Below, piece by piece: positions 1-24,000 of a stretch of 24,000 nucleotides of DNA. The stretch covers positions 25,389-49,388 of the forward strand of contig DAITAZ010000009.1 of assembly GCA_036824045.1 (NCBI GenBank). The letters run 5' to 3'. Source of the DNA: Rhodocyclaceae bacterium (lineage in GTDB: Bacteria > Pseudomonadota > Gammaproteobacteria > Burkholderiales > Rhodocyclaceae). The notes beneath the pieces were generated by a model. That model searched no databases, was not told the origin of the DNA, and saw only the letters and a program-made list of their open reading frames with translations. Position numbers and translations under genes: made by a program. The stretch's first letter is position 1. Each line of letters begins with the position of its first letter.

Positions 1-1
1 C

Positions 2-3000
2 TGCGGCCTGCAGCGGGCTGCCGATGGCGAACCGCGCCTGCTGTTCACCCGCGAAGGCGACGGCACCGTCACCTGGGCTTCCGCCCGGCTGCCGGAACTG
101 GAGGCCGCCCAGGCCTACTGGCTCATGCCCGTGGAACATGCGGATCTGCCGGGCGCGCCGGAGCATTTCGCCGCCCTCCAGGAGCTGCTGGAGACCGGCC
201 GTACCGTCAAACTGGAGCGTCTGCCCGCCAGCCGGGGCAGCGGCGCGGCGGCCGCGCCCTTCACCCTGGAAGCTCCGCCCCCCGTACTGCCCGCCGACGA
301 GGAACTGGCCCGCGCAGCCTTGGGCAGCAGCCCCCGTCGGCGCCGCACCGCCAGCCGCGTGCAGCCCCTCAAGGTGGCCGTCCACGCGGGGGACGTGAAC
401 TTCGTGGATCAACCGGTGCTGTGCGGCCATTCCATCGGCGACCCGATTTCCGGCCCCGAGGCGGCGCTGGACCGCATCCTCGAGGGCGCACTCACCGAGC
501 GGGAACGCCTCGGCCTCTACGCCTCGGAAGTGGGGACGTCGGCCATTGTGCTGCGCCAGCCCAATGAGCTGGAGCGGGCCCGGGGCAGCCTGCGCGGCGC
601 GGTGATCGTCGGTCTGGGCAAATACACCGGCCAGTTGAGCACCCAACAGATCACCGAAACCGTGCGCGGGGGCGTCCTGCGCTACCTGCTGCAGCGGCGC
701 GACACCCTTGGCCTGCCGCCGGATCACCCGGTGCAGCTCTACAGCGTGCTCATCGGCTCGGCCGGCGCGGCCACCGGCATCAGCGTGGCGGAATCGGTGG
801 TGGCCGTCACCCGCGGCGTGCTGCAGGCCAACCAGCAGTTCATGACGGCGCTGGGCAAGGGCGAAGGCCACGGGCAACCGGTGGCCAGCCTCAACTTCAT
901 CGAGATGTTCCGCGACACGGCCATCAGTGCCGCCTACACCGTGCGCGCCCTGGGCAAGACCCTGCAGGACGAGCTCAAGCGCCTGGGCGCCCGCGTCGAT
1001 GCCGCCAGCGAGCTGAGCTTCGGCCCCGGGGTGCGCCATCGCCTGAGCAACAGCGACAACACCGACTATTGGACCCGGCTCATCGTCACCGACCCGGACG
1101 GCGAATCCGGCGCGGCCGACGTCCGCCCCGCCCCGCCCCCCGGATCCGGCGACGCCGTCGATGCCTCCGCGGCTGAACACCGCTACCACCCGCAACGGCT
1201 CAAGTACGTTTTCCTCTCGCCCCGGGCACGGGCCGAGAGCGTGGCCCAGGTGCGCCAGCCAGGGTTGATCGAAACCATCATCCAGGGCCAGCGGAGCAAT
1301 CCCGCCAATAATCCCCGCCTGGGGCAACTGCTGTTCCAGCTCATGGTGCCCCTGGAATTCAAGGCTGCGGCTCGGGAACAGGCCAAGCTGATGCTGGTGC
1401 TGGACCAATACACCGCCAACCTGCCCTGGGAACTGCTGGAAGTGGAAGGCGGCCCCCTGGTGCTGCAAACGCCCATGGTGCGGCAACTGGCCACCCAGCG
1501 TTACCGCGCCCGGGTGAGCAACGCCGGCCGGGAAACCGCCTGCCTCATCGTTTCCCCCAGCACGGTCGGTTTCAACACCCGCTTCCCCACGGGCCCCGCG
1601 CGCCTGGCCCAGTTGCCCAAGGCGGTGGACGAGGGCACGGCGGTGGAGAACACCCTGAGGGAGAACGGCTGGGGCCCGGCGGACATCAAGGTCTGCCCCG
1701 AGGAATCCAGCGCCCTGGACGTACTCACCGCCCTCTACGAACAGCCCTACCGCATCCTGCTCATCGCCGGGCACGGCGTGTTCGAGGCCAAGGCCAAGGA
1801 CGGACGGCGCTACTCCGGCGTGGTGCTCTCCGACGGCCTGCTCCTCACCGCGGTGGAAATCGCCCAGATGGAGGTGGTGCCCGAAGTGGTGCTGCTCAGT
1901 TGCTGCCACCTGGGGAGCGTCAGCACCGACAGCAATCCCGACCGACTGGCCTATAGTCTGGCCCAGGAGTTGATCGAAATGGGCGTGCGCTGCGTGGTGG
2001 CCGCCGCCTGGGCGGTAGACGATGCGGCCGCCTGCACCTTCTCCCGCACCCTGTTCCGGGAACTGGCCGAGGGCGAGAACTTCGGCAAGGCCGTGTTCTG
2101 CGCCCGCCGCGCCACCTATCAGGCGCACCCGGGCTGCAACACCTGGGGGGCCTACCAGGCCTACGGCGATCCCTCCTACCGCCTGCGGCCCCAGGCCGCC
2201 AAGGCCCACGCCAGGCAAAAGCCGGCCTTTGTCGCCGTCGAAGAACTCCTCGCCAGCCTGGAACGCATTGCCCTGCGGCTGCGCACCGCCAACCCGGACG
2301 CGGGCGCCCCCCCGCTGAAGCGGCTGCGTCAGGAACTGCAGCAGGAGCTCGATCGGTGCCCTCCCGAATGGAGCGAATCGCCCGAGGTGCTCCAGGCGCT
2401 GGGCCGCATCTACTCGGAGCTGGGTGAAGACGGCTTCGAGGAAGCCCGGCGCTGCTATCTCACAGCCTTGCAGACCGACGATGCGGGCGGCCGGGTGGCC
2501 GTACGCACCATCGAGCAGCTCGCCAATCTGGAAGTGCGGCTGGCGGAAGCCCTGGCCGCCCGGGGCGAACTCGCCCAGGCGGAAAAGCTGGCGGATTTCG
2601 CCATCGTCCGCCTCCACGGCCTCAAGGCCACCGTGGATGGCGGCGACGCCATCTCCCGCGCCAATACGGAGCGGGCCGTGCTCCTGGGTAGCGCCAACAA
2701 GCACCGGGCGGCCATCAGCGCCTGCAGCCCCGGCGCTGACTGGAATACCGTGTCCAAACTGCTGGGCGAGGCGGCCCTCGCCTATGGCGCCGCAGTTGCC
2801 GGCCCGGCCCAGGCCTCGCCCAACAACACCCTCAACCGCCTGCAACTGGAAGCCCTGGCGACCCCCCCCGCCGACCCGGCAACCGCGATTGCCCTGGCCA
2901 AGGAATGCGGTCAGGAGGCCAACCGGCGCTTTGCCGCCAGCCGCAGCTTCTGGGACGCCGTGGGCGCTGCGGACGCGGTGCTCACCGCCTGGCTGCTGGG

Positions 3001-3286
3001 TGAGGCGCTCGACCGCCCCGCCCATACCCTGCTCAAGCGCTACCAGGATGCCACCGCCAGCGTGCCGGGCTCCGCCCGGCAGTGGAACTCGGTGCTCAAG
3101 CAGTGGCGGCTGCTGGCCGGTTTTCTCCGCCTGCGCGCCCGCAACGGCGACGACACGACGGCGGCGGAACTGGAAAAGCTGATGCGCCTGCACGGGGGCG
3201 GCGAGGAACCCGCCGCCGAAGCGGTGGAACGGGTGGCCCCGGCTGGCGCCAACACTCCACCCCCACGCAAGGGGCGGAAAGGCTGA
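2..3286 (+). CDS. CHAT-domain (caspase-like protease fold) multidomain protein, 5'-truncated by the window edge
   Basis: The reading frame is open from nt 2 with no stop (CGLQRAADGEPRLLFTREGDGTVTWASARLP...YWLMPVEHADLP precedes the first ATG at 125), so the gene continues upstream. CHAT hallmarks are present: YRILLIAGHG (His at nt 1772-1774) and VVLLSCCHLG (Cys-Cys at nt 1901-1906), followed by GVRCVVAAAWAVDD. The middle region (about nt 362-1024), with ...GAVIVGLGKYTGQLS..., resembles the macro-like N-terminal domain of M17 aminopeptidases. The last ~330 aa are alanine/leucine-rich helical repeats (TPR-like) ending in a basic tail PPPRKGRKG. Confidence 0.85.
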   Translation, partial: CGLQRAADGEPRLLFTREGDGTVTWASARLPELEAAQAYWLMPVEHADLPGAPEHFAALQELLETGRTVKLERLPASRGSGAAAAPFTLEAPPPVLPADEELARAALGSSPRRRRTASRVQPLKVAVHAGDVNFVDQPVLCGHSIGDPISGPEAALDRILEGALTERERLGLYASEVGTSAIVLRQPNELERARGSLRGAVIVGLGKYTGQLSTQQITETVRGGVLRYLLQRRDTLGLPPDHPVQLYSVLIGSAGAATGISVAESVVAVTRGVLQANQQFMTALGKGEGHGQPVASLNFIEMFRDTAISAAYTVRALGKTLQDELKRLGARVDAASELSFGPGVRHRLSNSDNTDYWTRLIVTDPDGESGAADVRPAPPPGSGDAVDASAAEHRYHPQRLKYVFLSPRARAESVAQVRQPGLIETIIQGQRSNPANNPRLGQLLFQLMVPLEFKAAAREQAKLMLVLDQYTANLPWELLEVEGGPLVLQTPMVRQLATQRYRARVSNAGRETACLIVSPSTVGFNTRFPTGPARLAQLPKAVDEGTAVENTLRENGWGPADIKVCPEESSALDVLTALYEQPYRILLIAGHGVFEAKAKDGRRYSGVVLSDGLLLTAVEIAQMEVVPEVVLLSCCHLGSVSTDSNPDRLAYSLAQELIEMGVRCVVAAAWAVDDAAACTFSRTLFRELAEGENFGKAVFCARRATYQAHPGCNTWGAYQAYGDPSYRLRPQAAKAHARQKPAFVAVEELLASLERIALRLRTANPDAGAPPLKRLRQELQQELDRCPPEWSESPEVLQALGRIYSELGEDGFEEARRCYLTALQTDDAGGRVAVRTIEQLANLEVRLAEALAARGELAQAEKLADFAIVRLHGLKATVDGGDAISRANTERAVLLGSANKHRAAISACSPGADWNTVSKLLGEAALAYGAAVAGPAQASPNNTLNRLQLEALATPPADPATAIALAKECGQEANRRFAASRSFWDAVGAADAVLTAWLLGEALDRPAHTLLKRYQDATASVPGSARQWNSVLKQWRLLAGFLRLRARNGDDTTAAELEKLMRLHGGGEEPAAEAVERVAPAGANTPPPRKGRKG

Positions 3287-3296
3287 TCGGTCCGAA

Positions 3297-3328
3297 CGCC
3301 CGGGTAACCGCCGGGGGCCACCCGGGCG
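3297..3328 (+). other. GC-rich hairpin just after the CHAT gene stop (9-bp stem cgcccgggt/acccgggcg, 14-nt loop), no U-tract
   Basis: The arms were read directly as perfect reverse complements at 3297-3305 and 3320-3328. There is no T-run downstream, so it may be only a weak or Rho-assisted terminator or an RNA-stabilising structure. Confidence 0.3.
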
Positions 3329-3346
3329 CCGCCGAGCAAGAGGTGT

Positions 3347-3375
3347 TTGACTTTCGCCCCACCAGAAAGTAACTT
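3347..3375 (+). promoter_or_regulatory. sigma70-type promoter candidate for the metX leader (TTGACT-N17-TAACTT)
   Basis: The -35 TTGACT (3347-3352) and -10-like TAACTT (3370-3375) are separated by a 17-nt spacer. The predicted start near 3382 coincides with the 5' end of the putative riboswitch. Confidence 0.45.
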
Positions 3376-3380
3376 CCTCC

Positions 3381-3437
3381 GACAGCGCCGATTTGAATGA
3401 TCAGCTTGCGGGCGCTCAACAAATACGGCTAAAGCGA
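3381..3437 (+). promoter_or_regulatory. candidate SAM-II (metA-type / SAM-alpha) riboswitch aptamer
   Basis: P1 stem AGCGCC (3384-3389) pairs with GGCGCT (3411-3416). The enclosed loop carries GAUUU and GCUU (3404-3407). GCUU can pair with the 3' tail AAAGC (3431-3435, within GCUAAAGC) to form an H-type pseudoknot. This arrangement matches my recollection of the SAM-II consensus. It sits upstream of metX, the classic SAM-II-controlled gene class. Confidence 0.6.
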
Positions 3438-3441
3438 GGGC

Positions 3442-3480
3442 AACCCAGTCCGCGCCAGCGCCGACTGGGTTTTTCGTTTC
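3442..3480 (+). terminator. Rho-independent terminator (expression platform of the metX leader)
   Basis: The stem aacccagtc (3442-3450) / gactgggtt (3463-3471) has a 12-nt loop and is followed by TTTTCGTTTC. It lies 5 nt after the aptamer and ~90 nt before the metX start. Confidence 0.75.
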
Positions 3481-3568
3481 TGGATGCCCCCGGCGGGGAC
3501 GGCCACGGCCAACTGCCGCAGCAGAGAGCCAGAGCGGGCAAGCCCAGCGTTTTCTATCGAGGCGTAAC

Positions 3569-4711
3569 TTGAGTCATTTGGAACTGCTGACCGGCGACAG
3601 CGTCGGTGCCGTGGAGGCCAGAAAGGCGCGGTTTGCCGAGCCTCTGGCGCTCAAATGCGGCACCAGCCTGTCGAATTACGATCTGGTCTACGAGACCTAC
3701 GGCGAGTTGAACGCGGCGGGCACCAACGCGGTGCTGATCTGCCACGCCCTTTCCGGCTCCCACCATGTGGCCGGTGTCTATGCGGACAATCCCAACGCAG
3801 TCGGCTGGTGGGACAACCTGATCGGCCCCGGCAAACCCCTGGATACCCGCCGCTTCTTCGTGGTCGGCGTCAACAACCTGGGTGGCTGCCACGGCTCCAC
3901 CGGGCCCTCGACGGTCAACCCTTCCACCGGGAAACCCTGGGGCGCGGAGTTCCCGGTGATGACCGTGGAAGACTGGGTGGAATCCCAGGCCCGGCTGGCG
4001 GACCGGCTGGGCATCGGGCGCTGGGCGGCGGTGATGGGGGGAAGCCTGGGCGGCATGCAGGCCCTGCAGTGGACCTTGAGCTACCCGGAGCGGGTGGCCC
4101 ACGCTTTGGTGATCGCTTCTGCGCCCAAACTGACAGCGCAGAACATCGCCTTCAACGACGTGGCCCGCCAGGCCATCCTCACCGACCCGGATTTCCACGG
4201 CGGTCATTTCTACGGCCAGGGCGTGGTGCCCACCCGCGGTCTGCGTCTGGCCCGGATGCTGGGCCACATCACCTACCTGTCCGACGACAACATGGCATCC
4301 AAGTTCGGCCGCCTGTTGCGCTCGGGGGAATACAAGTTCGGCTTCGACGTGGAGTTCGAGATTGAGTCCTACCTGCGCTACCAGGGGGACAAGTTCGCCG
4401 GCTTCTTCGACGCCAACACCTATCTGCTGATGACAAAGGCGCTGGATTACTTCGATCCGGCATCCGCCTGCGGCGGCGATCTCTCCCAGGCCCTGGCACG
4501 GGCCAGGGCGCGCTTCCTGGTGGCGTCCTTCACCACCGACTGGCGGTTCTCGCCCGCGCGCTCCCGGGAGATCGTCGAGGCCTTGCTGGACAACGGCCTG
4601 GATGTCTCCTACGCCGAGATCGAAAGCCCGGACGGGCATGATTCCTTCCTGATGGCGGACCCGCACTACCACGCCATCCTCCGCGCCTATTTCGACAACG
4701 TGCTGCCATGA
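3569..4711 (+). CDS. metX: homoserine O-acyltransferase MetX (acetyl/succinyl-transferring alpha/beta hydrolase)
   Basis: The 380-aa ORF has typical MetX sequence (DSVG...[44 protein letters not shown]; [12 protein letters not shown] nucleophile elbow). It starts at TTG 3569, with GAGG 6 nt upstream. Confidence 0.93.
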
Positions 4712-5307
4712 ACGCCGCTACCGTACTCACCCGGCCCGATTACGAGGTCATCGCCAGTTTCATCCAGCCCGGCGAGCGGGTGCTCGACCTGGGCTGCGGC
4801 GACGGCTCGCTGCTGCGCTATCTGAAGGAAACCCTCAACGTCCGCGGCTACGGCGTGGAAATCGAACCCGCCCGGGTACTGGCCGGCATCCGCAATGGCG
4901 TGAACGTCATCCAGAGCGACCTGGAAACCGGCCTTTCCGGCTTTGGCGACGGCGCCTTCGACCATGTCATCCTGTCCCTCACCCTGCAGGCCATGCGCAA
5001 CACCGAAGGCGCGCTCAAGGAACTGCTGCGGGTGGGGCGGGATGCCATCGTCAGCTTTCCCAACTTCGGCTACTGGCGGCACCGCTCGGCCATCCTCAAC
5101 GGCCGCATGCCGGTGTCGGAGACCCTGCCCTACCAGTGGTACAACACCCCCAACCTGCGCTTTTTCACCATGGCGGACTTCGAGGCCCTGTGCCAGACCT
5201 TGGGCATCATCATCCGCGATCGCCGCGCTCTGGATGGCGGCACCGTGGTGACGGACGAGCCGAATTTCATGGCCAGCGTGGCGGTGTACCGCCTGCGCGC
5301 AGGATGA
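4708..5307 (+). CDS. metW: methionine biosynthesis protein MetW (SAM-methyltransferase fold)
   Basis: The 199-aa ORF carries the [12 protein letters not shown] motif and forms the canonical metX-metW pair. Its ATG overlaps the metX stop (ATGA at 4708-4711). Confidence 0.92.
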
Positions 5308-6614
5308 GCGGCGGCCCGCAGGGCCCGGAACCCGGGGCAGCCGGGCCGGACAAACCCGGGCTGTGGCAGGCGCTGGCCAACCGCCGGATGCTGGTGTGCA
5401 TCTTCACCGGCTTCACCTCCGGCTTGCCGCTCTACCTGCTGCTCAACCTGCTGCCCGCCTGGCTCAAGACGGAGGGCATCAGCCTCAAGGCCATCGGCGC
5501 CTTTGCCCTGATCCAGTTCCCCTACACCTGGAAGTTCCTCTGGGCGCCGCTGCTGGACCGCTACGCGCTGCCCTGGCTGGGTCGCCGCCGGGGCTGGATG
5601 GCGCTCACCCAGATCGCCCTGCTCGCGGCCATCGCCTGGCTCGGCCAGCTCTCGCCCAAGGATGACCTGAGCCTCATCGTCGGCCTCACCGCCGGAATCG
5701 CCTTCCTCTCCGCCACCCTGGACATCGCCCTGGACGCCTTCCGCCGCGAACTCCTGGCAGACACGGAACTGGGCCTGGGCAACGCGGTACACGTGAATGC
5801 CTACAAGCTGGCAGGCCTGGTGCCCGGCTCGCTGTCCCTGATCCTGGCGGACCACCTGCCCTGGCAGCAGGTGTTTGCCGTCACGGCCCTGTTCATGGCT
5901 CCCGGCCTGGCCATGACCCTGCTGGCCGCCGAGCCCCGCACCTCGGGCACCGCTCCCCGCACCCTGCGCGAGGCAGTGGTGGAGCCCTTCCACGAATTCA
6001 TCCACCGCAGCGGCTGGCGCGTCGCCCTGTGGGTGCTGGGCTTCATCTTCCTCTACAAGCTGGGGGATTCCCTGTGCACGGCACTGGCCACGCCCTTCTA
6101 CCTGGACATGGGCTATACCAAGACCGACATCGGCCTGGTGGCCAAGCACGCCGGCTTGTGGCCTAGCGTCATCGGCGGCCTGCTGGGGGGGCTGTGGATG
6201 GTCAGGACCGGCATCAACCGGGCATTGTGGCTGTTTGGCGTGGTTCAGGCGCTGGCCATCCTGGGCTTCGCCTGGCTGGCGTGGCTCGGGCCCGCCCCGG
6301 CGGACCCGCAGCGGCTGGCCGTGCTGGCCGGGGTGATCGGGGTCGAAGCGCTGGGCGTGGGCCTGGGCACCGCCGCCTTTGTCGCCTTCATCGCCCGCAC
6401 CACCCACCCGGCCTACACCGCCACCCAGTTTGCCCTCTTCACAAGCCTGGCGGCGGTACCGCGCACCTTCATCAACGCTTCCGCCGGCTGGCTGGTGGAG
6501 AGCCTGGGCTGGTTCGGGTTCTTTCTCCTGTGCTTCGTACTGGCCGCCCCCGGCATGGCCTTGCTGGCCAAAGTGGCGCCCTGGGGCGACGATCCGCCGG
6601 CCCACCAACCATGA
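5304..6614 (+). CDS. ampG: AmpG-family muropeptide/MFS permease
   Basis: Polytopic membrane protein with AmpG-like N-terminus (FTGFTSGLPLYLLLNLLPAWLKTEGISLKAIGAFALIQFPYTWKFLWAPLLDRY). The start is placed at ATG 5304, overlapping the metW stop (ATGA 5304-5307). The longer ORF-track start at 5136 lies inside metW. Confidence 0.88.
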   Translation: MSGGPQGPEPGAAGPDKPGLWQALANRRMLVCIFTGFTSGLPLYLLLNLLPAWLKTEGISLKAIGAFALIQFPYTWKFLWAPLLDRYALPWLGRRRGWMALTQIALLAAIAWLGQLSPKDDLSLIVGLTAGIAFLSATLDIALDAFRRELLADTELGLGNAVHVNAYKLAGLVPGSLSLILADHLPWQQVFAVTALFMAPGLAMTLLAAEPRTSGTAPRTLREAVVEPFHEFIHRSGWRVALWVLGFIFLYKLGDSLCTALATPFYLDMGYTKTDIGLVAKHAGLWPSVIGGLLGGLWMVRTGINRALWLFGVVQALAILGFAWLAWLGPAPADPQRLAVLAGVIGVEALGVGLGTAAFVAFIARTTHPAYTATQFALFTSLAAVPRTFINASAGWLVESLGWFGFFLLCFVLAAPGMALLAKVAPWGDDPPAHQP

Positions 6615-7312
6615 GCGCTCGCCGACGCGAATGCCTGGCTGGCGCGCAGGCCCAGTTGCCGCTGCAACTGGGCATCCTGCCCTTTGGCGCGCTCTATGGT
6701 CTGGGCGCCCTGCAAGCAGGCATGCCGGCCTGGCTGGCCCAGGCGGCTTCCGCCATCGTCTTCGCCGGTGCCGCGCAACTGGTGCTGGTGCAGATGCTCA
6801 CTGCCGGTGCCGGCTGGGGGCCGATCTTCGCCACCGGAAGCCTGCTCAACCTGCGCCATGTGCTCTACAGCGCCTCGGTGGCCGAGTACCTGGGGAGCCT
6901 GCCCCGGCGGTGGCGCCTGCTCCTGGCCTACCTGCTCACGGACGAAGCCTTCGCCGTGGGCATCCTCCGCTACCGGGACCCACCCGGGGAGGAGGACGTG
7001 CGCCACTGGTACTTCCTCGGCGCCGGGCTCACCATGTGGGCAAGCTGGCAGCTCTCCACCGCCATCGGCATCCTCTTCGGCACCGCACTGCCGCCGGAAT
7101 GGGATCTGGACTTCGCCGTGCCCCTCACATTCATCGCCTTGCTCACCCTGCTCCTGCGTCATCAGGGTGGCCGGCTTGCCGCCGCCGTGGCCGCCGTGGC
7201 CGCGGTGATGCTGGCGGCGCTGCCCTACAAGCTGGGACTCGTCGCCGCCATCCTCCTCGCCCTGGCGGTGGCGGGCTGGCGCGGCGAAAGCAGCGAAGGG
7301 GAGGCGCCGTGA
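6611..7312 (+). CDS. azlC: AzlC-family branched-chain amino acid (and possibly methionine) exporter subunit
   Basis: 233-aa membrane protein (LPLQLGILPFGALYGLGALQAG...AIVFAGAAQLVLVQML). Its ATG 6611 overlaps the ampG stop (ATGA 6611-6614), and it is followed by an azlD-like gene. Confidence 0.85.
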   Translation: MSARRRECLAGAQAQLPLQLGILPFGALYGLGALQAGMPAWLAQAASAIVFAGAAQLVLVQMLTAGAGWGPIFATGSLLNLRHVLYSASVAEYLGSLPRRWRLLLAYLLTDEAFAVGILRYRDPPGEEDVRHWYFLGAGLTMWASWQLSTAIGILFGTALPPEWDLDFAVPLTFIALLTLLLRHQGGRLAAAVAAVAAVMLAALPYKLGLVAAILLALAVAGWRGESSEGEAP

Positions 7313-7394
7313 GCGCGGCGCTCTTGCCGCCGCGACAGGCCAGCGCCACGCCTGCCCCGGTGAGGAGGCCGCACGGGGGCAGAAAGGAGGCCCT

Positions 7395-7730
7395 GTGGGC
7401 ACACTGGCCCTGCTGAGCCTGCTGCTGGCCCTCGGGCTGGTGACCTTTCTCTACCGCTATTCAATGATCGGCCTGCTGGCCGGGCGACGCCTGCCCGGCT
7501 GGCTGCACAGCATCTGCCGCAACATCGCCCCGGCCAGCTTCGCTGCCCTCACCGCCACCGCGCTGTTCGTGCAGGACGGCGGGCCGCATCTCGATCTCAC
7601 CCAGCCCAAACCCTGGGCGGCCCTGGTGGCAGCGCTGGTAGCGTGGCGCAGCGGCAGCGTGCTGGGGACGATCGCCGCCGGCATGGCCACCCTGGCGCTG
7701 CTCAAACACTTCGGTCCCCTGGCGGGCTGA
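7395..7730 (+). CDS. azlD: AzlD-family small membrane subunit of the AzlCD exporter
   Basis: 111-aa hydrophobic protein (LGLVTFLYRYSMIGLLAGRRLPGWL...). It starts at GTG 7395, preceded by AAAGGAGG at 7383-7390. Confidence 0.82.
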   Translation: MGTLALLSLLLALGLVTFLYRYSMIGLLAGRRLPGWLHSICRNIAPASFAALTATALFVQDGGPHLDLTQPKPWAALVAALVAWRSGSVLGTIAAGMATLALLKHFGPLAG

Positions 7731-7739
7731 GGCGGGCAA

Positions 7740-7757
7740 GCGGGCTACAATCGCGCC
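7740..7757 (+). promoter_or_regulatory. putative -10 region (TACAAT 7746-7751) with GC-rich discriminator, upstream of the UDG gene
   Basis: GCGGGCTACAATCGCGCC lies 25 nt before ATG 7782. No convincing -35 was found. A 16/18-identical copy precedes thrH. Confidence 0.3.
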
Positions 7758-7781
7758 GTTCTTCAGCCCGCCCCCGCGCCC

Positions 7782-8498
7782 ATGGCCCCGCACCCTCTCG
7801 TTGTCGCCGCCGACCAGTTGCGGCACACCCTGGCGCCGCTGCGCTTTGCCGCCCCGGTCAGCCACGTCTACAACCCCCTGGACTACGCCTGGAACGCCCA
7901 CTGTCAGTACCTGGAACGCTACGGCAGCGGGCCTCGGCGCGTGGTTTTCCTGGGCATGAATCCGGGGCCCTTCGGCATGGTGCAAACCGGCGTGCCCTTT
8001 GGCGAAATTGCAGCCGTACGCGACTGGATGGGTATTGCCAGCGGTGTGGAAAAGCCTGCGGTGGAAAACCCGAAGCGGCCCATCGAAGGGTTTGCCTGCA
8101 CGCGTTCCGAGGTCAGCGGGCAACGGCTGTGGGGCCTATTCCGCGAACGTTTCGGCAGTGCGGAAGCCTTTTTCGCCGATCACTTCGTGGCCAACTACTG
8201 TCCGCTGGCTTTTTTCGATCAGGGTCGCAACCTGACACCGGACAAACTGCCCGCCGCGGAGCAGGAAACCCTGCTGGCGGCCTGCGACGCGCACCTGCGA
8301 CAGATGATGCTCGCCCTCCAGCCCGAGTGGCTGATCGGTGTTGGCGCCTACGCCGAGGCCCAGGCCCGGCGCGCGCTCGCGGGCCTGCCCGTTGCCATTG
8401 CTCGGGTGCTCCACCCCAGCCCGGCCAGCCCCGCCGCCAACCGGGGCTGGAGTGCCGCCGCCCTCAAGCAGTTGCTGGAGCAGGGCGTGTGGCACTGA
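7782..8498 (+). CDS. SMUG1-family (UDG family 3) uracil-DNA glycosylase
   Basis: VVFLGMNPGPFGMVQTGVPFGE and HPSPASPAANRGW match the two catalytic motifs of SMUG1-type glycosylases (GMNPGPFGMAQTGVPFG; HPSPRNPQANKGW). Confidence 0.85.
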   Translation: MAPHPLVVAADQLRHTLAPLRFAAPVSHVYNPLDYAWNAHCQYLERYGSGPRRVVFLGMNPGPFGMVQTGVPFGEIAAVRDWMGIASGVEKPAVENPKRPIEGFACTRSEVSGQRLWGLFRERFGSAEAFFADHFVANYCPLAFFDQGRNLTPDKLPAAEQETLLAACDAHLRQMMLALQPEWLIGVGAYAEAQARRALAGLPVAIARVLHPSPASPAANRGWSAAALKQLLEQGVWH

Positions 8499-8537
8499 AA
8501 CGCCCGCCCCCAACACAACAGCCAGTCGCCCCCCGGG

Positions 8538-8555
8538 GCGGGGTACAATCGCGGC
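8538..8555 (+). promoter_or_regulatory. putative -10 region (TACAAT 8544-8549) with GC-rich discriminator, upstream of thrH
   Basis: GCGGGGTACAATCGCGGC lies 31 nt before GTG 8586. It is a near-copy of the motif at 7740-7757. Confidence 0.3.
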
Positions 8556-8585
8556 CTTTCGATTTTTTCCGTTAGGGAGTGCAGG

Positions 8586-9194
8586 GTGCAAATCGTTTGC
8601 CTGGACCTTGAAGGCGTGCTGGTCCCCGAGATCTGGATCGAGTTTTCCAAGCGCACGGGGATTCCCGAGCTGACCCGCACCACCCGGGACGAACCGGATT
8701 ACGACAAGCTGATGCGTTTCCGGCTGGATATCCTGGACCAGCACAAGCTCGGCATCGCCGACATCCAGGCAGTGATCAACGACATGGGCCCCATGGCCGG
8801 TGCCCGCGAGTTTCTGGACGGCCTGCGCGAGCAGTTCCAGGTGGTCATCCTGTCCGACACGTTCTACCAGTTCGCCGCGCCGCTGATGCACCAGCTCGGC
8901 CAGCCTACCCTGTTCTGCCACCGGCTGGAGATCGACGACGCCGGCCGGGTCGCCAACTACGTGCTGCGCATGCCGGACCAGAAGCGCGCCGCCGTCAAAG
9001 CCTTCAAGGCGCTGAACTTCAAGACCATCGCCGCAGGCGATTCCTACAACGACACCACCATGCTGGGCGAAGCCCACGCCGGCATCTTCTTCCGCCCGCC
9101 CGCCAACGTGATCGCGGATTTCCCCCAGTTCCCGGTCACCACCAACTACGCGGAACTCCGGGAGCAGATTCTGGCCGCCAGCCAACGGATCTGA
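8586..9194 (+). CDS. thrH: bifunctional phosphoserine phosphatase / homoserine phosphotransferase ThrH (HAD family)
   Basis: It is colinear with my recollection of Pseudomonas ThrH (..I.CLDLEGVLVPEIWI.F...TGI......TTRD.PDYD.LM..RL.IL..H.L...DIQ.VI; VVILSDTFY.F..PLM.QLG.PTL.CH.LEIDD; AAGDSYNDTTML.EAHAGI.F). It starts at GTG, with GGGAG upstream. Confidence 0.9.
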   Translation: MQIVCLDLEGVLVPEIWIEFSKRTGIPELTRTTRDEPDYDKLMRFRLDILDQHKLGIADIQAVINDMGPMAGAREFLDGLREQFQVVILSDTFYQFAAPLMHQLGQPTLFCHRLEIDDAGRVANYVLRMPDQKRAAVKAFKALNFKTIAAGDSYNDTTMLGEAHAGIFFRPPANVIADFPQFPVTTNYAELREQILAASQRI

Positions 9195-9213
9195 GGCGAG
9201 GAACCCGCCCACG

Positions 9214-9240
9214 AAAAAGGCGCCGCTGGGGCGCCTTTTT
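9214..9240. terminator. bidirectional Rho-independent terminator shared by thrH (+) and the yqjK-like gene (-)
   Basis: AAAAA-GGCGCC-gctgg-GGCGCC-TTTTT: a perfect 6-bp GC stem flanked by an A-run and a T-run. It overlaps the minus-strand stop codon at 9240-9242. Confidence 0.8.
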
Positions 9241-9545
9241 CATTTTGCCCGGAGCAAACCGCGCTCCACCAGCAGCGGCCTCAACCTCAGCCACCCCTGC
9301 CAGGCGAAGAACGTCCGCCGCGCGAGCCGGAATGTCCGTCGCGGCTTCAGCACCAGGATCAGCGTGCCGGCGCCGATCAGCCACTGGGGATTGGCCTTCA
9401 GCCAGCGCACCGAGTGGCTTACCGCATCGGCGGCACCAAGCGCTGGCGCCACCCCCGCTGCGTGCCCGGCCCACCGGGCCCGCAACTGGCCGCTCCGCTC
9501 CAGCAGGCGCTCCCGCTTGAGGGCGAGTGCCTCGGCCTTGCTCAC
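9240..9545 (-). CDS. YqjK-like small membrane protein
   Basis: Trimmed to GTG 9545, which overlaps the stop of the upstream yqjE-like gene (GTGA). The sequence KAEALALKRERLLERSGQLRARW...RLARRTFFAWQGWLRL resembles E. coli YqjK in both sequence pattern and operon position. Confidence 0.65.
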   Translation of the reverse strand: MSKAEALALKRERLLERSGQLRARWAGHAAGVAPALGAADAVSHSVRWLKANPQWLIGAGTLILVLKPRRTFRLARRTFFAWQGWLRLRPLLVERGLLRAK

Positions 9546-9931
9546 ATGTCCCCCGACCGGAGCTTTTCCCGGTCCTTGGCCAGTTCGGCAAGGCTGGCTG
9601 AAAAGAGCGACGAACCGGCTGCCTTGAGGCGCATGGCCAAAGCGAGGAAGACACCCCCCAGCGTCAGGAAGACGGCGGTGAAAATCCCCAAGGCCAGCAG
9701 CCGCTGGCCTTCCCACATCAGCACGGTGAGCAGCACCGCCAGGAATACCAGGCCGAAGACCAGGCACAGCACTGCCGCCACCCCATACACCAGCATGGCC
9801 CCCAGCCGCGCACCCTCGGCCTGGGCCTCGACGGAGAGCAGGGCCAGACGGTTTTGGGCGATGGCCAACGTGGTGGCCAGCAGCCCGCGGGCGTGGCTGA
9901 CCAGCCCTGCCTTGGCGGGAGTCTCTGTCAT
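9542..9931 (-). CDS. YqjE-like / phage-holin-family (DUF1469) inner membrane protein
   Basis: 129 aa with two long hydrophobic helices (LGAMLVYGVAAVLCLVFGLVFLAVLLTVL; LLALGIFTAVFLTLGGVFLALAM). It sits between DUF883 and yqjK-like genes, as in the enterobacterial yqjDEK cluster. Confidence 0.75.
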   Translation of the reverse strand: MTETPAKAGLVSHARGLLATTLAIAQNRLALLSVEAQAEGARLGAMLVYGVAAVLCLVFGLVFLAVLLTVLMWEGQRLLALGIFTAVFLTLGGVFLALAMRLKAAGSSLFSASLAELAKDREKLRSGDM

Positions 9932-9953
9932 GGCGCCCAGCCCTTTCCCGAGC

Positions 9954-10265
9954 CTAACGACGGCCGATCAGCAGGCCGATGATCAGGCCCACGCCCGCGG
10001 CCACGCCCACGGCGCGCCAGGGGTTGTCATGCACGTAGTCATCCGTGGCGCGGGCGGCAGCCTTGCTCTTGTCCACCACGGTGGCTTCCAGATCCGCCAG
10101 ACGGATCTTGGCTGCGCTCAGATGCTCCTGCACCTTGATGCGCATCTCGCCCATCTTGTCGCCCGCCGTGCCAGCGGTCGCCTTGAGCAGTTCTTCCGCA
10201 TCCGCCACCACCTGTTTGAAATCGGAAACCAGCTTTTCCTTGCCCACTTGGCTCATTTCGCTCAT
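9954..10265 (-). CDS. DUF883 family (ElaB/YqjD/YgaM-type) C-tail-anchored membrane protein
   Basis: 103 aa with a helical N-terminal part and the signature C-terminus YVHDNPWRAVGVAAGVGLIIGLLIGRR. Confidence 0.85.
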   Translation of the reverse strand: MSEMSQVGKEKLVSDFKQVVADAEELLKATAGTAGDKMGEMRIKVQEHLSAAKIRLADLEATVVDKSKAAARATDDYVHDNPWRAVGVAAGVGLIIGLLIGRR

Positions 10266-10383
10266 TTGCGTGCTCCTCGCTATCGTTGGATGCAGTGACT
10301 CATCTGAATGATCACGCTACGCCATCCGGGCATGCGCAACCCTGTTTCAAATCAATACAGCTTGTATATGGGGATGGTTCCGC

Positions 10384-11298
10384 CTAATTCCAGAGCCAGG
10401 CCGCACCCCGGACGCCCCCGGACGCGCCATGGCGGTTTCTGAGCAGGCGGGTGGCCACATGATCCGAAAACACATAGCGGCGCCACAACTGGGGCACATT
10501 GCGGTACAGGTGGTCCACCCCGGACATGCCGCCACCCAGCACGATCACATGGGGATCGAGGATGTTGATCACCTGCGCCAAGGCCCGGGCGAGGCGGCCC
10601 TCGTAACGCGCCAGACTGGCCCCGCAGGGCTCGTCGCCCGCCAATGCCCGGGCCACGATTTCCTCTGGCTTCAGGCTTTGCCCGGTTACCTGGGCATGGT
10701 CGCGGGCAAAACCGGGGCCGGACAGGTAGGTCTCGATGCAACCCTTGTGGCCACAGTAGCAGGCGGGCAGGGGTTCGTCTTCCGGGCCGTGGAAGGGCAA
10801 AGGGTTGTGGCCCCATTCACCGGCGATGGCATTGGCGCCGGTGAGCACGTGGCCATGCACCACCACGCCACCGCCCACCCCCGTTCCGAGGATGACTCCA
10901 AACACGACCTGCGCGCCCTCTGCCACCCCGTCCACCGCCTCCGACAGGGCAAAGCAGTTGGCGTCATTGGCCAGGCGTACCTCGCGTCCCAACGCGTTCT
11001 CCAGATCTTCCCGCAGGGGCTGGCCATTGAGGCAGACGGAATTGGAATTCTTGATCCGACCCGTCAGATCCGACACGGCACCCGGAGTACCCACGCCCAG
11101 GGTGCCGGTGGCACCCAATTCGCGTTCCACGTCCCGGACCAGCGCCACCACCGCCGCCACCGTTCCCGCGTAGTCCCCCTGCGGCGTTGCGACGCGCCGG
11201 CGCAGCAACTCCCGCCCGTCGGCATCCAGGGCAATGATCTCGATTTTGGTACCGCCCAGGTCGACACCCAGACGCAATGGATAGTGGCTGTGGGACAT
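10384..11298 (-). CDS. ROK-family sugar kinase (NagK/Mak-like)
   Basis: LGVDLGGTKIE ATP-binding N-terminus, GLGTGVGGG-type motif (ILGTGVGGGVV), GEWGH, and the zinc motif CYCGHKGCIETYLSGPG. The start is trimmed to ATG 11298 (MSHSHYPLRLGVDLGGTK). Confidence 0.88.
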   Translation of the reverse strand: MSHSHYPLRLGVDLGGTKIEIIALDADGRELLRRRVATPQGDYAGTVAAVVALVRDVERELGATGTLGVGTPGAVSDLTGRIKNSNSVCLNGQPLREDLENALGREVRLANDANCFALSEAVDGVAEGAQVVFGVILGTGVGGGVVVHGHVLTGANAIAGEWGHNPLPFHGPEDEPLPACYCGHKGCIETYLSGPGFARDHAQVTGQSLKPEEIVARALAGDEPCGASLARYEGRLARALAQVINILDPHVIVLGGGMSGVDHLYRNVPQLWRRYVFSDHVATRLLRNRHGASGGVRGAAWLWN

Positions 11299-11436
11299 GA
11301 ATGGATCCGCAGAACTCGCAGCAGCCCCCTTACGACTCCGGGGCGCGACACGCACGCAAGCATTATACGGACAGCACGCCCGACCCAACCCGAAGGATAC
11401 AATGCCCTTTCACACACGTAGTCGGGAGACAATCGC

Positions 11437-11772
11437 ATGATCATCACATTCCGCTCCCGGGCTGCCGGGGACGTCATCATGTTTGGCGACGTGGCCAAGC
11501 GCATGCTCGAGATCATGGGCAAGGACCCGGAAGAGCCCAAGGGCATTCTCACCGTCGCACAACTGCCGCAGGCCATCGCCAGCCTGCAGCAGGCCATTGC
11601 CGACGACAAAGCCCGCATGGCCGCCATGGCCGAAGAAGACCGCCCCAAGACAGAGCCCGCACCCGGCGGCGGCAAGCGCCCTTTTGTCAGCCTGGCCCAG
11701 CGTGCCGCGCCCTTGCTGGAACAACTGAACTATTCGCTGAAAGAGGAACAGCCCGTCACCTGGGGCACCTGA
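11437..11772 (+). CDS. DUF1840 domain protein
   Basis: 111 aa. The N-terminus MIITFRSRAAGDVIMFGDVAKRMLEIMGK is typical of DUF1840. GGGAGA RBS lies upstream. Confidence 0.7.
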   Translation: MIITFRSRAAGDVIMFGDVAKRMLEIMGKDPEEPKGILTVAQLPQAIASLQQAIADDKARMAAMAEEDRPKTEPAPGGGKRPFVSLAQRAAPLLEQLNYSLKEEQPVTWGT

Positions 11773-11976
11773 AGCCCCAACCCGGACAATGTGCAAAACC
11801 CTGTGTCGCCGTCCAGAGGTGTCAACCTGCCACGATGGGCCGGGCGTTATGGCCCTGCGCTCGCCCCAACGCCCGCACCCCATCGGGAACGGGAATGGTT
11901 GGCAAGGGTCTACCGCCAGGTGGCTCCCGCGGGAGCAAGGACGTTTCTCTTACAGGTTTGTACAGGAGGATTTGCC

Positions 11977-12300
11977 ATGACCGAGATCATCCCCCGCACC
12001 CCGGAACCCGATTCCCGCCGGACTGGGGGCGAACTGGACCCAGTGCTGCAGGCTTGGCGGCAGCTCGTCAACGCGGTGGCTGAACTGTTCCGTGGCCGGG
12101 CCAGCCGTGTCCGCCCCTGGGTGGATCAGGCGGAAAAGCAGGTCCACGAATGGAGCCAGGGCATGGGTCAGCAATTGGGCGGCGAGGCCAGCCGCGCCGC
12201 CAACGCCACGCGCCGCTTCGTGCAGGAGCGCCCGGTACAGGCCATGGGCATCGCCGCCGCCGCGGCCCTGCTGCTGGCTGCCCTGGTCCGCCGCAAGTAG
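11977..12300 (+). CDS. second DUF883-like (ElaB/YqjD-type) tail-anchored protein
   Basis: Trimmed to ATG 11977, preceded by ACAGGAGGA. The C-terminus RFVQERPVQAMGIAAAAALLLAALVRRK parallels the DUF883 C-terminal anchor of the gene at 9954-10265. Confidence 0.6.
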   Translation: MTEIIPRTPEPDSRRTGGELDPVLQAWRQLVNAVAELFRGRASRVRPWVDQAEKQVHEWSQGMGQQLGGEASRAANATRRFVQERPVQAMGIAAAAALLLAALVRRK

Positions 12301-12328
12301 TCCGCGCCGGGCGGATGCCGTGTCAATC

Positions 12329-12354
12329 GGGGCCCGTCCACCGGGCCCCTTTTT
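12329..12354. terminator. Rho-independent terminator between convergent genes
   Basis: The stem GGGGCCCG (12329-12336) / CGGGCCCC (12342-12349) has a 5-nt loop, followed by TTTTT (12350-12354). Confidence 0.75.
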
Positions 12355-12356
12355 CA

Positions 12357-12974
12357 TCAATACGGCTTGCGGCCGGTGAAATTTCCGGGCGGGCTGTAGT
12401 TGCACCCAATGATCACTGAATCGCGGCACTGGGCAATGCCGCAGCCCAGTTCGCGGGTCTCCCGCCACACCATCTGGGTGTAGTGGCCGACCTTGATGTA
12501 GTTGCGGTCGTTGATCGCCTCGCCCCGGTACACACGCTTTTCTTCTTCCCAGGAACGCGCCGCCTCCACCGGGCCAAAATAGCCCCGGGTACCGATGAAC
12601 AGGTTTTCCCCGTAGTTGCTGCGACGGGGGTTGTGCTGCAGGCCGCAGCTCCCCGCGGCCAGCTTGTCCAGCCAGGCCTGCTGGAACCGGGCAACTTCCG
12701 CCGACCAGGAGAGGGGCGGCACGCCGACTTCCTGGCGCACCCGGTTGTGCTCGGCCAGCATGGTCGCTGCCTGCTCGGTATTCATGCGCGAACCGGTTTC
12801 CGTCTGGATCGCCTCGGAACGCGCCGCCGACGCGGCGGCCGGTGCCGGGCCGGGCGCCACCGGCGTTGCCTTGGGGGAAGATGGGACAGGCTCAACCGTG
12901 CTGCAAGCGCCCAAGAGAGTCAGCAATGCGGCGATAACGACGCGTTCGACGGCGAGGCAGGGTGATCGTGACAT
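12357..12974 (-). CDS. CAP/SCP/PR-1 superfamily lipoprotein
   Basis: Trimmed to ATG 12974. It has a signal peptide with lipobox ALLTLLGAC. CAP-domain motifs are present: HNRVRQEVGVPPLSWS, GENLF, and GHYTQMVWRETRELGCGIAQC....IIGCNYSPPGN. Confidence 0.85.
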   Translation of the reverse strand: MSRSPCLAVERVVIAALLTLLGACSTVEPVPSSPKATPVAPGPAPAAASAARSEAIQTETGSRMNTEQAATMLAEHNRVRQEVGVPPLSWSAEVARFQQAWLDKLAAGSCGLQHNPRRSNYGENLFIGTRGYFGPVEAARSWEEEKRVYRGEAINDRNYIKVGHYTQMVWRETRELGCGIAQCRDSVIIGCNYSPPGNFTGRKPY

Positions 12975-13099
12975 GGGAACTCCCGGCGGGCCCGGCCAGC
13001 GGCTCCGACAGGAAGCCGACCCACACTGCCAGGCAGCAAAAAAGCGCCAGTTTACCCCGCTGCTTCCCTGCTGTGGGCGACCACTTCCGCCAGCCGCAC

Positions 13100-13603
13100 T
13101 CAGGCGGTAATGCGGGACTGCTTCTGCAGCTTGGCCTTGATGCGGTTTTGCTTGAGACGGGAGAGGTATTCCACGAAAACCTTGCCGTCCAGGTGGTCGA
13201 TCTCGTGCTGCAGGCACACGGCGAGCAGGCCATCAGCGTCGATGGAGAAGCGCTCTCCGGCAAGATTGAGGGCCTGCACGGTGACCCGCTCCGCCCGCAC
13301 CACCTTGTCGTAGATGCCGGGCACCGACAGGCAACCTTCCTCGTATTCCTGCAGACCGCTGTGGGCGACGATCTCCGGATTGATCAAGGTCAGCAGGCCA
13401 TCCCGGTTCTCGCTGATGTCGATGACGACGACCCGTTTTCGGACGTTGACCTGGGTTGCCGCCAGACCAATGCCCGGCGCCGCGTACATGGTTTCCGCCA
13501 TGTTTGTCGCCAGTTCCCGGATCTCGTCCGTCACCGCCTGCACCGGCGCCGCCTTCTCGTGGAGGCGGGGATCGGGGTAACGCAGGATAGGTAGCAGTGC
13601 CAT
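13100..13603 (-). CDS. def: peptide deformylase
   Basis: All three PDF motifs are present: [17 protein letters not shown] and QHEIDHLDG. The start is trimmed to ATG 13603 ([14 protein letters not shown]). Confidence 0.95.
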
Positions 13604-13753
13604 AAATGGAGTCCTTGCCGGTTGCCGAAGGCCGGCGTGCGCAAATTGCCCTAAAGCTCCGGGGCCCGGGCGCCGAAAAAGCTGTCGGGAACAGGCGGGG
13701 CACATCCACCCCGCCCGGCTACCCGCCCCTCAGCCCGTGTCGCGAGCCAGATC

Positions 13754-14803
13754 ATGATTTTGCGCATTATATCCGTCCTCGTTTTCTGCTTATCAACCTT
13801 GGCGCTGGCCGATGAAGGCCCGGTGCAACTGGCGGACGACGCGCCGGATTCCCATGTGGTGGTCAAGGGGGACACGCTCTGGGGCATATCCGGCCGTTTC
13901 CTGAAACATCCCTGGCGCTGGCCGGAAGTGTGGCGGCTGAACCGGGAACAGATCCGCAATCCGCACCTGATCTACCCGGGCCAGGTGGTATTCCTCGACC
14001 GCTCCGGCCCCTATCTCCGGCTTGGCAGGCGGGTCGGCGGTGGCACGCAGGACAGCGCCCGACCGTCCGAGGGGCGCGCCTCGCCGAGGATCTACGACGA
14101 AAAGGTGGGCTCGGCGATACCGAGCATTCCATACCGGGATATCGAGCCTTTCCTGTCGCGACCGCTGGTGGTCGATGAATCCGGCCTGAAGGACGCGGGC
14201 ATGATCCTCGCCACCCAGGAAAACCGGGTCATGGTGGGGGCCGGCAACGTGATCTACGCCACCAAGGTGAACGAGCAGGTGCGGGACTGGCAGATATTCC
14301 GCCCTGAAGATCCCATCCGCGATCCCATCAGCAACGAAGTGCTCGGACATGAAGCTTTTTACCTCGGCACAGCCCGCCTCGCGCGCTCCGGCGAGCCAGC
14401 CACCCTGGAGGTGACCCGCGCGGTGCAGGAAGTCGGCCGGGGAGACAAGATCATCCCCACTGCCGAACCAGAGCTCCTCACCTATGCGCCCCACGCGCCC
14501 GAAAGCCAAGTATCGGGCCACGTGATCCGCCTCTACGACGGCGTGGGAGAAGTGGGTCGCAATCAGATTGTCACCCTCAATCTGGGCAAACGGCAGGGGA
14601 TGGAGGTGGGACACGTGCTCGCCCTGTATCGCAACGGCGAACTGGTACCGGTGAAGGCCGGCAACGACAAGGCCACCCTCAAGCTGCCGGACGAACGTTA
14701 CGGACTGGCTTTCGTGTTCCGTGTGTTCGACCGCGTGAGTTATGCCCTAATAATGAACAGCGAACGCCCGGTTAAGATGCTGGATGTGGTGCGTACCCCC
14801 TGA
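13754..14803 (+). CDS. LysM peptidoglycan-binding domain protein (secreted)
   Basis: Signal peptide MILRIISVLVFCLSTLALA, followed by a LysM motif (HVVVKGDTLWGISGRFL..PWRWPEVWRLN...I.NPHLIYPGQVV). It occupies the conserved position between def and dprA. Confidence 0.88.
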   Translation: MILRIISVLVFCLSTLALADEGPVQLADDAPDSHVVVKGDTLWGISGRFLKHPWRWPEVWRLNREQIRNPHLIYPGQVVFLDRSGPYLRLGRRVGGGTQDSARPSEGRASPRIYDEKVGSAIPSIPYRDIEPFLSRPLVVDESGLKDAGMILATQENRVMVGAGNVIYATKVNEQVRDWQIFRPEDPIRDPISNEVLGHEAFYLGTARLARSGEPATLEVTRAVQEVGRGDKIIPTAEPELLTYAPHAPESQVSGHVIRLYDGVGEVGRNQIVTLNLGKRQGMEVGHVLALYRNGELVPVKAGNDKATLKLPDERYGLAFVFRVFDRVSYALIMNSERPVKMLDVVRTP

Positions 14804-14830
14804 CCGGGCCCGTTTCGCGGTGGAATCCGG

Positions 14831-15970
14831 TTGCGGGGCAGCCCCCATAACCGGACCCGCACCGTGCAGATTTCTTCAGACCTCGCCGCTTGGCTGCGGC
14901 TCACTCTCACCCCCGAAATCGGCGGTGAACGCCAGCGCATCCTGCTCAACGCTTTTGGCGGGCCCGAACCGGTTTTTTCCGCCAGCCTTGGCCAACTCTC
15001 ATCGCTGGTTGGCGAGCGCCCCGCCCGCAAGCTTCTTGAGCACGACAGCCAAGCCGCTGTGGACGCTGCCCTCGCCTGGGCAGCGGAACCGGGCAACCAC
15101 GTCCTCACCCTTGCCGATGCGGAGTATCCGCGCCAGCTTCTGCAGATCCCCGATCCGCCGAGCCTGTTGTATGCCAAGGGCCGACTGGACCTCCTTCACC
15201 GCCCGGCCATCGCCATCGTCGGCAGCCGCAACGCGACCGCCCAGGGCGAAGCCAATGCGGAGGACTTCGCCCGCGCCCTCTCCGCAGCCGGTCTGACCAT
15301 CGTCAGCGGACTGGCGCTGGGCATCGATGCCGCCGCCCACCGCGGCGGACTGGCGGGCTCCGCGTCAACCGTGGGCGTCATCGGCACCGGCGCTGACCGG
15401 ATCTACCCGGCCCGCAATCGGGATCTCACCCATCGCATGGCCCGGGAAGGGCTCATCCTCAGTGAATTTCCCCTGGGCACCCCTGCGATTGCCTCCAATT
15501 TCCCTCGCCGCAACCGCATCATCTCCGGCCTGGCGCTTGGGGTTCTGGTCGTGGAGGCCGCACCCCAAAGCGGCTCCCTGATTACCGCCCGGCTGGCCGG
15601 CGAGCAGGGCAGGGAGGTGTTCGCCATCCCAGGCTCCATCCATTCCCCGCAGTCCAGGGGCTGCCACCAACTCATCCGCCAGGGCGCCAAGCTGGTGGAT
15701 TCGGCAGCGGACATTCTCGAAGACCTGCGTCTGCCCGCCGAGCTTCCGACCCCGCCCACTGCCGAAACCGCCATGCCCGCGCCTGCCCCGGAGGAGGCCG
15801 AGGTGTCGGAGCGCTTACTGGCGGCGCTGGGCCATGATCCGTGCGACATGGATCAGCTCACCCGGCGCACTGGCTTGACGCCAGATGCGCTCTACGCCAT
15901 TCTGTTGGCACTGGAACTGGATGGTCGGATTGCAACACTGCCGGGCGGACGGTTCCAGCGTGTTCATTAA
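14831..15970 (+). CDS. dprA: DNA-processing protein DprA (Smf)
   Basis: IAIVGSRNATAQGEANAEDFARALSAAGLTIVSGLALGIDAAAHRG and NFPRRNRIISGL are canonical DprA. The start is uncertain: TTG 14831 has GGTGGA upstream, and GTG 14864 is the alternative. Confidence 0.92.
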   Translation: MRGSPHNRTRTVQISSDLAAWLRLTLTPEIGGERQRILLNAFGGPEPVFSASLGQLSSLVGERPARKLLEHDSQAAVDAALAWAAEPGNHVLTLADAEYPRQLLQIPDPPSLLYAKGRLDLLHRPAIAIVGSRNATAQGEANAEDFARALSAAGLTIVSGLALGIDAAAHRGGLAGSASTVGVIGTGADRIYPARNRDLTHRMAREGLILSEFPLGTPAIASNFPRRNRIISGLALGVLVVEAAPQSGSLITARLAGEQGREVFAIPGSIHSPQSRGCHQLIRQGAKLVDSAADILEDLRLPAELPTPPTAETAMPAPAPEEAEVSERLLAALGHDPCDMDQLTRRTGLTPDALYAILLALELDGRIATLPGGRFQRVH

Positions 15971-15989
15971 GTGAGCGTTTGCTACCGCC

Positions 15990-16448
15990 ATGTTTGACGT
16001 TCTGGTCTACCTCTTCCATAACTACGCCCATACCGACGCTTGTCCCGAGCCGTCCCAGTTGGCGCGCAAGCTCTCTTCCGAGGGTTTCGAGGAAGACGAG
16101 ATTTTCGAAGCCCTGGAGTGGCTCTCCGGTCTCAAGCGCATCACGGGCACCAGCCGGCCCGAAATCACCCCCGATCACTACTCCTTCCGCTGCTACGCCG
16201 AACCGGAACTGGCCAAGCTGGACACGGACTGCCGTGGCTTCCTGCTGTTTCTGGAAAACGCGGGCGTGCTCGACAGCCTGCTGCGGGAGGTGATCATCGA
16301 GCGGGTGATGGCCCTGGCCGATGACGAGGTCTCACTCTCCAAGCTCAAGGTGATCGTGCTCATGGTGCTGTGGAACCAGCAACAGCCCATGGATTCCCTG
16401 ATCCTGGAAGAGTTGCTCAACGAGGACGGCCTGTTTTTCTCCAACTAG
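15990..16448 (+). CDS. smg: Smg protein (DUF494)
   Basis: MFDVLVYLFHNY... N-terminus, 152 aa, located immediately after dprA. Confidence 0.9.
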   Translation: MFDVLVYLFHNYAHTDACPEPSQLARKLSSEGFEEDEIFEALEWLSGLKRITGTSRPEITPDHYSFRCYAEPELAKLDTDCRGFLLFLENAGVLDSLLREVIIERVMALADDEVSLSKLKVIVLMVLWNQQQPMDSLILEELLNEDGLFFSN

Positions 16449-16537
16449 GGCCGGAACCTCCTTCTTTTCCCGGCTTGCCTTCCCGGCAGCTTGTTCTTAC
16501 CATCCGCCACACTTCGGGTAGCGCCTTGCGCGCCCGG

Positions 16538-16571
16538 CCCCAGCCGGCGACAACTCGCAGCCGCCGGCTGG
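16538..16571 (+). other. strong hairpin in the topoisomerase leader (11-bp perfect stem)
   Basis: CCCAGCCGGCG (16538-16548) and CGCCGGCTGGG (16561-16571) flank a 12-nt loop. There is no U-tract. Confidence 0.4.
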
Positions 16572-16651
16572 GAAAGCAACGATCGTCAGGGCTGTCCGGC
16601 CCGTTTAGGTGACGACTTTCCCCAACGTAGCATTGCAGTGGATTCACCCTG

Positions 16652-19201
16652 ATGAGCAAGCAACTGATCATTGCCGAAAAGCCTTCCGTAGCCCAGGACA
16701 TCGCCCGGGCGTTAGGCGGCTTCACCAAACAGGGTGACTACCTGGAAAGCGACGACTTCGTGCTTTCGTCCGCCGTCGGCCATCTGCTGGAGCTGGCGGT
16801 GCCGGAGGAATACGAGGTGAAGCGGGGCAAGTGGTCCTTCGCCCACCTTCCGGTGATCCCGCCCCAGTTCACCCTGCACCCGATCGAAAAGACCGAGGAC
16901 AGGCTCAAGCTGCTGGCCCGGCTGATCAAGCGCAAGGATGTGAGCGGCCTGATCAACGCCTGTGACGCGGGGCGGGAAGGCGAACTGATCTTCAACTACA
17001 TCGTTCAGCACGCCAAGTCGGACAAACCGATCACCCGGCTCTGGCTTCAGTCGATGACTCCTCAGGCGATCCGCGACGGTTTTGCCCGCCTGCGGGCCGC
17101 CCAGGAGGTGGAAGGTTTGCGCGCGGCGGCCATGTGCCGGGCCGAATCGGACTGGTTGATCGGGATCAATGGCACCCGGGCGATGACCGCCTTCAACTCC
17201 AAGACCGGCGGTTTCCATCTCACCACCGTTGGCCGCGTCCAGACCCCCACGCTCACCATCGTCATTGAGCGCGAGGAAAAGATCCGCAAGTTCATTCCCC
17301 GGGACTACTGGGAAGTGGACGCCACGTTCGCCGCCCAGGCAGGGGACTACCGGGGACGCTGGTTCGACGAGAAATTCCGCAAGAGCGATTCGGACGAGCA
17401 TGCCCGGGCTGACCGCATCTGGGATCAGGCCACCGCCGACGCCATTCGCGCCCGGTGCGAGGGCAAACCTGGCAAGGTGGAGGAAGAGAGCAAGCCCTCC
17501 ACCCAGCTCTCGCCACTACTCTTCGACCTCACTTCCTTGCAACGGGAAGCCAACAGCCGGTTCGGTTTCTCCGCCAAAACCACGCTGGCGCTGGCCCAGG
17601 CCCTGTACGAAAAACACAAGGCCCTGACCTACCCCCGGACGGACTCGCGCGCCTTGCCGGAAGACTATCTCGGCACCGTCTCGGCAACCCTGCAGGCCTT
17701 GACCGATACCGGCTACGGCACCTTCGCCAGCCGGATCCTCGGCCAAGGCTGGGTGCGCCCCAACAAGCGCATCTTCAACAACGCCAAGATTTCCGACCAC
17801 TTCGCCATCATTCCCACCGGGACCACGCCCAAGACCCTGAGCGAGGCGGAGCAAAAGCTCTACGACATGGTCACCCGGCGTTTCCTGGCGGTGTTCTTCC
17901 CGGCCGCGGAATATCTGGTCACAACCCGCATCACACGCATTGGCCAGGACGCTTTCAAGACCGAAGGCAAAATCCTGGTCAATCCGGGCTGGCTCGCCGT
18001 GTATGGCAAAGAGGCCACCCTGAGTGACGATGGTCCCCAGCTTGTTCCCGTCCAGCCCGGAGAAACCGTGCAGACCGAGTCGGTGGACATTTCCGCCCAC
18101 CAGACCAAACCTCCCCCGCGATACACCGAAGCCACACTGCTGACCGCCATGGAAGGCGCCGGCAAGATGGTGGACGATGAGGAACTTCGCGCCGCCATGG
18201 CCGGGCGCGGCCTTGGCACGCCGGCCACCCGGGCGCAGATCATCGAAAACCTGATCTCCGAAACCTACCTGCACCGGGAAGGACGGGAACTCATCCCCAC
18301 CGCCAAGGCCTTCCAGTTGCTCACGGCACTGCGCGGGCTCAAGATCGAGCAACTCTCGTCACCGGAGCTCACCGGCGAATGGGAATGGAAGCTGGCGCGC
18401 ATGGAGCGGGGGGAGATGTCCCGTCCTGCCTTCATGCAGGAAATCGCGGCCATGACCCGGGACATTGTCGAGAAAGCCAAACAATACGAGAGCGATACGG
18501 TCCCCGGGGATTTCGCCACCCTGAACACCCCGTGCCCCCGCTGCGGCGGCACGGTCAAGGAGAACTACAAGAAATTCCAGTGCCAGGGCTGCGACTTCGC
18601 CCTGTGGAAGATTGTGGCCGGCCGGCAATTCGAGATTCCCGAAATCGAGACCCTGCTCGCCAAACGGCATGTGGGTCCGCTGATCGGTTTCCGCAACAAG
18701 ATGGGCAGGCTGTTCAACGCCGAGATCCGGCTCAACGATGCCTTGCAGCCGGAGTTCGATTTCGGTCAGGACAAGGACGATGACAAGGGCGAACCGGTGG
18801 ATTTCAGCGACCAGCAGAGCTTGGGTGCCTGCCCCAAGTGTGGCGGCGGCGTGTTCGAACACGGCACTTCCTACGTCTGCGAGCGCTCGGTGGGTCCAGG
18901 CAAGAGCTGCGATTTCCGCTCCGGCAAAATCATCCTCCAACAGCCGATCGAACGGGAGCAGATGACCAAGCTGCTGGCCACGGGCAAGACCGATTTGCTC
19001 AAGGGTTTCGTCTCGGCGCGCACCAAGCGCAAGTTCTCCGCCTTCCTGGTTCGCGGCACGGAAGGCAAGATTGGCTTCGAATTTGAAGCCAAGGCACCCA
19101 AAGCGCCCAAAGCATCCGGAAAAACCGCCAAGACCGCCGAACAAGACAACGAAGCGCCCGCCGCCGCGGAAGCCAAGACCCCACGCCGAAAGCGCGCCTG
19201 A
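16652..19201 (+). CDS. type IA DNA topoisomerase (topoisomerase III-like catalytic core with two C-terminal zinc ribbons and a Lys-rich tail)
   Basis: Toprim N-terminus LIIAEKPSVAQDIA and acidic cluster CDAGREGELIF. The active-site tyrosine context is ALTYPRTDSRALP. The C-terminal zinc ribbons are CPRCGG...CQGCDF and CPKCGG...VCERS....KSCDF, followed by the tail KAPKAPKASGKTAKT...PRRKRA. Confidence 0.92.
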   Translation: MSKQLIIAEKPSVAQDIARALGGFTKQGDYLESDDFVLSSAVGHLLELAVPEEYEVKRGKWSFAHLPVIPPQFTLHPIEKTEDRLKLLARLIKRKDVSGLINACDAGREGELIFNYIVQHAKSDKPITRLWLQSMTPQAIRDGFARLRAAQEVEGLRAAAMCRAESDWLIGINGTRAMTAFNSKTGGFHLTTVGRVQTPTLTIVIEREEKIRKFIPRDYWEVDATFAAQAGDYRGRWFDEKFRKSDSDEHARADRIWDQATADAIRARCEGKPGKVEEESKPSTQLSPLLFDLTSLQREANSRFGFSAKTTLALAQALYEKHKALTYPRTDSRALPEDYLGTVSATLQALTDTGYGTFASRILGQGWVRPNKRIFNNAKISDHFAIIPTGTTPKTLSEAEQKLYDMVTRRFLAVFFPAAEYLVTTRITRIGQDAFKTEGKILVNPGWLAVYGKEATLSDDGPQLVPVQPGETVQTESVDISAHQTKPPPRYTEATLLTAMEGAGKMVDDEELRAAMAGRGLGTPATRAQIIENLISETYLHREGRELIPTAKAFQLLTALRGLKIEQLSSPELTGEWEWKLARMERGEMSRPAFMQEIAAMTRDIVEKAKQYESDTVPGDFATLNTPCPRCGGTVKENYKKFQCQGCDFALWKIVAGRQFEIPEIETLLAKRHVGPLIGFRNKMGRLFNAEIRLNDALQPEFDFGQDKDDDKGEPVDFSDQQSLGACPKCGGGVFEHGTSYVCERSVGPGKSCDFRSGKIILQQPIEREQMTKLLATGKTDLLKGFVSARTKRKFSAFLVRGTEGKIGFEFEAKAPKAPKASGKTAKTAEQDNEAPAAAEAKTPRRKRA

Positions 19202-19219
19202 GCGCAATCGCCGTCAAGC

Positions 19220-19243
19220 CGAAGGCCGCTGTCGCGGCCTTCG
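19220..19243 (+). terminator. probable terminator hairpin after the topoisomerase gene
   Basis: The stem CGAAGGCCGC / GCGGCCTTCG is a perfect 10 bp with a 4-nt loop. The following T-tract is weak (TCGCTTTC). Confidence 0.55.
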
Positions 19244-19468
19244 TCGCTTTCATCCCTGGCTAACGTCCCCTCGGCCTTGCCGGCTGTCGCGCCGGGGAGA
19301 CATCAATAACACCATGATTTTTATAAATTTTCATTCAATGCACCAGCCGTTGGTCGGCTCCGGGAGACACCACAGGGCCGGGCCTGGCAGCGGAGCATTC
19401 CCCACAGCACCCCACCATTAGTTGATAAGATATTGAAATAAAACAATTTTTATCACACCCTCGGCAAC

Positions 19469-19484
19469 TGGCACGGTGTCTGCA
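19469..19484 (+). promoter_or_regulatory. sigma54 (-24/-12) promoter
   Basis: TGGCACGgtgtCTGCA versus the consensus TGGCACG-N4-TTGCW. The spacing is exact and there is only one mismatch. An AT-rich, bend-prone tract (19420-19460) lies upstream. An NtrC-half-site-like TGCACCA (19339-19345) sits about 150 nt upstream of the predicted start. Confidence 0.6.
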
Positions 19485-19693
19485 TAAGCAGGACTACAGC
19501 CTGACGCAGGAAGGTTCCCCGCCGACCGCGCTGACCCGGGCCTCTGCCCCTTGTCCTCACAGCCCGGACCAGCCGTACAGGTTGTCATCGGCCGCCGTGC
19601 CTGGCGGCCGGTGTTCCCCGGCAATCGTGGAGTCTGCCGCCGATCCCCCGTTCCCCACCTCCACAGTGGGCGGCAGGCTCCACGAGCCGACTT

Positions 19694-20551
19694 TCACCCA
19701 CCCCCGCCCGACGCCGCCTCAAGGGTGTGGTGCTGTTCGCCCAATCCCTCGATGGCACAGCGCACCGTGTCTCCCGCCTTCAGAAACACCGGCTCGGGCT
19801 TGAGCCCCATGCCTACGCCCGGGGGCGTGCCGGTGGCAATCACGTCGCCCGGATAGAGCGTCATGAAACGGCTGATGTACGCCACCAGTGCGGCAACGCT
19901 GAAGATCATCTGCTCGGTATTGCTGTGCTGGTAACGCTGGCCATTGACGTCGAGCCACAGGGGCAGGCGTTGCACATCCGCCACCTCGTCAAGCGTGACC
20001 AGCCAGGGACCGAGGGGGGCGAAGCCCGGGTAACTCTTGCCCTTGACCCACTGGCCACCCTGCTCGAGTTGGTAGGCCCGCTCCGACATGTCGATGAAGG
20101 CAGCAAGTCCGGCCACACAGGCGAGCGCCTCGGCTTCCCCGACATGGCTCGCCACCCGACCCATCACCACAGCCAGCTCGACTTCCCAATCCACCTTGGC
20201 TGCTCCTGGCGGGACCGGGATGGGGTCCGTCGGCCCGGTCAGGCGGCAGCCTTTCATGAACAATACCGGCTCGCTGGGGATGGCCATGTTCGCCTCCCGG
20301 GCATGGTCGGCATAGTTGAGGCCCACGCACACAATCTTGCCCCGCCCACCCACCGGTGGGCCCAGCCGCGGACAGCCTGCCACCCGGGGCAAAGCCGTCG
20401 GATCGAGCGTAGCGAGGACCGCCAGCCGCGCCGGATCGAGCGCCTCATCGGCCAGATCGGGCAGATGGTCGCCCAGATCCCGGATCTCGCCCTCCGGCCC
20501 CAGCATGCCCGGGCGCTCCTGCCCCGGAAGACCGAAACGCAACAGTTTCAT
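19694..20551 (-). CDS. fumarylacetoacetate hydrolase (FAH) family protein
   Basis: 285 aa. It shows GKIVCVGLNYADHAREA....PSEPVLFMKG, and the C-terminal PGDVIATGTPPGVG is typical of FAH/HpcE-type hydratases/isomerases. Confidence 0.88.
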   Translation of the reverse strand: MKLLRFGLPGQERPGMLGPEGEIRDLGDHLPDLADEALDPARLAVLATLDPTALPRVAGCPRLGPPVGGRGKIVCVGLNYADHAREANMAIPSEPVLFMKGCRLTGPTDPIPVPPGAAKVDWEVELAVVMGRVASHVGEAEALACVAGLAAFIDMSERAYQLEQGGQWVKGKSYPGFAPLGPWLVTLDEVADVQRLPLWLDVNGQRYQHSNTEQMIFSVAALVAYISRFMTLYPGDVIATGTPPGVGMGLKPEPVFLKAGDTVRCAIEGLGEQHHTLEAASGGGG

Positions 20552-20578
20552 CGGCGCAGCTCCCTTCCCCTGGAATGC

Positions 20579-21214
20579 TCAGTCCCCCACATAGGGATTG
20601 GTACGTTGCTCGAAACCGAAGGTGGACATGGGGCCATGCCCGGGCACGAAAGACACTTCGGCCCCGAGGGGAAACAGCCGCTCACGGATGGAATTGATCA
20701 GCGTGTCGTAGTCACCCCGGGGGAAATCGGTGCGGCCAATGGAGCCACGGAAAAGAACGTCGCCGACGAAAGCCAGCTTGCTTGCCCGATCGTAGAACAC
20801 CACGTGGCCGGGCGTGTGGCCGGGGCAATGGATCACCTCCAGCGTCACCTGCCCCACGCTGACCGTGTCACCCTGCTCCAGCCAGCGGTCAGGCACAAAG
20901 GCCTCCACACCCGGAAAACCGAACATCTTCGACTGCTGCGGCATGCCGTCGATCCAGAACTGGTCTTCCCGCTGCGGGCCCTCCACCGGCACGGCTGCCT
21001 GCCGCGCCAGGGCAGCCGTGCCACCGGCATGGTCGATGTGACCGTGGGTGATGAGGATCTTTTCCAGCGTGACACCTTCCTCCTCCACCGCCTGAAGGAT
21101 GCGGGGCAGATCGCCTCCCGGGTCCACCACGGCGGCGCGCCGCGTTTCACTGCACCAGATCAGGGAGCAGTTCTGCTCAAAAGGGGTGACGGGCACAATT
21201 CGATGTTTCAGCAC
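20579..21214 (-). CDS. MBL-fold metallo-hydrolase (YcbL/GloC-like glyoxalase II type)
   Basis: 211 aa with the metal-binding motif ITHGHIDHAGG, plus HCPGHTPGH and the N-terminal FEQNCSLIW. Confidence 0.85.
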   Translation of the reverse strand: MLKHRIVPVTPFEQNCSLIWCSETRRAAVVDPGGDLPRILQAVEEEGVTLEKILITHGHIDHAGGTAALARQAAVPVEGPQREDQFWIDGMPQQSKMFGFPGVEAFVPDRWLEQGDTVSVGQVTLEVIHCPGHTPGHVVFYDRASKLAFVGDVLFRGSIGRTDFPRGDYDTLINSIRERLFPLGAEVSFVPGHGPMSTFGFEQRTNPYVGD

Positions 21215-21315
21215 AGCTTGATGCTCCGGGAAAAAGCCCCATTGTCACCCAGAGCCCCCTGCCTGCGAAGGTTCGCCCGTGGATCCATACCCGGGAGTAA
21301 GCAAATGTAAGGCCC

Positions 21316-21344
21316 GGAACTCATTCGGGGCAGGCGGGCTCTAT
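21316..21344 (+). promoter_or_regulatory. candidate extracytoplasmic-stress sigma (RpoE/AlgU-type) promoter upstream of the DegP-family gene
   Basis: GGAACTC (21316-22), a 17-nt spacer, then TCTAT (21340-44), compared with GGAACTT-N16/17-TCTGA/TCAAA. It is followed by RBS AAGGAGGA (21353-60) and ATG 21370. Confidence 0.35.
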
Positions 21345-21369
21345 ATGCGCTCAAGGAGGATTCTGGCAA

Positions 21370-22842
21370 ATGGCCATCAACAAGACCCGACTCACCGTAC
21401 TCACCGTCGCCGCCGGCCTGGCGGTGGCTGCCTGCCTGGATCAGGGCAGTGCGCTCATCAACAACTCCCACGCCAATCAGACAGCCGCTCCCCCCGCACC
21501 GCTGGTCTCCGCCCGCGGGCTGCCGGACTTCAGCACGCTGGTGGATACCGTCGGCCCGGCCGTGGTCAATATCAGCGTCACCCAGATGGTGCGCACCACC
21601 GGCGGGGATGACCTGGACCTGAACGACCCCTTCTTCGACTTTCTGCGCCGTCACGGCTTCCCCGTGCCCCAGGCGCCGGGCGGGCGAGGCGGTCCGGCAC
21701 AACCGGAAACCAGCAAGGGCGTGGGCTCGGGCTTCATCGTCAGCGACGATGGCTATGTGCTGACCAATGCCCACGTGGTGGCTGACGCCAAGGAAGTGAA
21801 GGTCAAGCTCACCGACAAGCGCGAATTCAAGGCCAAGGTGGTAGGGCTGGACAAACGCACCGACGTGGCCCTGATCAAGCTGGAAGCCAAGGGCCTGCCC
21901 ACCGTGAGGATCGGCAACGCGGACAAGGCCCGGGTGGGTGAATGGGTGGCAGCCATCGGTTCGCCTTTCGGCTTCGAGAACACCGTAACGGCCGGCATCA
22001 TCAGCGCCAAGGCCCGCCGCCTGCCGGACGAGACCTATGTACCCTTCCTGCAAACGGACGTCGCCATCAACCCGGGCAACTCCGGCGGCCCCCTGTTCAA
22101 CCTCAATGGCGAGGTGATCGGGATCAACTCCCAGATCTACAGCCGGTCAGGCGGCTTCATGGGGATTTCCTTCGCCATCCCCATCGACGTGGCCATGAAG
22201 GTCAAAGACCAGCTGCAGAAGCACGGCAAAGTTTCCCGCGGACGCCTGGGCGTTGGCATCCAGGAACTGACTCCGGATCTGGCCGAAACCTTCGGCCTCA
22301 AGGATACCAAGGGCGCCCTGGTGGCCCAGGTGGAGAAAGGCAGCCCCGCCGAGAAAGCCGGCCTGCAGCAAGGTGACGTGATCCACGCGGTCAACGGCAC
22401 CGCCGTGCAGGACGCGGCCGACCTCTCCCGCCTGGTGGGTGAAGCCCGCCCTGGACAGGAAGTGAAGCTTTCCCTCTGGCGCCAGGGCAACCGCAAGGAA
22501 GTGTCCGCCACCCTGGTGGAGATGCCCAGCGATACGCCCCTGGCTGCCAAGGCACCGGCGGCGGGTCAGCCCTCGGTTGCAAAGCTGGGCGTCCAGGTCA
22601 GGCCCCTGTCGGCAGTGGAGCAGCAGCAACTGGGGCTCAATGGCGGTGTGCGGGTGGAGAGTGTGGAAGGCCCCGCAGCCCGGGCAGGCATCCAGAACGG
22701 CGATGTGATCCTGGGGGTCAACAACCGGCCGGTTTCCGATCCGTCCGAACTGGCGGCATTGGTCGCCCAGGGCGGGAACCGGATTGCGCTGCTGGTCCAA
22801 CGCGGCGGTGCCCGCCTGTACGTTCCCATCCGCTTGGGCTGA
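21370..22842 (+). CDS. DegP/DegQ/MucD (Do-family, HtrA) periplasmic serine endoprotease with two PDZ domains
   Basis: Catalytic triad context: TNAHVV, TDVALIKL and GNSGGPLFN. Two PDZ-like segments follow (GSPAEKAGLQQGDVI; GPAARAGIQNGDVI). The signal peptide ends in the lipobox-like LAVAAC. Confidence 0.93.
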   Translation: MAINKTRLTVLTVAAGLAVAACLDQGSALINNSHANQTAAPPAPLVSARGLPDFSTLVDTVGPAVVNISVTQMVRTTGGDDLDLNDPFFDFLRRHGFPVPQAPGGRGGPAQPETSKGVGSGFIVSDDGYVLTNAHVVADAKEVKVKLTDKREFKAKVVGLDKRTDVALIKLEAKGLPTVRIGNADKARVGEWVAAIGSPFGFENTVTAGIISAKARRLPDETYVPFLQTDVAINPGNSGGPLFNLNGEVIGINSQIYSRSGGFMGISFAIPIDVAMKVKDQLQKHGKVSRGRLGVGIQELTPDLAETFGLKDTKGALVAQVEKGSPAEKAGLQQGDVIHAVNGTAVQDAADLSRLVGEARPGQEVKLSLWRQGNRKEVSATLVEMPSDTPLAAKAPAAGQPSVAKLGVQVRPLSAVEQQQLGLNGGVRVESVEGPAARAGIQNGDVILGVNNRPVSDPSELAALVAQGGNRIALLVQRGGARLYVPIRLG

Positions 22843-22860
22843 AGATCAGGTTTTTCCACA

Positions 22861-22886
22861 GGCTGTGGGCAGAGACGCCCACAGCC
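22861..22886 (+). repeat. perfect 10-bp inverted repeat (hairpin 1) after the protease gene
   Basis: GGCTGTGGGC (22861-70) and GCCCACAGCC (22877-86) flank a 6-nt loop. There is no U-tract. Confidence 0.6.
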
Positions 22887-22900
22887 TCCGGGCAACCTCC

Positions 22901-22943
22901 AACGGGGCGGAGAGCAAGGTTTCACGGTGCTCTCCGCCCCGTT
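22901..22943 (+). repeat. perfect 15-bp inverted repeat (hairpin 2)
   Basis: AACGGGGCGGAGAGC (22901-15) and GCTCTCCGCCCCGTT (22929-43) flank a 13-nt loop. There is no U-tract. Confidence 0.6.
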
Positions 22944-23186
22944 GCCGTTCACCGTTGCGATCCATGCAGAAGCGGCTCCACCTTTTTATGCACACCTCGG
23001 TGGGCGGGAGGGCATTTCGTCGGGTACACGGGATAAGTCCGGAACATCCAGGCAGACAATTTGTGCACAACCTGCCCCGTCTGCACTTGGTCCAAAACAG
23101 GCAACATTTCATCCACACCCGTTCCAGAGCTTTGTGCCCAGCATTACTCTCTCATCAACATGATGATTTGTTTGAAAAAAAATGCC

Positions 23187-23195
23187 TTATCCACA
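23187..23195 (+). promoter_or_regulatory. perfect DnaA box TTATCCACA
   Basis: This is an exact 9/9 match to the consensus DnaA box. It sits in an AT-rich stretch 18 nt upstream of the -35 of the promoter candidate at 23213. Confidence 0.5.
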
Positions 23196-23212
23196 GATTT
23201 CGGCCGCCTATG

Positions 23213-23241
23213 TTTACAGTTGTTATTTATTTAAATAAAAC
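23213..23241 (+). promoter_or_regulatory. sigma70-type promoter candidate (TTTACA-N17-TAAAAC) for the gshA leader or an sRNA
   Basis: The -35 TTTACA (23213-18), a 17-nt AT-rich spacer and the -10 TAAAAC (23236-41) predict a start near 23249. Confidence 0.4.
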
Positions 23242-23569
23242 CTGTATACAAACCCTGTGAACACCAATTTCGGTTCCCGCAGCGGTGCAACCAGGAAAGC
23301 AAAAGCGCAAAAAACCAGTCCTGCCACCGACGCACAGATCCGGAGTGGCTGATTCAGGACAGAGGAAAAGAAGCAGGAGGAGTGGAAGCGAAAAGGTGGC
23401 CGGTGCCATCAGGTACCGGCCCAAAAAAGACCAGAGAAAGGATTGAAAAATCCACGGGCAAGATTCTAGCGATCCGGCACAACAGGAGATCCGGGGGATT
23501 GGCGGGCAATTACCGGGTTATTCCCCCGGCTCGGACCAAAGGGAAAGGCTGGTGTAAGATGCTGCGGCA

Positions 23570-23603
23570 CGCCGCAGTCCGCTTACCCGAACTGCGGCGT
23601 TTT
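23570..23603 (+). terminator. Rho-independent terminator 30 nt upstream of the gshA start, with a competing upstream hairpin
   Basis: The stem CGCCGCAG (23570-77) / CTGCGGCG (23592-99) has a 14-nt loop and is followed by TTTT (23600-03). The left arm can alternatively pair with CTGCGGC at 23562-68. Confidence 0.65.
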
Positions 23604-23633
23604 GCCCTCGATACCAACTAGAAGAGAACAGCC

Positions 23634-24000
23634 ATGGTTCCACATTTGACGACGGCCCTGACCGGCCCGTTGCTGGAGCTGGAGAAAACCCTGCTGGCCG
23701 CTGATACGGCCATTGAACACTGGATCCGCCTGAAGTGGCTGGAGCACACGCCGCCCTTCTACGCCTCGGTGGATTTGCGCAATGCCGGCTTCAAGCTGGC
23801 GCCGGTGGATACCAACCTCTTCCCGGGCGGCTTCAACAATCTCGCGCCTGCGCTGGAGCCCCTGTGCGTGCAGGCGGCCATGAGCGCGGTGGAAAAGGTC
23901 TGTCCGGAGGCCCGCAACCTGCTGCTGGTGCCCGAAAGCCACACCCGCAACCTGTTCTACCTGACCAACGTGGCGCGGCTGACCCGCATCCTCCATCACG
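23634..24000 (+). CDS. gshA: glutamate--cysteine ligase, 3'-truncated by the window edge (compact proteobacterial GshA type)
   Basis: My own translation from ATG 23634 has no stop up to the window end: MVPHLTTALTGPLLELEKTLLAADTAIEHWIRLKWLEHTPPFYASVDLRNAGFKLAPVDTNLFPGGFNNL.... The SVDLRNAGFKLAPVD.NLFPGGFNNL block is characteristic of this GshA family. The ORF is absent from the ORF track because it runs off the end. Confidence 0.8.
   Translation, partial: MVPHLTTALTGPLLELEKTLLAADTAIEHWIRLKWLEHTPPFYASVDLRNAGFKLAPVDTNLFPGGFNNLAPALEPLCVQAAMSAVEKVCPEARNLLLVPESHTRNLFYLTNVARLTRILHH

Follow-up and report, generated by a model that had tools for sequence, protein, structure and literature searches.

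Within the window, the 24,000-nt stretch of a Rhodocyclaceae contig analysed here, the first 3286 nucleotides carry the 3' part of a giant gene encoding a CHAT caspase-like protease. The giant gene together with an upstream C14 metacaspase-like gene is an accessory cassette inserted upstream of metX. The pairing with a metacaspase, the insertion beside a housekeeping gene and the set of domains make this most likely an uncharacterised module for cell death or against invaders, and not an ordinary gene. Recent work has brought caspase-like proteases to light as executioners of immunity in bacteria, with examples in type III-E and III-B CRISPR, type IV Thoeris and gasdermin systems; in every studied bacterial case known to us the protease is controlled by an external signalling machine. 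In this family a single polypeptide combines a candidate sensor with an initiator protease and two lipase warheads, and usually has its own metacaspase alongside. Should it prove to be a defence or suicide module, it would constitute a self-contained protease cascade, movable as a 7-kb cassette, would give the macro/M17-N fold a new role and would offer a simple system in which to learn how bacterial caspase cascades are triggered.

Domain architecture of the giant protein

The gene occupies a single frame of 1094 codons (positions 2–3286, forward strand, TGA at 3284–3286) that runs without a stop from the left edge of the window, in agreement with the initial annotation, which had described it as open to position 2. 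The whole gene, encoding 1950 aa, was recovered from contigs 99.4–99.7% identical to the window (L086, positions 282–6134), and the window holds its 3' 56%. Between the window and these contigs there are 13–15 synonymous and 0–3 non-synonymous differences within the giant gene, indicating purifying selection. An equally open antisense frame (2–3400) was rejected as a high-GC artefact, given its lower GC3 (0.73, compared with 0.87 in the forward frame) and homology favouring the forward frame. The features of the window are as follows.

2–3286, forward strand: C-terminal 1094 codons and stop of the 1950-aa multidomain gene; the window starts at codon 857
2–211, forward strand: end of α/β-hydrolase domain 2 (LCAT/PGAP1-like), with Asp20 at 59–61 (GDGxV) and His46 at 137–139
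212–361, forward strand: low-complexity Ala/Pro linker ending in the basic cluster SSPRRRRTASR, read from the sequence
362–1033, forward strand: macro-fold domain, M17-aminopeptidase-N-like (aa 121–344), from AF2 and Foldseek
1034–1195, forward strand: disordered linker from the macro-like domain to CHAT (pLDDT < 50 in both models)
1196–2179, forward strand: CHAT caspase-like protease (Pfam PF12770), with His591 at 1772–1774 and Cys634/Cys635 at 1901–1906
2237–3196, forward strand: TPR-like α-solenoid of the TPR-S type (aa 746–1065), at least 13 helices, pLDDT > 90
3197–3283, forward strand: disordered C-terminal tail (pLDDT 40–50)
3287–3355, no strand: right-hand junction of the inserted cassette, from an alignment of the metX upstream region of the window with three ptsI–metX Rhodocyclaceae

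The full protein consists of a ~220-aa N-terminal region with no assigned domain, serine hydrolase 1, serine hydrolase 2, the basic linker, the macro-fold (M17-N-like) domain, a second linker, the CHAT protease and the TPR-S array. Pfam scans of full-length relatives identified the two hydrolase heads as DUF7379 (motif HSRGG) and an LCAT/PGAP1-like domain (AHSMGG ... GDGxV ... H); literature on DUF7379 or TPR-S was not found. The residues before the first ATG had been read as the Asp/His end of an α/β-hydrolase and as a sign of a larger protein with a second enzymatic head. Both readings were correct, the residues being the catalytic Asp20 and His46 of hydrolase 2 (invariant in 43/43 full-length homologues) and the extra heads being in fact two. 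The nucleophile of hydrolase 2 is the Ser in AHSMGG, a motif encoded beyond the window's upstream edge and present in the 99.4%-identical L086, completing a Ser-Asp-His triad across the window and that contig; Ser occupies this position in 37 of the 43 homologues. The hydrolase nucleophiles and the C14 gene are situated outside the window and are known from the near-identical contigs alone. Each of the three enzyme domains keeps its catalytic residues among relatives. The giant protein contains no TM-like hydrophobic windows and, on inspection of the N-terminus by eye, no obvious signal peptide; it is cytoplasmic.

Pfam recognises the CHAT domain at aa 440–723 with E = 5e-30 (105.3 bits; cutoff 24). 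The intact caspase dyad noticed at the outset was upheld, with H591-G592 and C634-C635 invariant in 85/85 aligned sequences (the Cys635 codon is at 1904–1906), and from its sequence the domain is a protease with an intact His/Cys dyad and predicted activity. Its AF2 model (pLDDT 84) matched best among PDB structures to the SAVED-CHAT filament 8tl0 (Foldseek, E = 3e-4), with sequence similarity undetectable by phmmer against PDB chains. Downstream, the anticipated TPR-like helical array was recovered in the AF2 model as ~320 aa, and Foldseek matched this region to the TPR domains of LGN and KLC and to Csx29. The Pfam TPR-S profile (PF20308) scored 24.6 bits in the window protein, compared with a cutoff of 27.6 and with 29–53 bits in homologues. 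All motifs quoted in the initial annotation are present, displaced by a few bases: EGDGTV at 53–70, VEHADLP at 131–151, GLGKYTG at 611–631, LLIAGHG at 1757–1777 and LLSCCHLG at 1892–1915.

Natural variants of the gene suggest that the macro-like, CHAT and hydrolase parts behave as modules. There is a split form with C14, hydrolases and macro-CHAT as separate pieces, the break in the L097 gene falling near the Ala/Pro linker (212–361), and another form carries no hydrolase heads. The basic stretch ahead of the macro-like domain is also present in homologues, and this linker, with its SSPRRRRTASR cluster, is a candidate cleavage site.

The macro-fold domain

The ~225-aa domain ahead of CHAT was modelled by AF2 with a pLDDT of 89 and a pTM of 0.88, and Foldseek returned 65 PDB matches at E ≤ 1e-3. 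The top 50 include macroH2A1.1, Af1521, YmdB, PARP14 macro 1 and M17 aminopeptidases (E about 1e-5, target-normalised TM 0.6–0.7), the other entries among the 50 being SPX domains and serine hydrolases designed de novo. By profile, Pfam Peptidase_M17_N (PF02789) gave a weak match in 6 of 28 family members (best E = 0.0031) and the sole PDB match was the M17 leucyl aminopeptidase 3jru (E = 0.2), while the Pfam Macro profile matched none of the 28 members even at E ≤ 10. Model, structural matches and weak profile matches agree with the early reading of this region as macro- or M17-N-like, and its nearest sequence relative is, marginally, the M17 aminopeptidase N-domain. The two share the fold and a V-G-L-G-K strand-loop motif; here, however, no M17 catalytic domain follows, and E values of 0.2 to 0.003 make the resemblance a marginal one.

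Macro domains canonically bind ADP-ribose through the NAAN motif and the GGG loop. Both are absent from the macro-like domain on inspection of alignment A1 (no superposition), in which the segments where macro domains have NAAN and GGG read VGH-x-x-GD-x-I-x-GAE and LLIG-x-NS. Invariant Gly-rich loops (G28/H29/D33, G90-L91-G92 and L136/G138) are located at the C-terminal ends of β2, β4 and β5, where we take the macro ligand cleft to be placed. We know of no nucleotide ligand bound by the M17 N-domain. Nucleotide- or ADP-ribose-gated proteolysis through this domain, as proposed at first, is purely conjectural.

A serious alternative, to which we give almost as much weight as to its contrary, is that the domain, rather than sensing a ligand, serves structure or oligomerisation in the way the N-domain does in M17 aminopeptidase hexamers, and that activation proceeds only through the TPR-S array or by proteolysis. 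The closer sequence kinship to M17 N-domains than to ligand-binding macro domains, the GH-x-x-GD-x-I-x-GAE segment in place of NAAN/GGG (by inspection) and the lack of a conserved signal-producing enzyme nearby all point this way, and the activation of SAVED-CHAT by filament formation makes an assembly role plausible. Against it stand the invariant Gly-rich loops at the presumed cleft position, and one distant plasmid-borne relative, at a Rhizobium locus, that lies between two TIR-nSTAND1-WD40 genes and adjoins a GH108 muramidase gene. In type II Thoeris a Macro domain perceives TIR-made His-ADPR, and in type IV Thoeris a caspase-like protease is switched on by a TIR-made nucleotide (Rousset et al., 10.1101/2024.10.24.620036). 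The present family differs from Thoeris in that the clade of the window has no linked TIR gene, the macro-like domain has no canonical macro motifs, and ligand sensing by the type IV caspase falls to a domain of another kind at its C-terminus. A TIR product as a possible signal is suggested by the Rhizobium locus.

Insertion of the cassette and its partner genes

In three related Rhodocyclaceae genomes ptsI is directly upstream of metX and the cassette is absent, which identifies the cassette as an insertion. Sequence common to the window and these cassette-free relatives begins at about 3355. The GC content is 68–72% in the giant gene against about 65% in the flanks.

On a near-identical contig of the window's own species, 62 nt separate the giant gene from the end of a C14 metacaspase-like gene upstream of it. 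Its product is matched by Pfam Peptidase_C14 (E = 5e-25) and the PADLOC 'caspase' profile (E = 1.7e-16), has GSU0716 and metacaspases as PDB relatives and conserves the SGHG and DSCHSG motifs. Among 70 related loci with upstream sequence this partner is present in 40, adjacent and on the same strand in 35, and it is found in every deep clade of the gene tree. The metacaspase gene was beyond the view of the initial annotation, and with it the likely mechanism becomes a two-protease cascade; because ~40% of loci have no metacaspase, it cannot be a requirement. In 13/81 related loci a GH19 endolysin-like gene of phage type takes the place of C14 or accompanies it, and the muramidase partners are of two non-homologous types, GH19 and GH108. 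Across 80 neighbourhoods no neighbours other than these C14 and GH19-like genes are conserved, a search that covered NTPase, cyclase, TIR and CRISPR genes, Cas10 and CD-NTase signal generators, and VgrG, PAAR, Hcp, Rhs and immunity-like genes; co-occurrence with NTPases, cyclases or type III CRISPR, which had been considered, was not borne out.

The family spreads over several phyla and numbers at least 1700 clusters at 50% identity; its distribution is patchy and its gene tree conflicts with taxonomy. Some distant relatives are on plasmids, one of them beside a type I R-M system (hsdS/hsdM), Fic, a recombinase and IS elements; Patatin + TPR-S genes and integrases are among the other neighbours of relatives. 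No homologues were found in phage genomes, and no study of this family was found in the literature. Several of the loci inspected stand alone among housekeeping genes, with no known defence neighbours. Glycogen genes adjoin two divergent members, and phasin/PhaC genes are near the EbN1 copy. Floc-forming bacteria of wastewater (Zoogloea, Thauera, Dechloromonas, Competibacter) also carry the family frequently; altruistic death would be expected to matter in clonal aggregates such as wastewater flocs.

The early reading of the protein as a conflict effector is supported in part and circumstantially, by the ptsI–metX insertion, the discordant tree, the plasmid kin near R-M, IS and TIR-STAND genes and the metacaspase partner, but PADLOC gave no system match, and this and the solitary loci speak against it. 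A physiological, non-conflict enzyme, serving controlled proteolysis and lipid remodelling in stress, aggregation or storage-polymer turnover, for which the developmental CHAT protein HetF of cyanobacteria is offered as comparison, would accommodate these solitary loci, the missing PADLOC match, the glycogen and phasin/PhaC neighbours and the frequency in floc formers. We consider it improbable, given that the gene is missing at the syntenic position in related genomes, is patchy and phylogenetically discordant and has plasmid copies beside R-M, IS and TIR-STAND genes, that the NCBIfam HetF profile gives a negligible 10.5 bits where its cutoff demands 1200, and that pairing with a metacaspase and an endolysin-like gene suits killing better than housekeeping. 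Lipase-type and peptidoglycan-hydrolase combinations resemble antibacterial effector sets, but that the lipase heads and a GH19 or GH108 muramidase, present at some loci, are delivered to competitors as a T6SS Tle/Tse-like exported toxin with CHAT as processing protease is very hard to reconcile with the lack of TM-like windows and of an obvious signal peptide, with the VgrG, PAAR, Hcp, Rhs and immunity-like genes not being conserved, and with a C-terminal TPR-S array and metacaspase partner, traits of intracellular sensing systems.

Proposed cascade and comparison with known systems

By a modest balance of probability, then, the cassette encodes a regulated, self-contained module for cell death or against invaders that acts as a two-protease cascade, and a stand-alone cascade with built-in lipase warheads is favoured. 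For this scheme we infer the CHAT substrates, the trigger and the lipase activity of the giant protein. CHAT would be kept inactive by the TPR-S array, perhaps aided by the macro-like domain, until a trigger, which could be an invader protein or a small molecule, is encountered. Active CHAT would then cut specific sites, the candidates being its own inter-domain linkers, the zymogen of the metacaspase encoded beside it, as SAVED-CHAT does with PCaspase, or both. Cleavage may unleash Arg/Lys-directed proteolysis of a promiscuous kind as well as the two lipase/esterase heads, whose target would be membrane lipids, and in Thauera, Pseudomonas and Rhizobium relatives the co-encoded endolysin-like muramidase could complete lysis.

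A wider claim is held tentatively and, taken as a whole, is rather doubtful: that the macro-like–CHAT–TPR-S core, with or without lipase heads, represents a new widespread class of stand-alone immune or death module in which a divergent macro domain perceives a nucleotide-derived alarm (for example a TIR product) or TPR-S binds an invader protein, a CHAT-to-metacaspase cascade leads to proteolysis, membrane lipolysis and, in some lineages, endolysin lysis, and the caspase cascade is independent of CRISPR, CBASS and Thoeris.

The nearest precedent is the SAVED-CHAT/PCaspase pair of a type III-B CRISPR-CBASS hybrid (Haliangium ochraceum, 8tl0), in which the substrate of SAVED-CHAT is a second caspase-like protease of the same cluster (Steens et al., bioRxiv 10.1101/2023.06.23.546230). 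Both have a regulatory domain directly N-terminal of CHAT and a co-encoded second, C14-type caspase-like protease, and among solved structures 8tl0 is the closest to the CHAT domain described here. In place of SAVED (no match in Pfam), however, the regulatory domain here has a macro fold, no Cas10 or CD-NTase gene is conserved in the 80 neighbourhoods, and the protein is extended by two serine-hydrolase heads and, at its C-terminus, by a TPR-S array. An α/β-hydrolase–caspase pairing is also present in the vWA-MoxR (VMAP) ternary conflict systems, where proteolysis is predicted to free effectors (Kaur et al. 2020, PMC7159879). There too a caspase-superfamily peptidase is functionally coupled to an α/β-hydrolase, whereas here the two are fused and vWA, MoxR and VMAP are not conserved in the neighbourhoods. 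The TPR-CHAT protein Csx29 of type III-E CRISPR likewise combines CHAT with a TPR array, and 8eey_B is among the structural matches, but its TPR is N-terminal and its protease is controlled by Cas7-11/crRNA, while the array here is C-terminal and no CRISPR genes are linked. Borvo (BovA), proposed for phage defence, is likewise a stand-alone CHAT protein, although of unrelated overall architecture; the PADLOC BovA match to the giant protein is weak and partial (E = 7e-5, 20 bits, profile positions 524–664 of 711).

Domain architecture of the giant protein

The giant gene, encoding a lipase-macro-CHAT-TPR-S protein, extends past the left edge of the window and occupies nt 2–3286 of the plus strand as one stop-free frame of 1094 codons, ending in a TGA at 3284–3286. 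All peptides quoted from it in the initial annotation were located, a few bases from the coordinates reported there. The motifs are as follows, and residue numbers are those of the window fragment.

Motifs of the giant protein
nt 53–70, plus strand: EGDGTV
nt 131–151, plus strand: VEHADLP
nt 611–631, plus strand: GLGKYTG
nt 1757–1777, plus strand: LLIAGHG
nt 1892–1915, plus strand: LLSCCHLG

The minus strand is likewise without stops over 2–3400 (1132 codons). Given that GC3 is 0.87 in the plus frame of the gene and 0.73 antisense, and that all homology lies in the plus frame, the antisense frame was considered a high-GC artefact rather than a gene.

Pfam placed a CHAT domain at aa 440–723 (105 bits, cutoff 24, E = 5e-30) and a TPR-S domain, just below threshold, at aa 812–933 (24.6 bits, cutoff 27.6). 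When the window was aligned with 84 homologues, His591-Gly592 and Cys634-Cys635 were invariant in all 85 sequences, bearing out the intact His/Cys dyad of the initial annotation. The AF2 model of aa 366–1094 (pLDDT 84) consists of an alpha/beta caspase-type domain followed by at least 13 helices. A plain sequence search of the CHAT domain and C-terminus against the PDB gave no match; the best solved-structure match of the model was the activated SAVED-CHAT filament 8tl0 (E = 3e-4), followed by the TPR domains of LGN and kinesin light chain and by Csx29, and the TPR-like array proposed from the sequence is upheld by these helices and matches. Profile, dyad and modelled fold agree that the giant protein is a CHAT family member with predicted protease activity.

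Homologues (n = 94, the closest at 54% identity) are mostly 1750–1915 aa long and share the order DUF7379 (~aa 110–310), an LCAT/PGAP1/Hydrolase_4-type domain (~aa 550–740), the middle domain, CHAT and TPR-S. The closest among the GTDB representatives, a set outside which the window's own genome lies, is 55% identical. The nucleophile Ser is present in 40 of 43 full-length homologues in the HSRGG motif of hydrolase 1, and in 37 of the 43 in the AHSMGG motif of hydrolase 2, while the GDGxV motif and the His of hydrolase 2 are each invariant (43/43). The latter correspond to Asp20 and His46 of the window, so the residues preceding the first ATG had been correctly read as the Asp/His end of an alpha/beta-hydrolase. 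A search with the window MetX retrieved three metagenomic contigs 99.4–99.7% identical to the window, from which the full gene was obtained (1950 aa; 282–6134 of contig L086) with both nucleophile motifs intact. Between the window and these contigs the giant gene differs at 13–15 synonymous and 0–3 non-synonymous positions, which points to purifying selection. Judged by residue conservation, the protein comprises three enzyme domains, all with conserved catalytic residues and with predicted activities.

The middle region (aa 115–365) is a conserved module of ~245 aa found in essentially all homologues, and its AF2 model is of high confidence (pLDDT 89, pTM 0.88). Foldseek returned 65 PDB matches at E <= 1e-3. 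Among the best 50 were macroH2A1.1, Af1521, YmdB, TTHA0132, PARP14 macro 1 and M17 leucyl aminopeptidases; the remainder of these 50 were de novo designed serine hydrolases and SPX-domain entries, some with titles reading 'carrier-driven crystallization', in which the carriers or scaffolds are presumably macro domains. By profile search against the PDB a single sequence was found, the N-domain of the Xanthomonas M17 aminopeptidase 3jru (E = 0.2, residues 18–95), and Pfam Peptidase_M17_N matched weakly in 6 of 28 members (best E = 0.0031). Together these matches indicate that the initial comparison to the macro-like N-domain of M17 aminopeptidases was correct at the level of the fold. The Pfam Macro profile matched none of the 28 members, and alignment by eye placed VGH-x-x-GD-x-I-x-GAE where classical macro domains carry their NAAN and GGG loop motifs. 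On the model, the middle domain is of the macro-superfamily fold, yet the macro sequence tests failed. Weak second phmmer matches inside CHAT in two homologues had suggested a degenerate pseudo-caspase like those of separase and Csx29, a reading that the fold search rejected.

Alignment and model place the invariant Gly-rich loops (G28/H29/D33; G90-L91-G92; L136/G138) at the C-terminal ends of β2, β4 and β5, which we take to be the position of the macro ligand cleft, and a candidate pocket may be conserved. Whether the domain senses a ligand is a question separate from that of overall function; a role as a scaffold instead, set against these loops and beside the absence of Macro profile matches, is a substantial possibility just short of probable.

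The macro-like profile, searched against 1.84 billion representative proteins, matched 1728 at E <= 1e-3 and 977 at E <= 1e-30. In the best 150 of the 1728 the domain lies at about position 850–1080 of proteins of 1750–2100 aa, or in shorter forms or fragments. Source names were limited to 'CHAT domain-containing protein', 'DUF7379 domain-containing protein' and 'hypothetical'. Literature searches on the giant-protein family, TPR-S or DUF7379 gave nothing relevant, and a broader one combining CHAT, hydrolase, anti-phage and TPR gave fungal-immunity reviews only. The family is large, with no study of it found, and combines an unusual all-in-one architecture with its own metacaspase.

Insertion, mobility and gene neighbours of the cassette

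Neighbourhoods were compared at 81 related loci (80 GTDB species representatives and Aromatoleum EbN1), with all ORFs clustered. Only two families recurred beside the giant gene, one C14 and one GH19-like. The C14 gene (~270 aa) lies on the same strand directly upstream, often with a gap of 4 nt, and was found in 40 of 70 loci with sufficient upstream sequence, adjacent in 35. Its product matches Pfam Peptidase_C14 (E = 5e-25) and the PADLOC 'caspase' model (E = 1.7e-16), retains SGHG and DSCHSG, and has as PDB relatives GSU0716 (1.4e-30) and the metacaspases of yeast, plant and trypanosome. In near-identical contigs of the window's species, the last 72 codons of a C14-family gene are visible, stopping 62 nt before the giant gene; 56 of the 72 residues are identical to the Immundisolibacter copy, and a search with this tail gave no exact match, the best being 79%.

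The GH19-like gene (~550 aa) was found in 13 loci (Thauera, Pseudomonas, Verticiella), five of which have the order GH19, C14, giant gene. The first 200 residues of its product are homologous to phage GH19 endolysins (9eoi, E = 3.5e-42).

GH19-like protein genes (550 aa), upstream of the giant gene in Thauera/Pseudomonas
5554–7203 of locus L011
4806–6515 of locus L008
11 further loci

The phage-type endolysin domain is followed by an SH3-like middle and an uncharacterised C-terminal 250 aa, whose Cys/His motifs (YCNIYACDY ... SGHIVAVV) resemble a papain-fold amidase; by eye, the N-terminus has no obvious signal peptide. Extended 'ORFs' lying upstream in loci of Zoogloea and of uncultured betaproteobacteria were discarded, being without Pfam match or stop-free high-GC artefacts. 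On Paracoccus plasmids (L095:3425–6670, L092:2396–5680), an unannotated gene for a ~1090-aa protein directly precedes the CHAT gene in the same orientation, with a 4-nt overlap or a 38-nt gap; one copy matches SBP_bac_3 weakly, the other has no Pfam match, and the protein may be an alternative partner in alphaproteobacterial relatives.

Outside the window's species the nearest MetX proteins, from Rhodocyclaceae and Zoogloeaceae, are only 76–79% identical. Three such genomes have the order gshA-gshB-(apbE)-PTS EIIA-HPr-ptsI-metX-metW-MFS, in which ptsI adjoins metX and the giant gene is absent. Its presence among relatives, put forward in the initial annotation as a check, is variable at this position. 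Alignment of the metX upstream regions gave common sequence from ~nt 3355, placing the right insertion junction within 3287–3355. GC is 68–72% across the giant gene against ~65% elsewhere in the window. Three independent metagenome assemblies (L082, L083, L084; window ~4357 onward) with identical metW all end inside metX, ~350 nt upstream of metW, possibly because strains differ close to the insertion.

In a neighbour-joining tree of the macro-like and CHAT region, the C14 partner is present in every deep clade and is therefore ancestral, with repeated losses. The branching is at odds with taxonomy: Methylococcales and a Burkholderiales genus fall together within a Zoogloea/Thauera clade, a deltaproteobacterium groups with Methyloversatilis, and Verrucomicrobiota group with Desulfuromonadales, which points to horizontal transfer. 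By tblastn, no relative was found in phage genomes, and nine distant relatives (~30% identity) were found on plasmids or chromids. One, on a 76-kb mobilizable Azotobacter plasmid, adjoins hsdS, a Fic protein gene, hsdM, a recombinase and three IS elements. Another, on Rhizobium leguminosarum pRL31b3 (locus L094, 29016–42906), is a 936-aa protein of macro-like, CHAT and TPR-S domains without hydrolase heads. The locus starts with a TIR-nSTAND1-WD40 gene and a small opposite-strand hypothetical; the 936-aa CHAT gene is followed after 34 nt by a GH108 + PG_binding_3 muramidase gene, then a 249-aa unknown and a second TIR-nSTAND1-WD40 gene, with an IS110 nearby. It is the sole locus with a TIR gene next to the macro-like-CHAT core, and looks like a compact conflict island. 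Elsewhere, a split version encodes C14, then two hydrolases (929 aa), then macro-CHAT (1117 aa), and at one locus Patatin and further TPR-S genes adjoin. The cassette is accessory and mobile.

Two divergent members (L099, L100) adjoin genes of glycogen metabolism, one of them pgi-pgm-glgC-glgA and the other glgC/glgB, perhaps by coincidence or perhaps through synteny common to glycogen-accumulating wastewater bacteria.

Proposed mechanism and alternatives

Known systems were compared with the giant protein. It differs from SAVED-CHAT/PCaspase, the most similar in logic, in having neither SAVED domain nor cyclase. Csx29 has its TPR at the N-terminus whereas that of the giant protein is C-terminal, and CRISPR genes are lacking beside the latter. 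The VMAP ternary system was excluded by the lack of vWA and MoxR, and Borvo by a weak 140-residue match only. Closest in composition is the predicted hydrolase-caspase pairing of Kaur et al. (PMC7159879). EACC1 systems were also considered and set aside, EACC1 being a domain with a single TM segment (PMC7159879); no TM-like hydrophobic window was found in the giant protein.

SAVED-CHAT is switched on by an N-terminal sensor domain and specifically cleaves and activates PCaspase (10.1101/2023.06.23.546230). By this analogy, we lean, by a modest degree, towards the giant protein and C14 forming a self-contained two-protease cascade. TPR-S and/or the macro-like domain would hold CHAT off until a trigger arrives; once active, CHAT would cut the metacaspase and/or the disordered linkers on either side of the macro-like domain. 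The conserved basic cluster at the end of one linker, SSPRRRRTASR, would be a suitable target for a metacaspase with Arg/Lys specificity, and linker cleavage would release the lipase-type heads. Both proteolytic release of effectors and alpha/beta-hydrolase-caspase pairing have been predicted for other conflict systems (Kaur et al., PMC7159879). Muramidases of two unrelated families recur beside the core, with GH19 found in the window's family and GH108 found in Rhizobium, which suggests lysis as the end point in some lineages.

The conflict role first proposed is plausible but circumstantial, favoured by the accessory, mobile cassette and the accompanying metacaspase. No NTPase, cyclase, TIR or CRISPR neighbour was conserved across the 81 loci, and at some loci the giant gene stands alone amid housekeeping genes. 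A physiological, non-conflict role would accommodate these solitary loci and is, against the mobility and the metacaspase, unlikely. That the protein is an exported toxin is highly improbable.

Other features of the window

Beyond the two-protease cascade proposed for the cassette, the following features were recorded.

Further features
3375–3449, plus strand: SAM-II riboswitch-like element (Rfam SAM_alpha, RF00521) in the metX leader, 31.4 bits, E = 1.6e-5
9240–10298, minus strand: YqjK / holin-X-like (PF07332) / DUF883 gene trio
11791–12300, plus strand: second DUF883_C protein gene

Neither a terminator-like nor a σ70-like site was found between the giant gene and metX. The SAM-II-like element scored below the gathering score of 36 and was absent from the scan at that threshold; this stretch hardly varies among the metX leaders of three other Rhodocyclaceae, and a conserved GGGTTTTT run comes after it at ~nt 3467–3474. 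The YqjK/holin-X-like/DUF883 trio is kept in two of three related genomes (L089 and L090), and was therefore assigned to the core context rather than to a phage remnant.
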